Shown: positions 1-64,000, numbered from the stretch's first letter. The stretch is DNA of 64,000 bases from Dehalococcoidales bacterium (GCA_034413595.1 DAOUMC010000026.1:1320-65319), one strand, 5' to 3'. The notes: generated by a model not told the origin, from the sequence alone. Program-made: numbers and translations.

Positions 1-1
1 A

Positions 2-148
2 ATGGACAACCTGCATAATGCCACACCGGAGATAATAAGGCTAGCTCTAGATGCGCTGGACATTAAGGTTTACGCCAGTACTGAGCGGGTAGAAATTCGC
101 GGTGTGATTCCGTTAGCTTTACCTACCATTGAACAAACATCGGCATGA
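2..148 (+). CDS. 3' end of a possible large serine recombinase (5' part outside the window)
   Basis: The frame is open from the window edge to TGA 146-148. The translation ...NATPEIIRLALDALDIKVYASTERVEIRGVIPLALPTIEQTSA resembles, from memory, C-terminal tails of resolvase-type large recombinases. It is too short for a firm call. It overlaps the dnaN stop convergently. Confidence 0.3.
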   Translation: MDNLHNATPEIIRLALDALDIKVYASTERVEIRGVIPLALPTIEQTSA

Positions 149-1289
149 TGACGTGGATGTAATTATCAACCCCTACCGGCCGGAAGACCCCGGGGCTTGA
201 GGGGCTGGTGACCTCCAAGGCGACCTGCGGTTCGTGCAGGACGCTGAGGACATCGGTGAGATATTTGCCATTGAAGGCAATCTTTGCCTCCTGCCCCTGA
301 ATGATGGCGTCAACCTCGCCGACATCTTCACCTATTTCTTCGGACTTGGCGGAAATAGAGAGTCTGCCTGGCTCCTTATCGCCATCAGGAGCAACCATCA
401 AACGGACGATGCCGCTGCCATCACGGGCGAAGATGGAGGCTGTCTTGGTTGCTCTTAAAAATTGAGCTACATCAACCACAGCCCGGGTGTTGTAGCTCTG
501 AGGAATAAGCTGGGCATACTGAGGGAAGGTGCCCTGTACCAGCTGGGAGACCAGCTCGGTATCCTTCAGACGGAACAGGACCTGACTTTTGCTGGCGTTT
601 ACTCTGATTTCAATGTTCTCCTCTTGCTCAGTGGCTAACCGGCTTAGCTCAGCCAGGGTCTTGGCTGGTACTATAGCCGTAATCTTCTGGCCGGCCGGAG
701 CCGCCAGAGGCAGCTTGTACACCGCCAGCCTGAAGCCATCGGCGGCGGCCAGTGTCAGCAGGTCGCCTTCGAAATCGGCGTTAACTCCGGTCAGCACCGG
801 CCGGGACTCATCAACGGCGGCAGCAAAGACTATATGTCCAACACCTTGTCGGAGGGCCTCCGCCTCCACGCTGGTGGTAATACCACCTTCAATCTTTGGT
901 ATCGGCGGGAAGTCCTTGGCATCAACACCGCTGATTCTGGCCTCAAAGCGGGCACATTTCAATTCCAGGACCTTGGCCTTGGGTGACAGGTTCATGGCTA
1001 TCGTTTCGGGTTCTCGGCTACCTTTTTTCCCCACACTTTCACTCGGCAGAGAGGCGACGAATTCGGCCAGCAGCCGGGCGGGCACGGTAATCTCTCCCTC
1101 GTCTTCAACCTTTGCCCCCACCCAGCAGCTAATAGCCAGCTCCAGATTGGTGGCCACCAGCTTGAGGCGTCCCTGGTCTGTAGCCAGGAGGACATTGTTG
1201 GTTATGGGCAGCGTTGTTCTGGTAGCGGCAGCCCGCCCAACGATGTTAAGCCCCCGGTTCAGGTTCTCCTGAAGACATGTTAGTTTCAT
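123..1289 (-). CDS. dnaN: DNA polymerase III beta sliding clamp
   Basis: MKLTCLQENLNRGLNIVGRAAATRTTLPITNNVLL... is a typical DnaN N-terminus, with three-domain length. ATG at 1289 follows GGGGGTGG. The tracked ORF extends 13 codons further upstream. Confidence 0.95.
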   Translation of the reverse strand: MKLTCLQENLNRGLNIVGRAAATRTTLPITNNVLLATDQGRLKLVATNLELAISCWVGAKVEDEGEITVPARLLAEFVASLPSESVGKKGSREPETIAMNLSPKAKVLELKCARFEARISGVDAKDFPPIPKIEGGITTSVEAEALRQGVGHIVFAAAVDESRPVLTGVNADFEGDLLTLAAADGFRLAVYKLPLAAPAGQKITAIVPAKTLAELSRLATEQEENIEIRVNASKSQVLFRLKDTELVSQLVQGTFPQYAQLIPQSYNTRAVVDVAQFLRATKTASIFARDGSGIVRLMVAPDGDKEPGRLSISAKSEEIGEDVGEVDAIIQGQEAKIAFNGKYLTDVLSVLHEPQVALEVTSPSSPGVFRPVGVDNYIHVIMPMFVQW

Positions 1290-1346
1290 TTTCCACCCCC
1301 GATAGCTCTGTGGTGTAGTATATACCAATAGCCGTTGATACTCAAG

Positions 1347-1973
1347 TCAGCTGGCCGGTAAATCACCTGATATTTTGTCTTCTAGCAGTTTCTTGAGCAG
1401 CGGGAACGTCTTCTTGGCCGCCCTCCCGCGATGGCTTATCCTGTTTTTTGCTTCAAGGGGTAGTTCAGCCATCGTCTTGCCTAACCGGGGAAGATAGAAG
1501 ACAGGGTCGTAGCCGAAGCCCATCTCCCCTCTGGGCTCGCAGGTGATGAGACCTGAGCAACGGCCGCAGAACAGGTTGACCTGTCCATCAGGTATGGCTA
1601 CGGCGATAACGCAGCGGAATCTTGCCTTACGCTTGCGCCACGAGACATCCTTAAGCCGGGCTAGGAGGCGATTAATCCGCTCATCATCAGAGGCATTAGC
1701 ACCGGCGTAGCGGGCTGATAGCACACCCGGCTCACCACCCAGAACGTCAACCTCAAGGCCGGAATCATCGGCCAGGGTAAGGAGCTGACTCCGGGCGGCC
1801 AGGGTGGTGGCCTTGAGTCTGGCGTTCTCTTCCAGGGTGGCGCCGACCTCATCCACCTCGGTGCTGATATCCAAATCGGACAGGGTAACCAGCTCGTAGG
1901 GTAACTCCCGGAACAGGCTGATGAGCTCTCTTAGCTTTGCCCTGTTACCCGTCGCCAGGAGGAGCTTAGGCAT
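1347..1973 (-). CDS. rdgB: dITP/XTP pyrophosphatase (RdgB/HAM1 family)
   Basis: MPKLLLATGNRAKLRELISLF..., ...FGYDPVF... and ...ISHRGRA are hallmark Ham1 motifs. Confidence 0.9.
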   Translation of the reverse strand: MPKLLLATGNRAKLRELISLFRELPYELVTLSDLDISTEVDEVGATLEENARLKATTLAARSQLLTLADDSGLEVDVLGGEPGVLSARYAGANASDDERINRLLARLKDVSWRKRKARFRCVIAVAIPDGQVNLFCGRCSGLITCEPRGEMGFGYDPVFYLPRLGKTMAELPLEAKNRISHRGRAAKKTFPLLKKLLEDKISGDLPAS

Positions 1974-1977
1974 AACT

Positions 1978-3078
1978 CTATTCCTCTGAAGGCTTAAACC
2001 TGCCCTTGAGCTTTTCCATCACCTCGGGCATGGTGGTGTATTCCATTTCCTCCAGAGGCAGACGATGAGGTTCAAAAGGCCCGTGGCGGCGCATAAAATC
2101 CGCCGCCAGGCTGGCCTGATGGCGGGCGTTGTCAAAAGCCGGGTCGGCAAACATATCGCGGGGCCCTATAAGTCTGCCCTGGGCCAGTTGAAAGCCAAGG
2201 GCTACTACCCGGGGTGGGCCATCAAAGCGGGAAGGGGTGCTGTCCTCTATAGATACCGGCATAAGGGGACCATGGTGGGAACCCCGCATCCAGCCCTCAA
2301 CCAGAGTGGGTGAAGTGAATGGTTCCAGAATCTCGCCCACTGCCGGGAATATGCCCTGGGCGCGGACGATGCAGACCGGGTCATCCTTGCCCACGTAGCG
2401 GCCGGCGATTAAAGCCAGACGCTGGGTTGAGGAAACGGCGGCTATCTCTCCGGTATCCCGGTGGTAGACGGCCTTCACAGCGTAGCGTGACGGGGCGCCG
2501 ATGAAGACCAGGAGGTCATAAATCTCCCCCGGGGCGTTAAAGGTTATCTCGGTGTGCTCTTTGAGGTCGTGGACTTCAAAGGAGAAGCCATTATGCATAT
2601 TTGAGGCAATCACCAGCCCGATGGTGTTGAACGGGTCGGCAAATATCTTATACAGCGGCAGATTCCAGGCCCCGGAGGATGTTTTATCGGCCATAAAGAT
2701 GATAACCGGTTCGGAGGGGCGTTCCTCGATCTCCATCTCAGCCAGCCCCGGGCCCATCCCCCTGATGTTGCCTGCGAAGGCGTCGGACAAAAGGTCTTGG
2801 CCGGCACCGTAGAGCTTCAACTTCTTGGCGACCTCGGTGCAACTGACAAAGGTATTCCAGGCCAGCTCATGGATTTTCTTGTTGTTTACCCCGAGTGCGT
2901 GGGTCATGATTAGCTGGGCATCGTCGCCACACTTGGTTACGTGGAAGTCAGTCAGCAGCCCGTCTGCCCTGGCTCTCTCAAGGTATTCACAGGCCTGGGC
3001 CAGGACATCGGGGTGAGACTCGCTGTGACCGACATAACCGCCAATATCAGCCTTTATTACGCTCAGTGTAATCTTCAT
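1978..3078 (-). CDS. fbp: Bifunctional fructose-1,6-bisphosphate aldolase/phosphatase (class V FBPase)
   Basis: MKITLSVIKADIGGYVGHSESHP... at about 366 aa is characteristic of the archaeal-type FBP aldolase/phosphatase. Confidence 0.9.
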   Translation of the reverse strand: MKITLSVIKADIGGYVGHSESHPDVLAQACEYLERARADGLLTDFHVTKCGDDAQLIMTHALGVNNKKIHELAWNTFVSCTEVAKKLKLYGAGQDLLSDAFAGNIRGMGPGLAEMEIEERPSEPVIIFMADKTSSGAWNLPLYKIFADPFNTIGLVIASNMHNGFSFEVHDLKEHTEITFNAPGEIYDLLVFIGAPSRYAVKAVYHRDTGEIAAVSSTQRLALIAGRYVGKDDPVCIVRAQGIFPAVGEILEPFTSPTLVEGWMRGSHHGPLMPVSIEDSTPSRFDGPPRVVALGFQLAQGRLIGPRDMFADPAFDNARHQASLAADFMRRHGPFEPHRLPLEEMEYTTMPEVMEKLKGRFKPSEE

Positions 3079-3102
3079 AACCCCCTCCTTGTCTTGTTTT
3101 AT

Positions 3103-3630
3103 CTAATAGTCAATTCCCCGGCGTGCCTTTATGCCCCGGGAAAAGGGGTGTTTTATCATCAGCATTTCAGTGACCAGGTCGGCAATCTGGACCAGCCTGG
3201 GCTCGGCGTAGCGGCCGGTGAGGATAAGCTCCACACCCTTGGGCTTTTCATTGATAAGTTTAATCACGTCGTCTGCCTCGATGAGTCTGTAATTCAGGGC
3301 GATATTTACTTCGTCCAGTATTACCAGGTCGTATTTGCCGCTAGCCACGGCCTCTGTAGCGGCGGCCAAGGCTGACTTGGCCTGTTCTTTATCCTCCGCG
3401 GTGACGTTGTCCTTGTCCACCCAGCCCCTTTGCCCAAAGCTGACCAGGGTGATGTTGTCCAGCTTGGACAGGGCTTCTGCCTCACCGTGAACATAGTCCT
3501 TGCCCTTCATAAAAAAGACGATGAACACCTTTAAGCCGTGACCGGCGGCTCTGACGGCAGTGCCTATAGCGGCTGTGGTCTTGCCCTTACCCTCGCCGGT
3601 GAAGATGGAGACCAGACCCTGTTTGAGCAT
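3103..3630 (-). CDS. cobO: Cob(I)yrinic acid a,c-diamide adenosyltransferase (CobA/CobO/BtuR type)
   Basis: P-loop FTGEGKGKTTAAIG and ...LDEVNIAL..., 175 aa. Confidence 0.85.
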   Translation of the reverse strand: MLKQGLVSIFTGEGKGKTTAAIGTAVRAAGHGLKVFIVFFMKGKDYVHGEAEALSKLDNITLVSFGQRGWVDKDNVTAEDKEQAKSALAAATEAVASGKYDLVILDEVNIALNYRLIEADDVIKLINEKPKGVELILTGRYAEPRLVQIADLVTEMLMIKHPFSRGIKARRGIDY

Positions 3631-3767
3631 GATAGATACTGGGTAGCTGATAATAATCCAACCAGCCTAGTTTAGCAACCGATGGCGGTGTGTGTCAAGA
3701 AGAGTAGTTTAGTTAGCTACATCAGGCTTGAAATCCCGGCCTTGGACGGGTAGAATAACCACCACTG

Positions 3768-4532
3768 ATGAAAATTCTACGTTTCGCTGCCGATGGCGGG
3801 GTCAAATACGGCATACTCAGTGGGGAAGCTATTCAGGCAATCAAAGACAAGCCCTTCAAGCAAATCAAACTATCCGGCCAGAATTTCCGGCTAGACCGGG
3901 TCAGGCTGCTGGCGCCGTGCCAGCCGTCCAAGATTGTCGCCACCGGGCTTAACTACAGGAAGCATGCCAAGGAGCTTGATTCGCCGCTGCCCGATACTCC
4001 TTTAATCTTTCTGAAACCGCCTACGGCGGTGATAGGACCCGAGGATAACATTGTCTATCCCCCCGCTTCAACCCGGGTCGACTACGAAGGAGAGCTGGCG
4101 GTGGTGATAAAGAAGCCGGCGCGGCGGGTGGAGGCCAAAGAGGCAATGGATTATATCCTGGGCTACACCTGCTTTAATGATGTCACTGCCCGTGACCTTC
4201 AGGAGCGTGATAAGCAGTGGACCCGAGCCAAGGGCTTTGATACCTTTGCCGCCATCGGTCCCTGGATTGAGACCGAGCTTGACCCGGGCAATCTGGTTGT
4301 CGAGACCTGTCTCAATGGCGAGCTGAAACAGCGGGGCAATACCCGAGACCTCATCTATCCGGTCCCGGAACTGGTAAGCTTCATCTCGGACGTGATGACC
4401 CTGCTGCCGGGTGACATTGTCGCCACCGGCACCCCCAGCGGTGTTGGCCCGATGTGTCCCGGCGATACCATTGAGGTCAGCATTGAGTCAATCGGCACCC
4501 TGCGGAACTCTGTCGTTATAGACGGTGGCTAG
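3768..4532 (+). CDS. Fumarylacetoacetate hydrolase family protein
   Basis: ...GLNYRKHAKE..., ...VDYEGELAVVI... and ...GDIVATGTPSGVG are FAH-fold motifs. Confidence 0.85.
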   Translation: MKILRFAADGGVKYGILSGEAIQAIKDKPFKQIKLSGQNFRLDRVRLLAPCQPSKIVATGLNYRKHAKELDSPLPDTPLIFLKPPTAVIGPEDNIVYPPASTRVDYEGELAVVIKKPARRVEAKEAMDYILGYTCFNDVTARDLQERDKQWTRAKGFDTFAAIGPWIETELDPGNLVVETCLNGELKQRGNTRDLIYPVPELVSFISDVMTLLPGDIVATGTPSGVGPMCPGDTIEVSIESIGTLRNSVVIDGG

Positions 4533-4538
4533 TCCAGG

Positions 4539-4910
4539 CTAGTTACCGCTACTCAGAAAAGACTCTCTGATGTCAGGTCTGGTCAGATAAAGCAGCAGGA
4601 GCACGCCAATAGCTGTGCCCACCGGGAAGAAGAAAAGGCCCAATGCCCCGTGAACAATACTCAGGACTCTGCCCCACTCCTTGCCCTTAATAAGCCCGAT
4701 GCCGCCGGCGATGGCCAGGGCGATAAACATCATCAGCACCATCACGGCTACACCGTAACCGAAGAGGACTCCCGCCAGAGCTGGCCCTGATACGCCGCTT
4801 GCGGCACCGGGCAGGATGAAGGTGGCGATGATGCATAAGCCAATAAATGTCCCGAATGCGGTAATGAATTCCCAGACGGCTATCAGTACTAAAAACTCGG
4901 GTCTTTTCAT
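4539..4910 (-). CDS. Small polytopic membrane protein, unknown function
   Basis: Four hydrophobic helices. The likely start is MKRPEF at 4910 after GAGGGTAGGG. There are no recognisable catalytic motifs. Confidence 0.5.
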   Translation of the reverse strand: MKRPEFLVLIAVWEFITAFGTFIGLCIIATFILPGAASGVSGPALAGVLFGYGVAVMVLMMFIALAIAGGIGLIKGKEWGRVLSIVHGALGLFFFPVGTAIGVLLLLYLTRPDIRESFLSSGN

Positions 4911-4983
4911 TTTCTTTGCCCTACCCTCGCCCCACGGCTGTTTTGAAGTTGAGATTTTTGGTGCCAACAGACTGTACCCCTTC

Positions 4984-5745
4984 CTACCACAGCCCGGGTA
5001 TCAGTGCCTTACGCCCCGGGGGATAGTCGGGGAAGTTTTGCCCGTACCAGGCGTGGTGTGAGCGGGCACGAGGCACCAGATTGGCCGCTGTCCATACAGC
5101 GAATGCCAGGCCGGGTAATGACCATGTCGCCACCGCCCATCCCGTCCAGATGATAATCTCACCGAGGTAGTTGGGGCAGGATATCCATCGGTAAAGCCCG
5201 CCCTGCGGTACCGTGTAACCGGGCTCACCGGGTCGGCACAGACTGCGGAGCGCGTAGTCTGCCCTGAGATTGATAATAAGACCAGTGGCGAATAGCAGCA
5301 ACCCCGAGATAAACCTTGGGTCCCAGAGCCACTGGCCGCCGTAGCCATCGGAGAAAGTGAATAAATAGCGGCCATTGAGATAGCCGTTTACCGTATTGAA
5401 CAGAAACCCCAGGCCAACGATAACGAGTGGCATCCGTGTGTTGCCACCGCGCAGCATGAACGGGTAAATGAAAGCCCGGTGTATGTAGTGGGCCTGCCAC
5501 GCGCCAAGGAAAACCAGCATGGTGATGGTGTTGGTGCTGTTACCCAGAAAGAAGCAGGTGGCGAACACGATGGGTGCCGCCGCCTCCATAACCAGCCAGC
5601 CTGCTCTTTTGTTGACGGTGGGCCCCCAGCCGCCGTGGCTGTGACGGCCGTAGGGAGCGGCGAAAAAGAGCAGCGACACAAAGACTGTGGCTGCCAGTAT
5701 GAACCAGCCTGCCAGCAGGCCGTTGAAAAAAGATTGTTCGGTCAC
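4984..5745 (-). CDS. 3-oxo-5-alpha-steroid 4-dehydrogenase / steroid 5-alpha-reductase family membrane protein
   Basis: C-terminal ...CPNYLGEIIIWTGWA...SHHAWY... is typical of the S5A reductase/DUF1295 fold. The protein is polytopic. Confidence 0.75.
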   Translation of the reverse strand: MTEQSFFNGLLAGWFILAATVFVSLLFFAAPYGRHSHGGWGPTVNKRAGWLVMEAAAPIVFATCFFLGNSTNTITMLVFLGAWQAHYIHRAFIYPFMLRGGNTRMPLVIVGLGFLFNTVNGYLNGRYLFTFSDGYGGQWLWDPRFISGLLLFATGLIINLRADYALRSLCRPGEPGYTVPQGGLYRWISCPNYLGEIIIWTGWAVATWSLPGLAFAVWTAANLVPRARSHHAWYGQNFPDYPPGRKALIPGLW

Positions 5746-5905
5746 AGTGAGCCTGTTGAGGTTCGGTCGTTTGCTGGCAATTATAACATATGGACAGTTA
5801 GATTATTAGTCTTGCGTTAAGTAGAGATAGCGGCTTGACATATTTTCACATCATACGATAATTTAGTCAGGTGTGGTATTAAGACGGCACCGGAGGTGGT
5901 GTGAT

Positions 5906-6628
5906 ATGACCAAGAATAAAAACGGGCTGGTTACCTGCCAGATCTGCGGGCGGCAGAAGAAACTCAGTGAGGTCAGGCCGGCGGCGCTCATCCGTGAACC
6001 CATACTGGAGCTAATTCGGAAGGAACACCCCGACTGGTCTTCAGACGGTTTCATATGCATCCCTGACCTCAACCGCTTCAGGGAGGAGTATGTCCGGGAT
6101 GTTCTGGCCCGGGGTAAGGGTGAAGTCTCGGTTCTTGAAGAGGAAGTTATGAAGAGTCTGAGAGAGCACGAGCTTGTGTCCAGCAACATCAATGTTGAGT
6201 TTGAGCGCAAGCTGACCCTGGGACAGCGTCTATCGGACAGGTTGGCGGCGTATGCCGGAAGCTGGCGCTTCATCGGCATCTTTGGCGCTGCTGTTCTTGT
6301 ATGGATTGGCATAAACTCAATAGTATTGATACTTAGACCCTTTGACCCGTACCCGTTTATTCTCCTGAACCTGATTCTTTCCTGCATCGCCGCCATCCAG
6401 GCCCCCATAATTATGATGAGCCAGAACCGCCTGGAAGCCAAGGACAGGCTGAGGTCGGAGTATGACTACAGGGTTAACCTCAAGGCAGAGCTGGAGATTC
6501 GCCAGCTGCATGAGAAGATGGACCACCTGCTGATGACCCAGTGGCAGAGGCTTCTGGAGATACAGGAAATGCAGATGGAGCTCATTGAGGAAATAGGCCG
6601 CAAAGCCCCGGGGAAGGGTGGTGGTTAG
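5906..6628 (+). CDS. DUF1003 family membrane protein with N-terminal CxxC
   Basis: ...GSWRFIGIFGAAVLVWIGIN...DPYPFILLNLILSCIAAIQAPIIMMSQNR is the DUF1003 signature. ATG 5906 is preceded by GGAGGTGG. Confidence 0.75.
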   Translation: MTKNKNGLVTCQICGRQKKLSEVRPAALIREPILELIRKEHPDWSSDGFICIPDLNRFREEYVRDVLARGKGEVSVLEEEVMKSLREHELVSSNINVEFERKLTLGQRLSDRLAAYAGSWRFIGIFGAAVLVWIGINSIVLILRPFDPYPFILLNLILSCIAAIQAPIIMMSQNRLEAKDRLRSEYDYRVNLKAELEIRQLHEKMDHLLMTQWQRLLEIQEMQMELIEEIGRKAPGKGGG

Positions 6629-6635
6629 CTGGGCT

Positions 6636-7358
6636 ATGCACTACTATATCGGCACTTCGGGCTGGCACTATGAGCACTGGCGGGGCTTATTCTATCCCGA
6701 GGAGCTGCCCAAGGCCAGGTGGCTTGAGTTTTATGCCAGGCATTTCGCCACTGTTGAGATAAACAGCAGCTTCTACCGCCTGCCCTCGGAGAACGCCTAC
6801 GCCGGCTGGTATGAAAGCTCTCCGGCTGGTTTCACCTTTGCCGTTAAGGTGAGCCGTTACATTACCCACATCAAGAGGCTGAAAGATACCGGAGAGGCGG
6901 TGGACAAGTTTATTAAGCGGGCAAGAGGGCTGAAAGAGAAACTGGGGCCGCTGCTCTACCAGCTGCCGCCCAATATGCACCGCAATGACGAGGTGCTGGA
7001 GGCTTTCCTGGCCGCTCTGCCCCGGGGGTTTAAACATGTCTTCGAATTCCGGCACCAGTCCTGGTTTGAGGACGGGGTTCTAGAAACTTTACATAAATAT
7101 AATGCCGGCTTCTGCGTCTTTGACATGCCTTTTCTTGACTGCCCGGTGGCAGCCACGGCTGATTTCGCCTACATCCGGTTTCACGGCAGCACCGCGCTGT
7201 ACTCCAGCAACTACTCCGATAAAGAGCTGGCGCACTGGGCGGAGAAGATTAAGGAACTGGCAGGTGGTCTGAAAGCCGCCTATGTCTACTTCAATAACGA
7301 CGCCGAGGCTTTTGCCATAAAAAACGCCACCACTCTCGGCCATTACCTTAGCTCTTAG
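6636..7358 (+). CDS. DUF72 domain protein
   Basis: MHYYIGTSGWHYEHWRGLFYP...EINSSFYRLP is the canonical DUF72 N-terminus. Confidence 0.85.
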   Translation: MHYYIGTSGWHYEHWRGLFYPEELPKARWLEFYARHFATVEINSSFYRLPSENAYAGWYESSPAGFTFAVKVSRYITHIKRLKDTGEAVDKFIKRARGLKEKLGPLLYQLPPNMHRNDEVLEAFLAALPRGFKHVFEFRHQSWFEDGVLETLHKYNAGFCVFDMPFLDCPVAATADFAYIRFHGSTALYSSNYSDKELAHWAEKIKELAGGLKAAYVYFNNDAEAFAIKNATTLGHYLSS

Positions 7359-7377
7359 TGATGGCTTTGTTTGGAAT

Positions 7378-7521
7378 TTGGCTCAAGGAGCTTCCCTACT
7401 TGTGGGCGTCTGAGAGGGGATTAAGGGCGAGGTTGAGTAATCAACCAAAACCGAAGCACCTGACATCTTAGCCGTTGTTATTCACTGCCAGAACCGCTAA
7501 AATGGAGTGTTTGGCTCAAGG
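7378..7521. repeat. 12-bp direct repeat TTTGGCTCAAGG (7378-7389 and 7510-7521) bracketing a family-A repeat fragment (7424-7445)
   Basis: Exact 12-mer read twice. GAGAGGGGATTAAGGGCGAGGT between the copies is nearly the reverse complement of 35653-35680. Confidence 0.6.
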
Positions 7522-7544
7522 GCTAGAAAGGCGAGCTAAGATAG

Positions 7545-8360
7545 ATGGCAGATTACGAGCTTCTGGTGGTTGACGTTGACGGCACACTGGTTGATAGGCA
7601 CGGCACCATCTCTGATGAGGATAAAAAGGCGCTGGCAAGAACGAGAGCCCTTGGGGTAAAGGTGTCGCTGTCCACCGGCCGGATAATCAAAGCCTGCCTC
7701 ACAATACTGGAACAGCTATCTCTGGATGGCTACCATATCTTCTTTGACGGTGCTCTGGTCAGCAACCCGTCTCAAAGCACCGAGGTCTACAGCCGGCCAA
7801 TCAAGAAGGAGGTGGTCAGGCAGGCAGTTGACTTCGCCCGGGCGAACAATATCTACCTGGAGCTTTATTCCCGGGACTGCTTCTTTGCCGAGCGCCAGAA
7901 CTGGTCGGACGAAGTCCACCGCAGGTTCTTCAGGGTGGAGCCGACCTTCGTGGACTTTACCGGCATCTGGGAGCGGGAGCGTATTATCAAGGCCGAGATG
8001 GTGGTGCACAACCAGGAGGAAAGAAGGAAGACCGAGCTCTTTCAGGACAGGTTTCGCCCCAGCCTCCGCTTCTCCATCGCCCGCTCCCCGGCCTATCCCG
8101 AGATTGACTTTATCAATGTCATCGACCCCGGGGTCTCCAAGGGAGAGGCCCTGAAGGCGCTGGCTTCGTTTTTGGGAGTGCCCATCAGCCGGGTGATAGC
8201 CATAGGCGATGGTCTGAATGACATTCCACTGCTGGAAGCCGCCGGGCTGGCGGTGGCTATGGGCAACGCCTTTCCCGAGGTCAAGAAAGTGGCCGACTGT
8301 ATCACCTTAGACGTTGACCACGGTGGCCTGGCGGCGGCCATTGAGCGGCTTGTATTGTAG
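7545..8360 (+). CDS. Cof-type HAD-IIB family hydrolase
   Basis: LVVDVDGTLV motif I, ...LSTGR..., and C-terminal ...AIGDGLNDIPLL... motif IV. Confidence 0.85.
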   Translation: MADYELLVVDVDGTLVDRHGTISDEDKKALARTRALGVKVSLSTGRIIKACLTILEQLSLDGYHIFFDGALVSNPSQSTEVYSRPIKKEVVRQAVDFARANNIYLELYSRDCFFAERQNWSDEVHRRFFRVEPTFVDFTGIWERERIIKAEMVVHNQEERRKTELFQDRFRPSLRFSIARSPAYPEIDFINVIDPGVSKGEALKALASFLGVPISRVIAIGDGLNDIPLLEAAGLAVAMGNAFPEVKKVADCITLDVDHGGLAAAIERLVL

Positions 8361-8394
8361 AGAACTGGACATTGGGGCTTGGCCTCACCGGCAG

Positions 8395-9297
8395 CTATGG
8401 ATGGATGGCTCCCGTCAGTAACCCTGAGTCCCGGAGAACGGCAAGCATCTCCAGGTCAGCGAGTGCTTCATCCTTCAAATTCTCAAGGCCTGGCAGCGAA
8501 AATAACGCGCCGTAGCCCTCTGCCAGGAGACGGTAGACCAGAAAGGGCATGGAAGAGTAAATCATCTTGTATTCCGGCCGCTTCAGGTAGGGCATAGACG
8601 GGCGCGGTTTGGCCTTGAGGTATTCAACCTTGTTGTGGTCGGGGTGGGTCGGGCGGCACCAGTCTGCGGGGCTGCAGGAGATTACACGGGCGCAGACCAG
8701 AGGCCTGGCCTCGTATATGGAACAGGAGCCCCGGACCAGGAACGGGCAGGGAATGACTTGACCTGCGTAAAGGGCCAGCTCGGTTTGAAAGACTGACCGC
8801 TCTTCATCTGTCGCCTGCTCTGAGGTGACCTTTTCGTGCAGTATGTTTATATTCCGGAAGCAGTGTTCGATTTTCAGTATCCGACTTTGCCAGATGGGGA
8901 ACGCCCGGATGAAGTGTTCCAGCGCACCCTCGTTATGATAAAGATAGTAGACAATGCCCTCACAGTCCTGCAGTGACGCCGTCACAAACAGGTGGCAGCA
9001 GCAGGAGCAGCCCTGGGAGCAGGAGATGGTCTTGCCCCTGGCGGCAACTTCTTGCCTGAGTTCATCCTCCATTTCCCTTGTGAGTTTTTTCTTGAACTCC
9101 AAGTAGTCGACACAGAAGGCTTCTCTCAGTCTCCCCAGAGGGCCTTTATAGGCCACGGTGCGGTTGATGCTGAAGCAGTCCGGCTGGTTAACCGACAGGC
9201 CGCAGCACTTTTTAAACTTTTTGCCGCTGCCGCAGGGGCAGGGGTCGTTTCTGCCGACCCGGATTTTTGAAGGCATGGTTTTCTTTACTCTCGGCAA
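8395..9297 (-). CDS. SEC-C motif protein fused to a YkgJ-like (CxxCxxCC) Zn/Fe-chelating domain
   Basis: N-terminal [18 protein letters not shown] (SEC-C metal-binding motif). An internal [10 protein letters not shown] cluster is typical of UPF0153/YkgJ. Confidence 0.7.
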
Positions 9298-9370
9298 TTA
9301 TACGCCGAGGCGTGGCTTAAGGCAAAACGAGGCTTGAGTAAAAGATGAAGTATTATAAATATTATTTATC

Positions 9371-9399
9371 TTGACTTAATAAATTATTTATGGTAGTAT
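9371..9399 (+). promoter_or_regulatory. Sigma-70-like promoter TTGACT-17-TAGTAT for the reductase/activase pair
   Basis: Hexamers read directly with a 17-nt spacer, in a very AT-rich stretch with near-repeats ATAAATATTATTTAT / ATAAATTATTTAT. AGGGAGG RBS at 9415-9421. Confidence 0.45.
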
Positions 9400-9429
9400 C
9401 TAAGAAATATTATCAGGGAGGTTTTCAGA

Positions 9430-10707
9430 ATGACAAATGGTAATAAACAGATGTGGACAGAACTGGGTATAGACCTAGAACGGCACGACCAGCTACTTAA
9501 TTCATTGTCACCCATCTATCAGGAGGTCTATCTGGCGCAAAAGGATAGACCTGAGGGTATGGGATTTTTTGACTTCGTTGTCGGCGATATCCATGGTATC
9601 AGAGTGCGCGAATTAAGACAACACGCCATTGAAGGCGGGAAGGTGGTGGCTACCTACTGCGTCTTTGTGCCTGAAGAGCTTGTCTGGGCCGCCGGCGGTA
9701 TCCAGGTCGGCCTCTGTGCCGGGACACAGTTTTCGGTGCCCGTCGCCGAAGAAGTCCTGCCTCGCAACACCTGTGCCCTCATCAAGTCCTCTTTCGGCTT
9801 CAAGCTGGGACGTCTCTGCCCCTATGTTCAGACAAGCCATCTGATTGTCGGGGAGACTACCTGCGACGGCAAGAAAAAGATGTTCGAGATTTTGAGTGAG
9901 TACCAGCCGGTCTATGTTATGGAGGTGCCCAATAAGAAGAACGAATGCAGCCGTGAGTTGTGGCTGAACGAGGTCAAGGCTTTCAAGAAGGTAATTGAAA
10001 ATTTGACCGGTAACGAGATTACGGCAGAAAAACTTAGCCAGGCAACCAGGATGGTCAACGACCGACGCCGTGCTCTGAAGCGCTTATATGAGCTGCGTAA
10101 AGCCATTCCGGTGCCTATAAGCGGCAAAGACGCCCTGCTGGTAACCCAGGTGTCTTTTTATGATGACCCTGTCCGTTCTGCCAGCCAGATAAATGCCCTG
10201 TGCGATGAGCTTGAGAAGCGTGTTGCCAGTGGGACAGGCGTCTTTCCTGCCGACGCGCCCCGTGTCATGATTTCGGGCAGTCCAATGGCTATCCCAAACT
10301 GGAAGCTGCATCACATAATAGAGTCAGCGGGAGCTGCCATCGTATGTGAGGAGTCATGCACCGGAACGCGCTTCTTTGATGAGCTAGTGCCGGAGACTGA
10401 TGGCACTGTGGAGGAGCAGGTCAAGGCTATTGCCGAGCGTTACATGAACATTCATTGTGCCTGCTTTACTCCTAACGAAGAGCGCCTGGAAGACATCATT
10501 AGATTGGCCAGGGAGTATAAAGTTGATGGCGTAGTGCATTACAACCTTCAGTTCTGCGGTACCTACTCAACTGAAGCGGTGAAGGTAGAAAAGCTATTGG
10601 AAGAAGAAGGTGTCCCACTACTCCGCATTGAGACCGACTACAGTAATGAGGACGCAGGGCAGCTCAGGACCAGGGTCGATGCCTTCTTAGAGGTAATACG
10701 TAAGTGA
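9430..10707 (+). CDS. Double-cubane-cluster-type anaerobic reductase (BcrC/BadD/HgdB, 2-hydroxyacyl-CoA dehydratase superfamily)
   Basis: About 425 aa single-subunit member of the HgdB/BcrC fold (MWTELGIDLERHDQLL..., Cys-rich core). GTGA overlap with a downstream HgdC-type activase. Confidence 0.7.
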   Translation: MTNGNKQMWTELGIDLERHDQLLNSLSPIYQEVYLAQKDRPEGMGFFDFVVGDIHGIRVRELRQHAIEGGKVVATYCVFVPEELVWAAGGIQVGLCAGTQFSVPVAEEVLPRNTCALIKSSFGFKLGRLCPYVQTSHLIVGETTCDGKKKMFEILSEYQPVYVMEVPNKKNECSRELWLNEVKAFKKVIENLTGNEITAEKLSQATRMVNDRRRALKRLYELRKAIPVPISGKDALLVTQVSFYDDPVRSASQINALCDELEKRVASGTGVFPADAPRVMISGSPMAIPNWKLHHIIESAGAAIVCEESCTGTRFFDELVPETDGTVEEQVKAIAERYMNIHCACFTPNEERLEDIIRLAREYKVDGVVHYNLQFCGTYSTEAVKVEKLLEEEGVPLLRIETDYSNEDAGQLRTRVDAFLEVIRK

Positions 10708-11468
10708 TTTCGGTCGGGCTTGATGTTGGTTCAAGAACTATCGCACTGATGGTTCTGAACGGTGCCGCTCCGGACTCCAGAGTTGTTGACACGGGAGTCA
10801 GGCCGCTTCAGCGGTGCCAGCAACTTTTAAATGACGTGAGCTACCAACATCTAACGGTGACCGGTTATGGTCGTTACCTGGTGGCTCCGGCATTAGATGG
10901 TGAAGTGGTTTCTGAGATTAGTGCCTATGCCAGCGGCGCCAGATACCTTTATCCGGATTGCCGGACTGTCATTGACATCGGCGGTCAGGACAGCAAAGTA
11001 ATCTCACTATCCGACTCCGGAACCGTGTTCAAGTTTGAGATGAACGACCGCTGCGCCGCCGGCACCGGCAGGTTTCTGGAATTGATGGCCGATACACTTG
11101 AAGTTACCATTGAGGAATTTGGTGAGCTTGCCCTGAAGGCCACTAAAACCGTCAGCCTAAACAGCCTGTGTACCGTTTTTGCCGAGTCGGAGGTAGTTTC
11201 CCTTATCGCCAGAGGCGAGGAAAGCAGTGCCATTGCCCTGGCTCTGCACGAAACAATTACTACCCGTATCGCCAACATGGCCAGGCGCATAGGTATCAGA
11301 GAGAAGGTTGTTCTGGCCGGGGGAGTGGCTATGAATAGATGTATCCAGACGTTGCTCGGCCGGAAGCTCGGCGTTGGCCTCGTTATCCCTGAAGAGCCAC
11401 AAACCGTGGGTGCACTGGGTGCGGCACTACTGACAAAGGCCGGAGCAAAGGAACAGAGAGCGGTTTAG
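10704..11468 (+). CDS. Acyl-CoA dehydratase/BcrAD-type activase ATPase
   Basis: MISVGLDVGSRTIAL (ASKHA phosphate-1), ...DIGGQDSK... and ...NDRCAAGTGRFLE (cluster-bridging Cys). Confidence 0.85.
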   Translation: MISVGLDVGSRTIALMVLNGAAPDSRVVDTGVRPLQRCQQLLNDVSYQHLTVTGYGRYLVAPALDGEVVSEISAYASGARYLYPDCRTVIDIGGQDSKVISLSDSGTVFKFEMNDRCAAGTGRFLELMADTLEVTIEEFGELALKATKTVSLNSLCTVFAESEVVSLIARGEESSAIALALHETITTRIANMARRIGIREKVVLAGGVAMNRCIQTLLGRKLGVGLVIPEEPQTVGALGAALLTKAGAKEQRAV

Positions 11469-11570
11469 GGCAAAAGTTTGGATTGTTTTGGTGTTATGAG
11501 GAGGGTTGTGGTGTTAATGCTGAAGAGTCGGCCTTTGTGGAGTGAATACGTTTTACCAAATGTTCGATGT

Positions 11571-12554
11571 TCATAAATGTAGCTCAATAATATCCCCGTC
11601 CTCAAGGACATGGTCTCTTCTGACCATTATGCCTTCATGCTTGCCCGAGCCCCAGATGCGGGCGTACTTCATCTTGGCAATAAAGTCCTTGTGAACCGAA
11701 GCCGCCGCATCCTGGAGCGTGCTGCCTCGGGGCAGCACGATGGGTTCGATGAGTTCTGCCTTCTGCCCCGGAGTCTTGGTGTAGACCCGTATTATATCCA
11801 GCATCTGGTAGATTTTGAGCTTGAGTTCTTCAAGCCCTTTGCCATCTCTGGCCGAGATGGCAACTACGGGCGGCCTCTCTTTATAATTGTCCAGGAGAAG
11901 CTCGTAGTTCTGACCGTTGGTGTCCAGGTCAAGCTTGTTGCTGACAATCAGCGCCTTCTTGTGCCATATCGCGGCATCCTCTGATTCTGGGCCATCATCT
12001 GCATCGCCGATTACTATCCTCATTTTCCTTAGCTGCCCCATAATCGCTTCCATCTGTGGTAGCGGGTTTTGGCTCAGGTCAACCATTAGCAGCAGGGCGT
12101 CAGTCCGCCTGAGCAGGGGCGGCAGCCACCACTGGATGGCCTGGGGCACCAGGGGTGGGGTATCAATCACCTGTATCTTGATGTCCTCAAACTCCATCAT
12201 CCCGGGTGTGGCGCTGTGGGTCGTCAGGGGGTATTCGGCCACGGCGGGGGAAGCGTTGGTGATGGTGGCCACCAGCTGGGACTTTCCTGAGTTGGGCAGC
12301 CCGACGATGGCTATCTGGGCGGCTCCCTCCCTTTCAATCATCAGGGACAGGCGCTGGGTGCCGGACTTCCTGGTCAGCTGCTGGGTCAGCCTGGCAATGC
12401 GGCCTCTCAGCTCGGCCCGCAGGTGGTCGGTGCCCTTGTGCTTGGGCATGATGGCCAGCATCTCTTCCAGGGCGGCTATCTTTTTCGCCGGGCTCTTGGC
12501 CTGGCGAAAGGTCTTCTCGGCGTCAAAGTACTGCGGCGGCAGATTGGCGGGCAT
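11571..12554 (-). CDS. OBG/DRG-family GTPase with C-terminal TGS domain
   Basis: G1 motif GLPNSGKS, ...DTPPL... and a C-terminal TGS-like ...VHKDF...ARIWG... Confidence 0.85.
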   Translation of the reverse strand: MPANLPPQYFDAEKTFRQAKSPAKKIAALEEMLAIMPKHKGTDHLRAELRGRIARLTQQLTRKSGTQRLSLMIEREGAAQIAIVGLPNSGKSQLVATITNASPAVAEYPLTTHSATPGMMEFEDIKIQVIDTPPLVPQAIQWWLPPLLRRTDALLLMVDLSQNPLPQMEAIMGQLRKMRIVIGDADDGPESEDAAIWHKKALIVSNKLDLDTNGQNYELLLDNYKERPPVVAISARDGKGLEELKLKIYQMLDIIRVYTKTPGQKAELIEPIVLPRGSTLQDAAASVHKDFIAKMKYARIWGSGKHEGIMVRRDHVLEDGDIIELHL

Positions 12555-12557
12555 GCT

Positions 12558-14375
12558 TTACAGTTGCTCCTTTATCTTCCGGGCCAGGCCCTGGCTCATA
12601 CCCTTTGCTTGGGCCAGCTCTTCAAAGGAAGACTCCTGGATTGCCTGGACAGAGCCAAACTTCTTCAGCAGACTTCTTTTTCGCTTGGGGCCGATACCGG
12701 GAATGGCGTCAAGCTCTGAGACAAAGGTTGCCCTTTTCCTGAGCTTCTGGTGATAGCCCAGGGCGAAGCGATGTGCCTCGTCCCTCAGTCGCTGGAGGAG
12801 CTGAAGTCCCGGTGAGCTCAGGGATAGGCTAATCGGCTCTGCCCTATCGGGGATGAAAATCTCTTCCTTTTCCTTGGCCAGGCCGGCGACCGGCACTGAA
12901 TTTATTCCAAGGTCATGCATCGCCTCAAGCACTGCATTGAGCTGACCCTTACCGCCGTCTACCAGGACAAGGTCGGGTGGGATTGCCCAGCTATCGGTGG
13001 CTTCCTTGCCGTGCCCGAACCGCCTCCGGATGACTTCCCCGAGCATGGCGTAGTCGTCGGCGGCGGGTACGGTCTTTATTCTGAATCGCCGGTAGTGTTT
13101 CTGCCTGGGCTTGCCCTGCTCGAAGACGACCATACTGCCCACGGCCGCCTGCCCCTGTAGGTCCGAGATGTCGTAGCCCTCCATCCGCAGAGGTATTCTG
13201 GGCAGCCCTAGCTCTCTTTTTATCTCCTTCAGGGCGGCCTTGAGCGCCGCCGGAGAAGACAGCTGCTTGGCCTTTATACGTTCAAACCCCTGGGTGGCGT
13301 TGTCGGCAACGGTGTCAACCAGGCGCTTCTTGTCCCCCTTTCTGGGCACCTGAATATGGACTTTGCTCCCCTTCCTGTTCTGAAGCCAGCTTTCAATAAC
13401 CGGCCTGTCCTCCACCGGGTGCTGGAGCAGTATCAGCGCCGGTATATAGGTGGCCGAGGCATAGAACTGCTTGACGAAGCTGGTCATGACTTGCGCCGGC
13501 TCCTCGGAGCGAGTCCCTTGAAGGGTGAAACCCTCCCGCCCGATGAGCTTACCGCCGCGGATGAAGAAGACCTGGACATAGGCCTGGTCTCTGTCCTGGG
13601 CAAAGGCGATGACGTCCTGCTCGCCCCTCACCGTGCTGGCCATCCTCTGCCACCTGACGACCTCTTTGACCGCCTGAATCTGGTCTCTGAGCCGGGCGGC
13701 CTTCTCGTAGTCCATCGCCTGGGCGGCCAGCTTCATCTTGTTTACCAGCTGCCTGACCACCGCTTCCTGCCTGCCTTCAAGGAAGAGTATGAGCTGTTTT
13801 ATCACCTCGGCGTATTCCTCTCGGCCGATGGCCTTGATGCAGGGCGCCGGACAGTTGAGGAGGTCGTATTCCAGACAGGCCCGGGGCAGAGGGCGGGTGA
13901 GGTCTTTGCTGCACGGGCGGAAGGGAAAGATGTCCTTGATTACCTTCATCGCCTGGCGAATGGAGTGGGCGCTGGCGAAGGGGCCGAAGTAGCGGCTGCC
14001 GTTGGCCTCCAGGCGGCGGGTAATCTGCACCCTGGGCCAGTCCTCCTTAAGGTCTATCTTGAGGTAGGGGAAGTTCTTGTCGTCCTTGAGTCGGACGTTA
14101 AAGTAGGGGTGGTGTCTCTTTATCAGGTTGAGCTCCAGCACCAGGGCTTCTTCTTCGGAGCCGGTGACATAGAAGTCAACGTCAGCCACTCTGGACACCA
14201 TTCTTTGCAGCTTTGGCGGCAGTCTCTGCCCCGAGCCAAAGTAAGACCTTACCCGGTGCTTGAGGCTGGCCGCCTTGCCGACATAAAGTATGGTGCCCTG
14301 GGCGTCCTTCATGAGGTAGACGCCGGGGTTTTCCGGTAGCTTCTTTACCTGCTCTATAACCTGATTGCCAGACAT
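12558..14375 (-). CDS. uvrC: Excinuclease ABC subunit C
   Basis: GIY-YIG N-terminus ...PGVYLMKDAQGTILYVGKA...LKHRV, UVR domain, and C-terminal (HhH)2. ATG 14375 is preceded by GAGGAG. Confidence 0.95.
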   Translation of the reverse strand: MSGNQVIEQVKKLPENPGVYLMKDAQGTILYVGKAASLKHRVRSYFGSGQRLPPKLQRMVSRVADVDFYVTGSEEEALVLELNLIKRHHPYFNVRLKDDKNFPYLKIDLKEDWPRVQITRRLEANGSRYFGPFASAHSIRQAMKVIKDIFPFRPCSKDLTRPLPRACLEYDLLNCPAPCIKAIGREEYAEVIKQLILFLEGRQEAVVRQLVNKMKLAAQAMDYEKAARLRDQIQAVKEVVRWQRMASTVRGEQDVIAFAQDRDQAYVQVFFIRGGKLIGREGFTLQGTRSEEPAQVMTSFVKQFYASATYIPALILLQHPVEDRPVIESWLQNRKGSKVHIQVPRKGDKKRLVDTVADNATQGFERIKAKQLSSPAALKAALKEIKRELGLPRIPLRMEGYDISDLQGQAAVGSMVVFEQGKPRQKHYRRFRIKTVPAADDYAMLGEVIRRRFGHGKEATDSWAIPPDLVLVDGGKGQLNAVLEAMHDLGINSVPVAGLAKEKEEIFIPDRAEPISLSLSSPGLQLLQRLRDEAHRFALGYHQKLRKRATFVSELDAIPGIGPKRKRSLLKKFGSVQAIQESSFEELAQAKGMSQGLARKIKEQL

Positions 14376-14425
14376 TGTTCTCCTCATATATTTTAACACA
14401 GCCCTTATGGCCGGCAAAGCAGGTG

Positions 14426-14496
14426 AAATCCCTCTCAGTCTCCCTTTCGTAAAGGGAGAAGCTCCCCCTTTGAAAAAGGGGGATTGAGGGGGATTT
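14426..14496. repeat. Family-A palindromic repeat (twin hairpins)
   Basis: AAATCCCTCTCAGTCTCCCTTTcgtAAAGGGAGAagCTCCCCCTTTgaaAAAGGGGGATTGAGGGGGATTT. The outer arms are inverse complements. The left half is about 85-90% identical to 22987-23020. Confidence 0.8.
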
Positions 14497-14543
14497 AACG
14501 AGTGTGTTTGAAAAAAACGATATGGGGTGATAGGTTATATATA

Positions 14544-15068
14544 ATGGGCTCTATGAAGAACGGCGACGGCGTAGCCCGGTTCCTGGTGGAGAATATCGCC
14601 CTGCTGCCCAGAGGGAGGGCTCTGGATGTGGCCATGGGCAGGGGCAGAAATGCCGTCTATCTGGCCCAGATGGGCTACCAGGTTGAGGGCGTTGATATAT
14701 CGCCGGAGCGGGTAAATGGTGCCCTGGGGCTGGCACAGGAGAAGGGCGTCGTCATCAAGGCAACAGTGGCTGACCTGGAGGCCGACTTCCGTATTGATAA
14801 GGGCGTCTATGATGTTATCATCTGCTTTAACTATCTCTATCGCCCCCTGATACCGGAGATTAGGGACGGCCTAAGACGGGGTGGCCTGGTGGTCTACGAG
14901 ACCTATCTGGTTGACCAGGCCCGGTGGGGGAAGCCGGAGAACCCGGAGCACCTGCTAGAGCACAACGAGCTTCTGGGATTCTTCCGTGGTTTCCGGTGTC
15001 TTCGCTACCGCGAGGGGGTTCTGGCCCCACAGCAGGCTATGGCCGGTATCATCGCCCAGAAGGTTTAA
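14544..15068 (+). CDS. Class I SAM-dependent methyltransferase
   Basis: ...ALDVAMGRGRNAVYLA (motif I GxGxG-like) and ...VEGVDIS... Confidence 0.75.
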   Translation: MGSMKNGDGVARFLVENIALLPRGRALDVAMGRGRNAVYLAQMGYQVEGVDISPERVNGALGLAQEKGVVIKATVADLEADFRIDKGVYDVIICFNYLYRPLIPEIRDGLRRGGLVVYETYLVDQARWGKPENPEHLLEHNELLGFFRGFRCLRYREGVLAPQQAMAGIIAQKV

Positions 15069-15125
15069 GTCTTTGCCTAGTTATGTTAAAATAGGCTGTC
15101 AACTATCCAGTAGCCCGGGGGTACC

Positions 15126-16052
15126 ATGAAGCAGGACATAGAGAGCTTTTTGAACTATCTCAGAGTTGAGAAGGGCTTTTCGGAAAATACCAGGTTTGCC
15201 TATAAGAATGACCTGTTACAGCTGGCTGATTTTGCCGAGGCGGAAGCGGCCAAACGGGGCGTTGTGCCGGCCTGTTACAGCTTCAGCCGGCAGGACATGC
15301 TGGGTTACCTTCTTAACCTGAAGGAGAGGAATTACGCCGCCACCACTGTCGCCCGCAAAGTGGCGGCGGCCAAGTCCTTCTTCGGCTTTATGGTGGCCGA
15401 AGGCAAACTCAAAAAGAACCCCACCGAGAACATCTCCTCGCCCAAGGTAGGTAAAGCCCTGCCTGATGCCATCTCCATCAGCCAGGTGCGTCAGCTAATC
15501 AGCCAGCCGGCCGGGTTATCAACCCCGGAAGCCAAGAGGGACAGGGCCATGCTGGAGCTCCTCTATGCCAGTGGCATGAGGGCCAGTGAGCTGGTTGCCC
15601 TTAATCTGGGTGATGTTGACACCAGCGGTCACTCCGTCCGCTGTTTTGGCAAGGGGCACAAGGAGCGCCTTATCCCCATCTACCCCCAGGCGGCAAAGGT
15701 GGTGGAAGAGTATATTACTCAGGTCAGGTCTCGGTTCGTTCACGGTGATGCCGAGCCTGCCCTGTTTGTTAACCAGCGCGGCGAGCGGCTTACCCGCCAG
15801 GGCTTGTGGCAGATACTGAAGGCCTACGCCAAGTCCGCCGGGCTGGGCAAGGAGGTCACTCCACACACTCTGAGGCACAGCTTTGCCACCCATATGCTGA
15901 GCGGCGGGGCCGACCTCCGGTCGGTGCAGGAACTGCTGGGGCATGCCAACATCTCAACGACGCAGGTTTACACCCACCTGACCTCAGAGCATGTCCGGCG
16001 TACCTACGAGAAAGCCCACCCCAGGGCTAAGGAACAAGAACAGGCCAAATAA
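15126..16052 (+). CDS. Tyrosine recombinase, XerC/XerD family
   Basis: N-terminal SAM-like core-binding domain (FLNYLRVEKGFSENT...AYKNDL). Catalytic R...HxxR...Y: ...ASGMRASEL..., HTLRHSFATHML, ...TQVYTH. Confidence 0.88.
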   Translation: MKQDIESFLNYLRVEKGFSENTRFAYKNDLLQLADFAEAEAAKRGVVPACYSFSRQDMLGYLLNLKERNYAATTVARKVAAAKSFFGFMVAEGKLKKNPTENISSPKVGKALPDAISISQVRQLISQPAGLSTPEAKRDRAMLELLYASGMRASELVALNLGDVDTSGHSVRCFGKGHKERLIPIYPQAAKVVEEYITQVRSRFVHGDAEPALFVNQRGERLTRQGLWQILKAYAKSAGLGKEVTPHTLRHSFATHMLSGGADLRSVQELLGHANISTTQVYTHLTSEHVRRTYEKAHPRAKEQEQAK

Positions 16053-16069
16053 ACAAAGGGAGGCACTGG

Positions 16070-16372
16070 ATGCCTAAATCGCGGCGCCACAGAGGCAAGC
16101 ACACGCTGCCCGGCAAGAAGAAAAAGAGCCGGCACAGCCTTGAAGCTATAGCCTTGCCACAGAAAGAGGCTGCCCCGATTAAGGAGCCGGTTGTGGCCCG
16201 ACCTGAGGTGGCTACACCGCTACCAAACATAAACATATCTGCACCAAACACGCCTGCTCCGGCGTCAACCGTTGTTAAGCCCCCGGGGCTGCTGTCTGAG
16301 CTGCGGAGAATTGGCATTCTGGCGGGGATAATTTTGGCCGCCCTGATACTGCTGGCACTGTTCTGGCACTAG
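16070..16372 (+). CDS. Small basic protein with C-terminal transmembrane helix
   Basis: Lys/Arg-rich N-terminus, Pro/Ala-rich middle, and terminal GILAGIILAALILLALFW. No family recognised. Confidence 0.4.
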   Translation: MPKSRRHRGKHTLPGKKKKSRHSLEAIALPQKEAAPIKEPVVARPEVATPLPNINISAPNTPAPASTVVKPPGLLSELRRIGILAGIILAALILLALFWH

Positions 16373-16391
16373 ACCTCCCCCGGGAATTCGT

Positions 16392-17039
16392 ATGGACCTT
16401 GAAGAGGCAAGAGCCAGGCTGATAGAGCATCTGAGCATTGATATTGGTGATAAGCAGGTGATAGCGGCTATGTCGCGTGTGCCGCGTGAGCAGTTTGTAC
16501 CCGTGGAAGAGAGGTATCTAGCCTATGTAGATAGACCGCTGCCCATCGGCCTGGGGCAAACCATCTCGCAGCCCTTTATCGTTGCCCTGATGACCGCCTC
16601 TCTGGAGCTTACCGGCAAGGAGAAAGTGCTGGAGGTTGGTACCGGCAGTGGCTATCAGGCAGCTATTCTGTCCGAGCTATCCCGTCTGGTGATTACTGTT
16701 GAGCGTCTGCCCGAGCTGGCTGAAACGGCTAAACAGACACTGGATAGCCTGGGCTACAGGAATATCAGGGTACACATCGCTGAACCGACACTGGGCTGGC
16801 CGGCTGAGGCGCCGTATGAGGCGATAATGGTCACCGCCGGCGCTCCCTCCGTACCTCAAAGCCTCTTGTCCCAGCTGGCAGTGGGCGGGCGGCTGGTAAT
16901 TCCGGTTGGTTCTCGCTGTGAGCAGGAGCTATACAAGATTACTAAGCGGCCGAATAGAAACGTGTTTAGGAACCTGGGCGGCTGCTGTTTTGTCTCCCTT
17001 ATTGGGCAAGAAGCCTGGAATGAGGAATGCTTATTTTGA
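16392..17039 (+). CDS. pcm: Protein-L-isoaspartate O-methyltransferase
   Basis: ...GQTISQPFIVALM... and ...VLEVGTGSGYQAAIL... are canonical PIMT motifs. Confidence 0.9.
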   Translation: MDLEEARARLIEHLSIDIGDKQVIAAMSRVPREQFVPVEERYLAYVDRPLPIGLGQTISQPFIVALMTASLELTGKEKVLEVGTGSGYQAAILSELSRLVITVERLPELAETAKQTLDSLGYRNIRVHIAEPTLGWPAEAPYEAIMVTAGAPSVPQSLLSQLAVGGRLVIPVGSRCEQELYKITKRPNRNVFRNLGGCCFVSLIGQEAWNEECLF

Positions 17040-17127
17040 AAATGTCTCGCCCGGCCGGTTACTTGCTGAGCCTGCTGGCCTTTCTCTATAATAATCCCTG
17101 AAAATAAATGAAGAAAGCAGGAGAGTG

Positions 17128-19191
17128 ATGAAACAGTTTTCCCCAGAAAGCATCCGCAACATTGCCTTGCTGTCACACAGCGGTGCCGGCAAGACCTCGC
17201 TATCGGAGGCCGCCCTGTTTACCTGCGGGGAGATTGCCAGGCTGGGCAGAGTTGATGCCGGCAGCACTACCTCTGACTACGACCCGGATGAAATAAAGCG
17301 CAGGATAAGCATAAACCTGGCCCTGCTTCCCTGCCAGTGGCAGGATACCAAGATTAACCTCCTTGACGTCCCGGGCTATTCTGACTTCGCCGGTGAAGTT
17401 AGGGCGGCGGTCAGAGTCAGCGAGGGCGCTGTAATCATTGTCTCGGCGGCTGCCGGAGTTGAGGTCGGCACCGAGCAGGCGTGGGCTTACAGCCGCGAAG
17501 CCGGGCTGGCCCGCCTCATCTTCATCAACAAGATGGACCGTGAGAACGCCAACTTCTACAAGACTGTTGATGAGCTCAGGTCAAAGTTCGGCTCCGGGTG
17601 TCTGCCCATACAGCTGCCTATAGGCGCCCACAACGATTTCAAGGGCATAGTTGACCTGCTCAAGATGAAAGCCTATATCGGCTCTCCGGCCAGTGAGACC
17701 GAAATACCGTCAGCGCTTATGGAGCAAGCGGGCTCTTTGCGGGAAAAGATGATAGAGACCATAGCCGAGGTTGATGATGCTCTTATTGAGAAGTATCTCG
17801 GTGGGGAAGAGCTCAGCACTGATGAACTGGTAGATGGCCTGAGACAAGCGGTGTCAGGCGGTAGAATCGTGCCCGTGCTTACCGGCTCGGCACTGCAGAA
17901 TGTGGCCATCAGCCAGCTGCTGGACGGGGTGGTCAGCTACCTGCCGTCGCCAGCTGGACGAGAGATAATCGTTGCCAGCGACTCTGAGAAGGTCGAACCC
18001 GGTCTTGAAGCACCCCTGTCTGCCCTTGTCTTCAAGACTACTGCCGACCCGTATGTCGGCAAGTTGACCTACTTTCGTGTCTTTTCGGGCACTATAGCCA
18101 GCAACTCCCAGGTCTGGAACGTGACCCGGAATGGTTCTGAGCGCATCGGGCAGCTCTTCGTTATGCGAGGTAAGACTCAGGAGCCGGTGGCCCGGCTTGG
18201 GGCGGGAGATATGGGTGCTGTGGCCAAACTGGGAATCACCGGCACCGGTGACACCCTGGGTAGCCAGGAGAAGCCGGTGAAGATTGTCCCCTTCACTTTT
18301 CCCGAGCCGGTGTTCAGCGTGGCCGTCAATCCCAAGACAAAGGCCGACCTGGATAAGCTGGGAGCAGCACTCGCCCGCCTGACTGAGGAAGACCCGACCC
18401 TCAGCATGCACCGGGACGGCGATACCGGTGAGACCATTCTATCCGGGCTGGGCGATACCCAGCTTGAGGTGGCGGCCGAGAAGATGTTGCGCAAGTTTGG
18501 CGTCGGCGTTGACCTTTCGGTACCCAAGGTGCCCTATAAGGAGACCATTACCCAGCCCGCCAAGGCGGAATACAAACACAAGAAGCAGACCGGGGGGCAC
18601 GGTCAGTATGGACATGTCCTGCTGGAACTGGAGCCACTGCCCCGGGGCAGTGGCAATGAGTTTGCCAACAAGATAGTTGGAGGGGCCATACCTAAGAACT
18701 ACATTCCGGCGGTGGAGAAGGGGGTCAACGAAGCCGCTAAAGAAGGAGTCCTGGCCGGCTACCCGGTGGCTGATGTCAGGGCGATTGTGTATGATGGCAG
18801 TTTCCACCCGGTGGACTCTTCAGAGATATGCTTCAAGATCGCTGGCGCCGGCGCTTTCAGAAAGGGGATGACTGAAGGTAAACCCATCTTGATTGAGCCG
18901 ATAATGGACCTCAGGGTGACGGTTCCCGGCGACTTTACCGGTGACATTATCGGCGACCTTAATACCAAGAGGGCACGGGTGCAGGGCATGAACCCCGATG
19001 ACGGCTCAAATGTCATTGAAGCCCAGGTGCCCCTGGCTGAGGTGCTGCGTTACGCCATTGACCTGAAATCCATAACTCAGGGCAAGGGCACCTTCAGGAT
19101 GGAGTTCAGTCACTACGAAGAAGTGCCCGCCCAGCTCAGCCAGAAGATTATCGCCCAGCGACAGGCCGAGAAACAGGCGGAGAAGGCCTAG
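17128..19191 (+). CDS. Elongation factor G family GTPase (probable EF-G paralog)
   Basis: IRNIALLSHSGAGKTSL (G1), ...DVPGYSDF (G3), and domains II-V at full length. It is not in an rpsL-rpsG-fusA-tuf context. Confidence 0.88.
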   Translation: MKQFSPESIRNIALLSHSGAGKTSLSEAALFTCGEIARLGRVDAGSTTSDYDPDEIKRRISINLALLPCQWQDTKINLLDVPGYSDFAGEVRAAVRVSEGAVIIVSAAAGVEVGTEQAWAYSREAGLARLIFINKMDRENANFYKTVDELRSKFGSGCLPIQLPIGAHNDFKGIVDLLKMKAYIGSPASETEIPSALMEQAGSLREKMIETIAEVDDALIEKYLGGEELSTDELVDGLRQAVSGGRIVPVLTGSALQNVAISQLLDGVVSYLPSPAGREIIVASDSEKVEPGLEAPLSALVFKTTADPYVGKLTYFRVFSGTIASNSQVWNVTRNGSERIGQLFVMRGKTQEPVARLGAGDMGAVAKLGITGTGDTLGSQEKPVKIVPFTFPEPVFSVAVNPKTKADLDKLGAALARLTEEDPTLSMHRDGDTGETILSGLGDTQLEVAAEKMLRKFGVGVDLSVPKVPYKETITQPAKAEYKHKKQTGGHGQYGHVLLELEPLPRGSGNEFANKIVGGAIPKNYIPAVEKGVNEAAKEGVLAGYPVADVRAIVYDGSFHPVDSSEICFKIAGAGAFRKGMTEGKPILIEPIMDLRVTVPGDFTGDIIGDLNTKRARVQGMNPDDGSNVIEAQVPLAEVLRYAIDLKSITQGKGTFRMEFSHYEEVPAQLSQKIIAQRQAEKQAEKA

Positions 19192-19197
19192 CCAAGC

Positions 19198-20193
19198 TTA
19201 TTCGGCCATAAGCTCCTTTACTCTGACGGTGAAAGCCGGCAGCACCTTCTTCCAGTCGCCAACGACACCGAAGCGGGCCACCCTGAAGATATTCGCCTCT
19301 GGGTCTTTGTTGATGGCGATGACGTTCTTGGCCCCGCTTATGCCACTGATGTGCTGACTGGAACCGGAAAGTGCTACCGCCAGATAAAGGTCAGGGGCGA
19401 CAATCTTGCCGGTAAGCCCTATCTGGGCTGAGTCTGTAACCCAGCCGTTGTCGCAGGGGGGCCTGGTGGCACCGACCGCTCCCTTTAGCAGCCTTGCCAG
19501 CTCTCCAAGCTCCCTGAAGCCGTCGGCACCACCGATGCCCCGGCCGCCGGCGACTATCACCGATGCGTCTTCCAGCCTCATTCCCCCGGCGACTTCCTGA
19601 ACCCGGCTGACAATTCTGATTCTTATCGCCGATGGCTCAAGCCCGGCGTCAACAGTAACTGTCTTACCTTGCCTTGAGTTATCGGGTTTCGGCGGTGAAT
19701 ATACCTTAGCCCTTATGGTGGCTATCTGTGGGCGGTATTCGCTGGTAAAGGTAGCCAGGGCATTTCCGCCATAGACCGGCCTCGTCTGTAGCAGTCTCAG
19801 CTCGGAATCAATGGCCAGCTCTACACAGTCGGTGGTTGCCACCGTGCCCAACCTGAAGGCCAGTCTGGGCGCCAGGTCTCTGCCCGTGGAGGTCTGCCCC
19901 AGGAGAAGAATCCGGGGCATTGTCTGCCTGGCTAGCTTCTCCATAACGGCGGTGCAGGCATCGGTCTGGTAGTCTTTTAACAGCGGGTCGTCAACCACAT
20001 ATACGATATCGGCTCCCAGAGTGATAGCTTCCGGGGCAGAGTCGGTTATATCGCTGCCGGCGATAACGGCCGCCAGCTCTTCGTGCAGGGCATCAGCCAG
20101 CTTCCGGCCGACGCCCAGCAGCTCTTTGGCCGTGGCCTGAAGCCCTTTTTCGGTGGCTTCGGCGAAAACCATAACACCTTTGTATTCCGTCAT
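19198..20193 (-). CDS. etfA: Electron transfer flavoprotein alpha subunit
   Basis: C-terminal FAD-binding region ...VAGGRGIG... and ...IGLTGKIVAPDLYLAVALSGSSQH. Confidence 0.9.
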   Translation of the reverse strand: MTEYKGVMVFAEATEKGLQATAKELLGVGRKLADALHEELAAVIAGSDITDSAPEAITLGADIVYVVDDPLLKDYQTDACTAVMEKLARQTMPRILLLGQTSTGRDLAPRLAFRLGTVATTDCVELAIDSELRLLQTRPVYGGNALATFTSEYRPQIATIRAKVYSPPKPDNSRQGKTVTVDAGLEPSAIRIRIVSRVQEVAGGMRLEDASVIVAGGRGIGGADGFRELGELARLLKGAVGATRPPCDNGWVTDSAQIGLTGKIVAPDLYLAVALSGSSQHISGISGAKNVIAINKDPEANIFRVARFGVVGDWKKVLPAFTVRVKELMAE

Positions 20194-20206
20194 CCTTATT
20201 ACCTCT

Positions 20207-21007
20207 TTACAGGAGTTTGACTTCCCTTAGCTTATCAGCCAGGTTGACCGCCGCCTCTTCCGGAGTCTCCCCTGCTATCATCTGGCATCGGTTCTGGCTG
20301 ACCGGCTGGAACAGCCTGACCAGCCGGCTGCGCCTCCCGGCGGCACCGGCCTGAGACGGCTCAACCCCGATATCGGCTGGTTTCCAGACGACCGGCTCCT
20401 TCTTCTTGGCGGCCATAATGCCCCTTACAGTGGGATAGCGGGGCTTGCCGACCTCATTGCTCACCGTAATCAGGGCTGGAAGCGGCAGCTCTATGACCTC
20501 ATAGCCGTCTTCAGTGGCCCGTTCCGCCACCGCCTTGCCATCAGTAGTATCTACTTTTCGGGCTACGGTGACGCTGGGCAGCCCCAGCATTTTGGCAATC
20601 CCCGAGCCAACCTGCCCGGCGTCCCAGTCGGCCGACTGGCGGCCGCAGAGAATCAGGTCAAACTGGCCGATTTTCTTTATCGCCATAGCCAGGGCGTAGG
20701 CCGTTGACCAGCTATCACCATCGGCGAAAGCCTCGTCCTCAAGCAAGACAAGCTCATCAGCCCCCATAGCCAGTGGTTTCTTTATCACCTCTCTTGAAAG
20801 AGCAGTACCCAGGCTCAGGGCGGTCACCCGGCCGCCATGGGCGTCCTTGAGCCTCAGCGCCGCCTCCAGGGCGTACTCGCTGTAAGGGCCAATCACCGGC
20901 AGAACACCCGCCGGCAGTACCATCCTGTTGCTGGCAGGGTCAACCTTGAAGCTGGACGGAGGAGCTTCCGGGTCAACAACCTGCTTGACGCAGACAATAA
21001 TGTCCAT
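20207..21007 (-). CDS. etfB: Electron transfer flavoprotein beta subunit
   Basis: [12 protein letters not shown]... and ...LILCGRQSADWDAGQVG are typical ETF-beta motifs. Confidence 0.9.
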   Translation of the reverse strand: MDIIVCVKQVVDPEAPPSSFKVDPASNRMVLPAGVLPVIGPYSEYALEAALRLKDAHGGRVTALSLGTALSREVIKKPLAMGADELVLLEDEAFADGDSWSTAYALAMAIKKIGQFDLILCGRQSADWDAGQVGSGIAKMLGLPSVTVARKVDTTDGKAVAERATEDGYEVIELPLPALITVSNEVGKPRYPTVRGIMAAKKKEPVVWKPADIGVEPSQAGAAGRRSRLVRLFQPVSQNRCQMIAGETPEEAAVNLADKLREVKLL

Positions 21008-21869
21008 CCTTATTTCCTTTCCCGTTCAGGTTTCTTTTATCGGGGAGTGCCAGGCTTACCACGCGGTCGATGCCGCTTAAATCTGGTGTTACCTCTATCT
21101 TGGCTTTGGGGAAGAGACCGTGAAGGAGGCTGGTTACCTCCTCTTTCTGCCCCTGTCCGACCTCAAGGAGCAGGCGACCTCCAGACTTGAGCCTGCCACC
21201 CACCTGATGACACAGCTCTCGTATCTTGTCCAATCCGTCTCTACCACCGTCAAGGGCCAGGGTGGGTTCAAAACCACCAGAGTCTAACTCCCTCTGTCTG
21301 ACATAAGGCAGGTTGGCGGTGATAAAGTCAACCGGCCCGGGTAACGGCTCAAGCATATCACCAAAGAGAAGGCGGACTCTATCAGCCACTACGTGCTTTT
21401 GACAGTTAATCCGAGCTACCTCTAAGGCTAATGCCGAGATGTCACTGGCGTATATTCTGGCCCGTGGCAGGCTTACCGCCAGGCTGACGGCGATGGCGCC
21501 ACAGCCAGTGCCTATGTCGGCGATGGCCGGCTCCTCAAAGCCTCCAGCCAGTTCTAGGAGCTTCTCTACCAGCAGCTCGCTCTCCGGTCTGGGGATGAGG
21601 ATGCTGGAGTTAACATAAAAGTCAAGCCCGTAGAACTCGCGGTGTCCGGTGATATAGGCGGTCGGCTCTCCCTTGAGGCGACGCCGAACCAGCCACCACA
21701 GGGTTTCCTCCTGTTCTGGATTAAGCTCAAGGTCGGGGTTCTGGTACAGCTCTACCCGGTCAATCTTCAGGGTATGTCTCAGCAGCAGTTCACCCTCAAG
21801 AGGGGCGTCATCAATGCCGGCAGCCAGAAGAGCCTGACGGGTCTGGCCCAGGGCTTCTCTCAGGGTCAT
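20973..21869 (-). CDS. prmC: Release-factor glutamine N5-methyltransferase
   Basis: ...[15 protein letters not shown]..., ...[10 protein letters not shown]... and the NPPY-like ...ANLPYV... The 3' end overlaps the etfB start by 35 nt. ATGA-type coupling to prfA. Confidence 0.9.
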
Positions 21870-22936
21870 ACCGCCAGTGCCTCTAACTGCTTTGCCCGCT
21901 CGCTGGCGGCCAGGGCGTCAATCAGCCTGTCCAGCTCCCCGGCCATGATGCCGGGCAGGTTGTGCAGTGTCAGGCCGATGCGGTGGTCGGTGACCCGGTC
22001 CTGGGGAAAGTTGTAGGTCCTTATCTTTTCCGCCCGTTCGCCAGTGCCCACCTGCGAGCGGCGCTCGGCGGTGATTTCGCCTTCCTGCTGGTGTCTTTTC
22101 ATATCCAGAAGGCGGGCCCGCAGCACCGCCATTGCTTTCTGCTTGTTCCGTAGCTGAGAGCGCTCGTCCTGACAGGCGGCGACTATACCTGTGGGCAAGT
22201 GGGTTATGCGCACGGCGGTGGCGACTTTCTGCACGTTTTGGCCCCCGGCCCCGCTGCTGTGGAAGATGTCAACCTTGAGGTCGTTGGGGTTTATATCCAC
22301 TTCAACATCTTTGGCCTCGGGCAAAACCGCCACCGTTGCCGTTGAGGTGTGGACTCTACCTGAGGCCTCGGTGGTCGGTACCCTCTGCACCCGGTGGACG
22401 CCCCTTTCGTACTTCAGCCGGCTGAAGGCACCCCTGCCCTTCACTTCAAAGACCACTTCCCTGATACCTCCGACAGCGGTTTCGTTAATATCCATAATGT
22501 CGGTGTCCCAGCCTTTGGCCTGGGCGTAGCGGCCGTACATGCGGAAGAGGTCGGCGGCAAACAGGCTGGCCTCTTCGCCACCGGTGCCAGCCCTGATTTC
22601 CATAATGATGTCACGCTCATCACTGGCGTCTTTGGGCAAAAGAGCCAGTCTCAGTTCCTGTCTTTGACTTTCTAGCCGGGACTCAAGGCTGGCTATCTCT
22701 TGTCTCGCCAGCGTTTTCATGTCTTCGTCCCGCTCCTCGGCCAGCATGGCCCTGGTTTCTTCCAGCGCCTTGGTTGTCTCTTTGTATCTGCGGTACTTTG
22801 TTACCAGGCTTTCCAGGCCAGCCCTTTCCTGTGCCAGAGCCTGCAGCCGCTTCGGGTCAGAGGCCACCTCGGGATTGGCTATCTGACTCTCAAGGTCCAA
22901 AAACCTCTTCTCTATCCTCTCCAGCTGGTCAATCAT
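21866..22936 (-). CDS. prfA: Peptide chain release factor 1
   Basis: PxT-region ...RVQRVPTTE... and the GGQ motif [12 protein letters not shown]. Confidence 0.95.
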
Positions 22937-22986
22937 AAGAATAAACCCCTGCCAGTTATTATATCACAGCCGTCAGCTAGCTCTCC

Positions 22987-23059
22987 AAATCCCTCTCTGT
23001 CTCCCCTTAACAAAGGGAGACGGTTAGCTACCCACTTTGCAAGGGAGTAAAGGGGATTT
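22987..23059. repeat. Family-A palindromic repeat
   Basis: AAATCCCTCTCTGTCTCCCCTTaacaAAGGGAGAC...AAGGGAGTAAAGGGGATTT. The arms are inverse complements. It is homologous to 14426-14496. Confidence 0.75.
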
Positions 23060-23068
23060 AGTGATAGA

Positions 23069-23168
23069 GATTGCTTCGTCGCTAACGCTCCTCGCAATGA
23101 CGACAAGCAAAACATCGGCATGACAGAGAAAAGAAATGCCCCTGTATTGTCATGCGAGCGAAGCAATC
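23069..23168. repeat. Family-B palindromic repeat (GATTGCTTCG...CGCAATGAC / GTCATGCGAGCGAAGCAATC)
   Basis: The left arm 23069-23101 is about 30/33 identical to 37278-37310. The right arm 23149-23168 is its inverse complement. It generates the spurious 77-aa ORF 22933..23166. Confidence 0.85.
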
Positions 23169-23191
23169 TCTCTTAAAAGGCGTTGGTCTCT

Positions 23192-24277
23192 TTAGCCCAC
23201 TGAAGCCCCGGGCCACACCTGGCTGCCGGGCTCAAGCTTGTAACCGCTGGCTACAGTGACTCTCTCCCCCAGCACCGAGTTCTCGACCACACTGCCGGCG
23301 CCGATTTGGCAGTTATTGGCGATGATGGAACGCCTGATAACGGCCCCAGGCTCTATGTCAGCGTCCTGCCAGATAATGGAGGCTTCCACCGAAGCGTCGC
23401 GTGATATCTGGCAGCCCGGGCCAATGACCACCGGCCCGGTCAGGCTGACCCCTTGCCCGATGGTACAGTTGCTGCCTATCACCGCCGGCCCGGCTATGCC
23501 GGCGGCCGGCTCTATGTGACTCTTTTCCCCGATGGCAACCGGGTTATCCGAGTCAAAGTGGTACTGCTCGCTCTTGCCGCTGAGCAGGTCTTGGTTGAGC
23601 TGGAGGTATTTCTGCGGTGTGCCGATGTCTATCCAGTAGCAGGATGAGGGATAGGCGTAGACCGGCTCGCCCTGTTCCAGCAGCGAGGGGAAGAGCTGGT
23701 GCTCAAAGCTGAAGCTGGTCTGGGGCGGAACGAGTGACATAACCTCCGGCTCCAGGACATAGGTGCCGGCGTTAATCATGTTGGTAGTCACCTCAGCTAA
23801 TTGGGGCTTCTCCAGGAATCTGGTGACCCTACCCCGGGCATCGGTCTCCACCAGGCCGTAGCTGGTGGGGTCAGCCACCGGGGTCAGGGCGATGGTTGCC
23901 TTTGCCCTCTTCTGCTGGTGAAATGCCATCATATCGGTGAGGTCAAGGTCGGTAAAGATGTCGCCGTTTAACACCAGAAAGGCTTCGTCCAGGTACTTTT
24001 CGGCGTTTTTCACCCCTCCGGCGGTTCCCAGAGGAGTCTTCTCCACAACGTAGTGCAGCTTGACCCCGAACCGCCTGCCGTCGCCAAAGTGGTCTTCAAT
24101 CGCCTGTGGCAGATAGCTCAGTGCCAGGACTATATCTTCGATACCATGCCGGCTGAGGCGGCGGATAACATACTCCAGAAAGGGCATATTAAGCACCGGC
24201 ACCATGGTCTTGGGAGTATTGATGGTCAGCGGTCTCAGCCTGGTGCCCAGCCCGCCGGAGAGGATGACTGCTTTCAT
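23192..24277 (-). CDS. NDP-sugar pyrophosphorylase (mannose-1-P guanylyl-/glucose-1-P nucleotidyltransferase type) with C-terminal left-handed beta-helix
   Basis: MKAVILSGGLGTRLRPLTINTPK is the signature, followed by hexapeptide repeats in the C-terminal third. Confidence 0.85.
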   Translation of the reverse strand: MKAVILSGGLGTRLRPLTINTPKTMVPVLNMPFLEYVIRRLSRHGIEDIVLALSYLPQAIEDHFGDGRRFGVKLHYVVEKTPLGTAGGVKNAEKYLDEAFLVLNGDIFTDLDLTDMMAFHQQKRAKATIALTPVADPTSYGLVETDARGRVTRFLEKPQLAEVTTNMINAGTYVLEPEVMSLVPPQTSFSFEHQLFPSLLEQGEPVYAYPSSCYWIDIGTPQKYLQLNQDLLSGKSEQYHFDSDNPVAIGEKSHIEPAAGIAGPAVIGSNCTIGQGVSLTGPVVIGPGCQISRDASVEASIIWQDADIEPGAVIRRSIIANNCQIGAGSVVENSVLGERVTVASGYKLEPGSQVWPGASVG

Positions 24278-24438
24278 CGCTATTCCCTGCCTTCTTTATT
24301 CACATTGTATCCAATACCGGGTTTGGTTTGCAAAGCAGGTTGTGTTCGTGTCTGGCTGACTGCTAATTAACTCTCTTCCTGCAGGGATGGACGGGCGTAG
24401 GTTGTTTCAAACAAAGTAGGGCGTGCTCCAGGGCTTCG

Positions 24439-24467
24439 TTGCACAATAAGCCGTTAAAGCCTATAAT
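24439..24467 (+). promoter_or_regulatory. Sigma-70-like promoter TTGCAC-17-TATAAT upstream of mobB
   Basis: Hexamers and a 17-nt spacer read directly. AGGAAGAGGA RBS before ATG 24493. Confidence 0.45.
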
Positions 24468-24492
24468 AGTTCTAATTTAGAAAGGAAGAGGA

Positions 24493-25134
24493 ATGACACC
24501 CATAGTCTCTATTGTCGGCAGGTCAAAATCGGGCAAGACAACCCTTATTGAGAAACTGGTGGCTGAGCTGAAAGGGCGTGGCTACCGTGTGGCTACCATC
24601 AAACACGCCCAGGAGATTGACTTTGAGCCGGGTAAGGATAGCTGGCGCCACCTTGAGGCCGGAAGCCAGGCGACGGCGGTTTCTTCGCCGGACAAGGTGG
24701 TGCTAATCAAGCCCTTAACACCGGCGACGGACCTGGACGAGGTAGCCCGTCTGTTTGGCGAGGACTACGACATCATCCTAACCGAGGGTTTTAAGCAGGG
24801 CAAGGCGCCCAAGATAGAGGTCTACCGCAGTGAGGCTGGTTCACCAATAGAAAACCTCAGCCGTGTTATAGCTATAGTCAGCGACGAGCCGGTAAAAACC
24901 AAAGCCAGACGGTTCGCTGCCGGCGACGTCAAGGGTCTGGCCGACCTTCTGGAGGATGGTTTCATAAAACCGCAGAGAAACAGGCTGACTCTCTATGTGA
25001 ACAGTGTTCCCATAACTCTGACCGCTTTTCCTAGGCAGATTATTGTCAATGTCCTCCTGGGTATGGCTTCCTCTCTGAAGGGAGCCAAAGAAGTAGATAG
25101 CCTTGATGTTTTTCTAAGGAGGCAGGCAAAGTAG
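24493..25134 (+). CDS. mobB: Molybdopterin-guanine dinucleotide biosynthesis adapter protein MobB (with about 50-aa C-terminal extension)
   Basis: IVSIVGRSKSGKTTLIEKLV...GYRVATIKHA is the typical MobB P-loop region. Confidence 0.8.
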   Translation: MTPIVSIVGRSKSGKTTLIEKLVAELKGRGYRVATIKHAQEIDFEPGKDSWRHLEAGSQATAVSSPDKVVLIKPLTPATDLDEVARLFGEDYDIILTEGFKQGKAPKIEVYRSEAGSPIENLSRVIAIVSDEPVKTKARRFAAGDVKGLADLLEDGFIKPQRNRLTLYVNSVPITLTAFPRQIIVNVLLGMASSLKGAKEVDSLDVFLRRQAK

Positions 25135-25222
25135 ACACGGCCTGCCCGCCAGGTGTTGGGGTTGGGTTGTTTTTTCGGGGACTATAAATATAGTTTAATT
25201 AAACTCAATCACAGGTTGCGGC

Positions 25223-26503
25223 TTGTCTAAGAAGAAACAAACAGGGAAACCCAGGGGTAAGTTTACCGGGCGACAGCTTTCCCGCTGGCAGCAGCAGAAA
25301 AGGAGACAGCGCCTCATTCTGGCGGCTGGTATCTCTGTTATTCTGGCCGTTGTTGGGCTTGTCTTTTCCGGGTTCTACTTCAAATGGTACCTCCCCGACA
25401 TAAAACCGCTGGGGAAAACTGTCCTTGAAGTAAACGGCACCAAGTTTAAGATGGACTACCTCATAGATTCACTCAAATATCAGTTAGGAGAATACTCTTA
25501 TCTGGCACAGTATTACCTTGACCAGGTGATGGGGAGTATCGAGCAGAGTGAGCTTGCTCGGCAGAAGGCTTCAGAACTGGGTATCACCGTCAGTGAAAGC
25601 GAGATTGATGAGAAGATGGCTGGCAGCGGACAGCCCAACAATCAGGCGGTCAGGGACGTGGTCGAGACACAACTGTTGATAGCCAAGCTCAGGGAGGACT
25701 ATTTTGGGCCTCAGATGCCCACTTCCGCTGAGCAAAGGCACGTACTGGCGATTTTCTTGGAGAGCCAGAGCCAGGCTTACGAGGTCAGGGCCCGCCTTGA
25801 GGCCGGTGAAGACCTGGCCAGCATTGCCGACGAGCTTTCTCTAGATAGTGTTACCAAAGAAGATGGCGGTGACCTTGGCTGGAGGCCCAAGGGCGTCTTG
25901 AATGACTTGCTCCAGACCTCTGTTCTTGAAGACCTTGTCTTTAACTACGCATCAGGGGTGTGGAGCAATCCAATAGCTGATGCCGAAAAGACCAAGGGAC
26001 TGGGTTACTGGCTGATAGAGGTCCTGGAGAAAAAAGAGGACCTGAGTCAGGTCCATGTTCGGGCGATGCTCCTGTCCAGTGAAGAGGAGGCGCTGACTAT
26101 AAAAAAGAGGCTGGCAGATGGCGAAGACTTTGACGAGCTGGCCAAGGAGTTTTCCCAGCGATGGTCGGAGGAAAAGGGGGCTGATTTAGGCTGGCTAACC
26201 CCAAACACGATGAGCCAAGCCTTTGACGGTTTTGCTTTTAACCCTGAAACTGAATTGAACGTGGTGAGCTCACCTATCCGGGATGAAACAATCACCACCA
26301 AAGGTGGTTACTGGCTGTTCGAGGTTCTGGAGACAGGCACCCAAGAAATCTCGGATGACAATCGGAATTTGCTGATAGACCAGGCCCTGAATAACTGGTG
26401 GTCGGCGCTACTGGATGACCCAAAGAACAATATTGTCAGCTATCTTGACGAGAGCTTAAGGGAGTTTGCCATCAAGGAGGTTACCGGACAAACCGGAGGT
26501 TGA
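25223..26503 (+). CDS. Membrane-anchored peptidyl-prolyl isomerase (SurA/PrsA-like, two parvulin domains)
   Basis: Basic N-terminus plus a TM helix. Two PpiC-like segments (...GGDLGWRPKG... and ...GADLGWLTPN...). Confidence 0.75.
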   Translation: MSKKKQTGKPRGKFTGRQLSRWQQQKRRQRLILAAGISVILAVVGLVFSGFYFKWYLPDIKPLGKTVLEVNGTKFKMDYLIDSLKYQLGEYSYLAQYYLDQVMGSIEQSELARQKASELGITVSESEIDEKMAGSGQPNNQAVRDVVETQLLIAKLREDYFGPQMPTSAEQRHVLAIFLESQSQAYEVRARLEAGEDLASIADELSLDSVTKEDGGDLGWRPKGVLNDLLQTSVLEDLVFNYASGVWSNPIADAEKTKGLGYWLIEVLEKKEDLSQVHVRAMLLSSEEEALTIKKRLADGEDFDELAKEFSQRWSEEKGADLGWLTPNTMSQAFDGFAFNPETELNVVSSPIRDETITTKGGYWLFEVLETGTQEISDDNRNLLIDQALNNWWSALLDDPKNNIVSYLDESLREFAIKEVTGQTGG

Positions 26504-26506
26504 GGA

Positions 26507-27808
26507 ATGGAGAAAAAGAGCATTGGCGTCGGTCTGATGGGGCTGGGGGTTGTCGGTGGTCAGGTAGCTAAAATCATTCGGGATAGGGCGGATATTCTGG
26601 CCGAGCAGATTGGCTGTCCTCTCGTCCTGCGAAGGACAAAGGTGCTGGAACAGGATTTATCCCGACCCCAGGCCAGGGAGATGGAGCCAGGGCTTTTTAC
26701 CACTGATGACGACGAATTTTTTGCCACTGACGGCATAGATATTGTTGTTGAGGTTATCGGTGGAGAAGAGCCTGCCTACGAGTATCAGAAGAGGGCGCTT
26801 TCAGCCCGTAAGCATGTGGTTACGGCCAATAAAGAAGTTATTGCCAAGTACGGCACCGAGCTCATGGCTCTGGCCCAGCGGCAGAATGTCAGCCTGAGTT
26901 ACGAGGCGGCCGTCGGTGGTGGTATTCCTCTGGTGGCCCCGTTTCAGCGAGACCTGGTGGCCAATGAGATAAAGGGTATCTACGCCATAATAAACGGGAC
27001 AACTAACTACCTTCTTACCCAGATGTCGCGCCAGAGTCCTGATTTTGCCTCAGCCCTGTCTCAGGCACAGAAGCTGGGTTATGCCGAGGCCGACCCCAGG
27101 AATGATATAGAGGGAACGGATGCTGCCTACAAACTGGCCATTCTGGCCTCTCTGGCTTTCCAGAGCCGGGTCAGGCCCGATGACATCTTCCGGGAGGGAA
27201 TTACACATCTGGAGAGCCGGGATTTTAGATATGCCAGGGAGCTTGGTTTTGTCATAAAGCTATTGGCCATAGCCAAGCAGAGCGATGACTCAATTGAGGC
27301 ACGCGTCCATCCGGTTTTTATTCCTGAAGACCATTTCCTGGCCAAGGTTGGCGGGGCTTATAATGCCGTTCTGGTTGAAGGTGACCTCTGTGGCAGTGTA
27401 ACCTTTCAGGGCATGGGAGCTGGTGCCCTGCCGACTTCAAGCGCCGTTATGGCTGACGTTGTCCAGGTAGCTAGAAATATCATCTTTGGTGCTGGTTGCC
27501 GGACTTCCTGGAAGCTTAGGCGAAACAAGGCTATTAAGCCTATGTCTGAAATCTCCACCCGTTACTACATCAGGATGAACATCGCCGACCGTGCCGGCGT
27601 CTTAGCCCGCATTGCCGGGGCCTTGGGTGACCATAACATCAGCATTTCTTCTGCCATCCAGAAGGAGGCTGATGAGCTTGCCCAGACGGCTGAAATCGTC
27701 ATCATGACCCATCCGGCACAGGAGAAGGCGATGCAGCAAGCCATAAGAAAGCTTGGCCGCCTGGAGGCGGTCAAAGAAATAAACAGCTTTGTCCGCGTCG
27801 AGGTTTAA
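26507..27808 (+). CDS. hom: Homoserine dehydrogenase
   Basis: N-terminal GLMGLGVVGG Rossmann motif, ...VTANKE..., and a C-terminal ACT domain. Confidence 0.9.
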   Translation: MEKKSIGVGLMGLGVVGGQVAKIIRDRADILAEQIGCPLVLRRTKVLEQDLSRPQAREMEPGLFTTDDDEFFATDGIDIVVEVIGGEEPAYEYQKRALSARKHVVTANKEVIAKYGTELMALAQRQNVSLSYEAAVGGGIPLVAPFQRDLVANEIKGIYAIINGTTNYLLTQMSRQSPDFASALSQAQKLGYAEADPRNDIEGTDAAYKLAILASLAFQSRVRPDDIFREGITHLESRDFRYARELGFVIKLLAIAKQSDDSIEARVHPVFIPEDHFLAKVGGAYNAVLVEGDLCGSVTFQGMGAGALPTSSAVMADVVQVARNIIFGAGCRTSWKLRRNKAIKPMSEISTRYYIRMNIADRAGVLARIAGALGDHNISISSAIQKEADELAQTAEIVIMTHPAQEKAMQQAIRKLGRLEAVKEINSFVRVEV

Positions 27809-27811
27809 CAG

Positions 27812-28873
27812 GTGAATGCCCTGAAGACCGGAGTTCTGACAAGATATAAAGACTTCCTGCCAATCACCGCCAGCACTCCCATTTTCTCAATAGGGGAGGG
27901 GGACACTCCCTTGGTCAGGTCTAGGCAACTGGAGAGGGAGATTGGCTGCGGGGCTCTCTATTTCAAGCTGGAAGGATGCAACCCTACTGGCTCGTTTAAG
28001 GACCGGGGTATGGTGGTGGCCATAGCCAAGGCTCTGGAAGCCGGCAGCAAAGCGGTAATCTGTGCCTCCACGGGTAATACCAGCGCCTCGGCCGCCGCCT
28101 ATGCCTCAAGTTCGGGCCTGGAGGCCATTATCGTTATTCCCGAGGGCAAGATAGCCCCGGGCAAGCTGGCCCAGGCTATCGTCCACGGGGCCAGGATAGT
28201 GGCTGTTGATGGCAACTTTGACCAGGCACTGGACATAGTGCGTGGCCTGACCCAGAAGCACCCGGTTACTCTGGTCAATTCAATCAACCCTCACCGGATA
28301 GAGGGCCAGAAAACGGCTGCTTTTGAGATTATAGACGAGCTGGGTGGTGCCCCAGACTACCTCTTCATTCCGGTGGGTAACGCCGGTAACATCACCGCCT
28401 ACTGGAAGGGCTTCTCTGAATACTTTCGGGCCGGTAGGGCCACAAGCCGGCCTAAGATGATGGGCTTTCAGGCTGAGGGGGCTGCCCCCATCGTACGGGG
28501 TTTTCCCATTGAAAAGCCGGAGACCATTGCCACCGCTATACGCATAGGCAACCCGGCCAGCTGGCACAAGGCAGCTAGCGCCCGCGATGAGTCAGGCGGT
28601 ATTATTGATATGGTTAGCGATGATGAGATTATGGACGCCTACCGGCTCCTGGCTAAAAAAGAGGGCGTCTTCGGCGAGCCGGCCTCGGCCGCTTCCCTGG
28701 CCGGACTCATCAAGCTTTCCCGACGTGGTATGGACTTTTCGGCCAAAAGTATGGCGTGCATCATAACCGGTAGCGGACTCAAGGACGCCGATGTCGCCAT
28801 TAAGAATGCCGAGCCTTTTCTTCGGCTGCCGGCCGACCTTTCGGCTGTGGAAAAGGCTTTGGGCTGGGATTAG
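27812..28873 (+). CDS. thrC: Threonine synthase
   Basis: PLP-lysine region ...LEGCNPTGSFKDRG... and ...STGNTSASAAAYA. Confidence 0.92.
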   Translation: MNALKTGVLTRYKDFLPITASTPIFSIGEGDTPLVRSRQLEREIGCGALYFKLEGCNPTGSFKDRGMVVAIAKALEAGSKAVICASTGNTSASAAAYASSSGLEAIIVIPEGKIAPGKLAQAIVHGARIVAVDGNFDQALDIVRGLTQKHPVTLVNSINPHRIEGQKTAAFEIIDELGGAPDYLFIPVGNAGNITAYWKGFSEYFRAGRATSRPKMMGFQAEGAAPIVRGFPIEKPETIATAIRIGNPASWHKAASARDESGGIIDMVSDDEIMDAYRLLAKKEGVFGEPASAASLAGLIKLSRRGMDFSAKSMACIITGSGLKDADVAIKNAEPFLRLPADLSAVEKALGWD

Positions 28874-28893
28874 CCGATTTGAGGAGGTAAGAA

Positions 28894-29490
28894 ATGAGCA
28901 GGGTTATCAGCGACAGCATCGGAGAATTCTATCAGCACTATCCCAGAGTAGCGGCCGTGGTTACCGCCCACGCCGGGGACAGAGATAATGCCATGGCCGT
29001 TGCCTGGCACACTCCCCTCTCTTTTGAGCCACCACTCTACGGAGTGGTCATCTCACCTAAACGCTTCACCTACGGGCTTATCACTGATAGCCGGCAGTTC
29101 GGTGTCAATTTTCTACCCACTTCGCAGGCCGAACTGGTGGCGGCTACCGGTGGCAGCAAGGGGAGGGAGATGGATAAGTTTACGGAGTTTAAGATAGCCA
29201 AGATAAAACCGACAAAGACAGGAGTACCCATCCTGGAGGCGGCTTATGCTGCCTATGAGTGCCGGCTGGTTGACGACCATCTCTACGGTGACCACAGATT
29301 GCTAATCGGGGAGGTTGTCGCCGTTCATTACCTTGAGGAAGCCTTTGTGCCGGATGGCACCCTTGACCTGGAAAGTGTCAGCCCGGTGCTTTATCTGGGG
29401 AGTGAGCACTACATAGGCTTGGCCGAGTGCCGGGTCAGAACCATTGACCGTGAGCTGTGCGCTGGCTGTCTGAGATTGACTACCGATTAA
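28894..29490 (+). CDS. Flavin reductase-like (FMN-binding split-barrel) protein
   Basis: ...YPRVAAVVTA...NAMAVAWHTPLSFEPPLYGVVI... is the typical flavin reductase domain. Confidence 0.8.
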   Translation: MSRVISDSIGEFYQHYPRVAAVVTAHAGDRDNAMAVAWHTPLSFEPPLYGVVISPKRFTYGLITDSRQFGVNFLPTSQAELVAATGGSKGREMDKFTEFKIAKIKPTKTGVPILEAAYAAYECRLVDDHLYGDHRLLIGEVVAVHYLEEAFVPDGTLDLESVSPVLYLGSEHYIGLAECRVRTIDRELCAGCLRLTTD

Positions 29491-29500
29491 GGAGTTACCG

Positions 29501-30067
29501 GTGTTTGATGAGGCTAGAATCAGAACTGCGGTTGAGTCCATAATTGAGGCTATAGGCGAAGACCCCAAGCGGGAGGGCCTGGTTGATACCCCGAGACGCC
29601 TGGTCGAGATGTACGCCGAGCTTTTTGCCGGGATTAACAAAGACCCCAGGCAAGAGCTTAAGGTGGGCTACGAACTGGGACACCGGGAGATGGTCATCCT
29701 GAAGGACATCCCTTTCTATTCCCTGTGCGAACACCACTTCCTGCCCTTTTATGGCGTAGTCCACATCGGCTATATCCCGAATGAAGACGGGCGCGTGGTG
29801 GGCATCAGCAAGCTAGCCCGGGTGGTGGAGATTGTGTCCAAACGTCCTCAGATTCAGGAGAGAATGGCCACCGATATAGCCGATGCCATCTCTGACGGTC
29901 TCAAGTGCGAGGGCGTGGCCGTGGTCATAGAGGCTGAGCACCTGTGCATGGTTATGCGGGGCATCAAGAAACCGGGGGCCAGCGTTATCACCTCGGCCCT
30001 GAGGGGCAGCTTCCGCCGCCGGGCGGCCAGCCGGGCCGAGTTCCTGTCGCTGATACAGGGTAAATAG
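29501..30067 (+). CDS. folE: GTP cyclohydrolase I
   Basis: ...EDPKREGLVDTPRR..., ...FYSLCEHHFLPF... and ...HLCMVMRG are canonical FolE motifs. GTG start. Confidence 0.95.
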   Translation: MFDEARIRTAVESIIEAIGEDPKREGLVDTPRRLVEMYAELFAGINKDPRQELKVGYELGHREMVILKDIPFYSLCEHHFLPFYGVVHIGYIPNEDGRVVGISKLARVVEIVSKRPQIQERMATDIADAISDGLKCEGVAVVIEAEHLCMVMRGIKKPGASVITSALRGSFRRRAASRAEFLSLIQGK

Positions 30068-30068
30068 G

Positions 30069-30485
30069 TTACTCCCCCGTTATCTGTATCACAACCTGCC
30101 TGGAGCGAGGACGGTTGTCAAAGTCCACCAGGACTATCTGCTGCCAGGTGCCCAGAGCCAGCTTCTTGTTGCTGAAGGGGACTACCAGTGACGCCCCGAG
30201 AAGCGAGGCCCGGACATGGGAGTAGCCGTTGGCCTCACCCCAGGCGCTGTCATGGGCATAGGGAACATCTTCCGGGACAAGCCTCTGCCACATCGTCTTA
30301 AAATCAGACAAAAGGCCAGGTTCAAACTCAATGGTGATTATGCCGGCGGTGGAGCCGGTGACAAAGATGGTCGCCATGCCGCTATCCACTTTTACCTTGG
30401 CTAACTGCTGCTCTACCTGGGGCGTAATATCAATAATATCGCAGCGCCCTTTTGTGCTGAGGCTGATGGTGTTGGTTGCTATCAC
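30069..30485 (-). CDS. YjbQ/UPF0047 family (secondary thiamine-phosphate synthase) protein
   Basis: ...DITPQV..., ...FVTGSTAGI... and ...NGYSHVRASLLG are the UPF0047 signature. Confidence 0.85.
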   Translation of the reverse strand: MIATNTISLSTKGRCDIIDITPQVEQQLAKVKVDSGMATIFVTGSTAGIITIEFEPGLLSDFKTMWQRLVPEDVPYAHDSAWGEANGYSHVRASLLGASLVVPFSNKKLALGTWQQIVLVDFDNRPRSRQVVIQITGE

Positions 30486-30840
30486 GGTGCACCTCCAATC
30501 ACAGGTGGTGGTTTAGGGCCATATTTTTTCTTCGGGTTCACACCTCTTCGGTGGTCATAAGATAGTACAGATAGGCGAAGACCAGGCTTATTAGCCAGAG
30601 CGGATGCCAGCCAGTCCGTAGCCAGTCCCAAAAATCATTATACCTTTGCCCGGGATTGTCTTTTTCAGCTCTCACTGCACTTCCTCGATACCAATTTCTT
30701 AAGGAAGGAACAGGAAAAACCTTGAAGATTTTATTATAAAATCTAACTCAAAACAACCGGTTAAGCAGTGACAGTCTGCGATGCTTTATGGTCTTATTTA
30801 TTGTGGACCCTGCTTGTGATAGACTATCTGCGTTAAATCT

Positions 30841-31014
30841 ATGGAATACCAGAAAGCAGTCGCTATCTTAAAAAGTCTGTTAGACAAGAACTCACTTAAC
30901 GCCGAAGAAAAAGAGGCAGTCTTGACTGCCATCGGTGTTCTCAGTTGGGCTTCCCTGTCTAAAAGCAGACTGAAAGCACAAAAAGCCAAACGAGATAAGA
31001 GTACTGAATGGTAA
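30841..31014 (+). CDS. Possible 57-aa helical protein (hypothetical)
   Basis: ATG 30841 to TAA 31012-31014: MEYQKAVAILKSLLDKNSLNAEEKEAVLTAIGVLSWASLSKSRLKAQKAKRDKSTEW. It reads more protein-like than the tracked antisense ORF 30798..30989, but there is no clear RBS. Confidence 0.3.
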   Translation: MEYQKAVAILKSLLDKNSLNAEEKEAVLTAIGVLSWASLSKSRLKAQKAKRDKSTEW

Positions 31015-31016
31015 CG

Positions 31017-31790
31017 TCATATAAAAGGGTATACATCCTGTAGAATGTCTTTAAGCTCAAACACCGGCCCGTCCTGGCACACCTGCTTGAGACCCTGCCT
31101 GGTCTTTACCGTGCACCCATAGCAGACGCCAAGCCCACAGCCCATACTGACCTCTAGTGAGACCTGGACTGGCTTCGGTTTCAACATTTTACGGTTTTGT
31201 TCAGCTATCGTCTGGTACATTGAGTTAGGCCCGCAGGCGAAGATCTGGTCTGCCCACCCAATATAGTCGGGCAGCAGGGAGGTTATCATACCTCTTTTAC
31301 CCGTGGTTCCGTCCTCGGTAGAGGTCATGCACCTTGTGCCTGCCGGCAGCAGATGAACGGGGCACAGCTGGACGGCAGAAGATGCCCCCTGGAGCAGAAT
31401 CACCGAGCGGCCCCGGTCGAGAACTGTCTTGGCCAGAAAGGGCAAGGGAGCGATGCCAATACCACCGGCTACCAGCAGCAGGTTGTGTGCCCCCGGGTCA
31501 ACCGAGAAGCCATTGCCCAGCGGCCCCAGCAGGTCTACGCTGTCGCCGGGCTGGCCTTGAGCCAGCCAGCCTGTCCCCTTGCCGACTACGGCGAACAGTA
31601 AAGCGATTCTGCCGCCGTCTCGCTGGTGGATGCTCAGCGGACGTCGCAGCAGGGCCTCCTCTCCGCAGCGGACCATAACAAACTGCCCCGGCCTGGCCGA
31701 CCGGGCAACCTCGGGGGCCTCAAACCAGGTGAGAAAGACCCCGGGCATGACCTCTTTGGTTGAGACTACTGTTGCCAGGACCTGTTTCAA
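31017..31790 (-). CDS. pyrK: Dihydroorotate dehydrogenase (class 1B) electron-transfer subunit
   Basis: FAD/NAD-binding ferredoxin-reductase fold (...RRPLSI..., ...VAGGIGIAPL...) and a C-terminal 2Fe-2S motif CGLGVCYGC...C. Confidence 0.9.
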   Translation of the reverse strand: MKQVLATVVSTKEVMPGVFLTWFEAPEVARSARPGQFVMVRCGEEALLRRPLSIHQRDGGRIALLFAVVGKGTGWLAQGQPGDSVDLLGPLGNGFSVDPGAHNLLLVAGGIGIAPLPFLAKTVLDRGRSVILLQGASSAVQLCPVHLLPAGTRCMTSTEDGTTGKRGMITSLLPDYIGWADQIFACGPNSMYQTIAEQNRKMLKPKPVQVSLEVSMGCGLGVCYGCTVKTRQGLKQVCQDGPVFELKDILQDVYPFI

Positions 31791-31791
31791 G

Positions 31792-34700
31792 CTATTTCCT
31801 TTCCCTGTATTCAGGCAGGGGCTGGACGCTGAAGCTCTGGCTGCTGTTGGTCAGCACCTCGGCTAGAGCACGGGCGGTGTCCAGAGAGGTAAAGCACGGG
31901 ATTCGTTTCTCGGCGGCCGCCCGGCGTATCTGGAAGCCATCCCGGAAAGGGATGCGACCGCCGGTAGTGGTATTGACCACGCCGTCCACCGTGCCGTCGT
32001 TGATAATATCAACGATATTGGGGTGGCCCTCGCTCAGTTTTTTGCTCATCATTTTCACCGAGAGTCCGGTAGCTTCAATCATGGCCGATGTGCCTTCGGT
32101 GGCATAGAGACGGTAACCGGCATCGGCGAACTTTCTGATTATGGGCAGGGCTTCAGCCTTGTCCCGGTCGGCGATACTGAAAAGCATGGCCCCGTTGGCT
32201 GGCAGCATCAGCCCGGCGGCCAGGAGCGCCTTGGTCAGGGCGACACTGAAGGTGTAGTCGATGCCCATCACCTCGCCGGTGGACTTCATCTCCGGGCCGA
32301 GGTAGGTGTCAACGCCGGCCAGCTTGGACATGGAAAAGACCGGTGCCTTGATGGCTATAAGCTCCCTGCTGGGAAAAAGTCCGCTATTGTAGCCCTGCTC
32401 CTTGAGGCCGATTCCCAGCATGACCTTGGTGGCGACCTCCACCATGGGCACGCCGGTGACCTTGGAGATGAAGGGGATGGTGCGGCTGGCGCGGGGATTG
32501 ACCTCAAGCACATAGACCGTTGGCTTAGCCGAGGCCGGGTCACGGACAATGTCGAACTGGATATTCATGAGGCCTTTAACATTTAGCGCCAGCCCGATGC
32601 GGACAGAATAGTCAACAATAGTCTCTATCTCCTGTTCGTTAAGTCTCACCCCGGGGTAGACCGCCATAGAGTCTCCACTGTGCACCCCGGCCCGTTCGAT
32701 GTGCTCCATTATGCCGGGGATAAGGACACTTTCCCCGTCGCCGACGGCGTCAATCTCAACCTCTTTCCCCAGCAGATATTTGTCGATGAGCACCGGGTGG
32801 CCGGTATCCAGGTCGGTGGCCAGCTTGACGTAGCGCACCAGCTCGCTGGCATCATGGACTATCTCCATCGCCCTGCCGCCCAGCACGTAGCTGGGGCGCA
32901 CCAGCACAGGGTAGCCGATGAGGTTGGCGATGTTCAAGGCTTCGTCAACGGTGGTTACCGCCGCCCCCGGGGCCTGAGGAATACCCAGGCGGCTCAAGAA
33001 GCTCTCAAACCTGCCCCGGTCGCTGGCCAGGTCAATTGTGTCGGCGCTTGAACCCAGCAGTGGCATGCCGGTACGGGAGAGGGGCTGGGACAGGTTGATG
33101 GCCGTCTGACCGCCGAACTGGACGATAGACGGCGGTTTCCCGTTTGTGTTTTGGTTTCCGCCTTCGTTTTCCAGAATGTCCCTGAGGCTCTCTTCGTCCA
33201 GGGTTTCGAAGTAGAGGCGGTCGCTGGTGTCAAAGTCGGTGGAGACCGTCTCCGGGTTGGAGTTGACCATGATGCTCTTAAAGCCCGATTTCTGCAGCGC
33301 CCAGGCGGAGTGGACACTGCAGTAGTCAAACTCGATGCCCTGCCCGATGCGGATGGGCCCGCTGCCGATGACCACCGCCTTGTTTTCTGCCTGGGAGAGG
33401 GCCTCGTTCTCCTGCTCGTAGGTGCTGTAGAAGTAGGGGGTGGCGGCATCAAACTCAGCGGCGCAGGTGTCCACCATCTTGTACACCGGGCGTATGTTCC
33501 AGTCGTGCCTAAGTTTTCTCACCTGCTCCGGCAGCCTGTCGGCCAGAGTGCCCACCTGTTCGTCGGAGAAGCCCAGCCGCTTCGCCGGCAGAAGCAGCTC
33601 CGGCGTCAGCGGCTCCGATAGCAACTTCTTCTCCATGTCCACTATGTTCCTTAGCTTGTCCAGGAACCATAGGTCAATCTTTGTCCTTTCGGCTATCTCC
33701 CGGGTGGTTATCCCTCGCCTCAAGGCTGCCATTATGGCCCACAGTCTTAAGTCGTTGGGTTCAAGGGGATAGTCACTGATGCCTTTTCCCAGCTCCCACA
33801 TTGGGTCTTCCCAGAGGAGTGTCCTCTTGCCGAACTCAAGGGAGCGCACCGCCTTCTGGATGGCGGCTTCAAAGCACCTGTCAATAGCCATCACCTCGCC
33901 GGTGGCTTTCATCTGGGTGCCGATGATGCGGTCGCCGGTGGCGAACTTGTCAAAGGGCCAGCGGGGAATCTTGACCACCAGGTAGTCCAGCGCCGGCTCA
34001 AAAGAGGCCATAGTCTTGCCGGTTACCTGGTTGGGGATTTCGTCCAGCCTCTTGCCGATGGCTATCTTGGCCGCCACCCTGGCGATAGGATAGCCGGTGG
34101 CCTTGCTGGCTAAAGCTGAGCTCCGGCTCACCCTGGGGTTGACCTCGATGACATAGTAAGCCTCGCTCTTAGGGTCGAGGGCGAACTGGATGTTGCAGCC
34201 GCCCTCGATGCCCAGCGCCCGGATAATCTTGAGGCTGGCAGTCCTCAGCATCTGGTACTCCTTGTTGGTCAGGGTCTGGCTGGGGGCGACCACGATACTA
34301 TCGCCGGTGTGGACGCCCATGGGGTCGATGTTCTCCATATTGCACACGGTGATGCAGTTGTCCGCCCCGTCCCGCATCACCTCATACTCTATCTCTTTCC
34401 ACCCGGCCACCGACCTCTCCACCAGCACCTGGTGGATGGGGCTGGTGTGAAGCCCCAGAGCGGCTACGCCGTCTAGCTCCTCCCAGTTGTTTGCCATGCC
34501 GCCCCCCGACCCGCCCAGGGTGTAGGCCGGGCGGATAATGACCGGCAGTCCTATTTCCCTGGTCACCCTTCTGGCTTCTTCCAGGCTGGTCACGGTGGCG
34601 CTGGGGGGCACCGGCTCGCCGATACGGGTTATCAGCTCCTTGAACAGCTCCCTGTCTTCGGCGTTCCTTATTGTCTGGATGGGAGTGCCCAGCGATTTAA

Positions 34701-35031
34701 CATTGTATTTGTCCAGCACACCGGCGTCGGCCAAGTCTACAGCCAGGTTGAGGCCGGTCTGACCGCCCAGGGTGGGCAGCAGTCCGTCGGGGCGCTCGCG
34801 CTCAATGATGCGGGCGACCATATCCACGGTCAGCGGCTCAATATAGACGACATCGGCGATGCCCTCGTCGGTCATGATGGTCGCCGGGTTACTGTTCACC
34901 AGCACCGAGGTCACCCCCTCCTCCCGCATCGCCTTGCACGCCTGGGTTCCGGCGTAGTCAAACTCCGCCGCCTGCCCGATGACGATGGGCCCTGAGCCAA
35001 TGATTAAGACTTTAGAAGGCTTGTTGGTCAA
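31792..35031 (-). CDS. carB: Carbamoyl-phosphate synthase large subunit
   Basis: 1079 aa with duplicated ATP-grasp halves. N-terminus [25 protein letters not shown]. Confidence 0.97.
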
Positions 35032-35046
35032 TGCGGATGCTCCTAT

Positions 35047-35451
35047 TCAAAGTTGAATTTCCCACAATTTGATCCCTATTTCGCTACAGCATTGCTTATG
35101 AGAAGGATAAAAGGAGGGGCAAACTATACCTGTACTCAACCTTTCTTTTTTGACTTTGTATCTATCAGCAAACGAAAACTTATATCTCAATATTTGTCCT
35201 ATGGCCTCATCTAATTGTTCAGGTTTGGTCTTGACTTCTATCAAGTTGTAAGTATTTTCCTGTTCTTCAATAACTATATCTACTTGCCCCGTCTTTGCTG
35301 CATCATAGACTTCTACGGATGTGTAGTAATCTTTTTCAGGAGGAATATAAACTTTTAGGAATTTCATGACAATTTTATCGTGAAGGGTCGGCGGTTTGTG
35401 CACAGCCATACTTTTATAATGACCTTTGACTTCATCATAATCCATATTCAT
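35047..35451 (-). CDS. PD-(D/E)xK nuclease-fold protein (NucS C-terminal-domain-like)
   Basis: GQVDIVIEEQENTYNLIEVKTKPEQLDEAIGQILRY matches the G-x-[IV]-D...[IV]-E-x-K...Q-x-x-x-Y pattern of NucS/DUF91-type nucleases. The codon usage is AT-rich. Confidence 0.55.
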   Translation of the reverse strand: MNMDYDEVKGHYKSMAVHKPPTLHDKIVMKFLKVYIPPEKDYYTSVEVYDAAKTGQVDIVIEEQENTYNLIEVKTKPEQLDEAIGQILRYKFSFADRYKVKKERLSTGIVCPSFYPSHKQCCSEIGIKLWEIQL

Positions 35452-35652
35452 CTATTACCTCACAGGTGAGAGGGGATTCTTATTTGAGAGCAATAAGTAA
35501 TGCGAACAGCGATATGACAAGGGCTGGACCTGAGACGATGATCGAGATGATTGCCAGTCTGTTTCCTCGCCTAACTTCTTCCCTGATTTCGTTAACCACA
35601 CGTGAAACAATTATTTGGCGTATGTCCATGCTATTTCCTCACCATTGAATTT

Positions 35653-35687
35653 ACCTCACCTCCTTAATCCCCTTCTTAAATCCTCCT
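35653..35687. repeat. Family-A repeat half-site (inverted orientation)
   Basis: ACCTCACCTCCTTAATCCCCTTCTTAAATCCTCC. The reverse complement contains GGGGATTAAGGAGGTGAGGT, matching 7424-7445. Confidence 0.6.
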
Positions 35688-35688
35688 T

Positions 35689-35792
35689 GTCATGCTGGAG
35701 GCACGAAGTGCCGAAGTATCCGGGGTGGGGTCGTCTACGCCCCCAATCCCCGCCAGATTCTTCGCCCCGACAGGTCGGGGCTCCAGAATGAC
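35689..35792. repeat. Family-B-related palindromic repeat forming the 3' flank of the GIY-YIG gene
   Basis: GTCATGCTGGAGGCACGAAGTGCCGAAGTATCC ... GATTCTTCGCCCCGACAGGTCGGGGCTCCAGAATGAC. The arms are a diverged version of GTCATTGCGAGCGAAGC.../GATTGCTTCG...GCAATGAC. There are internal CCCCGA/TCGGGG and GGGGTGGGG/CCCCAATCCCC stems. Confidence 0.7.
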
Positions 35793-35800
35793 AGTGACGT

Positions 35801-36079
35801 TCATAACCTATCGTAAAGGTCCTCCCAGAGTGGATTCTGCGAAGCTATAAGCTCATGTTTCTTTGAGCGGAGCAGACCTTTGACGGACTTTTCGCGTGAT
35901 ATAGCGCTTTCCACGCTCTCGCAAGACTCATAATAAACGAGTTTTGCAACGTTGTATTTCTTTGTAAATCCATCCACCATTCTATTTTTGTGCTCGTGTA
36001 CACGCCGTATCAGGTCGTTGGTGACTCCAGTATACAAGACATTATTGTGAACATTTGTCATAATATATACGTAATACAT
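35801..36079 (-). CDS. GIY-YIG nuclease family protein (UPF0213/YhbQ-like)
   Basis: MYYVYIMTNVHNNVLYTGVTNDLIRRVHEHK...GFTKKYNV..LVYYE......AISREKSVK is the full GIY-YIG motif set, 92 aa. Confidence 0.9.
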   Translation of the reverse strand: MYYVYIMTNVHNNVLYTGVTNDLIRRVHEHKNRMVDGFTKKYNVAKLVYYESCESVESAISREKSVKGLLRSKKHELIASQNPLWEDLYDRL

Positions 36080-36084
36080 TGTTA

Positions 36085-37293
36085 CTAATGGCTCTGTTTT
36101 ATCATCTCCAGAAACCTGTCAAACAGGTAGGTGTTGTCCAGTGGGCCTGGGGAGGCTTCACTGTGGTACTGGATGGCGAAGACCGGTAGTTCTTTGTGGT
36201 GAAGCCCCTCCACCGTGCCGTCGTTCAGGTTTATATGGCTGACCTCCAGGCCGTCTCTTAGCGTGTCCGGGTCAACGGCGTAGCCGTGGTTCTGGGAGGT
36301 GATGTGTACCCTGCCGTCCCCCAGGTCCTTGACCGGGTGGTTGACGCCGCGGTGGCCGAACTTGAGCTTGAAGGTCTTGCCGCCGAAGGCACGGGCGATG
36401 AGCTGGTTGCCCAGGCAGATGCCCATCACTGGCTTCTTGCCGATGAGTCCTTTAACTGTATCCACTATGTAATCCAGCAGCTCGGGGTTGCCCGGGCCTG
36501 GGGAGAGGACAATGCCGTCGGGTTCTAGCTTGAGGATTTCTCTGGCTGGCATGGTGCAGGGGACTGCTGTTACCCGGCAGCCCAGGCGGCTTAGTATTCG
36601 CAGGATATTGTATTTCAGGCCGCAGTCCAGAACAGCTATATTGAAAGCAGGGCTGGTCGCCTCCGACTGCCACTGATAGGACTTGTCGGTTGTCACCTGT
36701 CTGACGAAGTCAATGCTGCTGTAGTCGGGCGCGGCTTTAAGCTCCTCCAGGGCTTGCTGGGGTGTTTTGGTGCTGGTGAGCATGCCCATCATCACCCCGA
36801 CGGAGCGGAGTCTGCGGGTGATTGCCCGGGTATCCACTCCATAGATGCCGGGGATACCGCTCTGGGCAAGATACTCGTGGATGGTCTTTGAGTTCAGGTA
36901 ATGGTTAGGGCTGGGGCATTCCTCCCGGACGACGAAACCCCTGACCTGTATTCTGTTGGATTCAATGTCCTGCTCATTGACGCCGTAGTTGCCGATTAAG
37001 GGATAGGTGGGCACGACAATCTGCCCGGCATAGGACGGGTCGGTAAGCATCTCCTGGTAGCCGGCCATGCTGGTGTTGAAGACTACCTCGCCAAAAGCGT
37101 CGGCCTCGGTGCCGAAGCAGAAGCCCTCGTAGACCGAGCCGTCTTCCAGGACTAGTATTGCCCTTTTGTTATTTATCGCCTTACCCTCTTTTCCTATGTC
37201 ATTGCGAGCGAAGCGAAGCAATCTCAAGAATTGCTCATATAGATTCACACAATTTTTTATTCCTTTTGTTGATACGGGATTGCTTCGTCGCAA
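36085..37293 (-). CDS. carA: Carbamoyl-phosphate synthase small (glutaminase) subunit; start uncertain
   Basis: The conserved core starts at ...KRAILVLEDGSVYEGFCFG (about 37170). Catalytic triad region ...GICLGNQL... and ...QYHSEASPGP. The upstream 43 codons are encoded by a family-B repeat (LRLLRFARNDIG). The only in-frame starts are TTG 37221 and ATG 37293. Confidence 0.9.
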   Translation of the reverse strand: MRRSNPVSTKGIKNCVNLYEQFLRLLRFARNDIGKEGKAINNKRAILVLEDGSVYEGFCFGTEADAFGEVVFNTSMAGYQEMLTDPSYAGQIVVPTYPLIGNYGVNEQDIESNRIQVRGFVVREECPSPNHYLNSKTIHEYLAQSGIPGIYGVDTRAITRRLRSVGVMMGMLTSTKTPQQALEELKAAPDYSSIDFVRQVTTDKSYQWQSEATSPAFNIAVLDCGLKYNILRILSRLGCRVTAVPCTMPAREILKLEPDGIVLSPGPGNPELLDYIVDTVKGLIGKKPVMGICLGNQLIARAFGGKTFKLKFGHRGVNHPVKDLGDGRVHITSQNHGYAVDPDTLRDGLEVSHINLNDGTVEGLHHKELPVFAIQYHSEASPGPLDNTYLFDRFLEMIKQSH

Positions 37294-37310
37294 CCGCTCC
37301 CCGCAATGAC
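37198..37310. repeat. Family-B palindromic repeat
   Basis: GTCATTGCGAGCGAAGCGAAGCAATC (37198-37223) and GATTGCTTCGTCGCAACCGCTCCCCGCAATGAC (37278-37310) are inverse complements. It generates the spurious + strand ORFs 37158..37346 and 37306..37647. Confidence 0.85.
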
Positions 37311-37386
37311 AGCAAAGAATCCTCTCTCCCTTTTAACTGGTTTTGATAGGATGGAGTCTATCAAAAAGCAGCGTGTAACTCGGTAT

Positions 37387-38705
37387 TCACTTCTTCTCAA
37401 TTCTAACCGAATCATCCTTATAGACTATCCTCCCCCGATATATGGTCGCCATTACCTTGCCCGTGAGCTTCTGGCCGTCAAGCGGGGTGTTCCTGCCCTT
37501 GGAGACGAACTTGCTGGCATCCGCCGTCCATTCCAGCTCCGGGTCAAAGATGGTGACATCGGCGGGAGCGCCGACTGCAAGAGTGCCCAGGCTGCCGTAC
37601 TTATCCCCGATAATCCTGGCTGGCTCACTGGTGAGCTTGGCGATTAGCAGAGCCAGTTCTAACTTCCCACTGTGCACCAGGCCTGTCAGGCTGCCCAAAG
37701 CCGTCTCAAAGCCGCTGATGCCGAAGGGAGCCAGGGCAAACTCGCACAGCTTGTCATTCTCGGTGTGGGGGGCGTGGTCGGTGACGATGACATCAATAAC
37801 TCCCTCCTTCAATCCCTGAACCAGGGCTTTGACATCCTCTTTAGTCCTCAGGGGCGGGTTTACCTTGGCGTTGGTGTCATAGCCCAGCACTTTCTCTTCG
37901 GTCAGGGTCAGGTGGTGGGGGGTCACCTCGCAGGTAACTCTGACGCCTTTCTCTTTGGCCCGGCGAATAAGCTCGACCGAGCCCCCGGTAGAGACGTGGG
38001 CGACGTGCAGACGGGCGCCGGTAAGCTGTGCCAGGGCCAGGTCGCGGGCTACCATGTTCTCCTCGGCGACCGACGGTATCCCGCAGAGCCCCAGTCTGGT
38101 GGCGATAATGCCCTCGTTCATCTGCCCGCCATCGGAAAGGATGGTGTCCTCGCAATGGTCAATGACGGGTAGCCCAAAGGCCAGGCTGTACTCCATTGCC
38201 TGGCGCATCAGACGAGAGCTTGAGACTGGTTTGCCGTCGTCACTGAAGGCGGCCGCTCCGGCTTTTGTCAGTTCCGCCATTTCCGCCAGCTCTTTGCCCT
38301 CTCTGCCTTTGGATATGCAGCCGATGACTAGGACGCGGACGGCCCCTTCGCTGGCGGCGGTAGACTTTACATAATCTATGGCTGCCTGATTGTCCAGAGG
38401 GGGGTTGGTGTTGGGCATACAGCAGATGGTGGTAAAGCCCCCTTTGGCCGCCGCCTGGCTGCCGCTGGCGATGGTCTCCTTTTCTTCAAAGCCGGGCTGC
38501 CTCAGGTGGCAGTGGAGGTCGATAAAGCCGGGGCAGACGATGAGCCCACCGGCGTCAAGAACGTCAAAGTCTGAAGAGGGCAGACTCTCGTTTTCATCAT
38601 CCAGCCGGGAGATTTTGCCCTCGGATATGAGCAGATTACCAGCCCTGTCTATCTTCCGGCTGGGGTCAACTATGTGACCGCCTCGGATGAGTAAAGGCCT
38701 GTTCA

Positions 38706-38709
<4 letters not shown>
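37387..38709 (-). CDS. pyrC: Dihydroorotase
   Basis: ...[14 protein letters not shown]... metal-binding HxH and ...VTDHAPH... Confidence 0.93.
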
Positions 38710-40342
<1,633 letters not shown>

Positions 40343-40356
40343 TTATTCTTTTTAAA

Positions 40357-40385
40357 ATTATATCACCTTGAAATGGCGATTGCAA
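40357..40385 (-). promoter_or_regulatory. Sigma-70-like promoter TTGCAA-17-TATAAT for the pyr operon
   Basis: Minus-strand hexamers at 40385-40380 and 40362-40357, with a 17-nt spacer. Confidence 0.55.
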
Positions 40386-40464
40386 CACAAACGGACTGAA
40401 TAAGGATAAATTCTGAATAATTTTTAGACCTTAGAGACCGCCTCTGTTATAATTAATATAATAA

Positions 40465-42630
40465 ATGGACATCCTTTCCCAGCTTAACCCGGCACAGAAA
40501 GAGGCCGTAGAGAGCATCACCGGGCCGGTGCTGATTCTGGCCGGCCCTGGTAGCGGCAAGACCCGGGTGATTACCCACCGCGTTGCCTACCTGATAAAGG
40601 TCTGCGGCGTAAGCCCCAGGCGCATTATGGCGGTTACCTTTACCAATAAAGCCGCCCGGGAGATGGAGGAGAGGCTCAACCATCTGGTCAGCGGCCAGGT
40701 AAAGGAGCTGACCCTGGGTACCTTTCATGCCATCTGTGCCCGCATCCTGCGTCGGGAGGGCAGGGCCATCGATGTTGACCCCCGTTTTATCATCTACGAC
40801 CAGGATGACCAGCTCAGCCTGGTAAAGCGGGCGATGCAGGCGGCCGGGATTGACCCCAAGCAGTATGCCCCGCAGGCTATACTCTCGGCCATAAGCGCCG
40901 CCAAGAGCCGGATGCTGACGCCCGGAGACTACCTTGAACACACCTCCAGCCAGTTTGAGAGAGTGGTGGGGCAGGTCTATGAGCAATACCAGAGATTGCT
41001 CAAGCAGAGCAACGCCCTTGATTTCGACGACCTGTTGATGAAGGCGGTAGAGCTGTTCATCGGCCAGCCCGAGGTCTTGGCACGATACCAGCAGAGGTAT
41101 CTCCACATTATGGTCGACGAATTCCAGGACACCAATCTGGTTCAGTATCAGCTGGTAAAGCTCCTTTCGGACAGGTACCGCAACATCTGCGTCGTCGGTG
41201 ACCCGGACCAGTCAATCTACTCCTGGCGCTCGGCGGATTTACGCAACATTCTCAGCTTTGAGAAGGACTACCCCGAGACCAGGGTGGTACTTCTGGAGCA
41301 GAACTACCGCTCAACGAAAACCATTCTGGAAACGGCATCGGGTATAATCTCGGCCAACCAGCAGAGAAAGCCGACCAGGCTGTGGACGGATAACGATGCC
41401 GGAGAGCTGGTAACCCTTGCCGAGACCTATAACGAGCAGGAAGAAGCCCAGTTCGTTGTCAGCCAGGTAGAACACCTGACGGAGCAGGGCGAGGCCCGCT
41501 TGGGAGACTGTGCCGTGATGTACCGTACCAACGCCCAGTCAAGAGCCCTTGAGGAGACTCTTATCCGCTATGGGATGCCCTACAAGCTGGTGGCCGGCAC
41601 CCGCTTCTATGAGCGGCGGGAAGTAAAAGACATCATCGCCTACCTCAGGCTAGTTCAGAATCCCGGTGACAGCGTCAGCCTGCTCCGGATAATCAATATT
41701 CCCCAGAGGGGTATCGGTGAGCGTAGCGTAGGCCAACTGGAAGCCTGGGCCAAATCTCTGGGGCTATCCCAGTATCAGGCGTTGCGGCTACTGACTTCGG
41801 AGGAGGAAAAACCACCGTTCAATCCCCGCACTATAAAGATGCTTAAAGTCTTCTTAGGCATAATGGAGGAACTTATCACCCGGAGCCAGGAGCTAAGACT
41901 GGTTGACCTTTTTAACCTGGTGATAAGTAAGACCGGCTATAAGGAGTATATCTTGAATACTCCTGACGGCGATGAACGCTGGGAGAATGTCCTTGAGCTG
42001 GGCACCGTCGCCCGCCAATACCAGGATTTGGCTCCCGGGGAAGGGCTGACCGCCTTCCTTGAGGGAGTTACCCTGGTCTCTGATGTTGACGGCCTTGACG
42101 AGACGGTGGATGCGGTGACCCTCATCACCCTGCACCAGGCCAAGGGTCTGGAATTCCCGGTGGTCTTTATTGTCGGCCTGGAAGAGGGCATACTGCCCCA
42201 TTTCAAGTCATTTGATGACCCGGGGCAGATGGAAGAGGAGAGGCGTCTTTGCTATGTCGGTGTTACCCGGGCCAAACACAGGGTCTACCTGGTTCACGCC
42301 CGTCACCGCAGCCGGATGGGTGGCAGCACCCCGAGCCAGCCATCGCGTTTTCTAGATGACGTTCCCCCTCACCTTGTTGCCAGCACCGACCTGTGGCGGG
42401 GTGAAGAGAGCCAGCTGGCCAGTGCCTATTCCTGGGATAATGCCGCTCCCTTTACCGTTGACCTTCCTGAGCTGAAGGCCGGCGACCAGGTCCGACACAG
42501 CCAGTTTGGCCGGGGAGTGGTGGTTAGCTGCCGGCCAACAAGGAACGACAGTGAAGTGGTCGTCGCCTTTCCTGTGGCAGGGGTGAAGAAGCTGCTTCTG
42601 AGCTTTGCCCGGCTGGAGAAGGTGGACTAG
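40465..42630 (+). CDS. pcrA: ATP-dependent DNA helicase PcrA/UvrD
   Basis: LNPAQKEAV...ILAGPGSGKTRV (motif I), ...VDEFQDTN... (II), ...GDPDQSIYSWR... and ...TLHQAKGLEF... Confidence 0.93.
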   Translation: MDILSQLNPAQKEAVESITGPVLILAGPGSGKTRVITHRVAYLIKVCGVSPRRIMAVTFTNKAAREMEERLNHLVSGQVKELTLGTFHAICARILRREGRAIDVDPRFIIYDQDDQLSLVKRAMQAAGIDPKQYAPQAILSAISAAKSRMLTPGDYLEHTSSQFERVVGQVYEQYQRLLKQSNALDFDDLLMKAVELFIGQPEVLARYQQRYLHIMVDEFQDTNLVQYQLVKLLSDRYRNICVVGDPDQSIYSWRSADLRNILSFEKDYPETRVVLLEQNYRSTKTILETASGIISANQQRKPTRLWTDNDAGELVTLAETYNEQEEAQFVVSQVEHLTEQGEARLGDCAVMYRTNAQSRALEETLIRYGMPYKLVAGTRFYERREVKDIIAYLRLVQNPGDSVSLLRIINIPQRGIGERSVGQLEAWAKSLGLSQYQALRLLTSEEEKPPFNPRTIKMLKVFLGIMEELITRSQELRLVDLFNLVISKTGYKEYILNTPDGDERWENVLELGTVARQYQDLAPGEGLTAFLEGVTLVSDVDGLDETVDAVTLITLHQAKGLEFPVVFIVGLEEGILPHFKSFDDPGQMEEERRLCYVGVTRAKHRVYLVHARHRSRMGGSTPSQPSRFLDDVPPHLVASTDLWRGEESQLASAYSWDNAAPFTVDLPELKAGDQVRHSQFGRGVVVSCRPTRNDSEVVVAFPVAGVKKLLLSFARLEKVD

Positions 42631-42647
42631 ACCCGCGCAAGAAAGCT

Positions 42648-43091
42648 CTACAGTCTCGGTTTTTCAATTAGCTCCCACCTGACCATGCCGTCTTCTACAA
42701 GCTGGCGGATTTTCCTCTCCTGGGGTGTCAGCTGGCAGTTTTTGCCCGTTTTAATCTCCATGATGACAATCTCCCGGGGGTCGCCCTCGGCCAGCCCGGG
42801 GAAGACGACCAGGTCTACCGGGCTGCCTATGAAGCGGGCCTCTGTCGGGTCATACTTGAAATCGGGCAGGTATGGGGCTAACTGCTCAACAAACTTTCCA
42901 CCCAGCACCGCCCGGCTCTGGCTCACGGCTGCCTGACGTATCCTTCCCCTTTCCTGTTCCAGAGTCTCAAGCTCTATCTTAAGCCAGTTTCGGAACCTGA
43001 TTTCCATCCGCCACCTGATAACAAGGTAAGAAAATAAAACCAGGAGAAGGGCGCCAGCCGTTATGACGGCAATCAATAGCCCGGTGTCCAT
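42648..43091 (-). CDS. Membrane-anchored Holliday-junction-resolvase-related endonuclease-like protein
   Basis: N-terminal TM helix, a coiled segment, then ...DPTEARFIGSPVDLVVFPG......IVIMEIKTGKNCQLTPQERKIRQLVEDG, a PD-(D/E)xK-like D...E-x-K core as in the 'endonuclease related to archaeal HJ resolvase' family. Confidence 0.6.
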   Translation of the reverse strand: MDTGLLIAVITAGALLLVLFSYLVIRWRMEIRFRNWLKIELETLEQERGRIRQAAVSQSRAVLGGKFVEQLAPYLPDFKYDPTEARFIGSPVDLVVFPGLAEGDPREIVIMEIKTGKNCQLTPQERKIRQLVEDGMVRWELIEKPRL

Positions 43092-43109
43092 TACATCAAA
43101 CCTCCCTGT

Positions 43110-43592
43110 CTACCAGAACCTTCCGTCTGCCCTCTTATTATAGACATCGCCCGATATGTCGGAAAGCCATCCTTCTCGTTCCGTCTTTCGTACATCAAAA
43201 TCAGTGACATAGGGTTTTATGTCCAGCAGGGGAGTCCCATCCAGGATATCTACATCCTCAACGTGGACCAGACAATCTTCAACCCTGACTAAACGAACTA
43301 CAGAAACGCCGATGGCATTGGGACGTCCGGGCATTCTGGTAGCGAATATCCCGTGCGGCTTGTCATCCATATAAGGTTGTACTTCTAGTGAATACCCTTT
43401 AGCTAGATGAAAATGGTATAGCAAGATTATATGTGAGAAGCCGGCGACATCTCTAAGCCCGGCACAGTACTGGGGTAGTATCTCCAGAGTTCCAGCCACG
43501 CCTTTAGCCCCGGCTGATTGTATCGGCATGCCTCTGGCTTCCTTGAATGGGGAATGGATAACTCCTATAGGTTTGTATTTAATTTCCCTCAT
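43110..43592 (-). CDS. trmO: tRNA (t6A37-N6)-methyltransferase TrmO/TsaA (YaeB family)
   Basis: MREIKYKPIGVIHSPFKE..G.PIQ..., ...FSHIILLYHFH... and ...GIFATR.P.RPN.IG are YaeB motifs. The start at 43592 avoids overlap with pyrE. Confidence 0.85.
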   Translation of the reverse strand: MREIKYKPIGVIHSPFKEARGMPIQSAGAKGVAGTLEILPQYCAGLRDVAGFSHIILLYHFHLAKGYSLEVQPYMDDKPHGIFATRMPGRPNAIGVSVVRLVRVEDCLVHVEDVDILDGTPLLDIKPYVTDFDVRKTEREGWLSDISGDVYNKRADGRFW

Positions 43593-43623
43593 GTTCTTTA
43601 CTGCCGATACCGTCTGGTGGCTT

Positions 43624-44184
43624 CTAGCTGCCGCCGGGCTTAACCAGCGGGATACCAGCGGCACACAGGGGGCAGTCCTGCGGTCTGTAGGACGGTGTCA
43701 CCGAGCGAAGGCAGCTGAACAGGGGAACGCCGAAGTTGTGTTCTTTTTCCGAGCGGTCAACCAGCACACCGATGCCAATCGCTTTACCACCCTGTTCGGC
43801 AATCAGGGTCAAGACCTCCCGGATAGACTTGCCGGTGGTGAGGACATCATCCACCACCAGAACTTGCTCACCAGAAATCAGGCCAAAGCCGCGCTTAAAA
43901 GCCCGCCGCTCGGTTCCCTCCTTCTCGGCGAATACGCCCCGGACGCCGAGCTGCTTGGCGACCTCATAGGCCAGAATGATGCCACCGGTAGTCGGCCCGG
44001 CCACAACGTCTGCTTTATCCTTGGCGAAGTGGGCGCTGATTAAACGGCAGAGCTGCTCGGTGTAGTTCGGGAACTGAAGAACGAGAAACTTCTCCCAGTA
44101 GACCGGAGAGTGGAGCCCCGAGGTGAGCAGGAAGTGCCCACTGAGTATTGCCCCGGATTTTTTAAAGATTTCCTCTGGAGTCAT
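43624..44184 (-). CDS. pyrE: Orotate phosphoribosyltransferase
   Basis: ...GHFLLTSGLHS... and the PRPP motif VLVVDDVLTTGKS. The MTPEE start at 44184 avoids overlap with lepB. Confidence 0.9.
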   Translation of the reverse strand: MTPEEIFKKSGAILSGHFLLTSGLHSPVYWEKFLVLQFPNYTEQLCRLISAHFAKDKADVVAGPTTGGIILAYEVAKQLGVRGVFAEKEGTERRAFKRGFGLISGEQVLVVDDVLTTGKSIREVLTLIAEQGGKAIGIGVLVDRSEKEHNFGVPLFSCLRSVTPSYRPQDCPLCAAGIPLVKPGGS

Positions 44185-44194
44185 CGGCGGCTTC

Positions 44195-44731
44195 CTATGG
44201 CAGTGAGTAGTTGGGCGCCAGCCCAAAATCGGCCGGTGGCCAGATTGATAGCCAGGCCTTGCCGATGATGTCCTGGCGAGGCACCGTCCAGCCCCAGCGA
44301 GAATCCAGGCTGATATTGCGGTTATCACCCAGGACAAAGTAGTTGTCCGGCGGTATTATGTCGCTCAGGTAATAGTCCTTGTCTGGCTCAGAGATGTATT
44401 CATGCTCATCCAGAGTCAAAATGTTGCCATCCGGTTGATGGATGTAGACTTTTCCATCTTTTAATTCCACAATCTCACCCGGCAGACCGATGACGCGCTT
44501 GATGTAGTCCTCGGCCGGGTTGTAGGGGTTGGGGAAAATAATGATGTCGCCTCTTTCAGGGACGTGAAAGTTATAGACGACCTTATTAATTATCAGTCTT
44601 TGCCCTTGATGCAGATTGGGCTCCATACTGGTGCCGTTTACCACAGAGGGCGGGACCGTGGCCTGAATGACGAAAAAGATGGTTACCGCCAGTAGCAACG
44701 TTACCAGAACTTCACGCAGAAAACTCTTCAA
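44195..44731 (-). CDS. lepB: Signal peptidase I
   Basis: N-terminal TM, catalytic ...NGTSMEPNL... (Ser) and ...YIKRVIGLPGE... (Lys), ...VLGDNR..S.DSR... Confidence 0.92.
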   Translation of the reverse strand: MKSFLREVLVTLLLAVTIFFVIQATVPPSVVNGTSMEPNLHQGQRLIINKVVYNFHVPERGDIIIFPNPYNPAEDYIKRVIGLPGEIVELKDGKVYIHQPDGNILTLDEHEYISEPDKDYYLSDIIPPDNYFVLGDNRNISLDSRWGWTVPRQDIIGKAWLSIWPPADFGLAPNYSLP

Positions 44732-44820
44732 TCGATTTTAGCCTTCCTAGCTTTAGTTCTATTATACCCTTTCTGTTCCGTTCTTGCCACAAGCACATTA
44801 GGCTGACTTTTTGGCAAGTA

Positions 44821-44849
44821 TCTATTCAGGATGTATAATATTAAACTAA
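44821..44849 (+). promoter_or_regulatory. Sigma-70-like promoter TTGGCA-17-TATAAT upstream of the SIMPL gene
   Basis: Hexamers and spacer read directly. GGAGGTAAGGA RBS before ATG 44916. Confidence 0.45.
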
Positions 44850-44915
44850 CTAGAATAAGTCTTTGGCGTTATCTATATTATTAGAACGAACGAGGGCAAG
44901 GAACGGAGGTAAGGA

Positions 44916-45668
44916 ATGAAAAAAGTTTTACTACTGGCGGCGAGTGCGCTGGCTATCGGGGTTGTGGCCATCGGAGCACTGGGGTGCAGTGACTATTTTG
45001 GCTCGAATGGGGGAACACCGGCCGCAGCGGCCAACGCAAGCTCTAACCAGCAGAACACCGGAATCTGGGTGACCGGCGTGGGCAAGCTCAGAGTTTCCCC
45101 TGATATCGCCCTGCTCAGTCTGGGCGTAGAGGCTCAGGCTGCCACGGTAGCCGAAACCCAGCAGGAGGCTGCTCAGGCCATGGATGCGGTAGTAAGTGCA
45201 CTAACCAGCTCGGGTATTGCCCAGGCTGATATTCAGACCCAGCTTTTTGGCATTCAGCCGGTGCGCAGCACTGATAAGGATAGCGGGCAGGAAGTCCTCA
45301 TCGGCTACCGGGCGACCAACATGGTCAGTGTTAAGATCAGAAATATAGAGAATGCTGGCAGCGTCATCGACGCCGCTGTTGCCGCCGGTGGCGACAATGC
45401 CAGAGTAAACAGCATCAGCTTCACTCTGGATAACCCGGAGGCTTACAACGAGCAACTGCGGAAAGAAGCCATGGATGATGCCAAGGCCAAGGCAAAACAG
45501 CTGGCTGACTTGGGCGGGGTAAAGCTGGGCAAGCCGACCTATATCGCTGAGAGCAGTTATATCCCGCCGGTCTATCGCGCTGAGGCCCCCGCTGCACCGA
45601 CAACCCCCATCAGTCCGGGGGAATTGGAAATCCAGCTTACCGTCCAGGTGATCTACAGCATAGGTTAG
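44916..45668 (+). CDS. SIMPL/DUF541 domain lipoprotein
   Basis: Signal peptide with lipobox ALGC. ...V.GVGK..V.PD.A.L.LGVE... and ...GY.A.N.V.V... are typical of SIMPL (26-kDa periplasmic antigen) proteins. Confidence 0.8.
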   Translation: MKKVLLLAASALAIGVVAIGALGCSDYFGSNGGTPAAAANASSNQQNTGIWVTGVGKLRVSPDIALLSLGVEAQAATVAETQQEAAQAMDAVVSALTSSGIAQADIQTQLFGIQPVRSTDKDSGQEVLIGYRATNMVSVKIRNIENAGSVIDAAVAAGGDNARVNSISFTLDNPEAYNEQLRKEAMDDAKAKAKQLADLGGVKLGKPTYIAESSYIPPVYRAEAPAAPTTPISPGELEIQLTVQVIYSIG

Positions 45669-45690
45669 CCATCACGAGGGGTTGAATGTA

Positions 45691-45732
45691 ACCAGGAGAG
45701 CCGGTTTAAGGTCCAGCTCTCCTGGTGTTTTC
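45691..45732 (+). terminator. Intrinsic terminator after the SIMPL gene
   Basis: ACCAGGAGAGC (45691-45701) / GCTCTCCTGGT (45716-45726), an 11-bp perfect stem followed by GTTTTC. Confidence 0.6.
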
Positions 45733-45775
45733 AGCCAATTTGCACTTTCTAAAAAGAGGATGCTAGAATTATGGC

Positions 45776-46870
45776 ATGGACTACATGGAGCAGGTGCTGT
45801 CTCTGGCCAGACTGGCCCTGGGACAGGTAAGCCCTAATCCGGCGGTGGGAGCGGTGGTGGTCAAAGATGATGTGGTCGTGGGGCAGGGTTATACTCAGCC
45901 GCCGGGCTCAAGCCATGCCGAGGTGGTAGCCCTGGAGCAGGCGGGCAAAAAAGCCAGAGGTGGCGCTATGTATGTCTCTCTGGAGCCCTGCTGTCACTAT
46001 GGCCAGACTCCACCCTGCACCCGGGCGATTATTGCCGCCGGTATCGGCGAGGTCCATATGGCGATGATTGACCCAAACCCTCTGGTCTCCGGGCATGGCA
46101 GGGAAGAGCTTGAGACAAAGGGTATCAAGACCGTTGTTGGTGAGTATGAACAGGAAGCCAGGGATATCAATGAAGCCTATATCAAATTCATCACCACCGG
46201 CATGCCCTTTGTCACCGTGAAGTTTGCCATGAGTCTGGACGGAAAGATAGCCACTTCAAGCGGTAACTCCAAGTGGATTAGCAGTGATGAAGCCAGACAA
46301 TATTCCCACACCCTGCGCTGTGCCAGTGATGCCATTATGGCTGGGGCTAACACGGTGCTGATTGATGACCCCCACCTGACCACCAGGTGTGGTAGCGGAC
46401 GGGGTGGGACTACGCGGAAACAGCCTCTCAGGGTGATTGTGGATGGCAAGGGGCGTACTCCGCTTACCGCCAGAATGTTCGGCGAACCGGGGAAGACGCT
46501 GGTAGCGCTGGGGCGGCCGGCTGGACCCGGTGAGACGGATGCCTTTGCCCGGGCTGGTGCCGAACTGCTGGAAGTGCCGGCGGCCGGGGGCATTATAGAC
46601 CTGGGAAAGCTGCTAAAGGCACTGGCCGGTCGAAAGATTACCAGCGTCTTGGTCGAGGGGGGTGGTATACTCTTTGGTTCCCTCTTTGACTCCGGTCTGG
46701 TGGACAAGGTGGTAGCCTTTATCGCTCCCGTTATCATCGGCGGGGAGAAGGCAAAAACGGCCGTGGCTGGCAGGGGTGTGGGTAAAGTGGTAGACTCCCT
46801 TAAGCTAGAGCGGGTTAATGTGCTCAGGTTGGGGCGAGATGTAATGGTCAGCGGCTATGTCAGAGGCTAG
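45776..46870 (+). CDS. ribD: Bifunctional riboflavin deaminase/reductase
   Basis: ...SPNPAVGAVVV..., HAEV zinc motif, ...LEPCCHYGQTPPC..., and a C-terminal reductase domain. Confidence 0.93.
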   Translation: MDYMEQVLSLARLALGQVSPNPAVGAVVVKDDVVVGQGYTQPPGSSHAEVVALEQAGKKARGGAMYVSLEPCCHYGQTPPCTRAIIAAGIGEVHMAMIDPNPLVSGHGREELETKGIKTVVGEYEQEARDINEAYIKFITTGMPFVTVKFAMSLDGKIATSSGNSKWISSDEARQYSHTLRCASDAIMAGANTVLIDDPHLTTRCGSGRGGTTRKQPLRVIVDGKGRTPLTARMFGEPGKTLVALGRPAGPGETDAFARAGAELLEVPAAGGIIDLGKLLKALAGRKITSVLVEGGGILFGSLFDSGLVDKVVAFIAPVIIGGEKAKTAVAGRGVGKVVDSLKLERVNVLRLGRDVMVSGYVRG

Positions 46871-46873
46871 GCG

Positions 46874-47503
46874 ATGTTTACCGGAATCATAGAGGAGATA
46901 GGCACGGTTGTTTCGGTTTCGGCTGGTAAGCTGGTCGTTTCTGCGGGCAAGGTTCTTCAGGGAATAGAGCTCGGGGGAAGCATCAGTGTCAATGGTGCCT
47001 GCCTGACGGTGATCGGGTTTGATGCCGGTTCGTTTACTGTTGACATAATGTTAGAGACACTAGAGCGGACCAATCTTGGCCTGCTGCATGCCGGAGACAG
47101 GGTTAACCTGGAAAGACCACTGACCCTTGATAAGCCATTAGGCGGCCACCTGGTACAGGGGCACGTAGATACCACTGGCAGGGTAGCCTCGGTAATACAG
47201 GAAGGTAAGACAACCAGAATCGGCATTGAAGCCCCGGTCGAAGTGATGTCCTACATAGTCAAAAAGGGGTTTATTGCTGTTGATGGCATCAGCCTGACCG
47301 TGGCTGCTATATATGCCGGTTTCTTTGAGGTTTCTATCGTGGACTATACCCTGAAGAACACCAGTCTGGGCAGCAGAAGAGCGGGCGACCTGGTCAACCT
47401 GGAGGTTGATATTATCGCCAAGTATGTGGAACAATTGGTCAACAAGCCGGGACAGGGAATAACTCTTGATTTCCTGAGGGAGCACGGCTTTGTAGCCGGT
47501 TGA
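46874..47503 (+). CDS. ribE: Riboflavin synthase (alpha chain)
   Basis: [10 protein letters not shown]... with the duplicated lumazine-binding repeat (...GDRVNLE... / ...GDLVNLE...). Confidence 0.92.
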
Positions 47504-47521
47504 TTTAGAGAGAGGAGTATT

Positions 47522-48739
47522 GTGGCACTATCTACTATTGAAGGGGCCATTCGTGACATAAAGGCGGGCAAGTTCATCATCGTGGTTGATGATGAGGCTC
47601 GGGAGAACGAGGGCGACCTGGTCCTGGCCGCCGAGAAGGTCACCCCCGAGGCAATCAACTTCATGGCCCGGCACGCCAGGGGTCTCATCTGCCTGCCGAT
47701 CACCGGCCAGCGTCTGGATGAGCTGAACATTCCTCTGATGGTGAATGATAACACTTCAAAGCTGGGCACTGCCTTTACCGTGTCGATTGAGGCCAAGCAC
47801 AAGGTCACCACTGGCATCTCGGCCTATGATAGGGCGGAGACGATAAAGGCGGTTGTTGACCCGGCGACCAGACCTGAAGACCTGGCCCGTCCGGGGCATA
47901 TTTTTCCCCTGAGGGCCAGGGATGGCGGGGTGCTGGTGAGGGCCGGGCATACCGAGGCCATAGTGGACTTGGCCCGGCTGGCTGGTCTTTACCCCGCCGG
48001 GGTTATCTGTGAAATCATGAACGAGGACGGTTCTATGGCGCGGCTGCCCCAGCTTGAGTTGATGGCGGAAAAGCACGGTATCAAGATTATCACCATAGCC
48101 AGTCTGATTGCCTATCGCCGCCGGCATGAGAAGCTGGTGCATCAGGTGGCTAAGGCTAAGCTGCCCACCAGATATGGCGAGTTCATTGCTATGGCCTATA
48201 AAAGCGATATTGACCCCGATGAACACCTGGCTCTGGTACTGGGCGATATATCTACCAGGGAGCCGGTGCTGGTGCGGGTCCACAGTGAGTGCCTCACCGG
48301 CGACGTCTTTGGCAGCCTTCGCTGTGACTGCGGGGAGCAGGTATCACTGGCTATAAAAAGAATCGCCCAGGAGGGTCGGGGAGTCTTGCTTTATATGAGG
48401 CAGGAAGGCAGGGGTATTGGCTTTCATAACAAAATCTGTGCCTATGCCCTTCAGGATGAAGGACTGGATACCGTAGAGGCCAATCTTTCTCTGGGCTTTG
48501 AACCCGACCTGCGCGACTACGGCATCGGTGCCCAGATTCTGGCCGACCTGGGCCTTAATAAGGTCAGGTTGCTCACCAACAACCCCAAAAAGGTCATCGG
48601 GCTGGAAGGTTATGGTCTTGAAGTGATGGAGACGGTACCCATCATCGTGCCGCCAAACCCTTATAACCGCCGCTATCTGGAAACAAAACAGAAGAAGATG
48701 GGCCACCTGCTGAAGATAAAGGAAACAACTGATAGTTAA
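47522..48739 (+). CDS. ribBA: Bifunctional DHBP synthase / GTP cyclohydrolase II
   Basis: ...[12 protein letters not shown]... (RibB) and ...[20 protein letters not shown]... (RibA zinc site). GTG start. Confidence 0.95.
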
Positions 48740-48764
48740 CGGACTTTTCATCAAGGAGGCTTAA

Positions 48765-49232
48765 ATGAGTAAAACTTTTGAGGGCATGCTGCTGGGGGAG
48801 GGGCTGAAGTTTGGAGTGGTGATTTCTCGTTTTAATGAGTTCATCAGTCAGAAGCTGCTGGAGGGAGCCCAGGACGCCCTGCGCCGCCATGGTGTTAATG
48901 ACGGGGATGTGGATGTTGCCTGGACACCGGGCTCCTTTGAAATCCCGCTGGTGGCTCTGAAGCTGGCTGAGACCAAGAATTATGACGCCATCATCTGTCT
49001 TGGAGCTGTGATACGCGGCGGCACCCCTCACTTTGAGTATATCGCCGCCGAACTGAGCAAGGGTATCGCCAAAGTGGCCCTACAGGCGGGGCTGCCGGTT
49101 GTTCACGGTGTGATTACCGCCGATACCTTGGAGCAGGCCATCGAGCGGGCGGGAACCAAGATGGGCAACAAAGGATTTGATGCCGCAGTTATTGCCATTG
49201 AAATGGCAAATCTTTTGAAGAGGCTGGATTAG
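48765..49232 (+). CDS. ribH: 6,7-dimethyl-8-ribityllumazine synthase
   Basis: ...[10 protein letters not shown]..., ...VPGSFEIP... and ...[14 protein letters not shown]... Confidence 0.95.
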
Positions 49233-49242
49233 CTACGCGACC

Positions 49243-49497
49243 TCAGTCGGTTACCTTATAGACCTTGTCGCCCCTCCTTACCCGTTCGCTGACCTTGATG
49301 CCGACAGAGTCACCCTTTTTGGCTTTGGTGACGGAGACGTTGTTAATCTCCATTGAGCCAACGGTCATTTCAAGGTCGGTGGTGTGGCCCTGAATATGGA
49401 TTTTGTCACCGAGCTTTAGTTCGTCTGTCAGCTCAATGCCGGCAACCACAGGGTGGGCAAAAAAATCAGACACCGCACCGATTTCTACTTCAGGCAT
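49243..49497 (-). CDS. Small EF-Tu domain-2-like beta-barrel protein
   Basis: MPEVEIGAVSDFFAHPVVAGIELT.ELKLGDKIHI.G...... ......A.KGD.VGIKV is a translation-factor domain II-like pattern. ATG 49497 is preceded by AAGGAGG. Confidence 0.6.
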   Translation of the reverse strand: MPEVEIGAVSDFFAHPVVAGIELTDELKLGDKIHIQGHTTDLEMTVGSMEINNVSVTKAKKGDSVGIKVSERVRRGDKVYKVTD

Positions 49498-49661
49498 CTG
49501 GTTGCCTCCTTCCCTTGATTTGCGATTAGTATACGCCATAGCTTTAACCAAATCAATAGTTTTGACAGGCAGTAGTGAACCCTGACCTTTGATTAAATCT
49601 TTGACATACTCCCTCTTCTTGCATATAATAGGTCTAATTTAAATAATCAGAGAGGGCAGAG

Positions 49662-49889
49662 TTGGCTGATAAAAAAACCGGCGCTAAAAGCAAAGAGCAG
49701 GCTCCTGCTGATGAGAACATTAAGCAGCGCCTGGATATGTTCGACCAGCGTTTGGATAACATTGACTCGATGGTATCGGCGGTTATTGAGCGGGTCATGA
49801 ACCAGCCCCTTTCTGTTGGTGTTACCTGTCCCCACTGTGGCAAAAACATAGAGTTTGCCCTGATAGGTAACAGGAGACCCCGGGTCTGA
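49662..49889 (+). CDS. Hypothetical 75-aa protein with C-terminal CPHCG half-zinc-ribbon
   Basis: TTG start, charged N-terminus. No family recognised. Confidence 0.35.
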   Translation: MADKKTGAKSKEQAPADENIKQRLDMFDQRLDNIDSMVSAVIERVMNQPLSVGVTCPHCGKNIEFALIGNRRPRV

Positions 49890-49967
49890 CCTCGGGCTTA
49901 AGTGAGTTGCCAGGCACTGAAAAGCTCTTAAGCATCACCATGTCTTTTGCTGGATGAAGGAGGACGA

Positions 49968-50576
49968 ATGGAGATAGCAGCCGCCATTAACCGGAGCAAA
50001 TGTGACCTTTTCCACTGGAGATACCACTTAAGCCTGCCCTGGAAATTGACCCTGGCGCTGGGTATGGCCGGAATTACCGGCCTTCTGGCTCAGCTCAGAT
50101 TTCCCGTGCCGTGGAGCCCGGTGCCGATAACCGGGCAGACCTTCGCCGTGCTTTTAGCCGGTGTTCTTCTGGGGAGGTGGTGGGGTGGAGTCAGCATGGT
50201 AATCTATGCCACCCTAGGTGCCGTGGGACTTCCCTGGTTCAGCGGATGGTCCAGCGGACTGGGTACCACCGGTGGCTATATATTTGGCTTTATCCTGGCG
50301 GCTCTTTTTCTGGGCTACTTCACCGACAGGCATATCAAGTTGCGAGGCTTCCTCAGCATGCTGGGGTTAATGCTTGTGGCCAACTTCATCCTGATTTATG
50401 TCCCGGGCCTCATCTGGCTTGGCCTGTGGCTTAATGTGGTCAACCACACACCGGCAACGCTGGCCGGTGTTATCACCATGGGGGTTGTCCCCTTCATAGC
50501 CGGCGACATAACCAAAGCCGTCCTGGCGGCAGCCACGACCAAAGCAGTCATCCCGAAATCGGCCTACGATGCCTAA
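49968..50576 (+). CDS. bioY: Biotin transporter S-component
   Basis: ...PITGQTFAVLLAGVLLG... and ...TGGYIFGFILAA... are BioY signatures. ATG 49968 follows GAAGGAGG. Confidence 0.85.
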   Translation: MEIAAAINRSKCDLFHWRYHLSLPWKLTLALGMAGITGLLAQLRFPVPWSPVPITGQTFAVLLAGVLLGRWWGGVSMVIYATLGAVGLPWFSGWSSGLGTTGGYIFGFILAALFLGYFTDRHIKLRGFLSMLGLMLVANFILIYVPGLIWLGLWLNVVNHTPATLAGVITMGVVPFIAGDITKAVLAAATTKAVIPKSAYDA

Positions 50577-50655
50577 TTAGCGGTGCAAGGTGCACCGGCG
50601 CCGTCGCCATTACTATTGACTTGTCAGCAGACGACCAGTAAAATTAGTCGTTACC

Positions 50656-50732
50656 GGGCGGTTAGCTCAGTTGGTTAGAGCGCTGCGTTGACATCGCAGA
50701 GGTCACTGGTTCAAATCCGGTACCGCCCACCA
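50656..50732 (+). tRNA. tRNA-Val (anticodon GAC), CCA encoded
   Basis: The cloverleaf reads directly: acceptor GGGCGGT/ACCGCCC, D-arm GCTC-AGTTGGTT-AGAGC, anticodon stem CTGCG/CGCAG with loop TTGACAT, T-arm ACTGG-TTCAAAT-CCGGT, and A-CCA. Confidence 0.95.
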
Positions 50733-50967
50733 TAGGTAAAGAAATTACCTTAATTTAGATATGAATAATTCTCTTTCGCTACTCTTTAGCTGCTTTTTCA
50801 GCCTCAGCCTCTGATAATTGAATTACCTTGTCCTGTAAGGTGTTGCCTGCTCGCTGTTTACGTTTCTCGCAAAATTTCCCAGCGGTTTACTAAAGGTGTA
50901 GAATATGCCCGGACACCTCGCTAAAGAGACCATGGACAAATGATTTTCGGAGAAGGTAGTTTTTGCT

Positions 50968-51864
50968 ATGCCTGCGGTTGAAGTTAATCACGTAGCAAAG
51001 TCATACGCGGATAAGGTTGCCGTTGACGACCTGTCCTTCTCTGTAAACCAGGGTGAGATATTCGGTCTTATAGGGCCAAACGGTGCCGGCAAGACTACCA
51101 CCATCAGGATGATGATGGACATCATCAAGCCGGACTCGGGCAACGTAATGGTACTCGGTGAGAGATTGAATGAAACCAGCAAAAACAGGCTCGGCTATAT
51201 GCCTGAGGAAAGAGGCCTGTACAGAAAGCTGACGGTCATTGACTCCATCCTGTATCTTGCTTCGCTCAAGGGTATGGGCAGACACTCGGCCGAGGGAAGA
51301 GCTGACAAGGTGCTCAAGGAGACCGGAATGTATCCTCATAAGAGAAAGAAGATTGAAGAGTTGAGCAGGGGCATGGGGCAGATTATCCAGTTCATTGTTA
51401 CCATCGTCCACGACCCCAGGCTGATTATTCTGGACGAGCCCTTTGCCGGTCTCGACCCGGTTAACACCGAGTTGCTGAAAAGGATGTTCGTTGGCCTGAG
51501 GAACCAGGGCAAAGCCGTAATTCTGAGCACACATCAAATGAATCAGGTAGAGGAACTGTGCGACCGCATTTTAATGATAGACAACGGACGCTCTGTTCTT
51601 TATGGAAATCTCAATGAAATCAAGACCAGGTATAGAAGTCATTCGGTCATTCTGGATTTTGAGGGTGAGTTAGGACAAATACCAGGAGTTATAGAAAAGC
51701 GCGCTAATAAAGGCTACGTTGAACTGGTTCTTGACGCCAGCACAACTCCCAAGCAGGTCCTGGAAGAATTGGTAAGCACCGGCATGGTAATCAATCGCTT
51801 TGAGGTGGCCACTCCTTCGCTGAATGAGATATTCCTGGAGGTGGCGACTGAGAACCATGAATAA
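50968..51864 (+). CDS. ABC transporter ATP-binding protein (ABC-2/NatA-like)
   Basis: Walker A GPNGAGKTT, signature LSRGMGQ, and Walker B LIILDEP. Confidence 0.9.
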   Translation: MPAVEVNHVAKSYADKVAVDDLSFSVNQGEIFGLIGPNGAGKTTTIRMMMDIIKPDSGNVMVLGERLNETSKNRLGYMPEERGLYRKLTVIDSILYLASLKGMGRHSAEGRADKVLKETGMYPHKRKKIEELSRGMGQIIQFIVTIVHDPRLIILDEPFAGLDPVNTELLKRMFVGLRNQGKAVILSTHQMNQVEELCDRILMIDNGRSVLYGNLNEIKTRYRSHSVILDFEGELGQIPGVIEKRANKGYVELVLDASTTPKQVLEELVSTGMVINRFEVATPSLNEIFLEVATENHE

Positions 51865-53071
51865 AACTTACCTGATATTCAGGCATGAATTCCTCCGTAC
51901 GATAAGAAGAACCGGGTTTATCATCCTGACTCTCGTCCTACCGGTGCTGGCCCTTCTGGGCATAGGGGTTTTCCACATCGTGTCGGGAGTGGCCAAACCC
52001 CCGGCGGAAGTGACCCGAATCGGATACGTCGATGAAGTCGGAGGTTTCGACCAGTCTACCGCCCAGGGGAACATTACATTTGTAAGCTTTGATACTCCAG
52101 AAGCCGCCACCCAGGCCCTGATAGACAAGGATGTTACCGAATACTTCGTCATCCCGCCGGACTTTGTCTCGACGGGAATAATCAAACGTTATATCACGCA
52201 GAGAGAGGTTACGCCGTCCGCCGCCACCACGACTGCTATTAAGAATTTCCTTTCAAGTAATCTGCTGGCCGGCAAGGTGCCTGACAGCACCATAGAGAGG
52301 GTTGAAGCGCCCTTGAACCTGGTCACCACGACGCTTACCGAAACCGGGGCCGTGGCTCCGGAGCAGGGCGGGCTTACAAATCTCATTGTCCCCGGCATTT
52401 TTAGCCTTCTGCTGGCCCTGTCTCTCTCTTTCTCTTCCGCCTACGTGCTGCAGGGTCTTGGCGAGGAGAAGGAGAACCGCCTTATGGAGATTTTGCTGTC
52501 TTCGGTCTCCACACGACAGCTGATAATCGGCAAAGTCCTGGGTATCGGTGCCGCCGGACTGGCCCAGGTAGTCGTCTGGGCAGTCTCAATTCCGTTTCTG
52601 CTGAACCTGGCTTCGTCATCTATCGGTGGCTTTCTCAGCACGATACGGATACCTCCCAATTTCCTTGTCCTGGGTGTAGTCTACTTCATACTGGGCTACC
52701 TGTTGTTTGCCGTGCTCTCGGCTGGTGTTGCCGCCGTCAGTACCAGTGTGCGGGAGGGGCAGGGGTTGGCCTCAATATTCACACTTTTCGCGGTTGCCCC
52801 ATTCTGGTTCTACTCTCTAATCTTACTATTCCCAAACAGCCCGATTTGGGCTGTTTTCAGCATTTTTCCGTTCTCTGCCCCTGTGTTAGTGATGTTGAGG
52901 CTTGGCATGACAGGCGTCCCCGTGTGGCAACTAATCGCTAGCATGACCGTAATGGTGCTGTCCATCACCGGGGGACTGCTGCTGGCGGCCAAACTTCTGA
53001 GGACTTACGTACTCATGTATGGCAAAAGACCAGGCCTCGGAGAGATTGTCCGGAATCTCAGGAGTGGCTAG
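51857..53071 (+). CDS. ABC-2 type transporter permease (NatB-like)
   Basis: ATGA overlap with the ATPase gene. N-terminal TM, a large extracytoplasmic loop, then five or six C-terminal TMs. Confidence 0.8.
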   Translation: MNKTYLIFRHEFLRTIRRTGFIILTLVLPVLALLGIGVFHIVSGVAKPPAEVTRIGYVDEVGGFDQSTAQGNITFVSFDTPEAATQALIDKDVTEYFVIPPDFVSTGIIKRYITQREVTPSAATTTAIKNFLSSNLLAGKVPDSTIERVEAPLNLVTTTLTETGAVAPEQGGLTNLIVPGIFSLLLALSLSFSSAYVLQGLGEEKENRLMEILLSSVSTRQLIIGKVLGIGAAGLAQVVVWAVSIPFLLNLASSSIGGFLSTIRIPPNFLVLGVVYFILGYLLFAVLSAGVAAVSTSVREGQGLASIFTLFAVAPFWFYSLILLFPNSPIWAVFSIFPFSAPVLVMLRLGMTGVPVWQLIASMTVMVLSITGGLLLAAKLLRTYVLMYGKRPGLGEIVRNLRSG

Positions 53072-53305
53072 CCTCGATTTCGCAAAGTTATACTTTACCA
53101 CCGGACCGGTCAGGTTTAGTGTGTTTAGAAGTACTGCCTTGATTAATAAGACGTATGTGGTATGATAGAACAACCTTCTGGAGACAGATGAACTCCGTAT
53201 CCGGTGGCCAAGTCGGGAGCCAAGTAAACGGAGAGGCTGGGGGCCTGCCCGCCGGTTGAGCAGCATAGAAAATAAAGCCGGAGCTTTTAACCTTCTGGGT
53301 GCGGG

Positions 53306-53776
53306 ATGTCGTTTATTAAAATAGTCCTTGTAACTGAATTGGTTCTGGCTGCCCTTATCGCCGGATGCCAGGGAGAGATTAAGACGGAAACGACTGGGGG
53401 GCCAGTAATAACCAAAACTGTGTCCAATCAGGTCGAGGTGACCATAGAAGACCTGGCCTTCCACCCGCAGGAGATAAGCATATCTCCGGGGACTAGAGTG
53501 GTATGGAAAAACCTGGATTCAGTGACTCACACGGTTACCAGCTTTATTACCACCCCGGACGAAGACCTGGTATGGCACACGTTTTTAGGTACTATCTGGG
53601 ATAGCGGCAATCTAGCCCCAGGGGAAAGCTTCTCTCTGGTTTTGACTCAGCCTGGCCAATATGATTATGTTTCCGTTCCTTATCTGTTGCCCAAGATAAA
53701 ATGGGGGGAATATCAGACACTTTACATCAGACCTACTTCTGATGTCAGTGGTACCATTATCGTGTTAAACGAGTAG
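53306..53776 (+). CDS. Cupredoxin-fold lipoprotein (no obvious Cys copper ligand)
   Basis: Lipobox LIAGC. ...VTIEDLAFHPQEISISPGTRVVWKNLDSVTHTVTS is plastocyanin/amicyanin-like, but no downstream C-x-x-H-x-x-M is present. Confidence 0.6.
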   Translation: MSFIKIVLVTELVLAALIAGCQGEIKTETTGGPVITKTVSNQVEVTIEDLAFHPQEISISPGTRVVWKNLDSVTHTVTSFITTPDEDLVWHTFLGTIWDSGNLAPGESFSLVLTQPGQYDYVSVPYLLPKIKWGEYQTLYIRPTSDVSGTIIVLNE

Positions 53777-53788
53777 GAAATACTGTTC

Positions 53789-54016
53789 TCACTCGTCGCC
53801 TGATTCTTCCAGCGGAAGGTTAGCAATCGCTCTCTGCATCTGATAGACAAACTGCTCACCGCTATTGATTACCGGTTTTATTGAATAGAACGGCGAGCAG
53901 CACTCGTCCTCCAGGTTGTCATTTACCCCCCTCAATTTACCGATAAAAACGGTCGCCTTTTCCATTTCGTCCTTAATATCAAGAGTGAGCTGGTCAATAA
54001 GACTGCGCCTGGTCAT
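53789..54016 (-). CDS. Hypothetical 75-aa acidic protein
   Basis: Intact ORF. No family recognised. Confidence 0.35.
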   Translation of the reverse strand: MTRRSLIDQLTLDIKDEMEKATVFIGKLRGVNDNLEDECCSPFYSIKPVINSGEQFVYQMQRAIANLPLEESGDE

Positions 54017-54295
54017 ATTTAATCTCCTTTAGACCGTTGAAGTGTTTCTAGTATCCTATATGATATCACTCCTGGCTTCTATGTGCCGGCAGGAGAGGAA
54101 CCGTTCAGCACCCTTTTACCAGCGTTAGTTCAGGGATGATTACGGTTAGTAGTCTTTGACTAAACTCAGGATTGGCCTTCTCTGCGATGCTTCTTCAGGT
54201 CTGAAATTATAGCTGAGAGCCCCAATCGTATTAGTCGCTTTAGGCTGGGGGCAACTGTAAGTTATTTTAAGGCCCACCTGGAATTGTGAAAAAGA

Positions 54296-54907
54296 CTACT
54301 CTGCATAGCCACCACCCTCAGTGGGTGGGGGATAGTATCTTGGGGGGATGTATTGCTTGTAGACACGGACCACTTCGCTGAAGTTATCTTTGAAAGCTTC
54401 AGCCAGAAGCCAGGTGTTGAGGGATATCTTGCCCGTTCCTCCGCATACCTGGTCGGGAACCTGCCCATCTATTACCTCTGCCTGTACCTCGGTAGTACCC
54501 GGAACATCAACACCGGTGCCGAACCAGACGGTGTAATCGGCCTGGGTAGCGGACTTCGCCGGTATCGTTACCCATATATACTGGATATCCATAACCGTGC
54601 TGGCCGGTATGTTTTTGAGGATAAGCTTGACCCATCCCTCGGCGTCAACATCGCCATGGTTTTGCAGGTCAAGCGATAGTTCGTACTTGTAGGCTATGAA
54701 CTGCCCGCAAATCTCCCGGGTTACATAGACCTCCCGGCTCTGTGAACTTACGAGCTCGACGTTCTCCATCTCCGGGTCACTGGCTAAAGAACCGGTACCT
54801 TTGCACACCGGACAGGTGACCTGAAGCAGTGAGGTCACCGCTATTATCGGAACAACGGTGAGAAAAGCAAGGTATTTTTTCTGGATTTTATACCTGCCCA
54901 TAAACAT
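54296..54907 (-). CDS. Membrane-anchored hypothetical protein with DnaJ-like CxxCxGxG motif
   Basis: N-terminal TM helix, then CPVCKGTGS. A second, partial motif VCGGTGK lies near the C-terminus, followed by a Pro/Tyr-rich tail. Confidence 0.55.
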   Translation of the reverse strand: MFMGRYKIQKKYLAFLTVVPIIAVTSLLQVTCPVCKGTGSLASDPEMENVELVSSQSREVYVTREICGQFIAYKYELSLDLQNHGDVDAEGWVKLILKNIPASTVMDIQYIWVTIPAKSATQADYTVWFGTGVDVPGTTEVQAEVIDGQVPDQVCGGTGKISLNTWLLAEAFKDNFSEVVRVYKQYIPPRYYPPPTEGGGYAE

Positions 54908-54980
54908 AGCTCACCTACCTTACAAGCCTACTATACAGGAAAAAACGGTATTTGTCTGCGACTTTTGTCTCACTATTTAG

Positions 54981-55382
54981 CTAGTCAGCCGGCTCTATAG
55001 TAAGGAGACCCTGTTTAAAGTCCAGGCTCGTTCTAAAATGTTCCAAAAAACTCAGGCCCAGCAGCCCCTCAACGCCGGCTAATTTGGGAAACCCCCAGAC
55101 CAGTGACTTAACATTCCTGGCCACCAGGTCGCCGACACTGACTTCCTCAAGCTCTATTTCATCTACTTCAATCAATTCGGCCTTGGTAACGGCTATCGTC
55201 CCGCTCCCGGGGTCATCGGGGCTGAAGTAGGCATCATAGCCAAGCTGTCTGGCATCCTGTAATGGGATGACACAGTACTGGGAGCCCGTGTCTAGGACTG
55301 CCCTGATTTCTCTAACTCCCTTTTCCCCTTTGATGCGTACAAAGAGAGTGATCGGCTTGCCGGCTTCTATCTTAAGCTTCAT
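54981..55382 (-). CDS. Retropepsin-like (clan AA) aspartic protease
   Basis: Catalytic AVLDTGSQYCVI and flap/C-terminal ...GLLGLSFLEHF..., 133 aa, consistent with a homodimeric retropepsin fold. Confidence 0.8.
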   Translation of the reverse strand: MKLKIEAGKPITLFVRIKGEKGVREIRAVLDTGSQYCVIPLQDARQLGYDAYFSPDDPGSGTIAVTKAELIEVDEIELEEVSVGDLVARNVKSLVWGFPKLAGVEGLLGLSFLEHFRTSLDFKQGLLTIEPAD

Positions 55383-55618
55383 CAGAACATCAGTACATGG
55401 CGAGTCTCAGGGACAATGGAGCCGGTATAGACGCTGCAGAACTCACCCTTTAGCTTATCTCTGACCTGAAAGACATCAACGTGCCGGGTAATCAACCTCA
55501 CATTCAGCGGTTGGCCGCTGTCATTTTCCCTTTCCACCACCTCAACCCCCAACCACTGGTTCGGGTACCGGCTGCCGAGCTCTTCTAGGGTCATTATCTC
55601 GTTTTCAGTACTGTTCAT
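55382..55618 (-). CDS. Small 78-aa protein (DUF5678-like?) translationally coupled to the retropepsin gene
   Basis: The stop TGA and the downstream ATG share one base (TGATG). ...LEELGSRYPNQWLGVEVV... resembles, from memory, DUF5678-type small proteins. Confidence 0.5.
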   Translation of the reverse strand: MNSTENEIMTLEELGSRYPNQWLGVEVVERENDSGQPLNVRLITRHVDVFQVRDKLKGEFCSVYTGSIVPETRHVLMF

Positions 55619-55630
55619 AGCGGGAGTTAA

Positions 55631-55658
55631 GAGGGAGACGGAAGCTTCCGTCTCCCTC
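55631..55658. repeat. Perfect 28-nt palindrome GAGGGAGACGGAAGCTTCCGTCTCCCTC
   Basis: Read directly. It lies between the stop of the FAD subunit gene and the start of the 78-aa ORF. There is no U-tract on the minus strand. Confidence 0.8.
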
Positions 55659-55666
55659 TTATTAGT

Positions 55667-56629
55667 TTAGCTCAAGATTGCCCTCTTGACAAGTCCTTGG
55701 GCCATGGCAATCTTGTACTTGTTGAGGGGAAGGGCAATTGCCCCACTAAGGGCGGCTGTTGCCGCGGCATCGGCTGTGGCTTCGGAGATGGTATTGCCTA
55801 TAAGGGCATCCGCGGCCCCGGTTGCCAGTCGCGGTGTAGTGGCTACGGCCCCCAGGACAACACGGGCACTGGTAACGTTGCCGGTTGCCGGGGCAATGAC
55901 CATGGCGGCGCTGGCCAGGGCGAAGTCAACAGCTCTCCGTATGGTTGCTTTGGCAAAAGCCTGCTTGCTGCCTGACGGCTGGGTTGGTATCTGGATTTCG
56001 GTGACTATTTCGTCGGCATCTAGCACCGTTGATGTAAAACCATCAAAAAAGGCACTGGCATCAATCGTCTGCTTGGATGTCTTAATCTTGGCATCCAGAG
56101 CGACCAGGGCAGTGCCGGTGTCGCTGATGCTGGCGGCAACACAACCGTTAGTTGCACCGAAAATGGAGTGCTGGAAGCGGTGGTCACCCGTTGTGGCGTA
56201 ACAGATGCCGTTGGGGTTCTTCCTCAGGCAGTTGAACTTGTTCCAGGAAGAGCGGTAGTACCAGCATCTTACTTGCTGGCAGATGTTGCCGCCGATGGTG
56301 CCCATGTTGCGTATCTGCCACGAAGCCACCCTGCCGGCTGCTTGGGCCAGCACACCGTAATTTTGCTGCACTACGGATGAAGTGGCGATGTCGTGGAGTT
56401 TGGTCAGAGCACCAATCTTGAGACCACTGCTGTCCTCGTTGATGTATTCCATGTCCGGGATGGTCTTCAGGTTGATGATGTACTCGGGCAGACTGGGAAG
56501 GCTGAAGTATATCATCTCACCCAGCAGGTCGGTGCCACCGCCAATGACCTTGGCCTTACCGGAATACTGCTGCAGGGCGGATGTCGCTTCGGCTACCGAA
56601 GTGGCGTTTATATTGGTAAATTTCTTCAT
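55667..56629 (-). CDS. Xanthine dehydrogenase family FAD-binding (medium, CoxM/PaoB-like) subunit
   Basis: ...KVIGGGTDLL... and ...IRNMGTIGGNI... are FAD-binding PCMH-type motifs. Confidence 0.88.
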   Translation of the reverse strand: MKKFTNINATSVAEATSALQQYSGKAKVIGGGTDLLGEMIYFSLPSLPEYIINLKTIPDMEYINEDSSGLKIGALTKLHDIATSSVVQQNYGVLAQAAGRVASWQIRNMGTIGGNICQQVRCWYYRSSWNKFNCLRKNPNGICYATTGDHRFQHSIFGATNGCVAASISDTGTALVALDAKIKTSKQTIDASAFFDGFTSTVLDADEIVTEIQIPTQPSGSKQAFAKATIRRAVDFALASAAMVIAPATGNVTSARVVLGAVATTPRLATGAADALIGNTISEATADAAATAALSGAIALPLNKYKIAMAQGLVKRAILS

Positions 56630-56640
56630 TTCTATCCTCC

Positions 56641-58980
56641 TTACGCCTTCCCTAATGCTGCCAGAATCTTGTTGGGGGTTATCATGGTGCTATACACCCG
56701 GGCGCCACAGGCGTTGTAGATGGCATTGGCGATGGCCGGTGCCGGTGACCCACAGGAAGGCTCCGCGATGCCCTTGGCCCCCATTGGGCCAAAGTCGTCG
56801 GGATGCTCGTACAGGTGAGAATTGTACTGGGCCGGTATGTCGGCATAGGTCATTATCTTGTAGTCAAGATAGTTGGGGTTGAGGCTTACGCCGGTGCCCT
56901 CGTCCTTGACCATGCCCTCCATGAGGGCGCGACCCACGGACATGGTGGTGCCGCCGTGAACCTGGTTTATGGCCCCCTTGTACCACGCCGTTCGGCCGAT
57001 GTCCTGACTCGTCCACAGCCCCATGACGGTGACCTCTCCGGTATCGGTGTCAACCTCGACCTCGGCCACGCAGGCGTTCCACATCTGGTGCATCCAGTTG
57101 ATGCGCTTGGTGGCATAGCGGCCGACACCGAGGATCATTCCGTTGGTGTGTGCCGCCGAACCGGTTACCTTAGCCACGTCCACTTTCTTGGTCGGGTCTG
57201 CCTTGACGTAGATTGAATTGTCGGATGTCTCAAGGTCTTCGGGCTTGGTGGCCTCAATGAGACCTGCGTCAATGGCGGTCTGGAACAGCTGTTCCTTGAC
57301 GTCACGGCAGGCCAGAATCACCGCTGTACCCGAGCCCCGGGTCACCCGGCTGCCGCCGGTGCCGACCGATTCCTGGACCTGGTCAGTCTCGTAGGTTGAG
57401 ACGTAAACCTTATCCGGCGTCACTCCCAGCTCTTCGGCCGCCATCAGCTTGAAAGCGGTGCGGTTGCCTGTGCCGACGTCCTGTGAGCCGGTGCTGACCT
57501 GGAAGGTGCCGTCCGGGTTGGCGAAGATGTGGCACGACTCCGGGTTGGCCAGGTATCCGTGCCGGCAGGCACGGTGGAAAATGCCGATGCCCCGCTTCTT
57601 GGCCCCGTTTACCGATACCGGTGTTGTCCAGCCCTTCCATTTATCGTTGAAACCGGAATCCTGGATTATCTTCTGTAGCATTCCGGGGTTGGGATTGCCG
57701 TCCATCTCCCATTCGGGGTGAGCCTTGTTGGCGCCGACTCCTGCCTTGGTGCTGACGTTCTTCAGCAGGAAGTCAGCCGGGCTCATTCCGGCCTGCTCGG
57801 CGGCTGTATCTATGGCCACGCCGATGCAGAAGTCGAACATAGGGTGCTGGACGCAGCGGGGCACGCCGGTGCCGGCGGTATTGGTCACCCAGTCATGACC
57901 TTCCATGTAAAGATTGGGGTTGTTAAACATGTATTCCAGGCCCCTGGGGGCATCCGTAGTGCCGCGACCTCCCCAGCAGCCCGATGCCTGGTTGTTTATG
58001 TCCGAGATGGCGGTTATGGTGCCGTCAGCATCCAGGCCAAACTTGAAAGCGTGGTGCTGTCCCGTCTGGGTGCTCCTGCTGTCACTCATCTCGGCGGGCG
58101 TATCACCCTGGTGCTTCACCGGGCGGTTGAGGTCCCTGGAGGCGTAGGCAGCCATGATGAGCCCCTTGTTGGGAATCCCCTTGCTGCCGAAACCGACCCC
58201 GGCAAAGGTGTAATGATGTACCACCTGAGTGTAGGGCAGGCCTAGCTGGGCGGCTGCCGTCCGGTGCTGCCCGTGGGGGTTCTGGGTGCTGGTCCAGATG
58301 TTGAGGCGGTTGCCGTCCCACAAGCAGGTAACCGATTCACACTCAATGCTGGCAGTGTTGCGGTCGCCGGACCACGGCCGGGTCACGGTGTCAACCGAGA
58401 CCTCGACCACCTTGGCCGCCGAGGCAAAGGCGGCGTCTACGTCGCCTACGTTTACCTTAAAAGCTTTGCCGACCTCGTTAGTGTCGCCGAAGATTATAGG
58501 AGCCCCCGGCTTCATGGAGTCCTCGACGTGCAGGACAAAGGGGAGCTGGTTGTACTCCACCTTGATTAGCGACAACGCTTCCTCGGCTATGTCCTCTTCC
58601 TCGGCTATCACTGCGGCCACGGGCTGGGCTTCCTCGTAGACAGTCTTCTGAAGCACGAACTGGCTAGGCGGCCTGGCTATCAGGTCGGGTACGTCATCGT
58701 GGGTATAGACCTTGATGACGCCGGGTAGAGCCTCGGCCGCTGAGGCATCGATACTGGTCACCTCGGCGTGAGCGTAAGGACTTCTCAGGAACTTGAGATA
58801 GCACAGCTCGGCGAGCAGTATATCGTTGGCAAATTTGGCCTGGCCCCTCACCTTGAGCCCGGCGTCGACCCTGGTCTGCTCCGTGCTGCCCATGTATTTC
58901 AGCGTGGCCAGGTCGTGGTAGATGGAGTGAGGGTACTTCTCATGGGTAAAAGCATCTTCGTGAAAATATTCTTCGTACAT
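56641..58980 (-). CDS. Xanthine dehydrogenase family molybdopterin-binding (large, CoxL/PaoC-like) subunit
   Basis: a/b-hammerhead N-terminus (...VDAGLKVRGQAKFANDI...), 779 aa, ...GGGFG-like GVGFGSKG, C-terminal ...KGIAEP... Confidence 0.92.
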   Translation of the reverse strand: MYEEYFHEDAFTHEKYPHSIYHDLATLKYMGSTEQTRVDAGLKVRGQAKFANDILLAELCYLKFLRSPYAHAEVTSIDASAAEALPGVIKVYTHDDVPDLIARPPSQFVLQKTVYEEAQPVAAVIAEEEDIAEEALSLIKVEYNQLPFVLHVEDSMKPGAPIIFGDTNEVGKAFKVNVGDVDAAFASAAKVVEVSVDTVTRPWSGDRNTASIECESVTCLWDGNRLNIWTSTQNPHGQHRTAAAQLGLPYTQVVHHYTFAGVGFGSKGIPNKGLIMAAYASRDLNRPVKHQGDTPAEMSDSRSTQTGQHHAFKFGLDADGTITAISDINNQASGCWGGRGTTDAPRGLEYMFNNPNLYMEGHDWVTNTAGTGVPRCVQHPMFDFCIGVAIDTAAEQAGMSPADFLLKNVSTKAGVGANKAHPEWEMDGNPNPGMLQKIIQDSGFNDKWKGWTTPVSVNGAKKRGIGIFHRACRHGYLANPESCHIFANPDGTFQVSTGSQDVGTGNRTAFKLMAAEELGVTPDKVYVSTYETDQVQESVGTGGSRVTRGSGTAVILACRDVKEQLFQTAIDAGLIEATKPEDLETSDNSIYVKADPTKKVDVAKVTGSAAHTNGMILGVGRYATKRINWMHQMWNACVAEVEVDTDTGEVTVMGLWTSQDIGRTAWYKGAINQVHGGTTMSVGRALMEGMVKDEGTGVSLNPNYLDYKIMTYADIPAQYNSHLYEHPDDFGPMGAKGIAEPSCGSPAPAIANAIYNACGARVYSTMITPNKILAALGKA

Positions 58981-58996
58981 TTCATACCCTCCTTTT

Positions 58997-59671
58997 CTAG
59001 CCTGCTACCTCAAGAATTGCGTCCACAATGTTGGGATGAGCGCCGCAGCGGCACAGATTGCCGGCCAGGTATTCCCTGACCTGTGTGTCTGTCGGCTTGG
59101 GGATGACACTGAGCAGTGCCTTGGCCGACATCAGCTGGCCCGGGATGCAGAAACCGCACATCATGGCATCGTGGCTGATGAACGCCTGCTGCAGAGGGTG
59201 CAATTCGGCCGAGTCCTTGGCCAGACCCTCGACCGTCTCAACCTCCGTGCCCTCAATCTGGCTGGTCAGCACCATGCACGAGAGGACCGGCCTGCCTTCC
59301 ATGATTACGGTGCATACGCCGCACTCGCCGGAGTCGCAGGCCCTCTTGGTGCCGGTCAGCCCCAGCTTCTCCCGAAGCACGTAGGCAAGGGTCCAGTTAT
59401 CGCTGGTCTTGATGGTGTAGTCTTCGCCGTTTACCTTGAACGATACGATACCCTGAACGGCTGCTCCAGCTACGGTGGTGGTTACCGTTTGCGTTGTTCC
59501 GGGCAGTGTAGTCGTAACTGTCTTGGTTGTCTCAGTGCCCTTGCAGGCAGCCAGAAGCGCTGTTGAACTGACAATGACACCACCGGTGAAGATACCAGCG
59601 TCTTTGAGGAATTCCCTCCTAGATAGCCCCGTCTTTGGTACCTTTTCTTTTCTCTTCTCCTTTTCTGGCAT
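58997..59671 (-). CDS. Xanthine dehydrogenase family [2Fe-2S] (small, CoxS/PaoA-like) subunit with TAT signal and lipobox
   Basis: N-terminal SRREFLK twin-arginine motif, h-region, lipobox LLAAC, Thr-rich linker, then C-x4-C-G-x-C...C and CGFC...C..C ferredoxin motifs. Confidence 0.9.
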   Translation of the reverse strand: MPEKEKRKEKVPKTGLSRREFLKDAGIFTGGVIVSSTALLAACKGTETTKTVTTTLPGTTQTVTTTVAGAAVQGIVSFKVNGEDYTIKTSDNWTLAYVLREKLGLTGTKRACDSGECGVCTVIMEGRPVLSCMVLTSQIEGTEVETVEGLAKDSAELHPLQQAFISHDAMMCGFCIPGQLMSAKALLSVIPKPTDTQVREYLAGNLCRCGAHPNIVDAILEVAG

Positions 59672-59807
59672 ACTTGACTCCTTTAGAATTCTTAATACAA
59701 TTCTCTACTAGACGACGTTTATTACTCTTGCAGGCACCACCCCCTTTCTGTATATTTAACAGTTCTGTCTGAAATTCCGATTATGGCTCTGCACACGATA
59801 GGGAGAG

Positions 59808-60038
59808 TTACTGTTTAGGCCGATAAGTAGATGCCGGACTCTCAGCATCCTGGTTCTCCCCGGTAGGGCCTGCCAAGTAACCCGTTCTCCTCCCCTTGGT
59901 CTCCTCCCATAGGTCCACAAGCTGGCAGATAAAACCATCGTAGCACTGGCCCGGCGCCCGGTGTTTATCCAGCCTATCCTTAGTTTGTTTCCTAACCCCG
60001 ATGGTTGTCCTGAACTTACTGATCATATGTTTAAGCAA
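59808..60038 (-). CDS. Possible small ribbon-helix-helix/VapB-like (DUF217-type) protein
   Basis: TTIGVRKQTKDRLDKHRAPGQCYDGFICQLVDLWEE fits the 't-I-x-V...drL...g.s..d.I..L' pattern of small antitoxin-like DNA binders. There is no convincing RBS and the start is uncertain (TTG 60038 or ATG 60026). Confidence 0.35.
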   Translation of the reverse strand: MLKHMISKFRTTIGVRKQTKDRLDKHRAPGQCYDGFICQLVDLWEETKGRRTGYLAGPTGENQDAESPASTYRPKQ

Positions 60039-60119
60039 GAAGTTTATTAGTTTTGTTTCATCCTTCAGGGGTAGTCCATACCAAAGCTATCCCCATAACT
60101 TGTGTCTTAGAATCCTCCT

Positions 60120-60161
60120 AAAAACAAAAAAGGGTGAAGGGAATTGATTCTCTTTACCCTT
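60120..60161 (-). terminator. Intrinsic terminator on the minus strand
   Basis: Minus-strand AAGGGTAAAG-AGAATCAATTCC-CTTCACCCTT followed by TTTTGTTTTT (9/10 bp stem). Confidence 0.6.
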
Positions 60162-60252
60162 TGGCTACATTCTCTGCTGCAATGGATAGATTATTAAATC
60201 GCCCACTGAACACCCTATAACATCGGATGCATCAACATTCCACTGAAGATGA

Positions 60253-60281
60253 TTAATAGCATATTATACCATCCTTGTCAA
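60253..60281 (-). promoter_or_regulatory. Sigma-70-like promoter TTGACA-17-TATTAA (minus strand)
   Basis: Perfect -35 hexamer at 60281-60276. The -10-like TATTAA is at 60258-60253, with a 17-nt spacer. Confidence 0.4.
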
Positions 60282-60466
60282 CAGCCGTCTGTTATTGGTA
60301 TGGGTCGGTCGTTTCGGATACCAAAATTTATGGTACATGCCGCCCATCGTTTGACTAAATTGACCTCTATTCTATTCGGGGGTAAAATTACAGGGAGCGG
60401 TGCTGGAGATGAGTTCAGAAGTTCTGTCTATTTTAGCACCCGTCATTCCTGGAGATCTGTAGCAAG

Positions 60467-61216
60467 ATGCTGGTAACCGTTGATAAGGAAATTCTGCATC
60501 AACTAGTGGCTCAGATTGAAGAGGACAAGCTTTCTGTTTTAGACCCCGATTTTGTTCGTGAGATAGTGGAGTCTACCAGGCGTCCGCGAGAGAAGATTCC
60601 GGATGTCACTCAAAGAGCGCTGCCTCCGGAGATTGTCAGGGAAATCATAGGCTACATCCAAAAGGGCGAGTTCAAGGAATCGCCGCGGTGGGCCAGGAAG
60701 CTGACTGCCCACCACTACGCCGAGAAGCTGTTTAAAGGAGCCCTTACCGCCAAGCAGGTAGATGACTGCTACGGCTGTCTTCAGCGTTTTTCCGGATTGT
60801 TCCAGGATGCGGGCTGGGTGGCCTTTCTGGAAGACCCGAATATCCGCTTCAGCCAGAGGAACAAGGTTTTACGCCTGTCCGGGGATAATAAACTGGTGCT
60901 TGACCTGATTTACAGGCTGCTGAACAAGCACGAGACCGACCTGCTGCCGGGCATCGTAGAAGAGTACCATAATCTGCTTCAGGGCATTTCCATTATAAGG
61001 GCAGAGGTCACCACTGCCGTGGCCATCGACCATGCATATGAAAAGAAAATTATCAGATATCTGGAAAGAATGTTTGACACCAGAGTGTTCCCTGCCTTTC
61101 TTGTTGACCCCAAGATACTGGGTGGCATAGTCATCAGGGTGGGTGACAAGGTGCTGGACCACAGCCTTAGAAGCCGGTTACTCCAGCTCAGCAAGACGAT
61201 TAGAGCCGAGCAATAA
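60467..61216 (+). CDS. ATP synthase F1 delta/OSCP-family protein with about 85-aa N-terminal extension, orphan context
   Basis: Residues about 85-249 align by eye with AtpH: HYAEKLF, ...FLEDPNI....K..VL, ...LLNKHETDLLPGIVEEY, ...AEVTTAV..., ...DPKILGGIVIRVGDKVLDHSLRSRL. No other atp genes are nearby. Confidence 0.7.
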   Translation: MLVTVDKEILHQLVAQIEEDKLSVLDPDFVREIVESTRRPREKIPDVTQRALPPEIVREIIGYIQKGEFKESPRWARKLTAHHYAEKLFKGALTAKQVDDCYGCLQRFSGLFQDAGWVAFLEDPNIRFSQRNKVLRLSGDNKLVLDLIYRLLNKHETDLLPGIVEEYHNLLQGISIIRAEVTTAVAIDHAYEKKIIRYLERMFDTRVFPAFLVDPKILGGIVIRVGDKVLDHSLRSRLLQLSKTIRAEQ

Positions 61217-61375
61217 AGGCTGCGGAGAACTTTCTTAATGATACAGGGGTGATAAAGGCTTGCCAGGGTTTATCAACCTCATCGGCGGCTCTGGCCACTG
61301 CCGAGTGTATTGTCGGTCTGGTCGAAGACCTGTTAACATAGAATCAAGAGCCTGTGCTCAGAAAGGAATAAGCGC

Positions 61376-61855
61376 ATGGCAGAAACTGAAAAAGCCGCTC
61401 TTGCCCCGGACTTTACCGCTATTGACTCCGAAGGCAGGACGGTAAAACTGGCGGACTTCAGGGGTAAGAAGCACGTTATTCTGGTGTTTAACCGCGGTTT
61501 TAGCTGACCCTACTGCCGCCGGCATATGGCGCAGTTGCGTCACGATTACCAGAAATTTGTTGACCGAAGTGCCGAGGTCATAGCGGTGGGACCTGAAGAT
61601 AACCAGAGATTTTCCGACTTCTGGCACAAGAAGCGTATGCCCTTTACCGGCATACCCGACCCGGAACACGCTATCGCCAACCTGTATGGACAAAAGGTGA
61701 ACTACTTAAAATTCGGCCGGATGCCGGCTCTTTTTGTCATTGACAGGGAAGGCAGAATTCGTTACCAACACTACGGGAGCTCCATGAGCGATATTCCCGA
61801 AAACAAAGAAGTCCTGTCTCTGCTGGATAAGCTTAACAACGAGACGACGGGATAA
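61376..61855 (+). CDS. Peroxiredoxin-like (AhpC/TSA redoxin fold) thiol oxidoreductase with in-frame UGA, probable selenocysteine (UxxC)
   Basis: ATG 61376 reads 43 codons to TGA 61505-61507 and continues in-frame into the tracked ORF 61526..61855. The joined sequence ...HVILVFNRGFS-U-PYCRRHMAQL... puts the UGA at the first Cys of the RG-x-x-C-P-x-C redox motif. A SECIS-like hairpin follows. Confidence 0.7.
61512..61535 (+). promoter_or_regulatory. SECIS-like hairpin 4 nt downstream of the in-frame UGA
   Basis: ACUGCCGCC-GGCAUAU-GGCGCAGU: 8 bp with one bulged C, and an apical loop beginning GG, 16 nt from the U of the UGA. Confidence 0.5.
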
Positions 61856-61944
61856 ATTAGTCCGGTTTCTCTATCTATACTTCTGCCTCTACGACCACGT
61901 CATTTGCAGCCCACACCACTATCAGGAGTGGTATAATACCCAAT

Positions 61945-62553
61945 ATGCCGGACCTGCTTAATACATTTATATTGACCTTCATCCCCCTGTTTATAGTCAT
62001 TGATTCCGTTGGTAGTCTGCCTTTTATCATAACCTTGAGCCAGGGGATGACTGACAGCGAGCGGCGCCGGATGATTCATCTTGCCGTGGCTACCGCGGTC
62101 GTTGTCGGGCTTATCTTTCTCTTCTTCGGGCAGCTTATACTTAATGTTATGAATATCTCCATGGGCTCTTTTGCCATCGCCGGTGGAATCATTCTGCTGG
62201 TGCTGTCAATCAAGTACATGACCACCGGACGAATGGTGGAAGCGGTAAAGGAAGAGATGATAGCCGTGGTGCCTATCGGCACTCCGCTGCTGGCGGGACC
62301 GGCCACAATCACCACCCTGCTTTTGCTGGCGAGCCAGTTCAAAGACCAGCTCTATATGGTTCTTGTCTCCTTCAGCCTGAACATGTTTTTGGCCTGGGTT
62401 ATCTTCCTGGCGAGTGAACGTATTACCCGTTTCATGGGGCAAGGCGGCATCAAGGCGCTGTCCCGGGTATTCAGCCTGCTGCTGGCGGCCATCGCCGTTA
62501 ATATGGTTATCCGGGGCCTTGAACTTATCGGTGTTCTGAGGGGATTGACCTAG
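61945..62553 (+). CDS. marC: MarC family (UPF0056) integral membrane protein
   Basis: ...FIPLFIVIDSVGSLPFI... and six TM segments are typical of MarC. TGGTATAAT lies 7 nt upstream of the ATG with no SD. Confidence 0.85.
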   Translation: MPDLLNTFILTFIPLFIVIDSVGSLPFIITLSQGMTDSERRRMIHLAVATAVVVGLIFLFFGQLILNVMNISMGSFAIAGGIILLVLSIKYMTTGRMVEAVKEEMIAVVPIGTPLLAGPATITTLLLLASQFKDQLYMVLVSFSLNMFLAWVIFLASERITRFMGQGGIKALSRVFSLLLAAIAVNMVIRGLELIGVLRGLT

Positions 62554-62579
62554 GGGCTGGGTCGTCGGAACCTGGGGTC

Positions 62580-64000
62580 TTATCCTTTTATCACGCCGAT
62601 TGGCCTGGTCCTGGCGACCATTCTGGAGATGCCGGCGTTGTGGGCAACACCGACCACCTGGGTTACGTCCTTGTAAGCCTCTGAGGCCTCCTCGGCAAGC
62701 CCGGAGATGCTGCCTGCCCGCACCGTTATGCCGCGGGCTTCGAGTGATTTAAGCACTTCCCGTCCGCTCAGGTGTCTCTTGGCGGCCGCCCGGCTCTGCA
62801 TCCGGCCGGCGCCGTGGCATGTGGAGCCGAAGGTATCCCTCATCGCCTGCTCGGTGCCCACCAGGACATAAGATACCCTGCCCATGTCACCGGGAATGAG
62901 GACTGGTTGGCCCACACGGGAATACTTCTCCGGGATGTCAGGATGACCCGGCGGGAAAGCCCGGGTGGCGCCCTTGCGGTGAACACAGAGTGTCTCCTCG
63001 TGACTGTCTAGCTGGTGCTCTTCAATCTTGGCTATGTTGTGGGTGACATCATAGACAAGCTCAAGGCCAGCATCAGCCTGGCACCTGCCCAGCACCTGAC
63101 AGAAGGCTTCCCTGACCCAGTGAGTGATGCACTGGCGGTTGGCCCAGGCGTAGTCGGCGGCACACCTCATGGCCGAAAGATAGGCTTTGCCTTCCGGGGA
63201 ATCTACCGGACTGCAGGCCAGCTGGCGGTCAGGCAGTTCAATGCCATACTTTGCCATGGCCGTCAGCATCTCCTTGATGTAGTCATCGGCCGTCTGATGT
63301 CCCAGTCCGCGTGAGCCGCAGTGGACAAGGAGCATGACCTGCCCTTTCCGGTCAATGCCCAGTTGGTTGGCGATATCAGGCTCGTATATCTGGTCTACCA
63401 CCGCTACCTCAAGGAAGTGGTTGCCGGAACCCAGAGTGCCCAGCTGGGGTATGCCCCTTTCCTTGGCCCGGCTGCTGACGCGTGAAGGGTCGGCACCAGG
63501 CATCTCGCCTCTCTCCTCGGTGGTCTCCAGGTCTTCCTGCCGGCCATAGCCTTTCTCCACCGCCCAGCGCGAGCCCTTGACCAGCACCTCGTCTATTTCA
63601 CCGGAACGCAGTCTTATCTTGCCCTTCGAGCCCAGACCGGAGGGGACGCTGCTGTAGAGGGCGTCAACCAGCTCCTTTATCTTGGGCAAGACCTCTTCCT
63701 GGTCAAGGTTGGTTCTCAGCAGGCGAACGCCGCAGTTGATATCAAAACCGACGCCGCCCGGTGAGATGACGCCGTCCCTTTTCCGCATAGCGGCGACCCC
63801 GCCTATGGGAAAGCCGTAGCCCCAGTGTATATCGGGCATGGCCAGGGAATAGCCGACTATGCCCGGCAGGTGGGCGACGTTGGTCACCTGCTCCGGCGCC
63901 TGCTCGTTCAGAATGTGCTCCAGCATCTCCCGGCTGGCGTAAATAAGCCCAGGCACCCGCATTCCCGGCTTGTAGCTCCTGGGTATGCGCCAGCGGTATT
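62580..64000 (-). CDS. rtcB: RNA-splicing ligase RtcB (5' end beyond the window)
   Basis: ...MRVPGLIYA...QVTNVAHLPGIVGYSLAMPDIHWGYGFPIGGVAA... and ...GSGNHFLE... The frame stays open upstream of the tracked Met (…YRWRIPRSYKPG-MRVPG) to the window edge, matching the N-terminal RtcB region. Confidence 0.95.
   Translation of the reverse strand, partial: YRWRIPRSYKPGMRVPGLIYASREMLEHILNEQAPEQVTNVAHLPGIVGYSLAMPDIHWGYGFPIGGVAAMRKRDGVISPGGVGFDINCGVRLLRTNLDQEEVLPKIKELVDALYSSVPSGLGSKGKIRLRSGEIDEVLVKGSRWAVEKGYGRQEDLETTEERGEMPGADPSRVSSRAKERGIPQLGTLGSGNHFLEVAVVDQIYEPDIANQLGIDRKGQVMLLVHCGSRGLGHQTADDYIKEMLTAMAKYGIELPDRQLACSPVDSPEGKAYLSAMRCAADYAWANRQCITHWVREAFCQVLGRCQADAGLELVYDVTHNIAKIEEHQLDSHEETLCVHRKGATRAFPPGHPDIPEKYSRVGQPVLIPGDMGRVSYVLVGTEQAMRDTFGSTCHGAGRMQSRAAAKRHLSGREVLKSLEARGITVRAGSISGLAEEASEAYKDVTQVVGVAHNAGISRMVARTRPIGVIKG

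What the first reader, a model, noticed from the sequence alone, without database searches (positions are those of the whole stretch)
61376..61855. Hidden selenoprotein: a peroxiredoxin-like gene split by an in-frame UGA (UxxC) with a SECIS-like hairpin
**Seen in the sequence:**
- A well-placed ATG at 61376, preceded by AAAGGAA, opens a frame that hits TGA at 61505-61507.
- The frame then runs on into the tracked ORF 61526..61855.
- The joined product is MAETEKAALAPDFTAIDSEGRTVKLADFRGKKHVILVFNRGFS-[TGA]-PYCRRHMAQLRHDYQKFVDRSAEVIAVGPEDN...
- Four nt after the TGA a hairpin forms (61512-61520 pairs with 61528-61535, one bulged C). Its apical loop GGCAUAU starts 16 nt from the UGA.

**Established knowledge:**
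- AhpC/TSA-type redoxin-fold proteins of this subfamily carry a 'RG-x-W-C-P-x-C' redox motif exactly at this position.
- Thioredoxin-fold UxxC proteins (Prx-like thiol:disulfide oxidoreductases) are a recognised bacterial selenoprotein class.
- Bacterial Sec decoding needs a SelB-binding stem-loop immediately 3' of the UGA, with G in the apical loop.

**Inference:** this is a genuine selenocysteine gene that six-frame and standard gene callers truncate. It implies that selA/selB/selC/selD exist elsewhere in the genome.
Basis: partly seen in the sequence, partly recalled or inferred. Interest (0 to 1): 0.75.

Follow-up and report, generated by a model that had tools for sequence, protein, structure and literature searches.

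The report
Unannotated selenocysteine peroxiredoxin-like redox gene

Summary
ATG 61376 with its ribosome-binding site, an in-frame TGA at 61505-61507 and an open frame to the stop at 61853-61855 give a 159-residue AhpC/TSA-fold protein with a U44-P-Y-C47 motif.

Comparative data strongly support a selenoprotein gene:
- TGA sits at this exact codon in 10/10 related genomes and 77/80 metagenome loci. Rare homologs have Cys there.
- Both halves evolve as coding sequence in one frame.

The conserved element is an overlapping 16-nt stem-loop at 61527-61542 (UGGCGC-AGUU-GCGUCA):
- Its synonymous sites are frozen in 86-88 Sec-forms and relaxed in 7 Cys-forms.
- It meets every criterion of the published bacterial SECIS model.

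No selA, selB, selD or tRNA-Sec lies in the window, so the machinery is untested. TGA is a normal stop for other genes here.

UxxC "Prx-like thiol:disulfide oxidoreductase" selenoproteins are a known family, and Dehalococcoidia are known to be rich in selenoproteins. This is therefore a new, mis-annotated member of a known kind, of modest interest.

The parts
61362..61368 (+). Ribosome-binding site AAAGGAA, 7 nt upstream of the start codon
   Evidence: Read directly from the sequence.
61376..61855 (+). Full selenoprotein CDS: 159 residues (Sec at residue 44) plus stop TAA at 61853-61855. It has an AhpC/TSA (Prx-like) thioredoxin fold.
   Evidence: Translation. Pfam AhpC-TSA scores 94.8 bits against a cutoff of 26, over residues 10-130. 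Codon-position diversity shows a coding signature in one frame on both sides of the TGA.
61505..61507 (+). Sec codon UGA (residue U44)
   Evidence: TGA at the aligned codon in 10/10 genome loci and 77/80 metagenome loci, and TGC in 3. Cys in full-length homologs.
61505..61516 (+). Redox motif U44-P45-Y46-C47. C47 aligns with the peroxidatic Cys of peroxiredoxins and U44 with their conserved Thr.
   Evidence: PDB alignments to 3drn, 2ywn and 5enu. Position 44 is invariant, while position 47 is C, S or T. In the AF2 model of a Cys-form homolog, residue 44 lies immediately before helix 45-56.
61527..61542 (+). Conserved stem-loop H2, the probable SECIS and SelB-binding hairpin. The 5' arm is UGGCGC (61527-61532), the loop is AGUU (61533-61536) and the 3' arm is GCGUCA (61537-61542). 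The loop starts 25 nt after the UGA.
   Evidence: Synonymous entropy collapses at codons +8..+11: GCG 81/82, CAG 84/84, UUG 86/87, CGY 85/86. 97.4% of cells are paired, with only GC<->GU and UA<->UG changes. It is fully paired in 76/86 Sec-forms against 2/7 Cys-forms. It meets the bSECIS model criteria, with a family median of -10.6 kcal/mol and -7.9 in the window (model from PMC13188914).
61512..61535 (+). It is stable in this window but is not a conserved feature of the family, and it competes with H2 for 61528-61535.
   Evidence: -10.6 kcal/mol in the window but a family median of -4.9. Its upper 3 bp are fully formed in only 24/86 Sec-forms and all 8 pairs in 5/86. Its 5' arm lies on freely drifting codons +4 and +5.
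61514..61524 (+). Possible accessory mini-hairpin UGCC-GCC-GGCA (hpA). Its role is uncertain.
   Evidence: 90% of cells are paired across 84 distinct sequences. It is lost when codon +5 is not NGG. The TGC bias at codon +3 is 82/86.
61526..61528 (+). Internal ATG (Met51) that ORF finders take as the start of a truncated 109-aa 'peroxiredoxin'. It lies inside the SECIS region.
   Evidence: ORF list. About 75 of the top 120 database homologs are truncated calls of about 108 aa starting at this Met, as are most of the best cluster representatives.
61586..61855 (+). The 89-aa fragment (GTG start) called in the public annotation of this same sequence. The 43-aa N-terminal fragment 61376-61507 is called separately.
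   Evidence: P0020 and P0121 are both in NCBI and Logan, on the same contigs.

Best explanation
61376-61855 is one gene for a cytoplasmic, 159-residue Prx-like (AhpC/TSA-fold) thiol/selenol oxidoreductase. Its catalytic nucleophile is selenocysteine (U44), encoded by UGA 61505-61507.

Proposed recoding mechanism: when the ribosome reaches the UGA, SelB carrying Sec-tRNA(Sec) is recruited by a small mRNA hairpin 19 nt downstream (61527-61542, a 6-bp stem with an AGUU tetraloop). Sec is then inserted instead of terminating.

Proposed protein chemistry: U44 sits at the N-cap of the first helix and C47 in its first turn. They cycle through a selenenylsulfide, as a thioredoxin-type CxxC does. The protein acts either as a disulfide/peroxide reductase itself or as a reductant for another protein.

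Shown here: gene continuity, UGA/Cys equivalence, the conserved RNA element and its link to the UGA state, and the fold.

Inferred: SelB binding, actual Se incorporation, and the substrate.
For: - One colinear AhpC/TSA domain spans the TGA.
- TGA is at the same codon in 10/10 species-level genomes (Dehalococcoidia, Chloroflexia, one Actinomycetota) and in 77/80 metagenome loci.
- Cys aligns there in true full-length homologs, and position 44 is invariant while position 47 can be C, S or T.
- The codons between the TGA and the next ATG (P-Y/F/H-C-R-x-H) are conserved as amino acids while their codons drift freely (Pro entropy 0.98). They must therefore be translated.
- Third-position diversity is 0.62 upstream and 0.60 downstream, against 0.2-0.3 at positions 1 and 2.
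- Synonymous sites are frozen exactly over 61526-61542 in 87 Sec-forms.
- In Cys-forms that freeze relaxes. Leu is UUG in 85/86 Sec-forms against 3/7 Cys-forms (p=6e-5). H2 is intact in 76/86 against 2/7 (p=0.001).
- H2 satisfies the published bSECIS model: 3-9 nt loop, 4-16 bp stem, G in the first two loop positions followed by G or U, 16-37 nt spacing, and <=-7.5 kcal/mol (PMC13188914).
- TGA terminates ordinary genes in the window, for example at 26501 and 47501.
- The AF2 model of a 67%-identical Cys-form has pLDDT 90.9, with residue 44 just before helix 45-56. Its nearest structures are BCP/Prx, at TM about 0.85.
- UxxC Prx-like selenoproteins and selenoprotein-rich Dehalococcoidia are documented (PMC1794560, PMC13188914, PMC13326102).
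Against: - No selA, selB, selD or tRNA-Sec is in the 64-kb window, and the rest of the genome could not be searched.
- H2 is nearly invariant, so there is no compensatory covariation. RNAalifold does not recover it cleanly: its consensus is -4.8 kcal/mol with a different 4-bp helix.
- In this particular window H1 is predicted to be more stable than H2 (-10.6 against -7.9, with an MFE of -16.8).
- Two of seven Cys-forms keep an intact H2.
- The Sec-versus-Cys statistics ignore phylogenetic relatedness.
- There is no experimental evidence of Se incorporation, and no conserved neighbouring gene to suggest a substrate.
Confidence: 0.9

Rival explanations
1. The reader's hairpin H1 (61512-61535), alone or as the extended MFE helix that includes the UGA, is the functional SECIS in this organism. 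The conserved 61527-61542 patch would then be conserved for another reason.
For: H1 is the more stable structure in this window (-10.6 kcal/mol, extended MFE -16.8) and has G at the first loop position. The lower 5 bp of H1 are fairly conserved.
Against: - All 8 pairs form in only 5 of 86 Sec-forms, and the upper stem pairs in about half.
- The family median energy is -4.9 kcal/mol, and only 26% reach -7.5.
- Its 5' arm lies on codons +4 and +5, which drift freely.
- There are only 13 nt between the UGA and the loop, below the 16-37 nt of the bSECIS model (PMC13188914).
- By inference, the 5' arm would sit in the ribosomal mRNA channel while the UGA is being decoded.
Confidence: 0.08
2. The gene is a pseudogene or an assembly error: a TGC/TGT codon misread or mutated to TGA, with no full-length product.
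For: A single base separates TGA from TGC or TGT. One relative (L099) has TTA at this codon.
Against: TGA recurs in about 90 independent loci and in many more truncated or 'W' database calls. Both halves show purifying selection in frame. A dedicated RNA element co-occurs with the TGA state.
Confidence: 0.01
3. UGA is read by a mechanism other than Sec insertion. The options are genome-wide reassignment (code 4 or 25, giving Trp or Gly) or SECIS-independent near-cognate read-through, which would put Trp, Cys or Arg at position 44.
For: Some public gene calls translate this TGA as W, and one as G. Sec machinery was not observed.
Against: - TGA is the stop codon of ordinary genes in the window.
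- Trp or Gly at the invariant nucleophile of a CxxC motif would inactivate the protein, and true homologs have Cys.
- The hairpin fits the bSECIS model and decays when the codon becomes UGY.
- The two W calls whose DNA was checked sit on very short ENA contigs (673 and 544 bp) and do not translate to the called protein under table 11. The other W-forms are also on contigs of about 0.5-1.7 kb.
Confidence: 0.03
4. The locus is a split gene that gives two separate polypeptides: a 43-aa N-terminal piece, and a 109-aa piece re-initiated at ATG 61526.
For: An ATG lies 6 codons after the TGA and is conserved as Met in 79 of 87 Sec-forms. Public annotation calls two ORFs.
Against: The six codons between the TGA and that ATG include the invariant Pro and the Cys of the redox motif. 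They are conserved at the amino-acid level with synonymous drift, so they are translated. In 8 Sec-forms codon +7 is not ATG. Neither fragment would contain a complete thioredoxin fold or an active site.
Confidence: 0.01

Closest known systems
Prx-like thiol:disulfide oxidoreductase selenoproteins (Kryukov & Gladyshev 2004; Zhang et al. 2006; listed in the 2026 review as PF00578, UxxC/UxxU, reference WP_010940744.1)
   Same: PF00578 AhpC/TSA domain. Sec at the first position of a UxxC redox motif. Cys-containing homologs. SECIS hairpin inside the CDS just 3' of the UGA. Found in anaerobes (PMC1794560, PMC13188914).
   Different: Direct homology to the reference sequences was not tested. This clade comes mainly from Dehalococcoidia/Chloroflexota metagenomes. 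It is overwhelmingly Sec-type rather than Cys-type and has an almost invariant 17-nt SECIS patch.
PRX-like2 (cd02970) / SelL-related redox proteins (NCBIfam NF040769; 'Peroxiredoxin-like family protein, cd02970, UxxS' in PMC13188914)
   Same: NF040769 is the best curated-model hit (E=2e-21). The CxxC-type motif has its second Cys at the Prx peroxidatic position and lacks the Prx Pro/Thr. The UxxS variant seen in relative L007 parallels the catalogued UxxS family.
   Different: It scores 76 bits against a cutoff of 120, so it is not a member of that NCBIfam subfamily. SelL proper has UxxU with two Sec, whereas this protein has one Sec and one Cys.
BCP/PrxQ peroxiredoxins (e.g. PDB 3drn, 3hjp) and the Sec-containing peroxiredoxin family (TxxU)
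   Same: Same fold (TM 0.85-0.90; sequence E=1e-13). C47 aligns with the peroxidatic Cys and R115 with the catalytic Arg.
   Different: The Prx PxxxTxxC signature is absent: Pro is replaced by Arg40 and Thr by Sec44. In Sec-peroxiredoxins the Sec replaces the peroxidatic Cys (TxxU). Here it replaces the Thr three residues earlier (UxxC) (PMC13188914).
E. coli fdhF-type bacterial SECIS (SelB-binding apical hairpin with G-U in the loop)
   Same: A short GC-rich stem capped by a tetraloop with G-U at loop positions 2-3, inside the CDS 3' of the UGA. It fits the consensus bSECIS model (PMC13188914). The comparison with the fdhF loop GGUC rests on my own knowledge.
   Different: There is no bulged U in the stem. 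The loop lies about 7 nt further from the UGA than in fdhF (my own count from the remembered fdhF sequence). SelB binding has not been tested.

Membership tests
Bacterial selenoprotein gene (Sec-UGA plus bSECIS) | In-frame UGA aligned with Cys in homologs, at a catalytic position | tested here: met
   The codon is Cys in P0001, P0003, P0008-P0011, P0016, P0018, P0023 and 10 distant cluster representatives, and it is invariant in the alignment.
Bacterial selenoprotein gene (Sec-UGA plus bSECIS) | UGA conserved in orthologs, with coding-type selection on both sides in one frame | tested here: met
   87 of 90 loci carry TGA. Third-position diversity is 0.62 and 0.60, against 0.2-0.3 at positions 1 and 2, on both sides.
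Bacterial selenoprotein gene (Sec-UGA plus bSECIS) | Stem-loop 3' of the UGA that fits the bSECIS model (3-9 nt loop, 4-16 bp stem, G in the first two loop positions, 16-37 nt spacing, MFE <= -7.5) | tested here: met
H2 at 61527-61542 has loop AGUU, 6 bp and 25-nt spacing. It scores -7.9 kcal/mol here, with a family median of -10.6 and 96% of sequences at or below -7.5 (criteria from PMC13188914).
Bacterial selenoprotein gene (Sec-UGA plus bSECIS) | selA, selB, selD and tRNA-Sec (selC) present in the same genome | not testable with these tools
   They are absent from the 64-kb window: the only tRNA is tRNA-Val, and 20 large ORFs are housekeeping genes. Dehalococcoidia MAGs with 46-49 selenoproteins are on record (PMC13326102).
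Bacterial selenoprotein gene (Sec-UGA plus bSECIS) | Selenium actually incorporated (75Se labelling or mass spectrometry) | not testable with these tools
   Experimental test only.
Prx-like thiol:disulfide oxidoreductase selenoprotein family | AhpC/TSA (PF00578) domain above the gathering threshold | tested here: met
   94.8 bits against a cutoff of 26.
Prx-like thiol:disulfide oxidoreductase selenoprotein family | UxxC or UxxU redox motif with Sec first | tested here: met
   U44-P-Y-C47. The family pattern is U-P-[YFH]-C.
Prx-like thiol:disulfide oxidoreductase selenoprotein family | Sequence homology to the family's reference protein (WP_010940744.1) | not tested
   The reference sequence could not be retrieved with the available tools.
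True peroxiredoxin (Prx) | PxxxT/SxxC active-site signature (Pro at Cp-7, Thr/Ser at Cp-3) | tested here: not met
   In alignments to 3drn, 2ywn and 5enu, C47 aligns with Cp, but Cp-3 is Sec44 and Cp-7 is Arg40.
True peroxiredoxin (Prx) | Conserved catalytic Arg | tested here: met
   R115 is nearly invariant and aligns with the Arg of 3drn.
NCBIfam NF040769 SelL-related redox protein | Score at or above the curated cutoff (120 bits) | tested here: not met
   76.4 bits, matching only profile positions 3-99 of 173. No other NCBIfam model reaches its cutoff.
SelL (UxxU diselenide proteins) | Two Sec residues in a UxxU motif | tested here: not met
   The second position is TGC (Cys) here and in 82 of 86 relatives.

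The most novel reading that the evidence does not exclude
This clade may be a distinct subfamily of PRX-like2/SelL-related redox proteins, centred on Chloroflexota, that almost always uses Sec and is not covered by any curated model. Its near-invariant minimal SECIS (GGCGC-AGUU-GCGYC, 19 nt after the UGA) would then reflect a lineage-specific SelB recognition code. The protein may work as a dedicated selenol reductant for BCP-type peroxiredoxins, as hinted by one Cys-form fused to a canonical BCP domain (P0206).
Probability: 0.2. Interest if true: 0.4.

Novelty: new member of a known kind. Interest (0 to 1): 0.25.

Why it matters
For this genome, two meaningless fragments of 43 and 89 aa become one functional redox enzyme, and the organism is marked as a selenocysteine user.

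More broadly, a whole clade is systematically mis-annotated in public databases. Hundreds of entries are truncated "peroxiredoxins" of about 108 aa, or full-length calls with a false Trp at the active site.

The clade also gives an unusually clean natural experiment for a bacterial SECIS. A 17-nt patch is frozen at synonymous sites when the codon is UGA and drifts when it is UGC or UGU. This could help train selenoprotein predictors and define what the SelB of Chloroflexota recognises.

It does not open a new biological question.

Tried and rejected
- **RNAalifold on 88 Sec-forms** gave a weak, different consensus (-4.8 kcal/mol). The element is too invariant for covariation, so I relied on synonymous-site entropy and the Sec-versus-Cys contrast instead.
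I used the 67%-identical Cys-form P0001 as a proxy.
- **Neighbourhood analysis** of about 90 loci found no conserved partner. The best was an alpha/beta-hydrolase in 12 loci and DegV in 10.
- **Rfam** returned nothing at the locus and only tRNA-Val in the window.
- **Window-wide scan for other TGA-joined frames** (75 candidates) found only adjacent genes or off-frame noise. A scan of all fetched DNA for TGA followed by a bSECIS-like tetraloop hairpin found only this family.
- **A second copy of the H2 motif** in the window: none.
- **tRNA-Sec** in 60 related loci: none.
- **Promoter and terminator scan** was uninformative.
- **BSepDB supplements** are not held, so I could not confirm whether this exact clade is already listed.
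- **Rejected explanations:** pseudogene or assembly error, genome-wide UGA reassignment, and a split gene that makes two polypeptides (see the rival explanations).

Full report
**1. Observation**

- AAAGGAA lies at 61362-61368, 7 nt before ATG 61376.
- The frame hits TGA at 61505-61507.
- It continues without another stop to TAA at 61853-61855, through the ORF 61526..61855 that ORF finders list.
- The joined product has 159 residues, with the TGA at residue 44 in the motif FNRGFS-U-PYC-RRHM.
- The hairpin 61512-61520/61528-61535 (one bulged C, loop GGCAUAU) also exists. ViennaRNA extends it to an MFE of -16.8 kcal/mol for 61505-61560, but this is only marginally better than shuffles (z=-1.9; 9 of 200 fold as well).

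**2. It is one gene**

Against Pfam, the 43-residue N-terminal piece matches AhpC/TSA profile positions 5-33 and the C-terminal ORF matches 45-123. The joined protein scores 94.8 bits (E=4.7e-27) over profile 5-123 of 124. The TGA therefore falls in the roughly 10 profile positions that hold the catalytic motif.

**3. The TGA is conserved, and homologs have Cys there**

- A scan of one genome per species returned 10 relatives: Dehalococcoidales/Dehalococcoidia, "Chloroflexia" and one Actinomycetota MAG. All ten have TGA at exactly this codon (FNRGFx-TGA-P[YH]C...).
- A metagenome scan returned 80 loci, 77 with TGA and 3 with TGC.
- In the protein database the top hits fall into two groups: proteins of about 108 aa that start at the Met just after the TGA (the same truncation), and "full-length" proteins.
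- Of the full-length ones, a minority have Cys at the position (for example P0001, P0003, P0008-P0011, P0016, P0018, P0023).
- Most have "W". The two W-forms I checked at the DNA level are TGA, mis-translated under an alternative code.
- In an exhaustive search of 1.84 billion cluster representatives with the C-terminal ORF, most of the best hits are again truncated calls of about 100-116 aa aligned from residue 1. Of 14 full-length representatives, 10 have Cys, 3 have W and 1 has G.
- Position 44 is invariant in the alignment. The second Cys (C47) is occasionally Ser or Thr: L007 is UxxS, and P0002, P0006, P0165, P0177 and P0207 are CxxT or CxxS. That pattern marks position 44 as the essential nucleophile.

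**4. Both halves are translated in one frame**

I built a codon alignment of 87 unique Sec-forms.
- Amino acids are conserved while synonymous codons vary on both sides of the TGA.
- Per-site diversity at codon positions 1/2/3 is 0.29/0.23/0.62 upstream and 0.33/0.21/0.60 downstream.
- The six codons between the TGA and the next ATG are conserved as P-[YFH]-C-R-x-H with free synonymous drift (Pro codon entropy 0.98). This rules out re-initiation at ATG 61526 as the way the C-terminal part is made.
- TGA is an ordinary stop for other genes in the window, for example at 26501 after a PPIase-domain gene and at 47501. The genome has therefore not reassigned UGA.

**5. Which hairpin is the SECIS?**

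*Synonymous sites.* Across the gene, normalised synonymous-codon entropy is about 0.6-1.0. It collapses at codons +8 to +11 after the UGA:

| Codon after UGA | Residue | Codon usage | Entropy |
|---|---|---|---|
| +8 | Ala | GCG 81/82 | 0.05 |
| +9 | Gln | CAG 84/84 | 0 |
| +10 | Leu | UUG 86/87 (of six possible codons) | 0.04 |
| +11 | Arg | CGC/CGU 85/86 | 0.31 |

The frozen patch (window 61526-61542, AUGGCGCAGUUGCGUCA) forms a 6-bp stem with an AGUU tetraloop, which I call H2.

*Pairing in 84 distinct Sec-forms.*
- H2 is paired in 97.4% of cells. Its only stem changes are G-C to G-U (17 sequences) and U-A to U-G (12 sequences).
All 8 pairs form in 5 of 86 sequences.
- The 5' arm of H1 lies on codons +4 and +5, which drift freely (entropy 0.68 and 0.56).

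*Published bacterial SECIS model.* The criteria are a 3-9 nt apical loop, a 4-16 bp upper stem, G in one of the first two loop positions (usually followed by G or U), 16-37 nt between the UGA and the loop, and MFE <= -7.5 kcal/mol (PMC13188914, Fig. 2A).

| Feature | H2 (61527-61542) | H1 (61512-61535) |
|---|---|---|
| Spacing from UGA to loop | 25 nt | 13 nt |
| Energy in this window | -7.9 kcal/mol | -10.6 kcal/mol |
| Family median energy | -10.6 kcal/mol | -4.9 kcal/mol |
| Share of family at or below -7.5 | 96% | 26% |

H2 meets every criterion. H1 fails on spacing and on the family-wide energy.

*Control with Cys-forms.* I fetched the DNA of seven true Cys-forms.
- In them the freeze relaxes: Leu appears as UUA or CUG, and Ala as GCA.
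- H2 is intact in 2 of 7, against 76 of 86 Sec-forms (Fisher p=0.001).
- Leu is UUG in 3 of 7, against 85 of 86 (p=6e-5).
- These tests ignore phylogenetic non-independence.
- The two Cys-forms with an intact H2 look like the "fossil SECIS" of recent Sec-to-Cys conversions described by Zhang et al. (PMC1794560).

*Caveats.*
- H2 is too invariant for compensatory covariation, and RNAalifold does not recover it cleanly.
- In this window H1 is predicted to out-compete H2.
- My inference is that while the UGA is in the A site, the 5' arm of H1 (7-15 nt downstream) is inside the ribosome. That would free 61528-61535 to form H2.
- A small accessory hairpin UGCC-NNN-GGCA (61514-61524) is paired in 90% of cells, but it disappears when codon +5 is not NGG.

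**6. The protein**

- The best solved relatives are BCP/PrxQ peroxiredoxins (3drn, E=1e-13). In those alignments C47 aligns with the peroxidatic Cys, U44 with the conserved Thr of PxxxTxxC, R40 with the Pro, and R115 with the catalytic Arg.
- The protein therefore has a Prx fold but a thioredoxin-type CxxC logic. It is not a canonical peroxiredoxin.
- An AlphaFold2 model of the Cys-form P0001 (67% identical) has pLDDT 90.9 and places residue 44 immediately before helix 45-56. The window protein itself could not be submitted.
- Foldseek finds BCP/Prx structures at TM about 0.85.
- The best NCBIfam model is NF040769, "SelL-related redox protein", at 76 bits against a cutoff of 120. No curated model claims this protein.
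- It has no signal peptide, and no neighbouring gene is conserved across about 90 loci. The physiological substrate is unknown.
- One distant Cys-form (P0206) is fused to a canonical BCP domain. This is a weak hint of a functional link to peroxiredoxins.

**7. Sec machinery**

- The window holds only tRNA-Val.
- Twenty large ORFs are housekeeping genes: UvrC, EF-G, PcrA, RF-1, pyr genes, a xanthine-dehydrogenase-family trio, ETF and others.
- No other credible TGA-interrupted gene is present.
- Indirect support: the nearest relatives of this gene are Dehalococcoidia, and Dehalococcoidia MAGs with 46-49 selenoproteins are recorded in BSepDB (PMC13326102).

**8. Comparison with what is known, and verdict**

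- "Prx-like thiol:disulfide oxidoreductase" (PF00578; UxxC/UxxU) has been a recognised bacterial selenoprotein family since 2004-2006. A cd02970 "UxxS" peroxiredoxin-like family is also listed (PMC1794560, PMC13188914).
- The window gene meets the testable defining features: the domain, the UxxC motif, Cys homologs and a bSECIS. I could not test direct homology to the reference sequence or the presence of the Sec machinery.
- It fails membership of true Prx (no PxxxT), of NF040769 (below cutoff) and of SelL (no second Sec).
- The finding is real and was well spotted. It is a new, mis-annotated member of a known kind: the source annotation splits it into 43-aa and 89-aa fragments.
- The added value is the corrected SECIS assignment and the observation that the whole clade is mis-annotated, either truncated or given a false Trp.
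- Interest is modest, at 0.25.

Noticed in passing
L097:168-170, L098:187-189 (proteins P0004, P0025); also P0005, P0007, P0012-P0015, P0017, P0019, P0021-P0036 and others: About 33 of 45 'full-length' database homologs carry Trp at the Sec position. The two I checked at the DNA level are TGA, so the gene callers used an alternative code (TGA=Trp) on these short metagenome contigs. One representative (P0264) has Gly there; I did not check it.
   Followed up: partly
L099:327-329 (protein P0041): One relative has TTA (Leu) at the Sec codon, one base away from TGA, and the downstream SECIS hairpin is fully intact. It is either a sequencing error or a recently inactivated allele.
   Followed up: partly
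L092:2630-2677 and L093:430-477: Two true Cys-forms (TGC and TGT) keep a perfect copy of the conserved hairpin. They look like 'fossil SECIS' elements left by recent Sec-to-Cys conversion, as described in PMC1794560.
   Followed up: partly
L007:1270-1281; proteins P0002, P0006, P0165, P0177, P0207: The second Cys of the motif is dispensable in some members: UxxS in L007, and CxxT or CxxS in several Cys-forms. P0207 also has an N-terminal signal-like hydrophobic segment, unlike the cytoplasmic window protein.
   Followed up: no
Protein P0206 (309 aa): A Cys-form of this family (ACPYC) is fused to a canonical BCP/PrxQ peroxiredoxin domain (FYPKDMTPGCT). This domain fusion hints that the family works with peroxiredoxins.
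   Followed up: no
L089:1147-2479: Immediately upstream of a Sec-form gene lies an ABC-type ATPase fused at its C-terminus to a second, Cys-type Prx-like domain (FTRHFGCPQCKEML).
   Followed up: no
L001:2571-2645, L002:2615-2689, L015:1613-1687, L019:2244-2318: In four relatives a tRNA-Gly(UCC) gene lies on the opposite strand upstream of the selenoprotein gene, roughly 0.2-0.3 kb from it in three loci and about 0.8 kb in L015. The window has no such tRNA.
   Followed up: no
window 55667-59671 (- strand): A three-gene xanthine-dehydrogenase/aldehyde-oxidoreductase-family cluster: an FAD subunit at 55667-56629, a molybdopterin subunit at 56641-58980 and a 2Fe-2S subunit at 58997-59671. The small subunit starts with a twin-arginine-like signal (SRREFLKDAG).
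   Followed up: partly
window 60467-61216 (+): The gene just upstream encodes a 249-aa protein whose only recorded Pfam hit is OSCP (ATP synthase delta subunit). None of the neighbouring ORFs whose family was looked up is an ATP synthase gene.
   Followed up: no
window 35047-35451 and 31792-35031 (- strand): A 134-aa ORF lies in the same frame as carB and is separated from it by a single TGA. By eye these are two adjacent genes rather than a read-through. The small ORF has a 'DIVIEE...LIEVK' motif reminiscent of PD-(D/E)xK nucleases.
   Followed up: no
window 62580-63962 (- strand) and beyond (L012:2519-4399): An RtcB RNA ligase gene is followed by an archease gene just past the window end. 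A MarC-family membrane protein gene (61945-62553) separates them from the selenoprotein gene.
   Followed up: no
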